Shown: positions 1 to 64,000 of the stretch, in pieces
Layout of the letters: each line of letters opens with the position of its first letter
Position numbering within the stretch: the first letter of the stretch is position 1
DNA from: Carcharhinus amblyrhynchos
Lineage: Eukaryota
Reading direction: 5' to 3'
Assembly (NCBI GenBank): GCA_965287045.1
Contig: OZ336882.1
Coordinates: forward strand, 40,300,001 to 40,364,000
Length of the DNA stretch: 64,000 nucleotides
The notes under the pieces: generated by a model
Databases searched by the model: none
What the model was told of the DNA's origin: nothing
Seen by the model: the letters and a program-made list of their open reading frames with translations, nothing else
Position numbers and translations under genes: made by a program

Positions 1-532
1 TTTAGGGCTTCTTGATGCCACACTTGGTCAAATACCACCTTGATGTCAAGGGCAGTCATTCTCTGCTCAACTTTTGAAATAATGTAGTTAATGTTCAAAC
101 AATGAGCCATGTCAAATAAAATCCAATTTCCTAATGTGTAGAATGTTGTCTAAACAAGTCGTTCAAAGTAGAATGTTTATATAATACTTTTTAATGCCTT
201 AACTGTTGAATTACTGCTATAGTTTGCTTATTTGGAAAGTAACTTTAAGGTAGAACTCTCATTTTAAAAATGTTTTCTGGTGTCATAAATATTACATAAA
301 ACTTACTAAAATGTTGAGCTGTTTTCTCATGAAAATTTACTATTCCTGAAAAATGCATCTGTCCTTCCTGTGATTACCTTTAAGGAAAATTCATAACTAT
401 ATGCTTGTATTGTTATTTAGGATATAGCAAAGTGAGTCTTTTACTCAGAATTCAATAAACCATAATGGCAGCATGCAATTTCTTGCAATATTCTCTTGAA
501 TTCTGAATGGCATCACTGGTAAAATGAATCAT

Positions 533-1082
533 GTTTCATTGGTCAGAAAATTGAATACAAAAGTTGGGACGTCTACTAGACATTGGTAAGGCCATACTTG
601 GAATACTATGTACAGTTTTGGTCACCCTATCATAGAAAGGATATTATTAAACTAGAAAGCATGCAGAAAAGATTTACTAGGATGCTAGCAGAACTTGATG
701 GTTTGAGTTAGAAGGAGAAGCTGGATAGGCAGAGCATAGGACGCTTAGGAGTGATCCTATAGAGGTCTATAAAGTAATGAAGGGCATAGATAAGTTTTAT
801 ATAGTCACATCTTTTCCCAACTAAAACTAGAGGCATAAATTTAAGGTGAGAGATACAGAAGGGTTCAGAAGGGCAATGTTTTCATACACAGGATGGCTAG
901 TATCTGGAACAAGCTACCAGAAGTAGTAGGCGTAAAATGTTGTCATTTTAAAAAGCATTTGGACAGTTAAATGGGTAAAATAGATATAGAGGGACATGGG
1001 CCAAATGGGGGTAATTGGGACTAGCTTAATGGTAAAAACTGGGTGGAAGGGACTATTTCCAAACTGTAAACCTCAATGATTT
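533..1082 (+). mobile_element. Decayed CR1 LINE 3' fragment
   Basis: Clearly similar to 44820-45420 (LVRPxLEYxVQFWSP...QKRFTRML coding pattern and CR1 3' end), with indels. Confidence 0.85.
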
Positions 1083-3299
1083 TCTGACTAATTTTTCAAC
1101 CTTGAAATTGTTTAAAATTGGTCTTGATTTTCACGCTGTATTCCTTGGTGGAGTAGGCCTGGGTGGTGTGTAATCCGTTATCGTCACTGGATGCCATGTA
1201 GAAATGGTGTCCAACATCACTGACTCTCAAGTTTGAAGTGAAGAAGAAGGTGGATCTCCTGAAAACGAAGATTGATCTTTGGGAGAGCTCGGAGAATGGA
1301 AGATGGAGCTCCTGAGAACAAGATGATTGTCCAGGAACAGTCTGAGGCTGGAAGGCTCCCCATGAAGACGTAGACCTGATCTGAAGAGTCCACTTGCAGA
1401 TACATTAGTGTGGTGTTGTGGGTAGCCTTCACTTCAAACTGTGGAGGCAGCCTCAGGCATTGTTGAAGTGACTACCATACCTGTACACCACATTGTCCCA
1501 AACATATTTCACACTGCTGTATTTTCCCATAGTCATTGTGGAGAATCTGGCCTTGGGGGGGTGGTTTGGATCTTTATCTGCACCTTGCTAAATTCTAAAG
1601 GCCAGACAGTCACTTGTGACAATCCCTGGCCATTTTGGTTCAAAAGTTGGCAAGTGGCACACAGCTGACACCCAGCTATTAAAGTCAACCGAGCCTCCCT
1701 GACACCTCTCTCTGAGAGGTATATTGCTTCCTTCACTACGTTCCCCACCTGAGAGTTGAAGTCAAGCCGAATATTTAAAGCAATTTAACACTGGGACACA
1801 ATACAGTGAAACTAGAGAGCCATTTAAAGTGATGAAGTATTATTGGCACAATGGTAATGTTCTTTGGAATGAGTTGGTACATTTTTCTGCAGAATATTGG
1901 CATCAGTATGTGAAACAGCCTTGTGAAAAGCACTGCAACATGATTCTTGTTGGCTTGTAGTTCAGTTTTGATTGTTGAAGAATCATTGGTTTTTATTAAA
2001 ACCTGATATTAAATATTCTCAGTAAAGTTGCAGGCAGACATTACTTATTGGCTGTTGATTTTAAATTTCATGTATTTAAATTAATAACCTCAATCCTGAG
2101 AAATTCACTTTGGCCATCAGAGTTAGGTTTGAGGAGTTTGTAATTTAGGACTTTTCCAGCAAATGTGGAAAAGACTTGAGATTGACTGTGGGTCACACGT
2201 AAATCCAATTAAATTTGTGAATTGCAAAAACACAGCAGATCTTGTCAGCTTCTGGAAAGCCCCAAGTTTTGGGTCTAGCTCATTATAACTGATGTGTCTT
2301 TCCCTCCAGTTAGCAGAAGAGAAGATCATTTTTCTATAGTGTGCTATTTATAAAACAAAGGTAATTTATTTTTAAAAGCTTTCCCATCTGTCTTCCTCTT
2401 TTTGATCCCAATATCTTTGCGCTGTTCTGAATTTCTAACTCTGAAGCAAAAGTTAGTGGGGGTGGGGGGGAGGGAAGATCTAGTTTATTCAGAAAAAGGG
2501 AAAATCTTTTATATCTTCCTTTTGATTTCACAATCTCTCATGTTCTGATAAAGTTCACACCAGAAGAATTTTGCAGGCTTTAAATCTGACTCACTAGCGC
2601 TCTGCCCCACCCTATGTTTTTGCGTCTGGAATCATTCTACAACAGAGTAGCTTGTGTTCATGGATGAAATGTGAGAGTTAGAAATATAAAACTTGGTATT
2701 TTAATACTCTACTGACAGAGAAAATGGGAAATAATGCATTTCAAACACCAGTTACTATGTGAGCAAAATAGAACTATATGTGTCATTCGTCACAGTGTAA
2801 AAAGCCTGCGCAGAACAGCAGCAAAAGGAATGGCAGACATTTGTTTTTGTTTGTTTTGGCTGTAATTCTCAAATTGGAGTTTGTGAAGATTTTCAATGAG
2901 ATAATATGAAGTTACTCTCCAAGCGGGGCTTGACTTGTAAGACACTGCTGATATCCATACAGAAGCACCTGGCTTCTGAAAAGCAATATTATAACATTCA
3001 TGATGTGAAGTTTTCATGTTATGAGCACTCTATTGTTATAATCTAGATGGGGGAGGTGGATGTGATTTTAATCCCTTTTGAAAAAAGGTCCCTCAAAAAC
3101 ATTTCAGAATTACTGTTTTAGGCTAAATCATGTTCTATTTTCCAAATGCAATCTATCTTTTGGAGAAAATTAAACTCTTGTACCGCCTCTTATAGTTTTT
3201 CCACGTCTATGGCTGTTTTATAAAACAAATTTGCATATTTATAATCTTCTTTGAAATATCAGTAGTATTATCAAATGATAGTACTGTAATCCACCACTT

Positions 3300-3645
3300 C
3301 TTAAATATTTGTTCATGGGATGTGGGCATCGCTGGCTGGGCCAGCATTTATTGCCTTTCCCTGACTGATAGTCAACTACATTGTTGTGGATCTGGAATCA
3401 CATGTAGGCCAGACCAGGTAAGAATGACAGATTTCCTTCCCTAAAGGACATTAGTGAACCAGATGGGTTTTACAACATCCAACAATGGTTTTGTGAGCAT
3501 CATTTAGACTTTTCATTAGAGATTTTTATTGAATTCAAATTTCACGGTCTGCTATGGTGGGATTTGAAATTGGATCCCCAGAGCACTATCCTGGTTCTCT
3601 GGATTACAAGTCCAGTGACAATGTTACTATACCACTGCCCCCTCA
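3300..3645 (-). mobile_element. tRNA-derived SINE (family with ttccctaaaggacattagtgaaccagatgg core)
   Basis: Same sequence recurs at 4127-4745(+), ~12540-13120, ~20970-21150, ~27340-27560, ~35300-35665 and ~63900-64000; degenerate B-box at the head. Confidence 0.75.
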
Positions 3646-4126
3646 TGAAAGTTTATCCATGAAACTGATGAGGATGTGATTGAGCTGTTTGCAGAAGCAG
3701 GCAAATATGGTTTGGGTTTTGTAAAAATGCTTTCATAGTGAACTCTTGTAAATTAATGAGTACTTTTTAGTAAAATTTAAAAATCACACATTTACCTTTT
3801 TTTTTCAAAAGTGGTAAGCTCACTGAAAATATAAATAATCACTGCTGTTTCTGCAATAGAGTCCAATGGGGGATAAAAATTGAATGTAAACTGGAAGTCA
3901 AGTTCTTTTGGGGAACATTGGGAATCTACAATTCTTGTGTGAGCCCACCAAACATTGGTATAAGAACAGGAAATATCAGAAGTGCTCAGCAGGTCTGGCA
4001 GAATCTCTGGAGAGAGAAACAGAGTTAATCTTTTCGGTCTGCATGTTTGTCATAATATTTGCATATGGGGAGAAGGAATTCCTGGTAAAACTGCCAACAG
4101 TTTATATCATATGCATAAAGTGGAGA

Positions 4127-4745
4127 TGGTGGCATGGTATTGTTACTAGAGTAGAATCCAGTGATAATCCCACCACAATAGATAGTGAAATTGCAATTCA
4201 ATAAAAATCTGGGATTAAAAGTCAAATGATGACTATGAAAAGAGTGGCACAGTGGTTAACACTGCTGCCTCACTGCGACAGGGATCCGGGTTCAATTCCG
4301 GCCTTGGGTCACTGCCTGTGTGAAGCTTGCACACTCTCCCCATGTCTGCATGGTTTTCCTCTGGGTGTTCCAGTTTCCACCCACACTCCAAAGATGTGCA
4401 GGTTAGGTTGATTGGTCATGCTAAATTTAACCTAATGTCAGGAGAATTAGCAAGCTAAGTATGTAGGTTTACGGGAATAGGGCCTGGCTGGGATTGTGGT
4501 TGACGCTGACTCAATGGGCTGAATGGACTCACTCTGTGCTGTAGGGACACTATGAACTCATTGTCATAAAAACCCATCTGGTTCACTGATGTCCCTTAGG
4601 GGAGGCAATCTGTCGTCCTTATCCGGTTTGGACTACATGTAACTCCAGATTCACAGCAATGTGGTTAACTCTCAAAAGAACTAGATGGGCAGTGAATGCT
4701 GGGCCCAGCCAACAATGCCCCCACATTCCGTGATGAATAAAAAAA
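4127..4745 (+). mobile_element. Same SINE family, interrupted by a V-SINE insertion
   Basis: Reverse complement of 3300-3645, split at ~4240/4556; ends in gaataaaaaaaa. Confidence 0.7.
4241..4556 (+). mobile_element. V-SINE (HE1-like), CR1-type tail
   Basis: A-box tggcacagtgg 4245-4255, B-box gttcaattcc 4290-4299, V-domain-like body; actatgaa repeated at 4232-4239 and 4549-4556 (TSD-like). Confidence 0.85.
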
Positions 4746-5588
4746 AGTGGTATGCAGGTATTTGACAAAATACAAACAATCCCATAGATAAATAGACATA
4801 CAACTGTCCAGAATTCTTACCATGATTCATTTCCATTAAAATGTTTAACGTGAAGTTTTAATTGATTGCACCAGTTGTAAATGGCACGACATATTTTGTT
4901 TCCAGAATATTTATGGACCTGCAGTATCGCAGCTTGCAAATTTCTTTCCAGAAATAAAAGGATGGAATTACACATGCTGTAAAGTGACTCTTGAATGACA
5001 TGATTCTGTAGTGGCCATAAACAGCTGCAAGCCTCTCTGCCAAGTCCAAAGGAGAAATGAATTAACGTTTAACAGATACATATGTAAAATAAAACATTGT
5101 ATAACTTCTGGATTCAGTGCAGGCTGTTATTTTTAATGATCTACAGGTTTCCTGCGCTACCTTGACTGGGTGCCTGAATTTGAGGAAGAACTAATAAGTA
5201 GTTCTCTCTCTGTCTTTTTCTAACACTTGAGCTGAAAAGTGGTGTTTGCAAATCTAATTAAATTAGCTGCTTGAAAATATGTTTGGGAAGGTAGGAGTTG
5301 CAGTAAGTGATTGAAACGGTAAGTATAAAGCAAAGTTTCCAACATATCCACTAGAATATGTACAAAAGAACTTTGTGTTTGAATTGAGTAGAGACTGGGA
5401 AGTGTTTAATTACTTTTTTGACTTGAGTGAGTAGGCTGTTCTATTCAGCTAGGAAATTAGGCAAGTGATTTTAATCTTAAGACTGTTATTTGTATCAGTT
5501 GTTTTTGGGGATCCTGATTAATGTTGAGACTTGTTTATATCGGTCTTTTTTTTGGGGGACCCTGATTGCTGCCTTAAACAATGTTATG

Positions 5589-5704
5589 CTGTGGTTTCCC
5601 TATGTAACATTCACTGTGGTTCCTCTGTGGTTTCCCTATGTAACATTCACTGTGGTTTCCCTATGTAACATTCACTGTGGTTCCTCTATGTAACATTCAT
5701 TGTG
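5589..5704. repeat. Minisatellite, 25-bp unit ctgtggtttccctatgtaacattca, about 4.5 copies
   Basis: Directly visible tandem repeat with one 11-bp partial unit. Confidence 0.9.
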
Positions 5705-5929
5705 CTTTACATGTGCTAACTAGCAACACAGCAAAAACATACATGTTTCCATTAGGTAGTATGCTACTCTCCATATTGGGAAAGGGAACAAAATAGCATT
5801 CTTAATATGTACCTGAGGTGACCTTTCTTCCTTTCCTTTTGCCTGAATGAGATCTCCACTTCAAGGTTAATTACCTGTACAGTATCCCATATTTGGATGC
5901 TTTGCAGGAAAGCCAGACTATGGGACCTA

Positions 5930-6300
5930 CATTCTCCTTGTATTCAAATCCCTCCAGACTCTTTGCCCCTCTCTATCTTATTAATTGCTTCCAGCTTCAC
6001 AACTCCAAGATATTAGCGCTCTTCTCCTAGCATTTTGAGGGCCCCTCATTTTAATTGGTCCATGTCTGGCGATTATATTTTCAGCTGTCAAGTGTTCTTC
6101 TGTAGGTCCCATTCTGAGCCTCTCTACTTCTCTTTCCTCGTTTTTGAGATGCTCCTGAGAGTCTACCCCTTCGATCAAGCTTTTTCCCATCTGCCTGAGA
6201 ATTGCCATGGGTGCCTTGGGGTCAGATTTTGCTTTATAATCTTTCTTAAGACGATTTACTGCGTTAAAAGTGATATACAAGAACAATTTGCTGTTGTTGA
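5930..6300 (+). mobile_element. L2-like LINE 3' end, decayed
   Basis: ttcaaatccctcc...gctcctgagagtctaccccttcgatcaagctttt...gcgttaaaagtgatatacaag and gttgttg tail; related segments at ~51460-51770(+), ~42140-43140(-) and ~63000-63370(-). Confidence 0.6.
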
Positions 6301-7814
6301 TTTGAGACTCTTTTCACAAGGTTGGAAGATTGGTGGCTGTAGCAATAGAACTTCTCTGCACTGAGATAGTGTTTGTCTTTGCTGATGACCCTGCAGAATC
6401 TGTAGCTGGTGGTCCGCCACTCTAGTGCTCAATGCTGACTTGGCCCAAACCACAAGCTGGTTCAGATACTGGCACTAGAGGAAGCTGGGTTGAAGTGCCC
6501 AGATTGTCAATATCACAATTGTTTTATGAGCAAAAATCTCAGGTACTGGAATCTAGTGAGCATAAGTACATGTGGGTGGTACATTGATTTTGCTCATTCA
6601 GGCAACACAATGGTACTGCAATCACTCTTATAGTTAATTGTGCTTAATAGCTAGGGATAGTTGCAGGTAAAAATGTATTGTACTGAATGTAAGTACAGCT
6701 GATTCTAAAATGCACCCACACAAATATTATGCCTAATGAAGAGACAATTTGGGTGTTACATTGTTTTGAACATTTTAGTGTTCAACATAAAAGCTGTAGT
6801 AATTGCAGTACTGCTGAAACACTAGAACTGATTTTCTAGGTGATCCTCACACTTGAGTTTAGGTTTCCAGCATGTCTGATTTTTTTTAAAAAAATGTAAA
6901 ATGCTCACAGCAGTTCGACTTAACTTTCCTCTTAACTATGTTGGCTTTTTGTCAATGCTGGACTACAGTTCAATCATAATTGGTAGCTGTTCAAACATGT
7001 TCCAGTGCTGGCAAAAATGAACCTATTATGTTTTTTCTTTTTAAAAAAAAAGGCTGTGCTGCCAACATTTTTTTTACATAAAGGAGAATGCTATCAGTAA
7101 AATCAATGTGCTTAGGAATAGGAGATGATTTGATTTTGTTTTCATGTGATATGGGTGTCACTTGTAAGATCAGCATTTATTGCATCTTATCTCCGATGGG
7201 TTGGTATTCAAGCTTGAGAAAGTGATGCTTCAATTGTACAAATTCTACGCAGAATCTGCCTGGAGGACTACATTCTGCTTTGAGCATTGAACCTTTAGAA
7301 AGACGAATTGGCTTTGGAGGGGCGTACAGCATGGATTCACCAGAATAATACCAGGCATAAATTGTTCAGATATGTGACTACGTAAACATGGCTTGTTGTG
7401 GTAGTGTGACGCCTGTAAGGGGGCATTCCCTGAAGGCCACACTATTGGGCTAGACCCTCTGGAGTGTTCAGGCAGGAAGCTGAGCCAATCACATGCAAGG
7501 GCATGTGATTGGCTCCAGGTTGGGGAGGATCCTGAGCTGGAGCCGGGAAGATAGTTTATTCTATCTGACCCTTTATTTATCATTGATAACAAAGCCTCTG
7601 TTATTTTGAGCCAGATCAAGTTACCATCGACTTATTATATTGGACTTCCTATTCAGTTTAGGAGGTTGTGGGGTGATTCCATTGAGGTGTTTGAAATGAT
7701 GAAGGTTTGATAAATTAGATGCAGATCAACTATTATCTGGTGGGAATCCAGAACAAGAAGACGTAACATTGGAGTTAGACTCTGGAGCATTTAGAATGAT
7801 GCAGCAATGACCCC

Positions 7815-7912
7815 AAAACAGAAAATGCTGGAAATTCATAGTAGGTCTGTCCACATTTGAGGAGAAAGAATAGAGCCAATGTTTAGAGTCAGGATGACCC
7901 TTCGTCAGAGCT
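7815..7912 (-). mobile_element. Penelope-type terminal repeat fragment with degenerate hammerhead-like motif
   Basis: Minus strand reads agct-ctgacga-agggtcatcctgactc-taaa-cattggct; related fragment at ~3965-4040. Confidence 0.5.
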
Positions 7913-8171
7913 CCCTGGACACTAGCCATTGTGTGTTTTCATGGTTGTGCTAGCAGTACATAATAGAGCTTTCCACCACTTGTGCTCTTTCCCCATAGTA
8001 TTGCAGATGTTTCTTTTTTCAGGTATGTATCCATTTCTTTAAAAAAATGCAATTTAAATTTGTCCACATTTTCTGGCATTTCAAATCATAATTCATTTTA
8101 CAAAACATTACCAGTTATCTTGAATCTGTGCTTGCCACTTACTGCTGGCACAGTATTTGGTGGCAACATTT

Positions 8172-8478
8172 TAGAATCACAGAATCCCTACAGTGCAGAA
8201 AGAGGTCTTTTGGCTCATTGAGCCTGCACCAGCAACAATCTCACCCAGGCTCAATCTGCATAACTCCAAGTATTTACCCTGCTAATCCCCTGACACTCAG
8301 GGTTAATTAGCATGGTCAGTCAACCTAACCTGCACATGTTTGGCCTGTGGGAGTAAAATGGAATAGCCGGAGGAAACCCACACAGACACGGGAGAATGTA
8401 TAGATTCTTCACAGTCATGCGAGGCTGAAATAGAACTGGGGTGAGGCAGCAGTGCTAACCATTGTGGCATCATGCCAT
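8172..8478 (-). mobile_element. V-SINE (HE1-like)
   Basis: Reverse complement of the 4241-4556 family. Confidence 0.8.
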
Positions 8479-11400
8479 CCATCTATAAGATTAGAATCAC
8501 AAAGCAGTTTTCCACACACATCAGTGGAAATCTGGAATTCACCTCCCCCAAATGGCGGTGGATACTCAAGTCAATTGAACTTTTTAAAATTGAGATCATT
8601 ACTTCTTCCTGTTGAGTAAGTGTACCCAGGGATATGAAGTAATGTGTAGCTCCAATGATGGTCTAATTGATTGATGGAATAAGGTCAAAAGGCAGAATGG
8701 CCTACTTCTATTGCTCCTTTCCTTTTATTTAAAAAAAATTCAAGATTAATAGTTGGTTAGAGCCAATTTGCTGGTAGTTTCGTTTTACAAACTTGGGTTA
8801 TTGAAAACACAAGACTAGAATAAAATTGTCTACATTTTTGTGAACACTTATTTGTGAATATATTGTTGATTTTGTGCTTTTGGGATCGGAGAAAATTCTT
8901 ATACAATTGTATTTGTTGTCAGTTATGGATTCAGTTCTGAAAATTCACAAATAGGTGATACTAGCAATTCTGAAGAAACATTCATTGTGTACTGTTGATT
9001 TATGCTTTCTAACTATTTCCAATTGAAAATCTCTACAAATATACTTAGAATATTTAAGCCTTTGTTGTTAAAAACTAAAGCAAGGGCTATGTTGGTATTC
9101 AGTATGAAATGTGGAAATTGGAACAGACAAAAAAATGTTTCTTTAGCACAAAATCCTAATTTTTGCAACCATTACATCTTGACTAAAGGCTTATTTTTAA
9201 AAAAGGAATAGGTATCATCATTGCATTATTATAACTGGCCTGACTGGTATTTGGAACCACATATTCTAATAACTGAACCGGACATATCACATGCTTGTGT
9301 TATATTAAATAGCTGGTATATTTCCAATAATACACAGTTAAATGATTATTTCTTTGCCAATTCCAACTGTGATGGGAATGAAGATCCTGTAACACGGGCA
9401 CTTTGGCTAATTACAATGCTGGCTTTGCTGAAATAAGCCAATTCATCAGACTAGAAATCGAACCTGGGATATTCTTGCTTTTGGTGATGCCTGAAATCTC
9501 AATTTGACTACACTTGGCACTGAGTTGGTTTTCTTTATGCCTCCTGAAGTGACTTGGTTCCTTTTTCTGCACCTAAAGGTATTATATAAATGCTGGAATG
9601 TATTAGGGTAAGCATTGGATGAAACTACTGAGCAAATGAAGGAGTTTGAATTCTTTGATGAGAAAGAGCTTAATTTCTTGAACATTAGCTTTTTAGTGGC
9701 ACAAAATCCTCTTTAACCTGCGCCAGAATGCTTTCTCTCAAGTTTTTAAATGAAAAAGAATTTTGAAGGCAAAAAAAATTAACTTGATTTTGGTGCTTTG
9801 CTTCTCTTTTTCTTTGAGCTTTCTTGTTTAATGTAGTTTCCGTATGTCTGCAGTATTTTATATAAGGCAAATTTCAACTTGGAGTAAAATGATGAATGAT
9901 GTAATTATTATGATGTAGAAGAATGTTTCCTGAGGTGCAGCTTTGATTTAAGGTATTGATGGGGCTGATTCTAAATGGAACTCTTGGGCAGCAGAATCTG
10001 AATATTTGCCCCTTGGGTTACAAATGTGATGAAGAACCTCATGTAGCCAGGACTGAAACATATTGAAAGACGATTGACTGAAATCCTCAAGAGTGTTAGA
10101 GTTTATTTTGAGGTATTGTATGACTTCAGCAGAGCCTGCATTGATGACTGACAGTGTGCAGGCTTGAGTACATTTGTTCAATAGCGCATGAAGACTTTGC
10201 CTGTCCAGTAGTATCTTTTTTTTTAAGTATAAATGCGTGAACAATAATCACACTACATGGATAGTGGACCTGGTTCTAGTTGTCAAGAAATGAGAGACAT
10301 TCAGTGCTGGAAGCAATGAAAGAATATTGCACAAAGGAAAGAGGGTGACTTTGGCACCATGTCTCTCTTTTCAAAAATATTAAAGTTCTGTACTATTCAG
10401 CGACTGAATGAAAGAAGAGCTATTGGTCTGATCCCAGTGTCGGGGATTTTATTTAGGAGGAAAGTGTGGGTTTTTCACTATAGAAAGCAAGCATCTTTAT
10501 CTTATCAGTTTATAGAAGGTATTGAAAACATTATCCTTGACTAATATTTTGTTCCGAACAGTAGAAGTAGGGCACCAAAGAATTCGAATTGGTGACTGAC
10601 AATTTTAAGACAACAATCAGAAATTCTTCTTCTGACACATATACTGCTTGAAATTAGCATCTAGACAGGCTATGGGACGTCTGAGTTCTATAATTGTTTG
10701 AACATAATTTATAGTTTCTCAGAATGCATGCATTAAAATGAGCTATAATTATCATTGTATGATCTCACATTCGCTCTTGTACATATAGCTTCAAAAGTAT
10801 GAGCAGCAGGCAATTAAGATCTAGAAATTTTTGCTTCCCATAGCTAGGCATGCATGTGTTTTAAAAAAAAACATTTGCAGAGCTGAGGGCATTTTGATTA
10901 TCAGAGGACTATTATAATACAAGTGATCAAGGTTAAATAATAAAAGCTGCATTTTTGCAATCTTTAAGTTTTTGGAAGTTTTTAAGTTGTGGAATCATGG
11001 AGATTTGTTGGACGTTTTCCTGGTAGGTGCATCCTTACTTTCAGTTGTTTTAAATGGAGAAGAGCAAGAACAAGCAAATGCCTGGCATTTCGGAAGGTAG
11101 GGTTTGATATGGGTTTTTTTGTCAGTTTTATGAAGGATATAAATGCAAGGAAAGGCCACATTTTGTTTTAATTTTCACTCAATGTCTGTATCAATAAGGT
11201 TGAATTCTGACTAAAGCTCCACAAAATTCCCAGCACCAACCTTGCTATTGACCAGGTCAATTTTTAGTTTCCAGTACCATTCTAATTTGTGGCCTCTTCA
11301 CTTTGTTATAATTTGGTTAGGGAAATCTTTACATAAAAGACTTCAACAAAAGTTAATATAATTTATAACTACATATGTTATACAATCAGATTCATTTCAT

Positions 11401-12655
11401 TTTTTTCCTCCAACAATTGCCTTACATCAATCTTAAATCTATTTACTTCTGGAGGGGCCATATGTATCCTCTGGAAACTGTTTTCAATTCTGTCCAGTTC
11501 CAGCTGTCCTCAGAAGAAAGACATTACTCTGCTATCTTTTTATCTGTGGATGCCTCAGTCCCTCATTTTGTTTGCTTTCTTAATCTAATTTGTACGGTGC
11601 TTTCTTTGTCACAAGGCTCAGTGAGCACCGCTATAGTTTTTTCCACATGTTGTAAACTAGGCAACCTTTAAGCTTTCATTCCCTCACAGCATTTGAACTA
11701 GGGTTAAGCCCTCTCTGCATTCAATGCAGCAAAGAAGGTAGTTAGCTTTTATCTCCTTCCACAACAGGTCTAACTGTCATTTACTTAGGGCTACCTTCTC
11801 TCTGTGAACTGCAAACTGCACGTGTAGGTTCTGAGCTGCAATTATTACTTGGATGGCTTTTGTCCCTTTTTATATAGTTTCAACCAGTTTCAGTCTACCC
11901 AGAAGTTTGGGACTTCAAATATTGGACTCAGGTTCAAACCAAAGCAAAATAACTATGTAAAGCCACTTTGAATAGCTCTATTACACATGTTTAGGAATAG
12001 TGGAAGATAACTTTTGTACCGGACATTGCAAGTGATTCCAGAGCCTGAAGTACAAATTTTAGATCGCTGCATTGTTTATTTTAAATGAATGGATTTGTTC
12101 CCTCACTTCTCTCTTTTCTGACTTTTCTTTCTTTCTTTCTAGCAAGCATTGACCTATTCTGAAAAGTCTTTTTAGAATTGCCAGTGTAATGACCTCAGTA
12201 AGGTCCATGAGGTTAGCCTCTTGGAGTATGAGCTCCCTGATTGAGATAATGATTGCCTGCCCAGCCAGGACATCTCACTAAATATATATTGAGATGTCTC
12301 AGGGCTATTGACACTCAGAATCCAGGCTTTGTGCGTGAAACACTCTTAGGAGTGAAATTGAGTTTATAAATAAAGGGAATCTGGTGAAGGGACAGTGGCC
12401 TCTGTGGAGTTATTTCAGCCTATGATAACTTTTGTTGGATGAGCCTTGGGTGTTAAAGGATGGAATTAAAGCTCCATTTTATTGGATTTTTAAAAAAATC
12501 TCACTACTGCTAGTGTGCTCATTCATCTTAATTGGCATCAATAAAAATTTTTATGGGATGTGGGCATTTAACACCAGCATTTATCACCCATTCCAAATTG
12601 CTGTTGGGAATGTGGTGGTGACCTATTGCCTTGAGCTGTTGCAGTTCAAGTAGTC

Positions 12656-12816
12656 ATGATGTGGGTATGCCAGCGTTGAACTGGCGTAAACACAGTAAAA
12701 AGTCTGACAACACCAGGTTTTAGTCCACCTGACGAAGGGGCTAACCCGAAAGCTTGCGAGTATATTATCAAATAAATAGGTTGGACTAAAACCTGGTGTT
12801 GTCAGACTTTTTACTG
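12656..12816 (+). mobile_element. Penelope-derived hairpin mini-element with hammerhead-like core
   Basis: Perfect 35-bp inverted repeat 12693-12727/12782-12816; ctgacga...gaaa core in the loop; direct repeat tgcagttcaagtagtc at 12640-12655 and 12815-12830. Confidence 0.8.
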
Positions 12817-15188
12817 CAGTTCAAGTAGTCCATAGGTCTTTATTTACCTTGTTTGTAATGGTTTGATGCAGCTGAGTGGCTTGCTAGGCTATTTCAGCAA
12901 GCATTTCAGAGTCAACCATGCCATGTGCCTGCAGACTGGGTAAGGTCCCAAAAGGACTTTTGGTTTTTAAAAAAACAACGGATTAATTTCATGGTCATCA
13001 TTACTGATTAATTTATTCATTCAGATTAATTTAATTAATTGGATTCTGCAGGATTTAAAGCCAAGTGGAAATTGAACTCTTGTTTCTGTAGAACTAATCT
13101 CATCCAATACTTTGTCAGTGTTCCCAATAAATATTACTTTGCGCAAGTACAGATGCTTTCTGTCAATAGTGCACTTTTAGTAGATACAGTCAATAAAATA
13201 TTTTGTCTTTGAATTCTGACATTCCTTACATTTGTTGAAAAAGCTCAAAATCCCATTTAGTTAATTAAAAACAATTTCGCTGAATTTTATGGGTACTGCA
13301 TGCAGCCCAGCCCTTCCTCAGCTGAAGTATCAGAGCTGGGAAGCCCACTCACAATCCTGACAGTTGCCCCAGCAGCAATCTAACCCTGAGAACTGTCTCA
13401 GTTGAATGGACAAAAACGCTGCACTCCAAGCAGCTGGGAGTGCTGGCCACTGCTGGGGCTGCTGGCAGTCCCACTGCATAAAGAAGCCTCAGCAAGTCTG
13501 TGTTCAAGAGGTCAGTGGGAGAGATTTAAGAGGGCCAGGGATGGTTTTGGGGGGTGGGGGGGGATGCTTTGATGTCAGCCTTTTTAATTGTTCATGACTT
13601 TACCCTTGAAGTAACCAGACTAAGTCACAAAATTCTCTTACACAGCTGTCTTAATGCAAGCTGTAACAAGGACACTGGAAAGCTACAGCTCACATTTCTG
13701 TAGCTAGCTAGAGTGGTGTATTCCAAGATATATAATCAATTATAGTTTTCACATTCAACTACAACTAATTAACATATACTAATCACAATCACTTTACGCT
13801 TGCTTCATTATAATATCCAATCAGTCTGAGGACTTAATACATCATTGCTACAATCTGTCATAGTCTAGCCCATTCCAGTGTCTGTGGATCACTCCCTTTC
13901 TAGTTACAGATGTCTGATTTAATGAGCTTTGCGCAGACAAATGGCCTTGGTGCCTATCTGTGAAGGCTGCTCTAAGAAGACCTTAGTTTTTCAACTTAGG
14001 TGGTTATTAACTCTTTTTCGGGTGGGTGGTGATGACTCCAGTTGGTCTGGGGGACCCACAAAGGAGGAACCACCTTATGTTCTTATGAACCACCCTCTAT
14101 CCTTTCCCTGCAGCCGATATGGCTGAAGCTTTTGGGCTTCCCTCTTTGTGTGGGCCTGCCTCCATTGCAAGTGACGCAGTAGCGGCTGGGAAATGAGGGC
14201 ACTTTAGTGACCATTAATTGGCCATGTAAGTGCTTACGTAGCCCCAACATCACCCTTCCCCATCCATAAAATCTTGGACAGACTGGGAGTGATCAGGTAG
14301 GTGGTGGGAAAGCCACTTTCTGGATTTTAAATTCGCCCCACCAGCAAGGGAACATAAAATCCAATTTGGTAAAAATGTATTCCTAGAGTGCTGGTGTTCT
14401 ATCATAACGCTGGGTGCAGTCTTAGCAGAATTTGGCCATGTTGGTTCTGGCAAGAAAGATGTGTTTCCAGAGAATCCAGTCAGTTTTCTCTCCAGATCGT
14501 GCCACACACTGAACCAAAAAGAAAACTGTTGGATGACTTTTGCACCAACATGCAGGGAGGTGGGGCCTAAACACACTGGCAAAGCCCCACTGCTCTGAAA
14601 CCAAGGAGCCATGTTTAAAGAACAACCCAATAAGAACATGAATGATCCTCTTCCTTAGCTCACCGTGGAAGTCCCAGGAACTCCCCTACCACCCTGATTG
14701 GAGCTGGCACCTCCTTTCCCCCACCCTGATCAGAGTCAGCACTGTGTTTTCCCCCCCACCCCCAATATGAGATGGCAGCTGCCCCCCAACACATGCAGTT
14801 GATGCCAGAACACGCCCAACCTGGCAGTGGCAACCTGTACTAGGAGACATTGTCAGGCCACAGCCTGGTTATGCCCCTCTACCCTGGGGGCTATACTCCC
14901 TTTTTATGCCTCCTACAGCGATCCTCAAGAAAGATTAACATTGGGGTGAAGCTGTTGTAAACAGCGTTGACATGTGAGTATATGGCAGGGACTCAATATA
15001 CTGTGAAAGGGGTGTGTTAATAACATGAGAATGAATTTAAATATATCTAAACTTGGTCCATGTCCATTGTGTGCATGAACCTGATTACGTCGCCAGCGAC
15101 AGGCAGCAAAAATCGGAAGATGCAACCTTGCCGAAATCCATGACATCCAGGTTTTGTCGCATCGTGAGCCCCCACTGGCAATCTTGCC

Positions 15189-15425
15189 AGTGATGTAGCG
15201 ATGCCGACGTTGGACTGGGGTAAACACAGTAAGAAGTCTCACAACACCAGGTTTAAGTCCAACCAGACCACTTGATAGTAATCCCACAAGCTTTCAGAAA
15301 TGGTGTTCCTTCGTCAGGTGTGAACCTTCCACACACCTGACGAAGGAACACCGTTCCCAAAAGCTTGTGGGATTACTATCAAATAAACTGGTTGGACTTA
15401 AACCTGGTATTTTGAGACTTCTTAC
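15189..15425. mobile_element. Penelope-derived hairpin mini-element, 94-bp arms
   Basis: Inverted arms 15229-15322/15332-15425; same leader as 12656 copy; TSD caatcttgcc 15179-15188 and 15425-15434. Confidence 0.8.
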
Positions 15426-16274
15426 AATCTTGCCGATGGTCAGAGTGGGCTAAGATCCCGCCCACTGAGTCTATTGGGCTAGATCATGGGCATTGTGATA
15501 GGAAAACATACCGGCCGTTAAGTCTGCCATTGTTGAAACTTTGACAAACGAAATATGGAAACGTATTCGCAGCTTATTTGCTGATGTTGCAGCAGTGTTT
15601 CTATAATTTGTGAAACTGCAATTAAACATGAATAAATAATTTTACTCGAGGTGCAATGCATGTGATAGTCGCTGAAGTTAAGCATTTAAATCTCTCCCTT
15701 AATTCTTGGTAATACTGAAGCAAGTTGTATGAACCAGGGTTTTTTGAATTATCCGAAACAGTTGTGAGGTAATGTCTGAAAATAATCATCCATTTCAAGA
15801 GGAAATGGGGTGAGTGATGAAATCCAGATTAAAAATTGATGATCACCCTTATAACCAGAACCTTGTGCATGCATTCACAGACTATTACAACAGATGACAG
15901 GTACCTGTGGCAATTTTACTTTGTGATGCAGGCTAACCTAATTGTGGTTTACAGTTCCTGTCAGTAGGATTTGGCATGTCCCCCACAAGTACATATGTTT
16001 CTGCACAGTCTGCCCATGTGGATTGAATTTAACAACGGCAAAGTCTGTAGCATTTACATGTCAGTATCTTTTTGTCTTTATTGGGGGTAGACTTAAAGTG
16101 AATAATGCTATTGAAATGAGTTGTAATACAATTTATCCACTTAACTCTTACGCATGGACATCTGCATGTATCGTATTATTTGTCTTTTTTGTTCTTCCTT
16201 CAGTGAGATCAACTACCATGGCACAGTATAGGGGATTGCATAACGCACCTTCCTTGATGATTTGGCTCAACTAA

Positions 16275-16800
16275 AGAAAATGAATTACATTTACATAGTG
16301 ACTTTTACATCCTTTGGGCATCCCAAAGTTTTTTTTACAATCAATTAGGTATTTTTGAATGATAGTCATTGTTGTAGAGAAACAGCAATGAAATAATGAA
16401 TAGGTAATGTGTTTTTATTGATGTTGTTTGAAAGCTGAATATTGGCCAGGACACTGGAAGAACTTTTCTATTCTGCTTTATTTTGAGTTGTGCGAGAGGT
16501 TTTTTTTTTGCACCCACTAGAGAGGGTAGTGGGGGCTGCGAGGTTTTATCTGAAAATTGGCAATTCCAACAGAACTGCACTCCTCAGCATTATATGTTCA
16601 AACATAAGAAATAGGAGCAGGGGTAAGGCCTGGTAAGCCTCCCCCATCATGCAGTAAGATTTCAGCTGATGAAATCTACTTTTCCCACCCTTTCCCATAT
16701 CCCTAAATTCAGTCCAAAAATCTGTTGGCTTCAGATCTGAGAGTGGGACTCAAAGTCACAATGCTCTGATTCTAAGGTGAGACTATTTGTACTGAGCATC
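16275..16800 (-). mobile_element. DeuSINE (SacSINE1-like), decayed, with nested CR1 3' fragment (~16600-16735)
   Basis: Reverse-complement similarity to 62268-62680. Confidence 0.55.
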
Positions 16801-19800
16801 AGAGGAGATGGAACATTTTGTCTTGCTCATGGATTGTGTGGAGGATCTAATACAATTTATTTTTGTCAGTTTTATTGTATTTTGCAATTATACATGTTTT
16901 GAACTAAGCTGGGCTTGCTGATGAGGTGTAGGCTCAGTGGTAGCAAGGCTATCTGTGGCGATGCTTGCATCATGTTCTACCCCTCTTATATTTCCATTCA
17001 TATTTTCTAGTTTATTTATCTGGGTGATCCATGATGGAAGGATTGTTTTGCATGTAAGTGAGCTGGGAATATGACAAAAAGCTGATTGTTGGAGAATATC
17101 CCAACTGTAGGCAATTTGTTAAATCTGTAATTTAAATTGTGGGCATACTTGGAGGAAATAAACATAAGTACATGGAGCCTGATGGAGGAAGCTTAAGGGT
17201 CTGATTTTTGCTTTGATACTTTTTGGAGTTAAAAAGCTCCATTGTGGGCACGATGTGAACTTGAGCTGTCTGCCTTTGGCAGCAGATGTGAACTTGGTAA
17301 AGGAACTGGACCATGCACTTGGAATAGTAGCCTGGAAAATTGTTAATTAAGTCTTAGCAATTAAGTTTTCTGCTAACTCCCTGCAACGAGGCTGCATGCT
17401 ATTTTCTTGGTTAGCACTTCAATTGACAGCCTCTCTTGCCAATGCAGGGCAGCTGAACAGGAGTAAGAAGTGGTTGCTAAGGATTTCATGTCTTATTTAA
17501 AACTTGTTCAACTCCTGTTGGAGTTTTGGACAGTGCTTTTGAGGTGCTCCGAGTCTTTCTGGGAGATTTTTGTCGACTCTTTAACATTCTGTTGACATTA
17601 ATTCTGGAAATTCTCTGAGAACGTCATCCAAAGAGAATTGAGCACTTTGCTACTTGACTTTTATTGAACACCTGTATAGGGTTTGCTAGGAGAAAGGAAG
17701 AGATTGATCATCGACGTTTTGTTAGGGAACCCTTTGGACTGGAGAAAGGAAATGATAGAGGCCAGACGGAGGAGTACAAGTCAACCGCAGCAGAGTGAGG
17801 CAGGGGCATGAGATGAATACTTTTTCTTCTCCTGTGGCACTCCCTCTTGACCCCAATCCATCAGGAATTCTGGTGCTCTGTCCAAGCGCCTGTGCATCCC
17901 CTTTTTCATCTCCAAGCCATCCTGGAACATTCCATTCCATGTCAGTCAGTGCATTGTACATCTTCAGCAGAAGTAGTTACATGGAGGCTGCATGAATTGT
18001 TTCATGAATATAGCTTCTAAATAGCACTCGAGTGTTAAATCTAGAGATTTCTGTTTTAACAACTCCAGACACATTCAAATGGTGATAATCATCAATTAGC
18101 ACCAACAGTGTGTGGTAAAACCAGACTTTGAAACAGGCATGCTTCATTAGCACAGCCACAGCCTAGGGCTGCAAGTCGTATGCTGGGACAGAGGAAGCGG
18201 TGAATGGGCATGCAATGGCTTGTTCTTGTTTGGAAGAGTCAGCATGGAGCTGACTCACTCAACACCAGTGACCCTGCAGCCTAATGGACCTCAGGATGAG
18301 ATAACTCTGGGTCTTCGGTGGAGAAGATTGGAGCAGCTTGGGGAGGGGAGCACGGGTTGTTTGTTTTGGAGAGCAGGTAGGAAGAAAGGGAAGGTATCTG
18401 AGCGGGGCTTTCCTCAATGCACAAGGGTACCCTGTGAAGAGAGTGCTCCCCCCACCCCCACCAACTTCCTACCAATCTTTTCTGCCCATTCCCACCTGGC
18501 TGCCCATGTTATTCATATTGTGTTCTGGGCAGGTTATTATTTGGGGTCAATTAGATTTTGGACAAGCTCAATTGATTCTTGATTATTTATTGAAATATAG
18601 TGGTCAGACTACTGATTCTGTTGTCTGCCCACCATTTTTGTTATGGGGTGAACTCAGTGGGGTGGGGAGAGGAAGTGGATGGGGTGGGCCTCTGTGCTGT
18701 TAGAATCTGTTTTCAATCTTTCATCAAGGTAACCTTCTAAATCAAAAGGGGAACAGTCAGTTTCTGGGGGTCAAAAATTACAGAATTATTTCCTGAAATA
18801 GTGGATTCTGGTGAAACTGATGCATTCTAGGAAAAGCAGAGCACGTTTACATCTATGCAGCATCATTCTCATTTCTTCTTGCCTTCCCCCCTGTCTGTGT
18901 CATTACCTTTTAAAACATTGAATGGCATAACCCAAGAACACTTCCCACATCCCATGTAATGAAAATAGTCCAGCTGACTTGTAACCACAAATTGCTTTGT
19001 GGTCATTTTAGAGGCTGCAAAGATGGGCTGCTTTGTCTTTTGTTGGCAGTCATTTATTGTCGTGTGCGATTGTGCATGAAATAGCTAGCATCTCCCAACC
19101 TGTTCATGCATTCCATTTACCCTGGTCAAATGAAAATAATGCATCAACCTGTTTACAGAAGCATCCACTGTATATTAGGTTGTTTCAAACATTTGAGCTC
19201 ACTTAGTTTTTCAGTCGATTATAGCAAGATTTCCGAAAGCAGTGGTTCTCCTTTTGGCTGCACGTAAAATGTTTTATCTATGTATCCGATTTGCTTTTTG
19301 CTTGATGCTCCTTCCAGGGTACTTTGAACAGCGGCTCATTCACAGGAAGATACAAGTTCTCCTGATTATTGTAGCTACCCTGTTCATGAGATCATGTAAA
19401 TGATCAACATGTGTACCCAAGTGATGGGAATAGTCTTGCTTTTATGGAAGTTGATTTCATATTTCCTAATATCTGTTTGAACAGTACCCCATGAGTTACA
19501 AAAGCATTGCCTTGTGATCTGGCATGGATCCTTGTGTCTTTTGCACATGCATTTCTTTAATACTAAGTGGAAAAACTTGGTTCAAAGCTATGAATTGTCT
19601 ATTATTCGATATCATTGAGGAAAAAAAACATTCAAAGTTATTTGAAATAAAAACACAAAACGCAAGAGATAGTAGCTTGGACTGAATTGACAGAGGTAGC
19701 TGATGAATAGTCATTAACTCGAAGCTATCTGTCTTGTTTCAGGATTGTTCTTGGCATTTTCCACAAGAGTAAGAAAAAGAGTTACTTTAAACGTTGCGTT

Positions 19801-20849
19801 TTAAAGACACTGCCATTGCAACAAGTGTTTTTTTTAAAGATCAGAAATAGTGGGTTGCTCCAATGCTAATGAGCTTGCCTTCAAATTGTTTCCTATTGAC
19901 TGTAAATAATCTATTCGGTGCCTTGTTTCCATAATTCATGAACACCTTTTCACTCATATTGTTGGATAGAATTTTTTTTAACTCTGAGCAATTGAGAATT
20001 AAGCAGGTTTGCAACAGAAACAGCAGTGAGCCAGCAAAGGCAGGTTAAAAAGTGCAGCATATGGAGGAGTTAATCTGTGTTCACATCAAGCAAGATGGCA
20101 CAGGAAAGCATTCACATTATTTTCATACTGTTAATAATGACAATTTGTCAACAAACAAAATGATCCCAATCATACCTTTTGTACATTCATCTAGCTGTAA
20201 AGTTAAATCCTGCCTCACCTTCTTGTTAACTCACTCCACTGTTAGAAAGATTGAAGGTTGTCAGTCAGCTTACCAGTCTAGGTTAAAGGGAGTGTTTATT
20301 GTTGCCCTTTAAGCCCTGTTATCGTACAATTGATAATGCAGACCAGATTTTATATGATGTGCTCAGATAACGTGCAGGACAAACCTAAGAAGGTATCAAT
20401 ATCAAACCTGAATTTGTAACTTGTAACAGGACCTCCATTAATTCCTTAGCTAACTGCTAACTCAAATCCCTTCTTTGACTTGCGGAAATCGCCTGACTAG
20501 GTCCTTTTATGTGAAATAAAACTGGTTGTTAAATCTTGAGCCATGACTGTCGTCCTCAATCTGCTTAGAAAAGACAAATTAATATTTACAACACTTTAGT
20601 GAGAGCCTGAAATGTGCCTTCTGGTTATCTATTGTCCTTTTATTGAAATAATTTACATTGGGAGTGACGTAAACTGTCCAGAGTGCATGCTGTCTATTCA
20701 AAAATAAATTGGTAGTCGCTGTCATAATATATAATTCAACATTGAGCTGATTATGAATTAAAATTGCAAAGAAATAAAGACATCAGAAATCAGCATTGCA
20801 CTGCCCAATATCTGAAATGTTGTCATTTTACAGAATTTTAAAAATTAAT

Positions 20850-21660
20850 TGGTTCACAAGCTGTGGCGTCACTGGCAAGGCCAGCATCTATTGCTCATCA
20901 CTCATTTCCCTGAGAAAGTAGAAGTGAGCTGCCTTCCTGAACTGCTGCATCCTTGTAGTGATTTTTTTTTTAAATTCAATTGTGGGTCATGGACATTGCT
21001 AGTTTGTCAGCATTTATTGCCCATCCCTAGTTGCCCAGAGGCAACTGAGAGTAAACCACATTGCTGTGGCTCTGGAGTCACGTGTAGGCCAGGTCAGGTT
21101 AGATTGCAGATTTCCTTCCCTAAAGGACATTAGTGAACCAGACAGACTTTTCCATGTGTGTAGGTACACCACAGCACTATTAGGTGGGGAGTTTGAGTTT
21201 TGACCCTGCAACTTTGAAGGAATAGCAATATATTTCCGAGTCAGGTTGGTGTCTGACTTGGAGGAAAACTTGCACGTGGTGATGGCTCTGTATACCTCCT
21301 ATCCTTGTGCTTCCAGGTGTAAGAGGTCACGGATTGGAAGGTGCTGTCACAGTAGTCTTGGCAAGTTGCTGCAGTGCATCTTGCAGACATTTGCGCTGCT
21401 GCCATGATGGAGGGTTGCTAGTTAAACAGGCTGCTTGGTCCTGGGTGGTGCTGAAATTCAAGTGTTGCTGGGGCTACTCATCCAGGCAAGTGGGGAGCGT
21501 TCCATTACACTCCTTGACTTGTGTTCCCTCGTAGATGTTGGGCAGACTTTGGAGAGTCAGAATGTGTATAAATCACTACAGCATTCCCAGCCCCTGACCT
21601 GATGGTGTGGCACGTTATTTTCGTGGCTGGCCCAGTTAAGTTTCTGGTCAATGGTAAGGA
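20850..21660 (-). mobile_element. Decayed LINE 3' portion with nested SINE (~20970-21150)
   Basis: Shares 3' end (gtcactggcaaggccagcatctattgctcatc) with the 3300-3645 SINE family; related pieces at 1-75 and ~59480-59610. Confidence 0.5.
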
Positions 21661-21664
21661 TCTT

Positions 21665-21985
21665 GGGAGGCGTAGTAGTACAGTGGTTAGCTCTGCTGCC
21701 TCACAGGGACTCGGGTTCAATTCCTGCCTTGGATGACCATGTGGAGTTTGCACGTGTGGATTTCCTGCAGGTGCTTTGAATTCCTCCCACAATCCAAAGA
21801 TGTGCAGGAAGGTTGATTGGCCATGTGAAATTGTCCTTTAACGACCCAAGATATATAGGTTAGGGAAGTAGAGAGGTGAATAAATAGAGTATCAGGGCTA
21901 GGGCCTGGGTAAGAAGCTTTGTTGAAGAGTGGTGCAGACTCACAGGGCCAATTGGTCTCCTTTTTGCACTGTAGGGATTCTGTGA
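21665..21985 (+). mobile_element. V-SINE (HE1-like)
   Basis: A-box-like tagtacagtgg, B-box gttcaattcc, tail gcactgtagggattctgtga. Confidence 0.8.
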
Positions 21986-22853
21986 TTTTCAAATGTAATA
22001 GAAACCTCTCCTTTGCTTTGCTAAGGAAATTAGAATGGGCACTCCAGGATGAGGAAAACCAACAGACTGAACATTGCTCAGAAGCCAAATCAAAGCTTTT
22101 TTTTTGAACACTTGGTACAAAAAGTATATTTTTAATCAGTGTTCGCTCTTCCAGACAGAGGGTTTATTGCATCTGCACAGCATGTGAATTGCATTTATTA
22201 TAACATTTGAATTGCCTATCATGTGACTTGATATCCCCCCCCCCCACCCCCGCAAACAACCTTAATATAAATCTCAAACTTTTCCTGTATCTAACATTTC
22301 AAAGAAGGGAGATAATTAACATGTAATTAAAGACTGCACTAATGTGTGTGTCCCAACCTGTATATTTTAATCCAAACAACCAAACATACACCAGTAACTC
22401 TGAATTTAAATTGTGAGCTGGAATGCTTCTACCATTGCTTAAATTGGAGATTTACCCCCCCTCCTCCACCAAACATCAGTCTCATCACCCTAACTGTGTA
22501 AATCAGCTGAAAAGGGACATTTAAGCAGTTCCTTTGGGATTCCAACAAATGTTATAGCAGGAGATTGAACAGCCTCTCTTTGAATTCATAACATAATGTA
22601 GGACAACACTTAATTACCAAGTCAGCTACCATATCTTGTAAATGAGCCAATGTCTAGGACTGCCAAAAGATGGCTTCTTTTCAATAAAAGGGCTGTGAAA
22701 TATTGTAATAACCTCACTATGTATAATTAAATCCTTAAAGCTTGTAGAAACTATTTAATCATTCAAGCACACACACATTGTTTATCCACGATTGGTTTTA
22801 GGAGGCTTTGTTCAGGCTGAACTAAAATACTAAAATTATATGTTTTGCTTCAG

Positions 22854-23005
22854 ATTACACCGGGCGGTAAGGCAGACCTAGCGAATGTTGGACTAGGAGA
22901 TACTGTGCTATCCATCAATGGTGAAAATACTGAAGGAATGACTCATCTGGAAGCACAGAACAAAATCAAATCCTGCTTCGGATCCCTGGCGCTCTCTCTG
23001 GGGAA
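22854..23005 (+). CDS. PDLIM7: PDLIM7 coding exon, C-terminal half of PDZ domain (152 nt, phase 0->2)
   Basis: Acceptor tgttttgcttcag|, donor |gtaagt; translates ITPGGKADLANVGLGDTVLSINGENTEGMTHLEAQNKIKSCFGSLALSLG+aa, typical ALP/Enigma PDZ (THLEAQNKIK). Confidence 0.95.
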
Positions 23006-23699
23006 GTAAGTTTACAGCAGAACATGGGTTGGGGAATGTGGCTTGTAACCTTTATAAATACAGTAGGGTTTATGTAAGAATAGTTGATGTATACCCTGTC
23101 TCTTGAATGTAATCCTGTGGTCTTCCTGCAAACTGAGATAATTGTAATTTGACGTGAAGCATGCCATATGGTATAATATGATGAATGACTTAGCTATGTT
23201 ATATTTATAGTTGTAAACAAATATCATTTGTTCCTCTGCTCAAAATGTGGGGGTTTTATTAGGTAGTTCATTGCATGTACTGGAGCGCTAAGTCCTTTAT
23301 TTTCCACTGAAGTCTGACCAAACAAATAGATTGAAGATTAGGACGAGGTGTGAGGGAGGGGTTCCATTACTTAATGAATATACTTCACAATTTATCTTCA
23401 ATTCAGCATTGCTAAGGCAAACGTTTTGAAGGCCTCAATACTTAAAAATGCTTCTTGCATGTGTTGTGTGACTTTATATTTTTGTAACAATTACTATCTC
23501 AATTTGTGGTTTTGTCTTCCAATAACAAAGTAGCAGGAGTGACAATAGTTGGCAAAAACATTAATGTTGCTTTCTTCCCACAAGATTTCCAGTAACTAAA
23601 TTTGTAACTAAAGTGGTTTTGAAGTTATTTATATTTCTGTTGTGAGCTGAATTATTTTGGGAGTAAGTACAACATAGTTTGTTAGGAAAATGAAAGATA

Positions 23700-24100
23700 T
23701 GAGCTAAATAGTTCATATTTTAATAGGACACATGGCCCAGAGACTTGAGGGTGTACAAACAAATCTTTTGAAGATGGCAGGGCAGGTTGAGAATGCTGTT
23801 TTATTGTTTTTAAGAAATGGGACTATTATTAACTGAGTCACAGAGTACAAACGCAAAGAGGTTATACTGAATGTTAATTTTTCAGCCTCAGCTGGGGGAT
23901 TCTATTTAATGCTGAGAATCACACAATGAGAAATTATCAAGATCTTGGGGAAGATGCAGAAAAAAATTATTAGAATAGTGTCAGTCAGGAGGGAATTCAA
24001 TTATGTGAAAGGACTGAAGGATCTGGAAGGCACTTCCTGAATGAGTGATCGAAGCAGATTAAATAGCACCGTTTGAAAGAGGATCTGATACATAGTTGAA
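23700..24100 (+). mobile_element. Heavily decayed CR1 fragment
   Basis: gagacttgagggtgtac...gagtacaaacgcaaagaggttatactgaa resembles the RDLGV...EYKSKEVML region of CR1 ORF2. Confidence 0.5.
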
Positions 24101-24299
24101 GAGGAGACAGGGGGGTGAGGTGAGGCAAGATGGGGCTGTGCCTCTATATAAAGAGCCTCTTTCTACATAAGCCAGTGCCGGTGGGGTGGCCATTGGAAAT
24201 GTATCTGCGAGTAATGTTCAGCCTGTTGGTTTTTCTCATCCTGGAGTGCCCATAGCCATTTCCCCAGCAAGATGAAGGAGAGGTTTCTGTTACATGCGA

Positions 24300-24494
24300 A
24301 AATCATAAAATCCCTACAGTGCAATAGGAGGTCAATTGACCCATTGAGTCTGCACTGACTCTCCAACAAAGCATCTTATTCATGTCCTATCCCTGTAACC
24401 CCATGAATTCACTCCTCTACTTCCCCTAACCTATACATCTTGGGACATTAAGGGACAATTTAGCGTGGCCAATCAACCTAACCTGCACATCATT
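24300..24494 (-). mobile_element. 5'-truncated V-SINE, part of an inverted duplication with 21796-22082
   Basis: Reverse complement of the 3' half of the 21665 SINE including its flank. Confidence 0.8.
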
Positions 24495-25876
24495 TGAGTC
24501 ACCTCTCATTTACACAAATGTATAAAACACAGCATAGTGACTTTCTGGGGACAGATCGGCTTTTCCACAAAGCACAGACTGAGACTTTGGAATTATCTTT
24601 CTAAAGCTCTCTGCCTCTTTTAAGACAACATATTTAAGCGTTAATAAGGAAAAAAATTAAATATTTGGTCAAAGGAGCCAAAGCAGTGATTAATTTCATG
24701 GTATAAGTGTGCGTGAATGGTTCTTGTTAATAGTAACACTGACTTTTATCTCACCGCATTAGTCACTAGCTTTGCAACATGCACTCAGTTTTTCAAAAAT
24801 AAGAACAAACTACACTGTGCTGCCATGATCAGAGTCAGAGAAAATTTAGTCATGAACATGCAACAATGAGGACAAGTATCCAGATATTGCCCAGGTGTTC
24901 TTTTTTACTAATGTTGGTTTGATTAAACTTTACCTGGACTTTTATCTTGCTGTTATATTTTGTACAACAGAGCATTCACTCGCTTTATGAAAATAATGTA
25001 TAATTAAATGACATGCATCATATTCCAAAGGAATACAGAAAACATTCCCTTGAAGGCTCAAAGCTAAAGATACCACAATGTGCTGAGCCAACCCACGTAG
25101 ACCAGGAAGATTCCACGTTCAAATGCTGACTGGATGACCTTAGCTTGGCAAGAGCAAGTGTGCTATAATTGGCCTCATTACTCCTTGACTTAGTGAAGTG
25201 AAAGAATAAATCATTCTGCACTCAATCACTATTCGGTGACCTTTGCTGCAAAGTGCGTGGTAGAGGATAGGATTGAACTTGGCTGAGAGATTCTTGATGG
25301 CTGAAAACTATGGCACCATTCCCTATCTACACACAAAATCGAAGAGGGCACCATCAACTTCCTGACTGCCACCCCATCCCTCCCTGCTAACAAGCAGACA
25401 GTCTTTCCCTTGCAGTCGTGCTCTTTACATTTACGATCTGATGAGATGGAATAATAATATTGGGGTACTAAAGAACCAATGATATAAAAGGAAAGAGATT
25501 GTGGCTTTTGACAGTTGAAGGGGTACTTTGAAGAATTGAAAGATTGTAATATTAGGAACAACCCAATGAAGGGCATGGAGGTGATCAAGATAATGGTTCC
25601 AAGCACAGCCTGTGTAGTAAATTTGGAAAGACATGTTTAGGATTCAGAACTAAGACCAAATATGTGTTGAGGTAATGTGAATTTCACTGAGTGGGTATAA
25701 CATCAGTGGTTGTGGTTAGCAAATTATAGAATATACTAGCTACATACAAGTCAGAATGGAGAGGGCATATGCACACTAGGGTAATCTAACGTAGTATGGA
25801 ATGGGAAGTAAAATGAGAATAGATTAATTTTGAAGACAAGTAAGAACATCTGCAAAACATTGGGGAGAGACAATAA

Positions 25877-25995
25877 GGCTGGAAATTTCTGACCTCACCC
25901 ATGGCTGCAGTGAATGGAGATTTGGCCAAGCGCCAAATTCTCTGTTCTTACTGGCAGCGGTGGAAGGGCATGAGTGATATCAGAAAATTCTAGCT
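25877..25995. mobile_element. MITE-like palindromic element (~120 bp)
   Basis: Termini ggctggaaatttctga / tcagaaaattctagc; internal hairpin; inverted second copy at 61991-62114. Confidence 0.6.
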
Positions 25996-26739
25996 GAAAT
26001 AGCCATCCATGGCTGCAAAACGATTTCAAGCCATCTGGTGTTTCAATTGATTGTTATAAATGAGCACTGAGCCATACAGATCAATAACGTTCCATATTCA
26101 AATATGCGCCAAATATTGAAGAAAAACTGTTGTGACTATGTACCCCTTGCCATGCAGCTGTTGAGATGTTGCTGAGGGTAATATTTGTCATGGCTATTCC
26201 ATCATTCCTGTGCAAGGCTATGACTTTTATTGATATAAAATATATTGTTAAAGTTGATGTTTCACGTTTCTGATGCTTCACTGCCTGATCTCCTCCCATT
26301 GCTAAAATGTGTAACCATCAAAGGTTTTGAGATTTGACAATCTCAATTTTGAGTGGAGAGGCAACTGAATTAAATATTAACATTCTCTGATGATATGGTA
26401 TTGCATGTTTGGGCACTAGAACCAGTGATAAAAATGTTGTGTTGTACAGCATATCTTTTGAAATGTGTAACCTCCATGGGTGGATCCTGCAAAGTAGGAT
26501 CTCTGGCTGAGATCCTCTGTTACCACCTGCAGCAGGAGAGGCAGCCAAAACTCCAGTGATTTTCGACAGAACTGGAAAGAAAATGGCTGTGGGTGGGTCC
26601 AGAAAATCTCCTTTTTTTTTCAGAGCAGCTTGCTTGAACAAGCTTTTTGGCAATGGTTTGGTTAGATGACTTATCCTGCAAACATCATAAAGACCCTTCC
26701 ACCCACCCATCAAGTCTGCATTGACAATAGCTACCAGTA

Positions 26740-27280
26740 AAGTCACACTAACTCCATTTTCCTGTACTTTGTCCCATATCCTTGAATGTTATGATATTTC
26801 AACTGCTCATCCAAATATTGTTTAAAGGTTGTAAGGTTTCCAGCCTCCATTATATTCCCAGGCAACGTGTTCCAGATTCTCACCACCCTCTAGGTGAAAT
26901 TTTTTTCCTCAAATCCCCCCCCGAATCTCCTGTGCCTCACCCCAAACAATGCCCCCTCATGATTGACCCCTCAACCAAGGGGAACAGCTGCTTCCTATTC
27001 ACCCTGTCTATACTAATCATAATCTTGTACACCTCAGACATGCCCCCATCTCAGCCTTCTCTGCTCTAAAGGAAACAAACCAAGCTTATTCAATCTCATC
27101 TTGTAGTTCAAATGCTCCATCCCAGACAACATCTTGGTGAATCCCCTCTAGTCCACCACACCTTTCCTCCAGTGATGTGGCCAGAACTGCACACAGTACT
27201 CTAGCTGTGACCTAACCAATGTTCTGTACTGCTCCAGCATTACTTCCTTTGTCAAGTACTCTTATACTTTGTCATGACTG
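26740..27280 (-). mobile_element. CR1 LINE fragment
   Basis: Reverse complement resembles 44830-45340 (ccagaactgcacacagtactc = EYCVQFW). Confidence 0.75.
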
Positions 27281-27579
27281 ATTAACAGCAATTTTCACCA
27301 GTAGGCTGGAATTGCAGTTTCCAGCCAAGCTTTTTTTTTGTTCATAGGATTTGGGTATTGCTGGCAAATCCAGCATTTGTTACCCGTCCCGAATTATCCT
27401 TGAGAGCAGTTAAGAGTCAGCTGTGTTGCTGTAGGTTTGCAGTCACATGTAGGCCAGACTAGGTAAAGACAGGAGATTTCCTTCCCAATGGACATGAGAC
27501 AATCAGTTGCGTTTTTACATCAATTGATGATTTCAACATCGCCAATAACAAGACTAGCTTTCAATTTCAGATTCAATTT

Positions 27580-28370
27580 GCAAAATCACAATCTTTACAA
27601 TGCAGAAGGAGGCCATTTGGCCCATCAGTCTGCATTGGCTCATTGAAATCCCACCCCCTGACTTATTCCCGTAACCTTTTTTCCCTTTCCAGCTTGCAAT
27701 CCAATTCCCTTTTGAATACCCGGATTGAACCTGTCTCCACTACCCTTACAGGAAGTTTGTTCAGACTCCAATCACCCTCTGGATGAAAATTCATTTTCCA
27801 CGCACCATTTTCGCTCTGTTTACTCATTATTTTGAATCTGTACCTTCTAGTTCTCAGTGTAATCTTGAGAGGGAAGTTTTTTGCTATTTATCCTCTTCAT
27901 ATCCCTTAAGAATTTGAATACCTGTAACTTTCTATTCTCCAAAGAGAGTCACAACCTCTCCAATTTATCCTCAGTGCTACAGTTGCTTACCCCTGGAATC
28001 ATTGTGACCCTCCTCTGTGCACTCTCCAATGTTTTCACATCTTCCTTCAAATATGTCACTCAGAACTGGAAGCATGCTCCAGATGAGGGCCAACTAGTGT
28101 CTTATACAAGTTCAACATGACCTTCTTTCTATTGTGCTCAATGTCTCTATTGATAAAATCTTTATTAACTGCTCTCTCCACATGTCCTGCCACCTTCAAT
28201 AACTTGTATACACAAACACCAATGTCCTTCTGTTCCAGCACTTCCTTTTAGAGTTCCTTCCTTTTGTTTTATACTGTATTTCCACACTCTTCCTGCCAAA
28301 ATAAATCACCTTTTGCTTTTCTCCGTTGAACTTCTTCTGCCCAGTCCACTAGTATGTCTATGTTAATTTG
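27580..28370 (-). mobile_element. CR1 LINE 3' fragment
   Basis: ORF 28056..28241 DIGVCVYKLLKVAGHVERAVNK...MLNLYKTLVGPHLE is homologous to the 44220 ORF; CR1 3' end at ~27590. Confidence 0.8.
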
Positions 28371-29186
28371 ACTTAATATTCATTAGCTGCTCTGATCAGA
28401 TTTGAACCCATCTGCCCAGAGCCTTTGGCTACCTTTTATGGATTAATAACCAATGGTACCACTACATCATCATCATCTCCCAACTAAAACATATTTAAAT
28501 GCAAAACATCTGTTTTTGTGGGAATACACTGAAAAACTTTTTTTGAAATGTACTTTTAATCAAATTAGTAACAATGTTTTTCAGGCTTTTGGGGTAATAT
28601 TGGTCCCAACAGTTCATCGATAGTTACAAGTAGGAACTGATTTTGAAAATAAATTGTGCACTTTTTTCTCTGAACATGTACTGAGTAATTCCTATGGGAG
28701 TTCAATGCTTCAATGATAATGTTTTAAATTGTATGCTACCCACACCCCTCCCTGTGGAGATTTTCTAGCATACTTCTGTGGTGAGGTAATGGACTTTGGA
28801 CAGAACATCAGGGATTTATTTCCAAGATGATTTTTCATTTTTTTTAAGAAAACTAAGCTAACAAGAGTAAAAATCTGATGTTGATTTGCAGGTGAAAATC
28901 TGAAAGTTTGTCAATCTGTCTTCTATTGGTGACTGCTGAGATTGTATAACCTTGTATATATCATAGAACACAGTTTAAAAACAATAAGGAAATTACTGTG
29001 ACGTAACTCAAAATGTGTTTGTGCTTGTGTCCCTAAACATTTGTATGTATTGTCCTCCGGATTTAAGTATTGACTTACAGTTATCGCGAACTCTCAGTAC
29101 TTTGTTGAAATTACCACCCTAAATTTGGGCAGGAAATATAAAAACAAGAAATCGGAGCAATTGCCACTCAGTGAGATCATGGCTGA

Positions 29187-29445
29187 TTGACATGGGGATC
29201 ACTTGCCTCAGAACGCACAAACTGGAGAAGAAGCATGTGTGAAGACGCCAGTCACTTCAAGTGTCACTGGGTGGGGCACACAGAGACCAAGTGTAAACAG
29301 CAGAGAGTGCCCAATGCAGAGCGTCCCACCCATCCACCTTGTCAAACACCACCTGCCAAACCTATGGCAGTTTGCATACAGTTCAGCCACTACAGAACCC
29401 ACCTCCCTGGAGTCCTAAGGACTGTGGAAGAAAGAGAAGGCTTTT
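29187..29445 (+). mobile_element. RTE-clade LINE 3' fragment nested in a minus-strand CR1 3' end (~29140-29850)
   Basis: WGSLASERTNWRRSM resembles the RTE WExLAxDRxxWR motif, followed by a decayed SHxRTH zinc-finger-like end; CR1 sequence resumes at ~29447. Confidence 0.6.
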
Positions 29446-32400
29446 TTTGTAGACTTAACTCCACCTTCCTGCCTGTCCCTTTTAACCTTGATTCCCTTGT
29501 TGATCAAAAATCTGCCTGATTAAGCTTTGATTTTGTCCAGTGACCCACCCTCATTTGTAGTGAAAATAATTCAAATTTTAATGATTCCCTAGAAAGAAAT
29601 TCCTCCTTGTCTGGCTTAAGTGGAGACCATTTATTTTTAAACTGTGCCCCCTAGTTCTAGATTCTTCCAACAGGAGGAAACATTCTCTGAGTATCTACCC
29701 CGTCGAGTACCCTCTGAATCTATTATGTTGTGGTAAGATCACCTCTTGCTCTTCCATACAGTATAGGCCCAGCTTTCTCAACATTTCTTCATAAGACAAA
29801 TCCTTTGTCCCAAGAATCAGTCAAGTGAACCTTCCTTTTGAATTCCGGTATGGATTTTTGAAGAATGCCCTCTCTGTATTTCCATATTTTTGTGAAGAAG
29901 TGGTGAAGGAAAATTGGTGCTGCCACTCGCACCATTTTCTAACCTGGCACTGGTGGCAGTAATCATACCTCTGCTTTAAATTTTGGATTTAACTACCTCA
30001 CCACCTATTGCCTGTTGACATGAAAGTTGTCCCGCTCTTTATTATTTTAACCCTGACTTCATATCCTGCCCATTTCCCAGCCCTATGTTCCCTTAAGCAC
30101 CAATACAAAGTAGATCCCTTCAAATGTCTGATGGAAGCTATTTCCCTGCTGCCATCAGAGTTTTGAATGGACCTATCTTTATATTAAGCTGATCTTTCTC
30201 TACATCCTAGCTATCAGTACAACACTATAGTGTGCACTGTCTCCTTTTCTTCTCCCCATTTAGCCAATAAACACTATGCTTTGATTGCATAGTGCACGAG
30301 AAACAACACTTTTCACCATCAAGTTTTACTTCTATTCCATGACGTGGATTATATGTGATAAACAACTTTAATTTGTGTATTGTAATGTCTTTCATTAGCA
30401 CTTCTTATTCAAACCAAATGCTTAAATAAAATGTACCTCCAAGGAATTTTTAGTACTCCTTAATATGGAAGCACTTAACAGTTTAGAACCTTGGACCATG
30501 AAGAATGGAATCCTATTTCTTGCTTCAATATTGGAGCTTGTTAGTTTTTTTCTTTTAAAGGGAAAGGCAATCTAACTTTAATTATCCATGCTTGAAATGG
30601 GGCTGATGTTAGGCCAAAGATTTGGCAATAATGTGAATTTGAATTGTAAAATCAGATTGTGGGCATAATTATGTTCTGTACTTTTCAGGAAGGGTTGGTA
30701 CATTTCCTTGAATCTAGCACATAATATTGAAAGACTGTTTGGAAATAATAATGGAAAACAAAACGAGGTTCAGTTTTGTTGAACTTGGATCATGATTCTT
30801 GTTGCATGATTTGAAACAAAAAACTTCAGTCTTCGAAGCCCAGTGCATTTTTAAAAAAAATTCTGCGTGTGACTTAATATTTTTGTTGTGTCCTTTTCAC
30901 AAAGACCTTTTAGCAACCTGTAGCTCTATTGCATGCTATTTTAAAACCAGACTTGTTAACACTGCCTAAATTATGAAAGGACATTTTATCACTTTACTGT
31001 TTATAGAAACTTAGATCAGATTGTTTCTGATAGAATTCCATAACTAGTTACTGAGGTTCTGATTTTAACAGTGTAATTTTTGGGAGATAGGGAAACTATT
31101 TTCTTTAATCAGAGCTTTCGTCCTAAAAGTTTTACTGTTAAACAAAGCTTATTTTGTCCACATCTTTTGAATAGCTTTCTTTCAGCCCTGAATTAGGCAG
31201 TGATACAAGTTGTGGCTTTCTCGTTTGGTGTCATGTAAAGTACACTGCAAGAAAATGCAAAGATACAAATACCCTCCCACCCCCCAGGATGATGTAAGAA
31301 TGGAAGGGAGGAAATAATGGTGTGAAGAAGTTGGAAAGATGTCTCAACTGTTCCACTGAAAATGTGTGCCTCTTGCTGATTGGCTAAATATGCCGGTGAA
31401 CAACGAGAATTTGCATCGTTATGAATGCCTGACTTTTTATGGTCTGAATTTTCAGTTGGGATGCCTTGGAAGCCATTTAATTATGGTGGCTGGGACCCCG
31501 TTCCCAATCACATTCCCAGTGCTTTTGGCTTTTGGGACTGCCTTTTAAGGGTGTGGCTAGTTTGGGTCACAAGCTCTGCATCCTGCACTCCCAACCTGGC
31601 CGGCTCCATTGCAGGGATAGGCAAGTCCTAATCCTCTCAGTTTTCATAGAGTTAGAACAGGTTTTCAGTGTGTTGTGATTCATAGCACACCAGAGGTGTC
31701 ATGAACTGTATGAGGAAGCCTTTTCAAAAGTTAAGTTTTTAAAATGTCATACTCATACCCTCCGTGCCAGGATAGGCCCCTCATGCCAATTTGTGACAAA
31801 TCCACACTTACTGATCTACCATAAACCACATAGAACCAATAGACTCACACGTGACAAAAGGATATGTAAACAAAATCTTTAAAAATAAACTGTAAATCAT
31901 AACTTTCTATTGTTTTAACAAAAATAATTTTATTGCAGCACAATAAGTGTAAATCATCCAGACAATTAAACGCTTCAATAGCTGAATCTGCAAGCTATAG
32001 AAACTGCTTAATCTTGTGTAAACAAATGTTGTGCAATTGACAGCAGAGTTCACAGTCAGAGCTGTGCCATGTTTTCTCTGGGATTGAGGTATTTTAATGA
32101 ACTGCCTCTTTAGCCAATTCTTATTATATACATTCATGGATGAGAACCTAGATGTCTGTTAGAGTACTAAAACAGCTGAACCCCTGTTTCTTTCAATTTA
32201 AGATAAAACAGGATGCACTAAAATGGGGGAATGATGTGAAGTTGTACTTACTTTACCCAGTGTGATTTGGTTGCCATAGAGATAGGGGTTTATGCCTTAT
32301 TGAAAGTCAGGTGTGAACTTTAATGCTTGGACACAAAGGAGCGTGCAGCTGTTCTTGCTTGCAGACTCTTAAGGCAACCAGGCCAAAAAGTGATGTTATG

Positions 32401-35180
32401 CCAGGTGGAGGAAAAAATAGTCTTATTTAGGACTCCTTACCAGCATTCTGCTGTGATGGCATAACTCGTTTTGAAGGAGGGAGTAACTATTAAAATTGCA
32501 ATTTATTCACTTTGTTACTTTCCTTTTGAGAATGACGTAATGTCAAAGCAAATGCGGACGCCTTCATGTGGGGGGACTACTTTGAGCAAGTAAGTATCTG
32601 TGGAGGTACAGGGAAGAATTGAATGTTTATACTAAATCACACATAATAATACAATTTGGATAGTAATTCCACTGTGGAATGTGCTGTAATTAGTTTAGCA
32701 CCATTGTCTAAAAATAGGGACTAGTTGTTCCAGAGTTTATTGGGTTAATTTAAAGGATTAGTTGGCTTGAAATAAACTCATTTGTAACTTAAACCAGAAA
32801 CTTTGATATTAATGTGAATGCTCATAATATGATGGCATGGAATTCGGACGTAGTAATGCTGCAGTCCTTCAGTTCCTTTGTCAACGTTTGGAGGAATTCA
32901 CTAATTGCAGGAGCACATGAGGCAGCATCCAAGTTGGAGAATATAATGATTTGAAGTTTGAAAAACATGATCTTCTCAACCTCCAAAGTAACGTTGAGGT
33001 TGGAGGCTGTATATCATTCTTATCTCTTCTGCAGCCTAGATGGCAAATACAATTTAATCTGGAGAAGTGGAGATAATATACTTTAAGTGGTGATCAGTAG
33101 GAAGGGGGAAGCATGTAGTGGGTAAATAAATGTAATAGAAATATGCTGCAGAACTTTGATGGAAACAAATGGTTTTGCAAGTGAGTGTGTAACTAAATGA
33201 AGCCATACCACTATGCCCCATTAAAAGGATGTACGTAATACTCAAAAATGCAGTAAGGCACCAGCAGAATTACTTCCTTTGCATCTTAAAATATTTTTGA
33301 TGTATGGTGTGACTCTTAAACAAGCACAATTGAAGGATGTTCTCATTTTAAGTGTAGGGGGCATGACCAGATTTGTGGTGCAGATTTATTCAGGCAGAGG
33401 ATTTGATGGATAGTCATAAAAGTTTGAGAGATTTTGGCATATTTGTGGTGATGTACAATTGCATTAAGATCAGATTATACATGCCTCTGCATGAAAATGC
33501 ATAGGAAACGAGTCTTGAATTTTGAGTTGATTGAATGCAAATGCGTTTTGATTATATTACAACTTTTTTCTTTACTTAAAACATCAGAATAGAGGAAGTA
33601 AAGGAAAGATGCAGAAAGCCTTCATTAATTTCCCATGTTTACAGTAAATTGTAGCCTGATGAACGATTTGAGCTATTGATATTGTTTTTTGACTTGTTTC
33701 TAGAGTCACAACTATTGGCGCCAGTTTGTGAACAAAGCGGTGTCTGCTTCATGTTCGTGTTAACAAACTTGGCAGTTTTCAGCAGGCTGTTAAATAGAGC
33801 GTGACATGTTGACATGTTAACAAAATGCTCTAGCACAAGGTGGGTGTACAAAGCCTGTCAAACCATTTAGGTACCACTAGAAATGCAGCTCCAGCTAGCT
33901 GACTATGGGGTGACATTCGTTGGAGAAATCAGTCCATTGCTTTGTCCTTAAGAATGAACAATCTAAATTGCCACCTTTCAAAGTGAGGCAAGTGACATCT
34001 CTAATCAATATTATCCTTGGCCAGATTTTCACTTCCAAGGTGGGTAGCACAAGACAACAAATTTCCTGGCTCAATACCTCCACTTCGAGAGAAACCCATC
34101 TAATGACAGGACCTTCGCTCTGGCAATTGGGGTGTAGCACTGAGTTGGGCATACCATGCCACAACACCGATCAGATGTGACCATGGGCTGCCAGATGAGG
34201 CTACTGCAAAGGTACGCCTAATTTGCCAGGACTTCATCCCAATTGTTTCATTAAATTTTAGGGCCTCTAGCCTCATCTTTCATGCCCCACACTCTATGCC
34301 AATTAATCCATCACCCTTGACCCTTATGCCTTCCATGTAAACTCAACTCATCTGGTATCCATATGCCTGTATCAGTGAGATTTGGGGAAAAAAAACTCTT
34401 CTTGCAGTCATAACTACGTGTTGACGTTTCTCCAAGTGTCATTGTGAAAGCTTAAGCTGATTTCCACAAGCTGTAATGGTGAGGTACTGGTGGTGGAGGT
34501 CCTCAGTTCACAGTTGGATTAACTGCTCGGAGGTTTTTGAGGGATTAACTATCTTTGCAGGTCCAGAATGGGCAGACCTTAGGAGTCAGATTGAGATTAA
34601 TTACAAGGTTTAAATACAAATTGCAGCCCATTCCAAGCTTTAACGCTCCTTTTTTTTAATTCAAACAAATAAATTTCTCCTCATAACCCCACATCAATGA
34701 CAGCTAATCCTTTAATACCCGACTTGATCAATCAGTCTAACAATGAACAGAGTCCATTCTGCCTCACCCACCAAAATAATTATAGCTTGTGGAAAGCAGC
34801 CAAGCATTCACAATAGCCATTGGGGAAATGTCAGTATACAGTTATTGTGAATGCTAGTACTGGGTATTTTCAACTCTCACTGATGCAGACCACTTTAAAG
34901 GCCTTAATATTGGTGTGGGTGGGCTTCCTGTCCAAAGCCCCTGTCTGCTTTATTGTGGAATTGCATCTAGGTTGGAGCAAGCAAGATCCTGGAAAGAATC
35001 TTGTCCATGCAATTTTACGCCCACCTCTTCCTCCTCCCGCCACTTCCCCAAGATTAAAAACAGAAATGAATTGACAGATTTACCCAAAACTATTCAGACC
35101 AGTAGCATGACCAAGTTAATGAAAATATATTTAGTCAAATACCTTCTTTGTAAAGCTGAAACCAAAGTTAAGAAATCTTT

Positions 35181-35288
35181 GGGCGGGATTTTATGGCGTC
35201 ACTTCTCCCTAATCCGTAAAACTCTTTTTCATGCTCCACCCCTCGCCCGCACCAATCCCATGGCGGGCAGGATGATAAACTTCTAGCC
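35181..35288. mobile_element. MITE-like element
   Basis: Imperfect terminal inverted repeats gggcgggattttat / ataaacttctagcc; GC-rich island. Confidence 0.45.
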
Positions 35289-36009
35289 AGTGTTTTTTCA
35301 TTTGTTCAGGAGATGTGGGCATTGGTGGCTGGGCCAGCATTTATTGTCCATTCCTAGTTGCCCTTTAATAGAGTAGTTTGCTAGGCTGTTTCATTGGGCA
35401 TCTAAGAGACAACCACATTTCTATAGGTCTAGAGTCACATGGAGGCCAGACCAAATAAGGGTGGCAGATTTCCTTCCCAAAAGGGCATTAGTGAACCGGA
35501 TGTGTTTTAACAACAATCAGTGATGGTATCATGGTCATCATTGGAACATTGTAGTTCCAGATTTTTTTTAATTTAAATGTCATCATGTGCCATGGTGGGA
35601 GTCAGAATACCATTCCCCTGAGTCTGGGTTTGGGAAGACCAGTCTGGGTCTCTGGATTACTACTCGATTACCTGGTTCGAAACAGTGCAGAGAGAAATTT
35701 GAATAGCTTCTACGAGCTTTTCTTTTCCCTTCACTGTTACACCCCGCCTCCCACCCTATGATTTCTTGGTATTGTATTCGATGGTAGTTTAAGGCTTTTA
35801 CACCTTAACCTACACTGACCATTAACAAGTCATCTTGCCAATGGTGCTATAGAGGTCACCACAATTTATTTCCATTCAATCAGGCAGAAATATGTTACTG
35901 TAATTTAAATTAGTTTTATGTGGCTTTAAAAAGATGACTTGGAGCAATGATGTGTCTCACTTCACTGACAAGCCTCTAAAACATGAATTATAATCTCTCT
36001 GTCTCTCTC

Positions 36010-36740
36010 TTGGGCAGTTCTTTGGAGTTGAGGATGAGTTGCTTCCATACTAATGAGTTCCTATGTGACTGAGGAGTATGGTGCATGTCCTACACCCTCT
36101 GTCACAGGTGGATGGGGTGCCCAGGTTGCAATGCACACCTTTCGCAGCTTGTTCTTTGTAATGAAACTCAAGGTGTTCAACTGCTTCCCGAATGCTTTTT
36201 ATCCACTTTGGTGTAGTGGTTAGCACTGTTGCCGCACAGCGCCAGGGACCTAGGTTTGATTCCTGGCTTGGAGTTTGCGCATTCTCCCCATGTCTGTGTG
36301 GGTTTCCTCCGGGTGCTCCAGTTTCCTCCCACAATCGGAAAGATGTGCTGGTTAGGCGCATTGGCATGCTCAATTCTCCCTCGGTGTACCCGAACAGGTG
36401 CTGGAATGTAGCAACTAGGCAACTTCATTGCGGTGCTAATGTAAGCTTACTTGTGACTAATAAATAAACTTTATTTACTTCATTTGGTCTTGGACCCAGG
36501 GTCCCTAGGTGTCAATAGGGCTGTTGCATTTTATCAAGGAGCTTTGGGTGGTATCCTAGGGTTCTCTTGCCACGTTGGAGCTCGCGGTAGAGCAATTGTT
36601 TTGGAAGTCTCGTGTCAGGCACGTGGGTGATGTGGCCTGCCCAGCAAAGCTGATTGAGTGTGGTCAGTTCTTTGAAGATAGGGATGTTGGTCTGAGCAAG
36701 AACACTGACATTGTCGCACCTATCCCTAGTGTTTAGCTGT
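36010..36740 (-). mobile_element. RTE-clade LINE 3' fragment interrupted by a SINE
   Basis: Minus strand of ~36560-36660 encodes WAGH..xPDTRLPKQLLYxEL..GKR, an RTE C-terminal motif. Confidence 0.7.
36207..36475 (+). mobile_element. V-SINE with alternative (type B) tail
   Basis: A-box tggtgtagtgg, B-box-like gtttgattcc, V-domain, tail cttgtgactaataaataaac. Confidence 0.8.
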
Positions 36741-36784
36741 CCAGATCATCCCCCATGCTAACATTATAGTTAAGCCCACTAACC

Positions 36785-37330
36785 CCTCTACTTTCTCAGA
36801 AGGCTCAGGAAATTTGGCATGTCAGCTACAACTCTCACCAATTTTTACAGATGCATCGTAGAAAGCATTCTTCATGGTTGTATCACAGCTTGATATGGCT
36901 CCTGCTCTGCCCAAGACAGCAAGGAGCTACAAAAAATTGTGAATGTAGCCCAATCCATCACTCAAACCAGCCTCCCATCCATTGACTCTGTCTACACTTC
37001 CCGCTGCCTTGGCAAAGCAGCCAGCATAATTAAGGACCCCACACACCTCAGACATTCTTCCACCTTCTTCCGTTGGGAAAGAAATACCAAGCCTGAGGTC
37101 ACATACCAAATGACTCAAGAACAGCTTCTTCCCTGCTGCCATCAGACTTTGGAATGGACCTATCTTGCATTAAGTTGATCTTTCTCTGCACCCTAGTTAT
37201 AACTGTAACACTACATTCTGCAACATCACTGTTCCTTCTCTATGCATGGTATGCTTTTTCTGTATAACATGCAAGAAACAATACTTTTCACTGTATACTA
37301 ATACATGTGACAATAATAAATCAAATCAAA
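36785..37330 (+). mobile_element. Rex1/Babar-clade LINE 3' fragment
   Basis: Encodes LYFLRRLRKFGMSATTLTNFYRCIVESIL.GCITA*YGSCS; ends aataataaatcaaatcaaa; second 3' UTR copy at ~30140-30320. Confidence 0.75.
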
Positions 37331-37889
37331 CCTGTCCTGTCATTTGACCAGGAAATACCAAGACTGGTTTGAGAACAACCAGGAGATCCAAGAGCTGAGA
37401 AGCCACAAGTGCAAGGCTTTTCTGAACCAGCAATCCAACATGAAAGCAGCTGTACAGTTGGCTGAAAGCTGAGATCCAGCAAAAAAAAATCCACGGCCTA
37501 ATTGCAACAGAAGCTTGCTTAAAGCATAGGAAGATTAGCCCGCAGTCTGTTTCCTGTTTATACCATTGCATGCACAAGTTTCCGGATAGGTTATCTGGGT
37601 GTTTAGGCAGAGTACATGTTGCAATAGTTATAAACTGTCACTTCATCAGTCATTTTACGATTGGGGGTGTTGTGTTATCTTGAGCTGGGGTCGGTGCTAA
37701 AGTAAAACCGCTTTAAATATACTGACTGAAAGAATGATACTAAGGTAAATGGAGCTGTGCAGGCAAACCTTTTTTTAAAGAAGAAATAATTTGAAAGATG
37801 ATCAGGTAGAGAATCTGGTACATGGGAGCCTGGCTTGTCATTACTTAAATTCTGACTGAAAATGCAGAGTTTTGTTTGCTGTTGGATCA

Positions 37890-38172
37890 TTGAATCACTA
37901 CATTGCAGAAGAAGACCATTCGGCCCCTCGAGTCTGCACCAACCAGAATCTTACCCAGGCCCTATTCCCATAAAACCACATATTTACCCTGCTAATCCCC
38001 CTGACACTAGAGGCAATTTAACATAGCCAATCAACTTAACTAACATATTTGGACAGTAGAAGGAAACCAGCCCAGACATGGAGAGAATGTGAAAGCTCCA
38101 CATATACAGTGACCCGAAGCTGGAATTGAACCCGGGTCCTTCGGGCTTTGAGGTAGATTAGCACTGTGCTGC
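37890..38172 (-). mobile_element. V-SINE (HE1-like)
   Basis: ggaattgaacccgggtcc (reverse B-box); same body as 8172 copy. Confidence 0.8.
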
Positions 38173-40077
38173 CCCTTGAGTCAACCTCAAGGCTGCTAAG
38201 TTCACAGTTGTAGTGCCTTTTGGCAATGAGTGCCCCTGCTATTTTGGTAAGGGAGTTGGACCATTCTCTAGGAACATCTGCTGAGGGTAGGCATATTTTG
38301 CCATCAAGCACCATGTGACACTAATGTCAGCATTGCCATTTTGGAGCTCAGTCCTACAGTTAATGTCATTGCTTCAATAACACAGCTGAAAACCTGCACA
38401 ACTGACACTGCTTAAAGGGAACAGTAACTTGCTGGTCTGTTGCTGGTTGTTTTCTGTTAGTCCTTGCTGTAGATATGCATTTTACTTGCAGAGTTTTTAA
38501 AATTGTGACTGACCATCACCATGACTGCTTGGTGATGATGCTGAATAAAGGCCACTACAAATTAAACATTGCAAACTAAATTTATAAATGAACTGTGCCA
38601 CACTGCATACAAACACCAACTGATCATCCCTGTATGTTCACCCATGCCTTTTCCGAGTGTACTTTCGCCTGTTCTAGTGCTCCTACACAATGCTATCACA
38701 GTGGCTGCCACTGGTTGTTGAAGGCTGCCTGCTTTCAGTCGGGGAGATTGCAGATGGTCTTGCAGGTAACCTAGAGCACTAGAAGCCCAGCATCAGAATG
38801 CACCATAACACCATGGGCAGGAGCCACCTCAGCTGATTGGCTACCAGATGGTAGCAGGGGTACTGGCAGAGGTGGGAGAATGAACTCTAACATCCAGATA
38901 AAGGACAGCAGGTTTAAGCTCTGGAACTGCTGCCACTCCCTGTGCAGTTGGCACCTGAGCAATCCTAGATATCTATTGGGGGATCAATAAGTGGACTACG
39001 TGCTCTTCCGAGTGCTGGTATCTGCAGCTACGATGGCAGCGGTTCAAATTTACATGGCACCCCAAGTTGAGCTTGCAATACAGTAATCTCAGCTCTCAAT
39101 GCAGCACATTGATATTTGGGTGATTTCTGTTTGTGTTGCATTGGAAGCTGATAACAACATCAACGATCAGTTGCTGCATTGGTATGGTGCACAAATTTTC
39201 TTAGAATTGACCACCACTTTCACTTTGCAGAGGATGTGCTCCAGTTTCTGCATAAGCCACTGTGCCAAGTTAGTGCTGGGCATTTCCCTGCTTCTTGTCA
39301 TTGAGTGCAGGATTTCTGTGAAGCCTGTCAATGCATCATTGTATTTAACCATAAATCTTCCTATGCTGGTTGCCCCATCAAAATCCTCATCACTATCATT
39401 TCTTGTCCTGGTTGCAGGTCTTGTGTCACCATGTGTAGATTCCACCTCTAAACTATCCTCTAAAGTATTAGAAATGTCATGTCAGTATCTGAACTGGTAG
39501 CTGCCAGTGTGAGTGTGTGTGATGGTGTTTCTTCCTCATTGCCTTTTTATTTCTCTTCCACGCTGCCTGGCCAGATCGCAGTTCTTGAGCATATGAAAGG
39601 CAAAAGGGTAGTGTTATGGTGAGTTTAGTAAAGGAAAGCAGCTTTGTAAATGAAGAGATTTGAGGGTTGAGGTGGAAGTAGGATGTGAGGATTAACGATG
39701 AGTACCATGTCATCTTCGATTGGTTTCAGCTTGATCATGGCCATTGTCATTTCTGCTCCAATGATATAGTGACCATTGTCTCTACAATAAGAGTAAGGAC
39801 AAGCAGTCTATCGTCCTTTGGTTGTGCATCACTTTGCCCTGCAAGAGAGAGAGAGAGAGAGACATGTCGGTGAGCGTGGTGCAATATGGATGATACAGCT
39901 GTCAGTGTTGACCAGCTGGCAGAAGCTGAGTCTGAGAGATACGGTTGTGGGGTTTGCAATATTGCTATGAACGTGAGGGCGAAGAGCAGCAATGAGTTAC
40001 CATGGGTAGATGAGTGATGACACAGTGAGAATTGTGAGAGCTTTGTGGTGCAATTGGTATGATACAAGATTTGAAAA

Positions 40078-40372
40078 TAGAACAGTGCAGAAGGTTGTCA
40101 TTCGGCCCATCGGGCCTGTACCAACAACAATCGCACCGAGACCTTATACCCATAAGCCCACACATTTATCCTGCTGATGCCCCTGACACTAAGGACAACT
40201 TAGCATGGCCAATCAACCTAACTGCATATCTTTGGAGGAAACTGGAGCACCCAGAGGAAACCCACACACACATACACAGGGAGAATGTGCTGACTCTACA
40301 AAGATAGTGACCCGTGGCCTGAATTGAACCTGGGTCCCTGGTGCTGTGAGCAGCAATGCTAACCATTATGCC
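40078..40372 (-). mobile_element. V-SINE (HE1-like)
   Basis: gaattgaacctgggtccctggtgctgtgagcagcaatgctaacca head; same family. Confidence 0.8.
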
Positions 40373-41109
40373 TGACCTTTAACCAACCATTTAGTGTAAT
40401 TAAACCTTCACAGCTCTGTATCCATGTCTTTGGGACTGGTCATCTGGCATTGACCTGTATGCTTTCTGATCCTGCTGCCCTTCCAAAGTTTATGTAGAAA
40501 CTCGCACCATTGCAGAGTGCGAGTCTTGTCATTTCTTGTGTCTTTTTAGGTGACAGTCAGCTACAGAATGATTTCTGCAACCACTCAGTTATAATACATT
40601 TACCCCTTCAGATACAGATTGAATTTAGATGTTGCAAGCTAGCTTGAACTCCTGCTCACCACTCTCAATCTTGTGCCAACTTTGCACTGGCTGCACACTA
40701 TAATTATTTAAATTTGTATACTTTTAGCATTGAAAGCAATGGGTTGCTATCACTCTTCCTGCACTTCTTTTTAGGGATTGTTGAATTTTGTGTTCCGAAG
40801 TACCATTCCATCAAGGATAATTTTGGAAATTGGCACACCATTCCCCTGACAGCCAAGACTGGAATTTGTTTTTTGAAATTAGCCTGGGTGAATATCCCAA
40901 GTCTGACTGTTGGTTATCTTCTGATATTTTGGATCCTGCTGTGATTGTGATCTTTTCAACAAGATTTCTCCAGGGACAATTCAAAATTTTCATTATTAAC
41001 GTGCTTGCCAAGCTCAGTAGTGGTCGTCTCACGTCCGAGCAAATAATTTATGCATTCAAGCTCTATTCCAGTGATAGGAACAGGACGTTTTAGTTGACGT
41101 TTCTGTTTC

Positions 41110-41420
41110 AGTACTGAGAAAGCACTGCATTGCTGGAGTTGTTGTCTTTCAAATGAGACAGGCTCCAGTTATCTGTCCAGCTTACTATCATCGTTATTAA
41201 ACAAATTCCTGATGACCCGACCGAATTTATCCCTCAACCCAACACTACCAGAACTTATTCATTTAATCTGTTATCCCCAACATTATCTTTGGGACGTAAT
41301 ACTTTGGTTGCTTCGTTTTTCTGCCTAAAAGTGAATACGCTTCAAAAATTAATTAATTGACTGCAAAGCACTTTAGGAAACCTAAAGGATAAGATGAGTC
41401 ATTTCTAAATACAATTGCTT
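41110..41420 (+). mobile_element. DeuSINE-like remnant
   Basis: Similar to 62340-62680 (gtctttcaaatgag...gcaaagcactttagga). Confidence 0.45.
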
Positions 41421-41644
41421 TCTAATAGCAAGGTCTTAAAAGTTGTATTAAAGATGTACTCTAACTGCAGGGAATGTTAATTTGTGAACTAAAATCTTTC
41501 ACAGTAGAATTATGACAAATACAATAGAACTTGAAATGCATTTAACATTTACATTCTCGTTCTCTCTAGGTTCCTACTGCAGGAGGAATACTTGAACTGC
41601 TTTTAGCCATGCTTAATACTAGCCACAAAACACCAACTTCTAAG

Positions 41645-41939
41645 TTTTTTATTTATTAGTGTCACAAATAGGCTTACATTAACACGGCAATGAAGTTACC
41701 TTGAAAATCCCCTGGTTGCCACACTCTGGCGCCTGTTTGGGTACACTGAGGGAGAATTTAGCATGGCCAATGCACCTAATCAGCATGTCTTTCGACTGTC
41801 GGACGAAACTGGAGCACCAGAAGGAAATCCACGCAGGCACGGGGAGAACATGCAGACTCGCACAGACAGTGACCCAAACTGGGAATCGAACCCGGGTCCC
41901 TGGCACTGTGAGGCAGCAGTGCTAGCCACCGTGCCACCC
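41645..41939 (-). mobile_element. V-SINE, type B tail
   Basis: Well-preserved head (ggaatcgaacccggg...gtgctagccaccgtgccaccc) and tail tttatttattagtgtcacaa. Confidence 0.85.
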
Positions 41940-42066
41940 ATAAAAATAAATTTGGTTGCATTGTGACTGAACAAAGCTATGCGAAGCAACTCAGCTTGTG
42001 CCAAAAAAGATATTTCCACTAAGCATGCCATAAGCCTGGACTCCACAGACACTGGGTAACTGCATT

Positions 42067-42142
42067 TGGCCAATACGGGGATTGAACCTATGACCTTGGT
42101 GTTAATAGCACCACGCGCTAACCAATCTGTATTTATACAGCC
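42067..42142 (-). pseudogene. tRNA-Ile(AAT)-derived pseudogene or SINE head
   Basis: Minus strand cagattggttagcgcgtggtgctattaacaccaaggtcataggttcaatccccgtattggcca matches vertebrate tRNA-Ile(AAT) with the anticodon changed to ATT and a damaged 5' end. Confidence 0.7.
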
Positions 42143-42511
42143 TTTAATGTGGTAACATATATCCCAAGGCACTTCAGGGGAACATTATAAAACAACTTTT
42201 GGCATTTGAGGTGCACAAATTATATTGGGGCAAGGTCAAACAACCAAAACCTTGGTCAAAGAGCTTCATTTTGAGGAATGCCTTAAAAGGAGGAAGAGAG
42301 GTTTAGGAAGGGAAATCCTTAGATTAGGACCTTGAAAGCTCATATGTGCCAATGATAGAGTGATTTACATTTGACAATATCAGATGGCTAGAATAGGAGG
42401 CATGTAAATATTGGAGTTCTGCAGGACTGGAGATGAGGAGGAGGGGAGTGCACGTGGTGATATGTTTGAGGCTTTGAAAATTTTAAATCTTCAATTTAAA
42501 TTTTAAATAAC

Positions 42512-42735
42512 ATTACAGTGAAGTTACTGTGAAAATCCCCCCAGTCACCATACTCTGGTGCCTGTTTGTATATAACGACGGAGAATTTAGCATGGTCAAT
42601 GCACCTAACCAGTGTGTCTTTTGGATTGTGGGAGGAAACTGGAGCACCCAGAAGAAACCTATGCAGACACAGGTAGAACGTACAGACTCCGCATAGTCAC
42701 GCAAAGCTGGGAATCAAACCCGGGTCCCTGGTACA
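42512..42735 (-). mobile_element. V-SINE type B, partial, nested in L2-like remnant
   Basis: Aligns by eye to 41680-41905. Confidence 0.75.
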
Positions 42736-44181
42736 GCATAGGTGATTGGCCAGAAGCATAGATTGGAATAGTTAAGTCTAGTGGTAGCACAAGCATGGAC
42801 AAGGGTTTCTACAACCGTTGAGCTGGGGAGCTGAGGTGGAATCAAATGCTGTTACAAAGGGAGAAGTGGGTGGTCATGGTGATTGTACAGATTTGATTTT
42901 GGAAACTCATCCCAGCCAAGTATGACTCCATGGCTGCGGACAGTCTGATTCAGCCTCAGACAGCCATGGGTAAGAGGGATGGAATAGATGACTAGGAAAC
43001 AGAGTTTGTGGTGATGACTAAGAACAGTGACTTTGGTCTTCTTGATATTTAGTTGGAGGGAATATCTGCTCACCCTGTACTTGGATGTCTGTCAAGCTAT
43101 GAGACAGTGAAGGGGTCATGTAAAGTAGAGCTGGGGTCTACCTGACCCTTTTACTGTTTCGAAAGTTAATAGACATAAGTGCATCAAAGGTGGGAATGAG
43201 TGTGAGTGCTGTTGAATAGACTGGTAGCTGCAGAAATGTTGTGAATGGAAAGTGAAAATATGTACTTTTCAGGAGGGTTGAGGAGTCGATATTGAAGGAA
43301 AATCTTAGTAAGTTCTAATGAATGTTCAGCTGCTGATTAATTTCATGCACTTTACATTTTATTTTGAAGCATATTAGTATTGGAATTACCTGTCTATCAT
43401 AACAGATGACTTCTTGTTTATTTGGTAGGCTGTTAAAATAGCAGCTTAAAGTATGTCACACTCGATTGTTATGCAAACATTCCTGTCTCCAGTTTTATGA
43501 GAAAGCAATACTGGATTCCATTGAATCTCTGTTTGGACTTTCCACTGATCTTAATGTTCTTTAGTTATAACTTTTAACTGATCTAATTAATTGATACTGA
43601 TACATGCTAGTTGAAGAAAAAGCCATTTTCCATGTTACTGGTATAATTTTGGTGCTTGGAGGCATGATTAATGGATGACACTCGAGCTAACACTAACTGT
43701 AATCTGAATGTGATACTAAGGTTGACAAGGAAGGCAAGCCTCAAACCACAAGCTTTTAGATTTAGGGAAAGTGACTTCAGAGAATGATGCAGAAATTGAC
43801 CACAGAAAATAGAGGAATCTCTGATTGTTTAAACTATAGTGGGAGGTGTCTAAAGAAATGTTAGATACAATGCATGTCATGTACATACCTTAAAAGGGCC
43901 AGAGTTCTCCTTGTGTAATTAAACAACCTCTATCAATCATAGAGGTGGGAAATAGTACAAGACTAAAAGAAAGGGCTTACACAAATGCAAAGAGTAATCT
44001 AGGCCACTTCAATTGGGATAACACTGAAAAACAGCAAAGTAATACAAACAAAGCAGTATTGGTTGCTGGTTAAACATTACAGTGTTGGCCAGAGCACTTT
44101 TGCTCATCTTATAGTTCTACTGAATCTTTTATGCCCATCCACAGGAATCTTGGCTTATTCATAAAACAGCATCTTTATAAG

Positions 44182-45424
44182 TTACTAACCTTACTAACCT
44201 TATTGAGTTTTTTGAGAAAGTGACCAAAGAGGTGGATGGGGGTAAGGCAGTGGACGTGGTGTATATGGATTTTAGTAAGGCGTTTGATAAGGTTCACCAT
44301 GGTAGGCTTCTGCAGAAAATGCAGATGTATGGGATTGGGGGAGATCTAGGGAATTGGATCAGGAATTGGCTAGCGGATAGGAGACAGAGGGTGGTGGTTG
44401 ATGGTAAATATTCATCATGGAGTTCGGTTACAAGTGGTGTGCCTCAGGGATCTGTTTTGGGGCCACTGCTGTTTGTAATTTTTATTAATGATCTGGATGA
44501 GGGTATAGTTGGGTGGATTAGTAAATTTGCTGATGACACCAAAGTCGGAGGTGTGGTAGATAGTGAGGAAGGGTGTCGTAGTTTGCAGGAAGACTTAGAC
44601 AGGTTGCAGAGCTGGGCCGAGAGGTGGCGGATGGAGTTTAATACGGAGAAGTGTGAGGTAATTCACTTTGATAGGAATAACAGATGTGTCGAGTATAGGG
44701 CTAACGGGAGGACTTTGAATAGTGTGGATGAGCAGAGGGATCTAGGTGTATGTGTACATAGATCCCTGAAAGTTGGGAATCAAGTAGATAAGGTTGTTAA
44801 GAAGGCATACGGTGTCTTGGCGTTTATTGGTAGGGGGATTGAATTTAGGAGTCGCAGCGTCATGTTGCAACTGTACACGACTCTGGTGCGGCCGCACTTG
44901 GAGTACTGTGTGCAGTTCTGGTCCCTACATTACAGGAAGGATGTGGAGGCTTTGGAGAGGGTGCAGAGGAGGTTTACCAGGATGTTGCCTGGTATGGAGG
45001 GGAGGTCCTATGAGGAGAGGCTGAGGGATTTGGGGTTGTTTTTGCTGGAAAGAAGGCGGCTAAGAGGGGATCTTATTGAAACATATAAGATGATTAGAGG
45101 TTTAGATAGGGTGGATAGTAATAGCCTTTTTCCTCTGATGGAGAAATCTAGCATGAGGGGGCATGGCTTTAAATTAAGGGGGGGTAGTTATAGGACGGAT
45201 GTCAGGGGTAGGTTCGTTACCCAGAGGGTGGTGAGGGATTGGAATGCCCTGCCTGCTGCAGTTGTAAATGCGCCTAGTTTGGGGGCGTTTAAGAGATCCG
45301 TGGATAGGTTTATGGACGAAAAGGGATTGGTTTAGGTTAGTGGGTCATTGTTTTGTAACTGGTCGGCGCAACATCGTGGGCCGAAGGGCCTGTTCTGCGC
45401 TGTAATGTTCTATGTTCTATGTTC
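44182..45424 (+). mobile_element. Young 5'-truncated CR1 LINE; open reverse-transcriptase ORF2 C-terminal part (44220-45335)
   Basis: 371-aa ORF with DFSKAFDKV, SGVPQGSVLGPLLF, KFADDTK; short 3' UTR and (tatgttc)n tail ending at 45424. Confidence 0.95.
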
Positions 45425-45489
45425 TTCAGTACTGATTCTTCAGCCTCGATTCTGTGATTGTAGAGTGGGGATTGAGCTCACAACCTTCT

Positions 45490-45558
45490 AAAATTTATTT
45501 ATTAGTGTCACAAGTAGGCTTGCATTAACACTACAATGAAGTTGCTGTGAAAATTTCC
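45490..45558 (-). mobile_element. Type B SINE tail-only insertion
   Basis: tttatttattagtgtcacaagtaggcttgcattaacac... matches 41648-41710. Confidence 0.7.
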
Positions 45559-46210
45559 AGGTAAGAGTGCTACCAGTGAGCCAAACCTCCCCGCAAAAGT
45601 TCTACTTAACATTGCAAATTTAACATTTCTGCAATCTTGGAGTGCTGGAGTAGATTGGCTCATTTAGAAAGTTCACTGCTAATTTTGTCTTCCTCCTTCT
45701 ATGACACATATTTAAAAGTATTGAGATGTGGTTTGTGTGAAATGCGAGTGTTGAAAAGTCTGTCTACAAGTGATTTGCAACAGACCATTGTTTAGAACCA
45801 ACATCACAGTTTCCATGATTGTTCAGCTGTGTTGTGATACTGATTTCCTTCAGGCTATCAAGAAAATGAACATGGGTTTAAATTCATTATGGCATTTTAG
45901 ATTTATTTAATTAGCTAACCAACATTCTGTGGTATATCAGTCAGATATCCTGTATTTTATTCACATTATTCATCCAAGAATCTAAAAGTTATGAGTTCAA
46001 GGCCTATCTGAGGGAAAATAGTCCTCATTCCTTGGTTTTGATGAAATATTGAAGTACAGTTCACTTCTGCCAACCCTGATGTGAGAAAAGTTTTTAATGA
46101 TGCATATGACAGGACATTGCACTGTGTTATTACATCCTCTAGTGTGTAATTTTCTAATGAACTTTAGTGCAGCATGTGTTTCAACACTTCTTTTTGGCTT
46201 CTTTCCCCAG

Positions 46211-46244
46211 AGTTGTTCGTTCCTCAGGAGGTGGTGATGAGAAG
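46211..46244 (+). CDS. PDLIM7: PDLIM7 small coding exon (34 nt, phase 2->0), (K)VVRSSGGGDEK
   Basis: Strong acceptor ttctttttggcttctttccccag|, donor aag|gtacag; phases exactly bridge the PDZ exon and the next exon; position matches the short post-PDZ exon (AQPVQSKPQK) of mammalian PDLIM7. Confidence 0.8.
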
Positions 46245-49200
46245 GTACAGTGGATAGCTACTTTTTTATGGAGTGTTAACATTGTGCAGATTTATGCTTA
46301 AAAATAACAACATAAGGTAGACTGTGCCAAGTATTTTTTTTGACTCCATAACTTCAATGTAACTGTCATTTGGTAGCATTTTCCACAAAGAAACTTCTGT
46401 TTCAGTCACATGCAAATAACATTCTGTCTCCATTGAAGATGGATTATAACAGGTATGGTGAGACTATATTACCTCAATTATTGACTTGATTCATTTCTAA
46501 CTTTTCTCTTGGAAGTCTTGGATGTACACCGCAGCAGCAATTAGTCAATACCAAAGGGTGCAGAGTTCAGCCTTGTTTAATCGTGCATGCTTGTGTGCCT
46601 ATTAAGATCAAGTAAATCACATTGCTTTGTGTTGTAATTATTGACTTAATGATGAGATTGCCACTTTGTGAAGTGCATTGAAACTATGGAAACCACCTAA
46701 TAATCTGTGATTGCTAATATATGGTTAACTAGCATTCGTAACACTCTTACGCTTTGCTCACCGTTTAGTTTTGCTTTGGATGGTTAAGTTTCTGTCCCAT
46801 TTTATTCAGACTTTAAATCTGAAACTGGAATAAGTACAAATCCCTCCTGCTGGAGCAAACTGCCCCAATTTTACCTGATTATTTCTGCACCACTCTACTT
46901 GCTTGCAGCTATTTTTTTTCATCCTGTTCACTGTTTTAAAAAAAGCCAGTACTCCTGCCTTTTGAGAGCGCCGTTGTTCTACATTCTCCCACCACCGTTA
47001 TATTAAATATAAGCCAAAATCCTGCTGCGCAGTTGGACAACCCTTTAAATTTAAAAAGTTCAGATTACGCCCAAAATATTCAATTTGGCGAAGATCCACT
47101 GTGAAGTTTAAACTTCAGTGCAGATTTTGTGTCCTAGCTCTGTAAAGGAATTGTACAATTTTTGGGGGGAGGTGGAGCAAGAGGGTGTAGTGAGGGGGCA
47201 TGGTGAGGAGTTAAAGGAGGAAACACAATTAAAGTTTTGCTACTTCTGAGTCCCATTCACTTGGTTGAAAACTTATTTCAGTTGTTTACATATCAAAATA
47301 AGGAATGGTTTCTCTGACAGCTCAAGCTATCAAAGTGTTAGTTTACATTTCTGGGTTTACACAGGCTGAAATTATTTGGCATCAATTATTTGGGGACAAT
47401 TAAAAAAGCACATATTGTGAAGATGCAGGAATAAATCCTTCCACTTCACTGCCACACACCCCTCCCCATGGAAGAGTTAAAATTGAAAGGGGCTTTACTC
47501 CATCTCACCCCGAATTACTGACTGCAATATTAAATTGTAGGTGCCAAGGGTACTAAATCTATTTAATATAAAGCTGTCTGGCCTCTTCAGATATTCAGAT
47601 TGGACAATGGTGATGTTATCAGTGCCTGAGCTGCAACGCTAACAGAGGCCTGAGTAAGGACACGGGATATAGTAATGGCTTCCCCACTGGGAACAGCAGG
47701 AGGACCCAACTTTTTTTTTAACTTTCCATCTGGAGCTTGGGTAGCAAGAGTGCTCTTCCAGGCATAACAAGGAGACCTTGGCCTCCCCCACCCCCTTCAG
47801 GTAGGAATCATTCCTGTATGTCCCTGGAGCAGCCTACTCCCACCTAATATTAACAGTTAAGTGAGCACTTTCCACTCCCTTTCTTGCACTTTTTTGATCT
47901 GAAGTTGGCAAACGGCATATTAATGAGGCCTGACGGACCAAGCCTGCCTGCTGCCACTCCATAAGCACTCTTTGCCATGATCCTAACTAGGAGTTAAAAT
48001 TAAGGTCAATGTTTTTTTTCATTTCTGAAGAGCTTGCATAATAACACATTCTGCATGTATTTACAATCGAATCATTTGTGGTGTTGAAATTTTGTACTTG
48101 AGGAAATAGCTCTTCCAACTTGGACTGGCTGAGGGGCGATATTACTGAGCAATTGTTTGGCCCTTTGATAACCTCATTGCTGCCATATGCTCTTCTTGCA
48201 GTTGTATATGTTATTAGGCACAGGAGCAGAGGCATGTTAAAAATGTGTATAGTTTATAGTGGTGCCTCAGGATAACAGCACATCTGGCCTGTCAAACAAA
48301 TCTCACCGAATAATTGCGTATGTGTTGTTACAAAATGTGAGGGCCTGGAGCTGCTATGTGTCAGGATACACCACTATTGCCAAAAAGCCACCTGAAATGC
48401 TTGAAGCCATGTCCTGGACATGGCAACAAACCATATTCCATATTCATGCAAGTAGAAGAAACTCTTAGACCTGGATTTTCTCTTCCAAGGTAGGTGCACA
48501 GCGTCAGGGAATATCCTGCCTTGCTGCACCAACATCAAGAAAAGATATCCCAAATAATGAAATCTTGATCCCTGGGGGAGTGGCTGGGGATGTGTCGGCT
48601 GGATTCAGGCCTGCCACAAATGGAAACAGTTTAGAGGTAGCCATAGGGCTGCTGAATGACAGGGTGGCAAAGTTAAAAAGCCTGTTGTTGTGCTCCGGAA
48701 CTTTGACCCATTTGTGTGCTTGAGTAATAGACTGTCTAGTCCTCACCATTCACATACCACTCACGTGCCTCTCACACCATGTTCTCTCCACCAACCAAAT
48801 GGCTCCTCTTATCCTCCAAGGCAACCTATGCCCCCATTTAACCTATGACGCCTCATAGGACCAACGCATGCTTCCTTATCCACCAGCATTTTCCCTTGCA
48901 CTCTTCATGCAAACTCAACCAGTATTCACTATGGGCAGACCTCGGAGCAATGTTCAGGTGAAATAAAATAAAGTTCTAAGCATCAATTACACAATTCACT
49001 ATACATGTATAAAGGAAGACTCTCATTGATAAACTATTCAATACATTTAAATCCCCTTACATATTTAATAGGGACCCAGTAGTTTAAGTTAATAGATTCT
49101 CACCTGCCTCCTCACCCTTTCCCTGAGGTGAAGGCTGTGGCAAACCATCACTGGCAATAACTGCCAAGCAAAGCAACTTATGGTGAAGCATCAGCAGACA

Positions 49201-50104
49201 AAGGGCCAAGGAGCTGTCTTTGGGCAGAGGACTTCCTCATAAAACATATAGTTATATTCATAGCCTTGTATCAAAGTCAGCTAATTCCTTGATAATCTTA
49301 TGGAGCTGTTAATCAAACTGTGAAGTTGCAGCTCCTCCACTAATAATAGGTTTTGGAAGGGGCCAAGTAGTAATAATACTATATTGTCAAAAGTTATTGA
49401 AACTACAAGCACTGTTTCTCTTTCAACCCCCAGACACAAGGCTGTCTATCCCACCTGCCTTCCCCCCCCCCTCCCTGCCATTGTTTAAAGTACAGTGGAT
49501 TTAAGTAGCTCAACATTTTTTACAGCTGATAGCATTCAAGTCTACTCTTAATTTTTAAGCCCCATGTTGTGGGGAACCAGCTTCGATCCGGTGAAAATAA
49601 GGTTTGTTTGAAATCCGCAATAATTTCACCTAGTCCTTTTGGATTTGGGTTTCCCCATGTGTGAAACATGTCCCTATGTCCTGCCACTCTTTCCCCAGCT
49701 GACAAAAGTAGAAATTAGGGACGGATTTCCATGATGCACGGCCAAGGTTGTGTTGCAAGGCAGTCATTTAGACATCAGCAGACGGATGTTCTGCAATGCT
49801 TAGAGCTAAAGTGTTTCACCCAGTTGACTGGATAGCTAGTTCGTGATGCAGAGCAATGCCAGCAGCATGGATTCAATTCTGGTACCAAATAAGCTTATTC
49901 ATGGAGGCCCACCTTCTCAACCTTGCTTCTTGCCTGAAATGTGGTAATCCTCAAGTTAAATCCCCACCAGTCAGCCTAGTCATCTGGGTCCAGGGCAGCT
50001 TACCTTTTTACCTTAACTCTGTTGGTCAGTGACAGGAGTGGAATCTTAGCAAATTGAATGGAAACTAATACAATTAGGTCAAAGATGTATTTGTCGATAG
50101 CACT

Positions 50105-50420
50105 GAATCATAGAAGCCGTGCAGTACAGAAGGAAGCCATTCGACCCATCGAGCCTTCACCGACAACAATCGCATCTAGGCCCTATCCCCATAACCCCAC
50201 ATATTTGCCCTGCTAGTCCCCCTGACACTAAAGGGCAATTTAGCATGGCCAATCAACCTAACCCACACATCTTTGGAGTGTGGGAGGAAACCAAAGCACC
50301 TGGAGGAAACCCACACAGATGTGGAGAGAACATGCAAACCCCACGCAGACAATGATCTGACGCCAGAATTAAATCTGGGTCCTGGATGATGCGAGGCAGC
50401 AGTGCTAACCACTGTGCCAC
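50105..50420 (-). mobile_element. V-SINE (HE1-like)
   Basis: Full-length reverse copy of the 4241 family. Confidence 0.85.
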
Positions 50421-51084
50421 TCTTGAGACAGAAATAAAATAAGGAAAGGCCATATAATTGACACCTGACTAATAGCTTTACCAGTTGGAAAAGTACGTTT
50501 TCAGCCATTCATTTCTTGCTGCTGTTTCCTCCTTGGAGTGTCTCTTGTTGACTTTTCATTTGCATGACAAATTGTGGGGCATGCATTATGTTGGCTATAC
50601 TGTACTGTATTTTGATCGGTTTGAGCATCTAAAGCAATGTTGTTCAATTCCTATGGTACGTTTTGTGCTGAATCTGATCCCAATATCTCTGTACCTTGTG
50701 TGTCTGCATGGTTCACTAGATAGGTGTTATAGGCTAGTGTCTTGACTTCTTTGGAAACAATCTCCTTGATAGTTTAGACAATGGGAACATACCAGATTTG
50801 AATAAATGCATGATAGGTGCCTTTCCCTCTGTCCAGAGTATTTCTCATTAGAACACCAGATGTTAAAACTGGTCTTTGGCAGTACTTCAAAATGGTCAGT
50901 AGAAAAAGATCAGCATCATATGCTTTCTAGTTTTATTTTCCATGGTGAGGAAGGTGAAGTGGGATGTTAGACGTGTTGCTCGTTAATGGGGTAGATGTGC
51001 TGTCTGTAAATGGGGTGGGACGTAAGACTGTTGCCAATAAGTTACTCACCATTTTGCATTACCACTGAAAATTAATTACCAAAA

Positions 51085-51325
51085 AACATAGGAACAGAAT
51101 TAGGTCACTCGGCCCATTGAGTCTGCTCTGTTGTTCAATCATTGCTGATATTTTTCTCATTCCCATTCACCTGCCTTTTGCCTATAACCCTTCATCCCTT
51201 AATTAATCAAGAACCTATCTATCTCTGTTTTAAAGACACTCATTGACCTGGCCTCCACAGCCTTCTATGGCAAAGATTTCCACAGATTCACCACTGTCTG
51301 GCTGAAGAAATTCCTCCTCATCACT
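51085..51325 (-). mobile_element. CR1 3' end fragment
   Basis: aacataggaacagaattagg...cagattcaccactgtctggctgaagaaattcctcctcatc, reverse CR1 terminus. Confidence 0.7.
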
Positions 51326-52212
51326 GCTGATTGTTTTATTTTGTATGTCAGACAGAAAGTATCTCAACTTCTTGGCAGAAACTCTCAAATTAACTTTTCT
51401 TTTTAAAAGAAGACTTTGTGGAAAACTACTCAGGCGGCTAAGTAATTTTAATCATGCTGTACTCAAATCTTTTGATGAGATCCTCATTCATGTCCTTTTT
51501 AAATCTGAGACTTGACCATTCAGTGCTCCCCTGGGCAGCTTCTCATCTTCCATTCTGCATAAACTTCCAAAACTCTGCTGCCCATCTCTTAACTTTCACC
51601 AAGTTCTGTTCACCCCTCACCTCCACGTTCACTGATCTCCATTGGTTCCTGATCAAACAACACTTCTCTTGTTTTCATTCTCCTTGTTTTCAAATCCCTC
51701 CAGGAACCCATGGCTCCCTATCTCTGAAACTGCTTACCTCCAGCCTGGCAACAAGCTGAGATCCCTGCGTTTTAGAATTAGCACCAGGGTAGTTTAGGTG
51801 TTTTCACATCGAGGGGAATTATTTTACCCGTGTCAATTACCGGCGCCCCTCCCCCATACATCCCCAGAGGCTCAGTTATGCAGAATTGTTAATATCAAGA
51901 TAGCATTGGAGCGCATTATCTAGCTGTGAACCTAATCCAGTCAGTTTATTTGCCAGAAACATTAATGGAGGTTTATTGCAGTGCTGGTAATGACACTCTG
52001 TGATATTTCCAGGATGGCATTGCCAATTTTATTAAAATGTTAATTAGCATTTCTTTAGCATGCTAAAATAAGTTGAAATTTTATATTCATACTATCATTA
52101 ATATCCAACAGTGTGTATATATAAATTTCTATAGATATTCCTCAATTTTTTCACTTCTCTAAATTCTGTTCCTGGCTGCTGTTCACCAAAAGCTTGCTGC
52201 CATTTAGCTGGT

Positions 52213-52388
52213 GGGGCTTACACTCCCACCAATGGCGCACCCCACCGCAGGTTTCGCAGCAGCAAAGGTGTGTTCAGTAGGCAACTCCATTGATAAGGGT
52301 GACCCCGTAAGACTTCTGCTGCCAGAGAGTAGCATGTTGCTCCCTTCTCCCATGAAATACACTGTAGAGGGAGAGGAAAATCCTGCCC
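52213..52388. mobile_element. MITE-like element
   Basis: GC-rich insert ending ggaaaatcctgccc, matching the gggcgggatttt-type terminus seen at 35181. Confidence 0.4.
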
Positions 52389-52461
52389 ACTCTCTCATGA
52401 TTTTGAATTTTTCCATTAGGTACTTCAGGCTACATGAATTGGTTCATTAGAGAATGGGGAA

Positions 52462-52720
52462 TGATGGCACCGTGGTTAGCACTGCTTCCTCACAGTATTA
52501 GGGGCTTGGATTCAATTTTGGCTTTGTGTGACTGTGTGGAGTTTGCACATTCTGCACGGGTTTCTTCTAGGTGGTCCAGAGATGTGCAGGTTAGGTGGAT
52601 TGGCCAGAGTGAATGCGCGGGGTAACTGAGATAGGACAAGCCTGGTTATGATGTGTTTTCGGAGAGTCGGTGCAGACTCAGTGGCCGAATGGTTTCCTGC
52701 TGCGCTATAGGCAATCATTC
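52462..52720 (+). mobile_element. V-SINE, decayed
   Basis: tggcaccgtggttagcactgc head; gatgtgcaggttaggtggattggcc body. Confidence 0.75.
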
Positions 52721-53395
52721 TGAGGTCAACAAAACCTGCTGTTCAAACTGGCTAGAAGATATAGTGGATGTATATTGCAATGGTGGCAAGGTCTTGTCAG
52801 CTATGCAAAAAGTTTTCAACTATGTAGGACAGCAGGCAAATTTTGGTCACTTTGTGCTTTCACTATTAGCAAATTGGTCTGTTGCTGCTTGTCCTATTCA
52901 CACGAAGGAATTAGGAATTGGAATCTTTTGTCCTTCTTTGCATCTGGGATGTCAATTAAACATTCATCTTCATGTAGTTTCCACTTCCTGCCCCCTCTGT
53001 TTGGTGTAATGGACTGGCCAATTCAATTGTCAAGGATTCAAGTGGAAAACACTTAACCTAATGTTTTCATTATTGTGCAATTGTTTTAACAGTTGCCTGA
53101 ACAATCTCAAAATGTATTGCCGCAAAACAAGTTTGTGGTGTAGTAACAATTCTCCAGGGATAATTGAGAATATTACTAAAGACCAAGTTCAAATTATGAA
53201 AATATATTATAAAGTAATTATTTACCTTCAATATTTGTGCCGTTTAGATTTCTAAATTGGCTATTCGGTGTTTTTTACTGTTGTGTAATTACATTCTTAA
53301 TTATATCTCTCAATGCTTGAGTTTTGCCATTGGATGATTGTATAACTGCATGTTGCTTGTGGTGTTTTTGAGTTTTTGTGTGTTTTTTTGCTCAG

Positions 53396-53664
53396 GATAT
53401 TATGTTTGCTGCACCTTCCATTCCGAAGTACTCGTTTGACTCCAGCATGCCATTGAATAAGACAGCAAGACCTTTTGGTGTTACAACCACGGGAAGTTCT
53501 AATTCAGGGACACCAATAAAGTCAGTGAGCTACAAACCTGTATCCCTATATACTCCACCTTCTGCTTTGCCTAGCACCACACCTGCATCTCAGACACAAC
53601 TACGGTATGGTACAGCCACAGAAAGGCACAGCTCAACTGCATCCACACCACGGCATCCAAATGG
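53396..53664 (+). CDS. PDLIM7: PDLIM7 coding exon (269 nt, phase 0->2), DIMFAAPSIPKYSFDSSMPLNKTARPFG...PRHPN(G)
   Basis: Acceptor tgtttttttgctcag|, donor aatgg|gtatgt; lies inside ORF 53378..53770; LNKTARPFG motif and terminal NG as in mammalian PDLIM7 (RYTFAPSVSLNKTARPFG...QQNG). Confidence 0.9.
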
Positions 53665-56081
53665 GTATGTCATAACATGCTTTCGAATGTCACAACAAAA
53701 TATAGTCCTCAATAAACTGCAGTTTCCAAATTGCTGCACCAGGAGAGGAAGATCCATTACTAAGTTATGATTTGCTGAATGTTTTTAAGTGTCAGTTTCA
53801 AGGAAATTATATAGGATCTGCTGGTGCATTTCAAAGTTAGGTGGACAGATTTCTTTCGGCCAAGTTATGTGTTTTGTTTCTTCTGGATAAGATTTTGAGC
53901 ATGATGAACTGGAATATAAACCACAATGATTTAGCAATGGATTTCCTCTCTCAAATCCATATGGCTGTTATGAAAGTGTCTAGGAAAGTTTTATCTGTTG
54001 CACTCAAATACAAATTTCATTAAAATGTCTTCTGCATGATGCATGACCGTTCAAAATTTTTAAGAAGTTGTAACTGTATGAACAAAATGTTTCACTGTTC
54101 ACTACCTTCAGAATATAGCATTTACAATTTGCTTTTGCTTTATTGCACACTCATTCACCAAAATATCTTTGGAGTAGTACCAACTGTGCTGGTAACATTT
54201 GCATTTTAAAACGATATGGAAATCTCCCATCTAATTAAGCGATTTGCCTTGGGTAATTGTGTGTCGTACTTTAAAATATTTCAGCACAAAGTGAATGTTC
54301 CTTGCTTTTTTTATAAATTATGTTTTGTACTTGATACGTCCAAGTTGTTCTGGGCTTCTGACATGCCCTAGTTTCATTTAGATTGTCACTCGTTGATTAA
54401 GTGCGTGCAACAGTCTGGCATGAGGTTACCGTGTTGGAGCTATGGATTGGCTGTAGTAGCATATGTTCATGTTGTGACACTTCCTTTTTAAGAAATTATA
54501 AATGAGCTTACTGGTCAGGGTCATATTCTACAAGTGTGCAGTAATGTGTACCAAACACAGGCCCATACTTGGAAAGGCATATATTTATCTTGGCCTATAT
54601 TGGGCCTCTTGAATGTGTACCTATTGCTCCAGTTAGCAAACCTTGATGGCAGTATTTGTCAAAATGCATGAATATTTATATAACGTCATTGATGCAGAAT
54701 CACTGAAACCCTCTGGCCGAAAATTTTGATCAATTTAAAAAGTAAGCATTTAGCTCACAAAATCGCACTGAGACACATTTTCAGAACTAAAACAGATGAT
54801 TTAATGGCATGCTGGGATTTAATGCCAGTGAGTTTTTGTTAACCCTGCGAGTACTTGAAAAGTGTCCTTTGCAATTTTACCACAACCGCTGCAAGCTTTT
54901 TACTTTAAATGGTGAAATTTTGAGAATCTGGTAAGATGATGTAACTTGGAAATACGCTTTCAGCCACGGTGCAAAAGTCAGTAAGAAAGAAAATTGGGCA
55001 AGTGTCAAAGACGCTGCTGATTCACTATTGTCCAGTCTGTACCTTTGCCAAAAAAAAATTTTGTCCAATAATTTATTCCTCTTCACTTATCTGCTAATAA
55101 TTCTGTGGTCTATCCCGTCTTTTGTGTGTTTCTCACACATATCCAATACAAATAAGGCTAAGTCTTAGTACTGGCAATGCTTTTGTCAATTTTAAATATT
55201 CACTAATTCGAGGACGGCTATCCAAGTTCAATTTCAACTTGTACACATTGTCGATAAATGAATTATTGCAACAATAGGAATATGCTAAGGGGGAGGGGAT
55301 GTTGCGTATGATTTTATTGGCGGACCAAGTAACAGTTAGGTTCTGCAGGGCAAACTCCGATAAATAATGTATTTGACGTCTTACAATTTGAAATTTGTTT
55401 TCAGTTTCCTTTCTTTTGTTCTCTTGTTTGCCATATAGCCCTCGAGCAGAACATAGTGCAAATTGTTAGCATGAGATACTTGTGATTTTCCTATTCTATT
55501 TGCATTGCGATGCAAAACAACAGGGAAGAAAATAAATACTTGTTTTTTTTCCTCATGAATTTGATACATGATCTGTGTGAAGAAAAGAATTGCAGGATGT
55601 ACCTACATCTGACTTTTAATGTATGTAGTCAACAGACCTGTCTAATTAGTCAAATGTTATCACAAGTCTGCTGTGCCTCAGGATGTTTATAATGGCAGAG
55701 TATTTTGAATTTTGTACCATCTGTTGATCGTATGGGTAGGGAAGACACTAAATGTTCTGATTACTTTTTCTGCATCATCCAGAAGAGCGGATGTATGTAC
55801 TTTTGTTTTTTTTTAACAACTTTTGCGTACAAATGTCTGAAATATTAATATCCAAAGGAAAACTTGAAGAGCAGTGTAACCTTTCAGAAAACCTGAAAGT
55901 TATTAAGAGTATGACTCTTGACTTCTCTTCCTCCTTCAGTTCTTCTTCCATCTATATGCTTTGATCTTTGCTACGATATTTTATTTGCACTGCCATTTTC
56001 TTTTATTAATTTTTCTTTAAGAGCTTTACCTGTTGGCTATAACTTCTATTTAATTCATCTTTTATCTTTCTTTCTCTTTAG

Positions 56082-56098
56082 GTGGATACTCTAATCAA
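56082..56098 (+). CDS. PDLIM7: PDLIM7 17-nt alternative microexon, VDTLI(K) (phase 0->2)
   Basis: Long pyrimidine tract tcatcttttatctttctttctctttag|gtggatactctaatcaa|gttagt; same phases as exon 53396-53664; position and length correspond to the VQTPDK microexon recalled from mammalian PDLIM7. Confidence 0.8.
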
Positions 56099-57867
56099 GT
56101 TAGTATATTTCTTTCTTTGCATTGATATGGATGGCATGTTGTAATTTCTTTTTCAGAAGGAGAGATCACAGATTTAATTAGATCCTCATTATTTATACTG
56201 TATCTGGAAAAGAACATCAAATACGTGTAGGCATTGCATCCTTAACTAATCCAACTCCATTAACCAATTTACTCCAAAATATAAAGTACTGAAGTAATAT
56301 GCTAGGATAGTAACTTGTAGGTTTTCTTTGAGGCAGAGTACATATTTATTGCTTCAAGGTGAAGCTTTTATTGTACTTAAGAAAGACACTTTCTTCCATT
56401 TAACCCTTTGAGTACTGTACTAAGAGTATTTGTACTTTGATCACATTCAATCGTTAATATGTTCCCTTGGTAACAATCTAAGTTTCCGTACAAATTGAAA
56501 TGCTGCATATCATGTAAGAAGCTGTTAATTCATTTAATTGTCAACTTTCTAGATATACTGATATAGGTTAACTGTAATTGTCTTTGCATAGCATGCTCTC
56601 TGCTTGATACTCAACTTTATTCAAAGGAGAGAAGATAGTTTTAAATGTCTCATGAGCACCTGAAGCAACTTTTAAAGAGTGTGTGGTGATATTTGGATGG
56701 CAGTAGGGTCTGGAGGCAGCAAAGGGTTGAAATGTCTGACCAAAAAACAATAAAAGGTCATCCCCTATAGAGGCAGGGAACTGGATAGAATAATCTCCCT
56801 CTTTGGCTGGCAAAGAGGAAGTACTGCTCCTTGAATTGACTGCAAAAAGGATTACTTATTTGGTACTCCCAGGGTGTCTTCAGTGGATTCAATATTGTGA
56901 CCACACTTGTATAAACAGGAAAACAATATAGATGAAGGTGACATGGCTTATTGAAGTTGTTATGGTTAAGAAAACCCAAGACTTTGTCTGTTAACTGTTT
57001 CCAAATTTTCTGCTGGCCTATGTCAAACCCTATCACACCCATGTGGTTGTTTTATTGCTCATCATCAATGGGTATGGAAAAGGCTTCCATACGTATTTTA
57101 TTGAGCACAACCTCTAGCTCTCCTTCATTTTCCTCAGTTTCACAACTGTCTTTGTCACTCATTTGTCTGATAAGTTGCATCTGAGCCAAGTTTCCTCCAG
57201 TTAGTGAATGGACGATTGAAACCATCATTTTTGACGCCCAATAGGCAACACATTCTTGCTTACTGATTGGTTCAGCCCACAGAGTGGGGGTGGCGGGGAT
57301 ATTGCTGGCATTTTGTTCAATCTAGACCTTTACTTCAAACCCTAGATACGCTTCTACACAGTCACTGTATTTACACCATTTTGAAACATTACCCCCCCCC
57401 CATCAACCCTATTGGTCTCCTTCTGAAATTAAAAGTTTGTCTTCATCAGCTTTAAACTATTTGTTCAATAATCTTGTTAGCTTCCTAACCCCCTCCTTCT
57501 ACCAATCCCAATTCATCCAAACCACTACTTGCCCAGCTTTCCCTCCACACGTTGGCTTTTTTGTTTCTCAGCACAATTGAAAACATTACCTTTGTCTGCT
57601 AAGCTCTCTTTTGCCTTGCCCAACTCAGTACTAACTTTACAGCCTTCTGCTTAGCATTTCCTCCCATGCTATCTGGTCTTTTGATCTTCTTGCCTTCTGT
57701 GTATTTTCTGTCCTCCTCCACTTCAGCATTGTTGGCCGAGCCTTTAGCTGCCTGGCCCCTACTCTCTGGGGTCCCTTTTCCTAATCATGACGTTAATGCA
57801 TTTTTTAAAACCTATTTCTCTAACCATGTTCAACTAGGTCTCTTCATCACTCATGGCCTTCTCTGCT

Positions 57868-58109
57868 CGATTTGGAGATGCCGGCATTGAACTAGGGTAA
57901 ACAAAGTAAGAAGTCTCTCAACACCAGGTTAAAGTCCAACCAGTTTATTTGATAGTAAACCCACAAGTTTTCAGCTGTGTGTGCCTTTTATATGCTCTGT
58001 TTGAGACCAGAACTCTCCACTCACCTGACAAAGGGGCAAACCCTGAAAGCTTGTGGGTTTACTATCAAATAAACTGGTTGGACTTTAACCCGGTGTTGTG
58101 AGACTTCTT
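57868..58109 (+). mobile_element. Penelope-derived hairpin mini-element
   Basis: Same leader; inverted arms ~57908-57974/58043-58109; TSD ccttctctgct 57857-57867 and 58110-58120. Confidence 0.8.
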
Positions 58110-58739
58110 CCTTCTCTGCTTGCACAGCAAATACAAGGACAAATATCTAAACTAAAGAAGGGTTCAAACTGGTAGCCTCAGTTTCCCTTTTATGGCAGAC
58201 ATTCTGGAGAACCTTGCATTTGAGAGGGTGAAGCTTCACAAGAATTTATTTCTGGTTTTTCCACCTTGCTTTCTTCCACATAATTATTCAGGAAACCATA
58301 CAAACATCTGTGCTGGTATCTTAGCTTGATCTGAATGCATATCTAGGAGCCTATATTATTTCTTTCCTTATCATCAAAAGGCAAAAAAAAGCAGTTTGAT
58401 ATTACTGTCCTTAAACAAGGATGAGGCACATCTCTCATATTCTACGATGTAAACCAATAGTTATAAACAGTAACAGAATAATACACGTCCAAGGTTGTAA
58501 GCGCTGAGCCAAAGCTGGCAGCAATCACAAGTGCACAAGTGAGGAGCAGGTAACTGATGCCTCAAATGGCTGCTGTTAATGATGCCTTTAGCTTGGAGAT
58601 TACAGCGTAATGAATGTTGGGAGAGAAAAGGATGGATTCAGTTTTGTCACAGGTGGCTTTGTTCTCATCAGAAATTAATTGAAAATAACTCCAAGGCTGA
58701 GATTCTGCATTAGGAAAATGAATTGCTGCTGCCGGCAGG

Positions 58740-58833
58740 AAACACAGTAAAAAGTCTGACAACACCAGGTTTTAGTCCAACCTATTTATTTGATAATATA
58801 CTCGCAAGCTTTCGGGTTAGCCCCTTCGTCAGG
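58740..58833 (-). mobile_element. Penelope-derived solo terminal unit with hammerhead-like core
   Basis: Reverse complement identical to 12728-12816; caggaaac repeated at 58736-58743 and 58830-58837. Confidence 0.8.
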
Positions 58834-59084
58834 AAACCCAGAGTGTTTCATGTTGGCACTGATAGTGCTCACTAGGTGTTATTCAATCACCTTTAGTAGT
58901 CAAAAATATTCAAAGCGAGAAACACACCAGCCAGCTGAAAGCTTTGGACTTTCCTAAAGTAATCAAAGGTGAGAGGAAAAGTCATTGGAGCAGCTGAGCT
59001 GAGAATGTGAGGGGACCATAGTACAGAGAAGATTCAGTGGTGTAAAGTTGAATGAATACAGAATGGTTAACTGCTGTTTTAAGT

Positions 59085-59380
59085 TAAAGTTTATTTATTA
59101 GTGTCACAAGTAAGCTTGCATTAACCCTGCAATGAAATTACTGTGAAAATCCCCTAGTCGTCACACTCCGGCGCCTGTTCGGCTACATTGAGGGAGAATT
59201 TTATATAGCTAATGGACCTAACTAGCATGTCTTTCGGGCTGTGGGAGAAAACATGAAGAAACCTGTGCAGACACGGGGAGGACATACAGACTCCACACAG
59301 ACAGTGACCCAGGCTGGGAATTGAACCTGGCTTCCTGGCCTTGAGGCAGTAGTGATAGCCAGTGTGTCACTGTGCCATCC
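59085..59380 (-). mobile_element. V-SINE, type B tail
   Basis: Close match to 41645-41939. Confidence 0.85.
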
Positions 59381-61990
59381 TTTGTGCTACCATGCTGCCC
59401 TTTTGTAGAGTAATCAAAGAAAAATGAGGAAAAGTATTATGGTCATGATCATGGACTCTTAAAATATATTCAGTCATAGGGTGCGAGCAATGCTGGCCAG
59501 CAGATGTTGTCCCTGAGAAGGTGATGGTGAACCACCTACTTGAACTACTGTAGTGTGATGTTAGTCAAAATGCTTGGGGAGTGAGGGGAAGTTTTTGACT
59601 CCGTAACTGACAAGTTATATACAAAATTTACAATATACATGAACATTTGATAATCCCAAAGCAAGGGCAAAGCGGAAGGATAACATATTTTTCAGAAGTA
59701 AACTCAATACTGGTATTCATGTTAAACTGACCTTATAAATTTAAATCAGAAGCCTTCTGTTAGACTGGCATTACTTTTAAATTTGCCAGAAATGTGTTGA
59801 AGGCTGCAAAGCTTTTCAACTGTGCCATGACAGATCTATTATAATGTAAAGGCTTTCATGACACTAGATGTTCAAACTGTGTATGATGATACAATAACAT
59901 TCATTATTCCACGGTTTCCACTGCCACAGGACATATCAAATTATTTATCTGTACTGCTTTATGATGGAGCATTGAAGGTCAGAAAGCAGTAACAGTCCTT
60001 TCCCTTTACGCTACAAGTTTACTTCCTACAGAAATTGCCCCGTACGCTGAGGACAAATTTCCAGGGACCATTATTGGGGGTGAGGGGGGCTGACTTTGTT
60101 AGCTGCAGAGATGAGTTCGTAAATTAGAATTAATATCACTTTTTTTTTGAAAAAGCAACAATGAACAAAGTTTACGCATCATTCTGATATCTGTCACCTC
60201 TCTGTTTCCAAATGCACTTAGAAAATCTTGAGACTTCAGTAGTGCATCTTTGCCTATCAAGTCATTTGTTTTACATGTTAAAATACTTCAAGTTCTGTGT
60301 TTTAAAACAATGGTTACAAGTAATATGTTTTGTTGAGACTCCTTAATATCATATATGCATAAGTCAAAAATTTAATTTCCCAACTCTATTTGAAAATTGA
60401 CATTTAAAATGTGCATATTGCATGCCATGTTAGTACAGTTGCTGACAAAGTAGTGAAGAGTTTTGTTCTGTTTTCAGCACAAAAAACAGTTAGCTGTTCT
60501 CAATAATAATAGAAATCTATGGACCTTCTTAAATTAGTTCCTATATTTCACTTTCTGTTCATCTCCTTTTCCCATTCCTTGTTTGCTGAGGCTTTACGTG
60601 TTTCATTCTAACTTTGATTTTTGTACTGGAATATACTCACAGTGAAAATGAGGATAAATTTGAGAGTCGTCCCAAGTTTCATGTTCTTCGAGATGAAGAA
60701 ATGCTTCAAGATCTTGGTGACTATAGGTAAGTGGAGCAAATGTGAAACCTGTCCTGAGTGTAACTGGCTTTAAACCTTCTGCCTTTGTTGTCAATGCGAA
60801 TGGTGAGGATTTATTAAAAAGTAGAAGTATTGGGCAACTCTGCATTTCTTAATTTTGGCATCTTGCAATTTAAGAATTTTTGTAGCCATCAGTGCAAAAA
60901 TAACTTGAACTTGGATAAACTTGATTTTTCTTTCCAAAGGCAGAAGTTGATTTCCTTTGGACTGGAAAATCAGATTCTATAAATTTTTTTAAGCAGTTTG
61001 TGCTATGTTGAGTTTTATAATTTGAATCAATACCGATTTGACTAAAGTAAACTGCAGGGGGCTGGAGAACTTCTAGTATGCATTTATGAACTAGATTTGG
61101 CATTTCAAAATTATAAAACATTTGTAAGTTTAATGTGCACTCTGAATGCATGATATGCTGTCAAAAGTACAATTTAATTTTATTTTTAGTATTGTGGAGA
61201 AATAAACCTCCAGTTTAAAGTATACCTTTTCTTATAAATGGTGCCCTGCTCTGCATGACTCGATGTTGCAGTAGTGTGATGTATTAGCTATTGAGCCATA
61301 TGGCAACAATGAAAGTAGCCTTGGCAGTTTTGATTCTTTTGCACCTATTTGGTGAAGTGAGATTAAATAGCAGATGGCGTTACTATAAACAGAGTTGCAC
61401 AATATTACAAAATGACTCAGTTGAATTTGTGGGGTTATTGTCATCTACATCCCCTCTGTCTTTGAGAAAAATATCCTGAATATTACATGGTCAAAATAAC
61501 TGTTGAAAATTTGATACCAAACTTCTAATATGTGACCTTTTGCTGAAGTCCATTTTTCTATATGATTACTCTGAGTACTGGAAGTTGCAGGATAATATTC
61601 CAATGCAGTACTGTCTTGATCTCTCGCCAAAGCCACAACCTAGATTGGTAGTCTCTTACTTTTGTATATATCTTTCTAACTTCTCCTAATTCCTACATTT
61701 TGGAATATTGAACTTGAATGGCTCACATTTTCTTCTCTACCAAACATCCTCTGTGCAAAAGAGTGGTTTCCAGTTTTAAATTTTGAAATTACAACAAGTT
61801 TGACAGAAAAAAATATCAATATCAGCAGAAGTGTAGTTTGGTTAATATTACCTAGGTTCCAGTTGGCTGCTGTATCATTTCATTCATCTACTGATGCTTA
61901 TGTTCTTTTGGAGGGACCTTTGCACACCTCCAAAATTCTCTTATCTGTGTAATTTATTTTCCTGCAGTAATGACGAGATAACGAATGATC

Positions 61991-62114
61991 GGCTGGAATT
62001 CTTCAACCGTTGACACTGCCAACGAGAATGGAGAATTTGGCGCTCAGCCAAATCTCTGTTCACTTCAGTGGGACTGGTGAATCCCAGCTGTGGGTGAGGT
62101 CAGAGAATCCGGCC
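61991..62114. mobile_element. MITE-like palindromic element
   Basis: Termini ggctggaattct / agaatccggcc; inverted copy of 25877-25995. Confidence 0.6.
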
Positions 62115-62267
62115 CCAAGACTTTTGTTTGAAAGAACCATTCATCAGCATTTTTAAAATTTCAGATCCTCCTCCTATGTGGTGCATATAAATGTAACCTT
62201 TCTGCATTTGGCAGTGGTTGCAGTTAGAGTACTCACTGGAATTTTTTCTGAAGTTTTAAATGTCAGC

Positions 62268-62680
62268 TTTGGGTCAGTGATAGCATTCGTGCCTCTGAAG
62301 CAAAAGGTTCTGAGTTAAAGCCCCACTCCTGAGAATTGAATGCATAATCTTGGCTGACTCTTTTGCTGGTGCTGTCTTTCAAATGAGTTGTTATAAAAAG
62401 CCCCAGCTGTTCTCTCAGGTGAATGCAAGAGATCCTGTGAGGTTATTCAGTGAAGAGCAGGGAATGAATTCCTCTGATCTTCTAGTCAACATTCAGCAAC
62501 CCCACCCCAACCCAAGCCAACATCGCTCAAAGCAAATATAGATCTCATTGCTGTTTATGGGAACAAGCTAGGTAAAATGGCTGGAACCTATCCCTACATC
62601 ACAGTAGTGTCTCACATCCAAAATGCCATGAAATCTGTTAAGATGTCCTGAGTTCATAAAATGCACTTTAAAATGTAAGT
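62268..62680 (+). mobile_element. DeuSINE (SacSINE1/AmnSINE1-like)
   Basis: tRNA-like head (gtcagtgatagcattcgtgcctctgaagcaaaaggttctgagttaaagcccc), Deu-domain-like ctcattgctgtttatggga...aaatggctg, L2-type end aaatgtaagttctt. Confidence 0.65.
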
Positions 62681-62686
62681 TCTTCC

Positions 62687-62719
<33 letters not shown>

Positions 62720-62742
62720 TACTTCTTTCTCTTTATTTCTTT
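62680..62742 (+). repeat. (TC)n / polypyrimidine tract
   Basis: Directly visible; lies 27 nt upstream of the 62770 exon. Confidence 0.9.
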
Positions 62743-62769
62743 CAATACCCAACAAAATGCATTATATAG

Positions 62770-62921
62770 GCATTCTCTCAAGCTTGATCAACGTGTCATT
62801 GTCCCCAACGATGCTAGTAAGAAGCGGCTGATAGAGGATACTGAGGATTGGCAGCCAAAAACAGGAACAACTCAGTCCCGTTCTTTCCGTATCCTTGCTC
62901 AACTGACAGGCACAGATTTCA
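62770..62921 (+). CDS. PDLIM7: PDLIM7 coding exon (152 nt, phase 2->1) with conserved QSRSFRILA motif
   Basis: Acceptor attatatag|, donor ttca|gtaagt; HSLKLDQRVIVPNDASKKRLIEDTEDWQPKTGTTQSRSFRILAQLTGTDF+a (next codon compatible with ATG of MQDPDEE). Confidence 0.95.
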
Positions 62922-64000
62922 GTAAGTGCATTGTCACTGCTAACATGCAATGACATAACAACAATATATGTCAAACAGACAACTGAATGAAATCGTTAGC
63001 ATCCACGTTCATATAGGTGCTGAAGACCCTGCTATATCATCTGAAGAGAAAGTTGAATGGATGGGCTTAGGAAGGCTATTTAAAATTATGGACAGGGTGG
63101 CTGAAGCTTTTTCCACTGATGGTGAAGAGAAAGTGAAATGCACCTGAAACCACAGTCAGAATATCAAAGAGGATTTAAATCTGGGGAACATGTTGCTGAG
63201 ATACAGTAGAAGAAGGCCATGGACGGAATGGAATTTTAAAATGGGAATTTGTGGATGTTGATTGTTTTGCTGAAGTAAGTGGACAAACTAAGGGGTAGTA
63301 AGTTCTGGATGAATTGGAATTGTATGGGGTGGAGACTGGTGCAGCTGAGATTGAGGTTCAGGGGTATAAACCAGCAGCCACAGTAATTGTTACAATTTAA
63401 TTTTATTCAACCACCTTTTTTATCAAAAGCTTTTATGTTGACAATAATGAGGAACACTAAATCTTTTGATGCATCGATTAAGACTCTAAGCTATGTCATG
63501 TGTCTGAATAATCATTGTAATGCATTTATGTCAGCAATCATAATTTTGTAGAAATCTAAACAAAATAGAATTGCTTATGGAGAATTTTCCATTGAGTATT
63601 AAAAAGTAACTTTCTGGAGTTCTAACTAGAATGTAATTTGGGAGATGTTTATTTTTATGAAGGATTATTCCACTTTAGAGCTTGAGAAACTGACAAGGAT
63701 ACAATTGCAGTTTCCTTTAATTGAGAAATCGGTGTGAGGTGTGCAAATGTTTGTAATTGGCTATGTATGATTTGCACTACTAGCTAGATTTCATGACCTA
63801 TAAACTTGGCTTGTACTCTGGTCTAAACTCTTCCCAATTGCAAGAGACAACCTTAGTTGACTTTCATCAAACTGAAGTAAATAGGTTGCATTTTTTTAAT
63901 ATTCTTTTATGAGATGTTGACATCACTCCCAAATTGCCTTTGAACTGAGTGGCAAGCTCAGAAGGCAATTAAGAGTCAATCACATTGCAGTGATTTTGGA

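Follow-up and report, generated by a model that had tools for sequence, protein, structure and literature searches.

At TBXT, an inverted pair of Alu elements loops out an exon. Such pairs are enriched around skippable human exons according to the available text of PMC13019027, which also reports that skippable and constitutive exons hardly differ in folding energy (d -0.12). Inverted copies can also arise through DNA repair. In the available text of Pace et al. 2009 (PMC2671141), proximal repair-mediated duplications (RDs) are described as inserts no shorter than 50 bp whose single donor lies less than 5 kb away, which may be inverted and are often found in introns; 824 human cases have a single donor within that distance, the mean size is 162 bp and the maximum 619 bp, and 753 of 1136 are under 3 kb. 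Their junctions carry microhomology, filler or a deletion, a poly(A/T) was absent in 39 of the 39 examined, and their divergence is consistent with neutral decay. RD density per Mb of transposon DNA was 0.62 in human and 0.19 in zebrafish; sharks lie outside the survey.

Here we analyse an inverted pair of ~300-nt arms that brackets a PDZ exon of PDLIM7 within a 64,000-nt stretch of Carcharhinus amblyrhynchos DNA (the window). The pair is real and local, and most likely a neutral repair-mediated duplication. Specifically, we hold with a probability of roughly 0.75 that arm B is an inverted ~300-nt copy of arm A, likely made by DNA-level repair and likely drifting neutrally since. The class is already published, in a survey that did not include sharks. 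Like the proximal RDs (PMC2671141, available text), the pair combines a single other copy, ~300 bp in length, 2.1-kb spacing, an intronic position, inverted orientation and the absence of a tail. Unlike the published acceptors, which interrupt transposons (a property of the detection route and not of the mechanism), arm B does not visibly do so; moreover, the published junctions were judged against empty sites in relatives, whereas the relatives at PDLIM7 showed none. Templated insertions by MMBIR (PMC8421209) and short-range template switches (PMC7954356) likewise leave an inverted copy of a nearby template in the germline, but in the available text of these papers the MMBIR templates were sought within 100 bp and the switches are short-range events, as opposed to a template 2.1 kb off and a copy of 300 nt at PDLIM7.

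The arms at PDLIM7 also resemble inverted Alu pairs (PMC13019027, PMC10901737), such as that at TBXT, in having ~300-nt arms of ~80% identity, a few kb apart, around one exon, and in their strong predicted duplex. Yet inverted Alu pairs stem from two insertions, as opposed to a single DNA copying event that included unique sequence; skipping at PDLIM7 would break the reading frame, and the stem here is a predicted one.

Inverted arms in PDLIM7 introns

Among 65 pairs from a self-BLAST of the window, the top one aligned 21793-22079 (+) with 24497-24209 (-), at 81.4% identity across 290 columns (E 3e-71). Identity extends over both the SINE part (158/195) and the flank part (78/94), the longest exact match being 19 nt, and the arms are 2129 nt (2.13 kb) apart. 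The original prediction, which described reverse-complementary arms of ~290 bp lying ~770 and ~1200 nt from the exon, was accurate to within 3-5 nt at the arm ends, and the measured distances of arms A and B from the exon are 774 and 1203 nt. The peptide echo that it saw in the open reading frames of the two arms is present as well, yet merely mirrors the DNA match, beyond which nothing was found that would speak for a coding role. Features of the locus are collected in Table 1.

Table 1. Features of the inverted pair and of the enclosed and following PDLIM7 exons (window positions)
Feature	Position	Strand	Evidence or remark
tRNA-headed SINE, head present, two internal deletions	21674..21985	+	aligned to copies from the window and the genome
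Arm A, likely donor: the 193 nt at the 3' end of the SINE and 94 nt of flank	21793..22079	+	self-BLAST, alignment; runs on into SINE head
Flank present only in arms A and B	21986..22079	+	genome searches, fetched SINE copies, relatives
Site of ~14 nt absent from arm A here; relatives E and H still share them with arm B	22078..22080	+	contig pieces starting at 24197
Coding exon, 152 nt, second half of the PDZ domain of PDLIM7, phase 0 to phase 2	22854..23005	+	ag/gt ends, protein matches
Arm B, likely acceptor: inverted copy beginning mid-SINE body	24194..24497	-	self-BLAST, alignment, relatives
Next coding exon, 34 nt	46211..46244	+	joined to the upstream exon, gives a stop after codon 40

The SINE is likely of the shark V-SINE/HE1 kind, a label taken from the literature. 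Its tail was read as a short tandem tail of the CR1 type by motifs that we take to mark that type. By description, which makes the label a lead, the head of tRNA type and the short CR1-type tandem tail agree with the V-SINE HE1 and its partner LINE HER1 of sharks and rays (PMC3747384, available text).

A DNA search with the 94-nt flank returned two matches in the 2.92-Gb genome. The same number was obtained with a 31-nt pattern at up to 3 mismatches, for which the reversed control gave none, while the SINE part, serving as positive control, returned 2411 candidates. We scored 40 of these candidates and fetched 30, 29 of them besides this locus, and none of the 29 carried the flank (flank scores 12-23 vs 108). 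In addition, a search at 80% in the whole-run contigs of four relatives recovered the arms and one stray 36-nt piece only. The flank is hence unlike that of other SINE copies, as originally predicted, and two matches genome-wide are the outcome that the prediction had tied to a local event rather than to a SINE subfamily tail.

Measured against a consensus built from the 29 copies, arm A differs by 30 changes and arm B by 25; 11 of these are shared and derived. Among 406 other pairs of copies the mean of shared derived changes is 3.4 and the maximum 11, so that this test alone is not clean, one of the 406 control pairs equalling the arms; rare shared derived changes number 4 between the arms, and average 0.6 with a maximum of 4 in the other pairs. 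Taken with the two-match flank, the 11 shared changes indicate that joint copying of the flank and the 3' part of the SINE took place after the SINE had aged. Judged from sequence, the arms are a local copy of an already aged SINE plus flank, not a subfamily tail. Arm A is the likely donor, since it runs on into the SINE head, whereas arm B begins mid-body. With the flank confined to two matches, the SINE half tied to arm A by shared derived changes, a gap of 2129 nt (donor more than 50 bp and less than 5 kb away) and a length of ~300 nt (at most ~620 bp), the pair lies within the published range for proximal RDs.

The junctions of arm B offer candidate overlaps of 3 nt on the inner side and of an imperfect 5-6 nt on the outer side. 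They lack a tail of at least five A or T letters (at most a templated T4), and the inner one also lacks a SINE tail repeat. The genome holds no paralogous empty site of arm B; the DNA inward of it is single-copy in the genome, the DNA outward of it had no match in the 1.26-Mb control sample described below, and no repeat is visibly split by arm B. A 6-nt near-repeat considered as a target-site duplication around arm B was dropped, since relatives shift the inner boundary 15 nt inward. On the donor side, 8 of the 16 flank mismatches of arm A fall in two 4-nt clusters.

Arms in related sharks

Contigs from six of 23 runs, representing six organisms, were aligned to the locus; organisms B and G were left out. 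The flank of arm B was covered in all six relatives and that of arm A on a piece of its own in five, its presence in relative F being inferred; an empty site was seen in none of the six. In relative D, which is 3.3% away, one 2533-nt contig is collinear over 21900-24446, across both arms. We infer that the copying is older than the split from relatives 3-7% away.

Within arm B, 24209-24497 aligns to arm A of this genome, and 24194-24208 aligns only in relatives. In relatives E and H the left-arm match to arm B begins at 24197 and three more letters extend it to 24194, placing the inner limit of the copied stretch ~15 nt further inward. The longer left arm in these relatives implies that the copy was ~304 nt in total and that arm A has since lost ~14 nt here.

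The arms are closer to each other in relative E, with 4-9 differences in 103 sites against 16 in 94 flank sites here (p 0.004-0.09), figures that are bounds because only differences away from piece ends were counted. Relative F has a 134-nt contig that ends at 24194 at a depth of 15.1 beside 9.7, and in its 31-letter graph this contig probably represents both arms collapsed, with at most a few differences. The age of the arms is inconsistent under a simple clock, the arms of E and F being alike and the SINE halves here about 83% identical. Two accounts would fit, namely faster decay of arm A here, or an older copying event with later homogenisation of the inner part; the about 83% identity of the SINE halves leans, tentatively, to the latter.

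Two paired sites appear to have changed together. Site 22072/24216 is U-A in E and F, C-G here and apparently U-G in D, and site 24255 is C in both arms of E and G in both arms of H. One such compensatory coincidence has a chance of ~0.1 (a rough figure), and the two sites are a weak hint of gene conversion or compensation. Some gene conversion between the arms, tentatively proposed as a minority possibility, would not conflict with neutral drift. The idea that arm B had entirely overwritten arm A in E was dropped, the left arm of E keeping arm-A letters at 24234, 24256 and 24264.

Local duplications and the origin of the copy

To set the pair in context, we assembled a control sample of 1.264 Mb from the window and from 10-kb stretches, 20 of them neighbouring it and 100 scattered, the latter at round coordinates chosen by hand on contigs C1-C25. 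Stretches were compared all against all; tandem arrays and gaps below 50 nt were dropped, and local pairs were kept if at least 50 nt were unmatched elsewhere or if their identity was clearly higher. Of 27 local pairs kept, 9 inverted and 10 direct ones have a gap of at least 400 nt; left out of this count were 7 inverted pairs with smaller gaps, which may be MITE-like, and 1 near-tandem direct pair. The scattered megabase alone contributed 6 inverted and 9 direct pairs. Genome-wide searches with six of the nine inverted pairs, the PDLIM7 pair included, found the neighbour to be the only or by far the closest copy in all six: four had exactly two matches, and the other two were local copies of old repeats (94 and 97% identical, vs at most 87 and 83% elsewhere). 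Counting all inverted pairs of at least 200 nt and at least 75% identity that lie 0.4-3 kb apart gave 12 in the 1.264 Mb.

Individual pairs bear on the mechanism. In L129 (2413-2706 and 3139-3457; G000:C10), the 5' half of a SINE together with ~110 nt of upstream flank has an inverted copy 432 nt away, with two matches genome-wide. An 81-nt inverted insert in L127 splits a SINE between consensus positions 184 and 228, and inverted inserts in L132 and L047 interrupt sequence that, read by eye, is LINE-like and that we take to be LINE. These three inserts interrupt a transposon as the published acceptors do and arm B visibly does not, and several local copies have no match to the SINE of PDLIM7. 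Since L129 mirrors the PDLIM7 case and the inserts of L127, L132 and L047 interrupt repeats, the local duplications point to a DNA-level process that is blind to SINE direction. At PDLIM7, a broken end near 24194-24497 would have invaded intron DNA 2.1 kb away, copied ~300 nt of arm A and rejoined, through synthesis-dependent strand annealing or a template switch, and arm B would then have drifted neutrally.

Retrotransposition is not expected to land 2.1 kb from its source, and a copy at that distance speaks against the unlikely alternative of an RNA route, in which a Pol III transcript of the SINE in arm A, read past its tail to a T4 ~110 nt downstream, would have been reverse-transcribed at a break close by, through 3' transduction or through repair templated by RNA in cis. 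Arm B is indeed 5'-truncated while arm A keeps the head and, given the A that relatives have at 24196, the copy ends inward in a T4 run, as a Pol III transcript would. However, that end has neither poly(A) nor SINE tail repeat, transcription would have had to pass an earlier T4 at 21986, several local copies are unmatched to this SINE, and the copying of a SINE 5' half with upstream flank in L129 is something 3' transduction cannot accomplish; SINEs with LINE-derived tails are also presumed to need stringent 3'-end recognition (PMC3747384, available text). Of the routes that the original prediction offered, the local event stands, given the two-match flank and its absence from the 29 other copies, whereas 3' transduction is disfavoured in the light of the SINE-less local copies and the upstream flank of L129; unlinked copies with tail and target-site duplication would mark the latter, and the genome holds the linked copy only. 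Two independent insertions of a SINE subfamily with the flank as its tail are largely refuted: a genome search can miss repeats, but both types of search gave two flank matches, none of the 29 close copies carries the flank, and the contigs of four relatives at 80% held the arms and the one stray 36-nt piece. Staggered-cut inversions leave inverted duplicates, and the geometry of the arms permits recombination between them; the arms might, on that account, be breakpoint scars of a 2.1-kb inversion that later flipped back, or now drive an inversion polymorphism. We consider this very improbable, as the enclosed exon lies on the strand of the gene, which would be broken if the exon were inverted, exact matches between the arms reach 19 nt at most, the left arm of E carries arm-A letters at three sites, and the contig of relative D is collinear across both arms, a result that also lends no support to the inversion-prone segment suggested originally. 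Repair by copying of arm A is the reading we keep.

The sample amounts to ~15 candidates per Mb, an upper estimate for local duplications because the genome-wide search covered six inverted pairs and left out the direct pairs and three inverted ones; the scattered megabase, at least 40% of which is repeat, contains 2 repeat-interrupting inverted inserts. Set beside the RD densities of 0.62 (human) and 0.19 (zebrafish) per Mb of transposon DNA, these figures come from a different method and small numbers. The single PDLIM7 locus matters little, being likely one of many thousands of local repair copies in the genome, and the apparent density of local duplications in this shark is a lead of wider interest from a small sample examined by a different method.

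Several other repeats were noted in the sample. The insert in L047 (1986-2061 and 4009-4085) is a 76-nt, two-copy inverted insert ~9 kb upstream of the first PDLIM7 coding exon; its junction has a second partial repeat at ~3838-3920, a sign that the template may have been switched at least twice. L045 (1183-1485 and 3171-3467; G000:C13), which precedes the window by ~50 kb, has a 303-nt inverted local duplication of 94% identity, between whose arms lies a LINE-like fragment of ~1.25 kb, presumably LINE. Young repeat tails form an inverted pair of 97% at 1.9 kb in L099 (6593-6989 and 8914-9310) and a direct pair of 99.7% at 1.3 kb in L091 (6667-7008 and 8314-8655); each pair may stem either from young insertions made independently or from local copying. 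Near 60.0 Mb, a whole 10-kb stretch (L084, 139-9990; G000:C13) is filled by a long and diverged tandem array that is almost unmatched in the other stretches. Within the window, 34367-34477 and 34779-34888 are a 110-nt inverted pair of 73% with a gap of 301 nt, unmatched elsewhere in the 1.26-Mb sample; the pair may represent an old non-autonomous DNA transposon. Two pieces of a palindromic MITE-like family, at 12688-12816 and 58740-58833, lie in PDLIM7 introns at a distance of 46 kb and are 100% identical across 89 nt in inverted and 40 nt in direct orientation, and other copies (15192-15425, 57869-58113) are 76-86% alike; the perfect match is a recent copy or conversion.

Predicted RNA stem around the PDZ exon

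Twelve PDLIM7 coding segments were placed across 121 kb, and the enclosed exon lies between introns of 39,771 and 23,205 nt. Its product is 98% identical to houndshark PDLIM7; of 27 protein matches, 25 were to PDLIM7 of sharks or rays or to an unnamed PDZ protein from a shark, and two were to herring PDLIM5b. A 2.13-kb gap placed in PDLIM7 would enclose an exon with a chance of ~1 in 5.

The original prediction had the arms form a stem that encloses this exon, and in silico folding agrees: the duplex is predicted at about -390 kcal/mol (-392 in the exon-spanning comparison; antisense -388), and the minimum free energy fold of 21600-24600 contains 249 arm-to-arm pairs. Among 63 exon-spanning repeat pairings tested, the arms are the strongest and the nearest strong one, at 2.1 kb, followed by a pairing of -347 at 35 kb. 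The exon thus has long complementary arms in both flanking introns, the architecture associated with circRNA formation and exon skipping. In the pre-mRNA the arms would plausibly pair like an inverted Alu pair, and A-to-I editing of the paired arms is plausible by the same model.

Skipping would have consequences for the transcript. Joining the upstream exon to 46211..46244 bore out the frameshift that had been predicted, with a stop at nucleotide 120 of the coding sequence (after codon 40), whereas joint skipping with the 34-nt exon would keep the frame (186 nt). For the early-stop transcript, decay or re-initiation at a later Met would be expected. A 152-nt circle of the exon has stops in every frame of its translation. 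Since skipping breaks the frame, skipped transcripts or circles would be at most a low-level by-product.

Could the stem nonetheless be under selection as a regulator, looping out the exon so that a circRNA, a decay-bound mRNA lacking the exon or a PDZ-less product results, and be kept by compensation or conversion? The rank and closeness of the arms among exon-spanning pairs (-392 at 2.1 kb, next -347 at 35 kb), the 249 pairs, the long flanking introns, the presence of the copy in all six relatives examined, the co-changed sites 22072/24216 and 24255 and the enrichment of inverted Alu pairs around skippable human exons (PMC13019027, available text) would all fit. Signs of selection were not seen. 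Mismatches between the arms show no wobble bias, with 17 of the G-U-compatible type vs 14 of the A-C type (p 0.72), and the antisense duplex (-388) matches the sense one (-390) in stability. In three relatives, arm-A contigs diverge by 2.5, 2.1 and 4.9% and the enclosed intron by 1.3, 1.8 and 3.3%, none of these contrasts being significant, so that no constraint is seen on arm A, which diverges no more slowly than the intron and has lost ~14 nt. A function that maintains the stem is not supported by these tests. Arm A moreover carries the deletion and two mismatch clusters, one compensatory coincidence has a rough chance of ~0.1, the exon's donor is a full gtaagt consensus, and the 1.264 Mb hold 12 comparable inverted pairs. 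Short exons circularise poorly (PMC4479058, available text), and folding energy hardly separates exon classes (d -0.12; PMC13019027, available text). We regard a selected stem as improbable, and prefer neutral drift after copying by repair.

A broader proposal would be that local repair duplications are several-fold denser in sharks than reported for other vertebrates and seed RNA stems, and that at PDLIM7 the PDZ exon is looped out by such a stem, whose arms conversion has kept alike in some lineages, so that the gene is tuned via skipping and decay or via a circRNA; as a whole we consider this improbable. The PDLIM7 pair does offer a natural test of whether a new inverted repeat alters the splicing of a conserved, frame-breaking exon, as the repeat would be absent in more distant sharks if the dating holds. 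Literature on PDLIM7 circRNA, shark circRNA, templated duplications in sharks and conversion of inverted repeats yielded nothing on the locus among the matches listed, and PDLIM7 is named 0 times in the main text of the bamboo shark circRNA paper (PMC7759564).

The recorded alternative splicing of PDLIM7 lies downstream of the PDZ exon. In the window, exons 60641-60727 and 62765-62917 are used in only some shark PDLIM7 isoforms, and exon 53390-53665 contains an apparent alternative donor.
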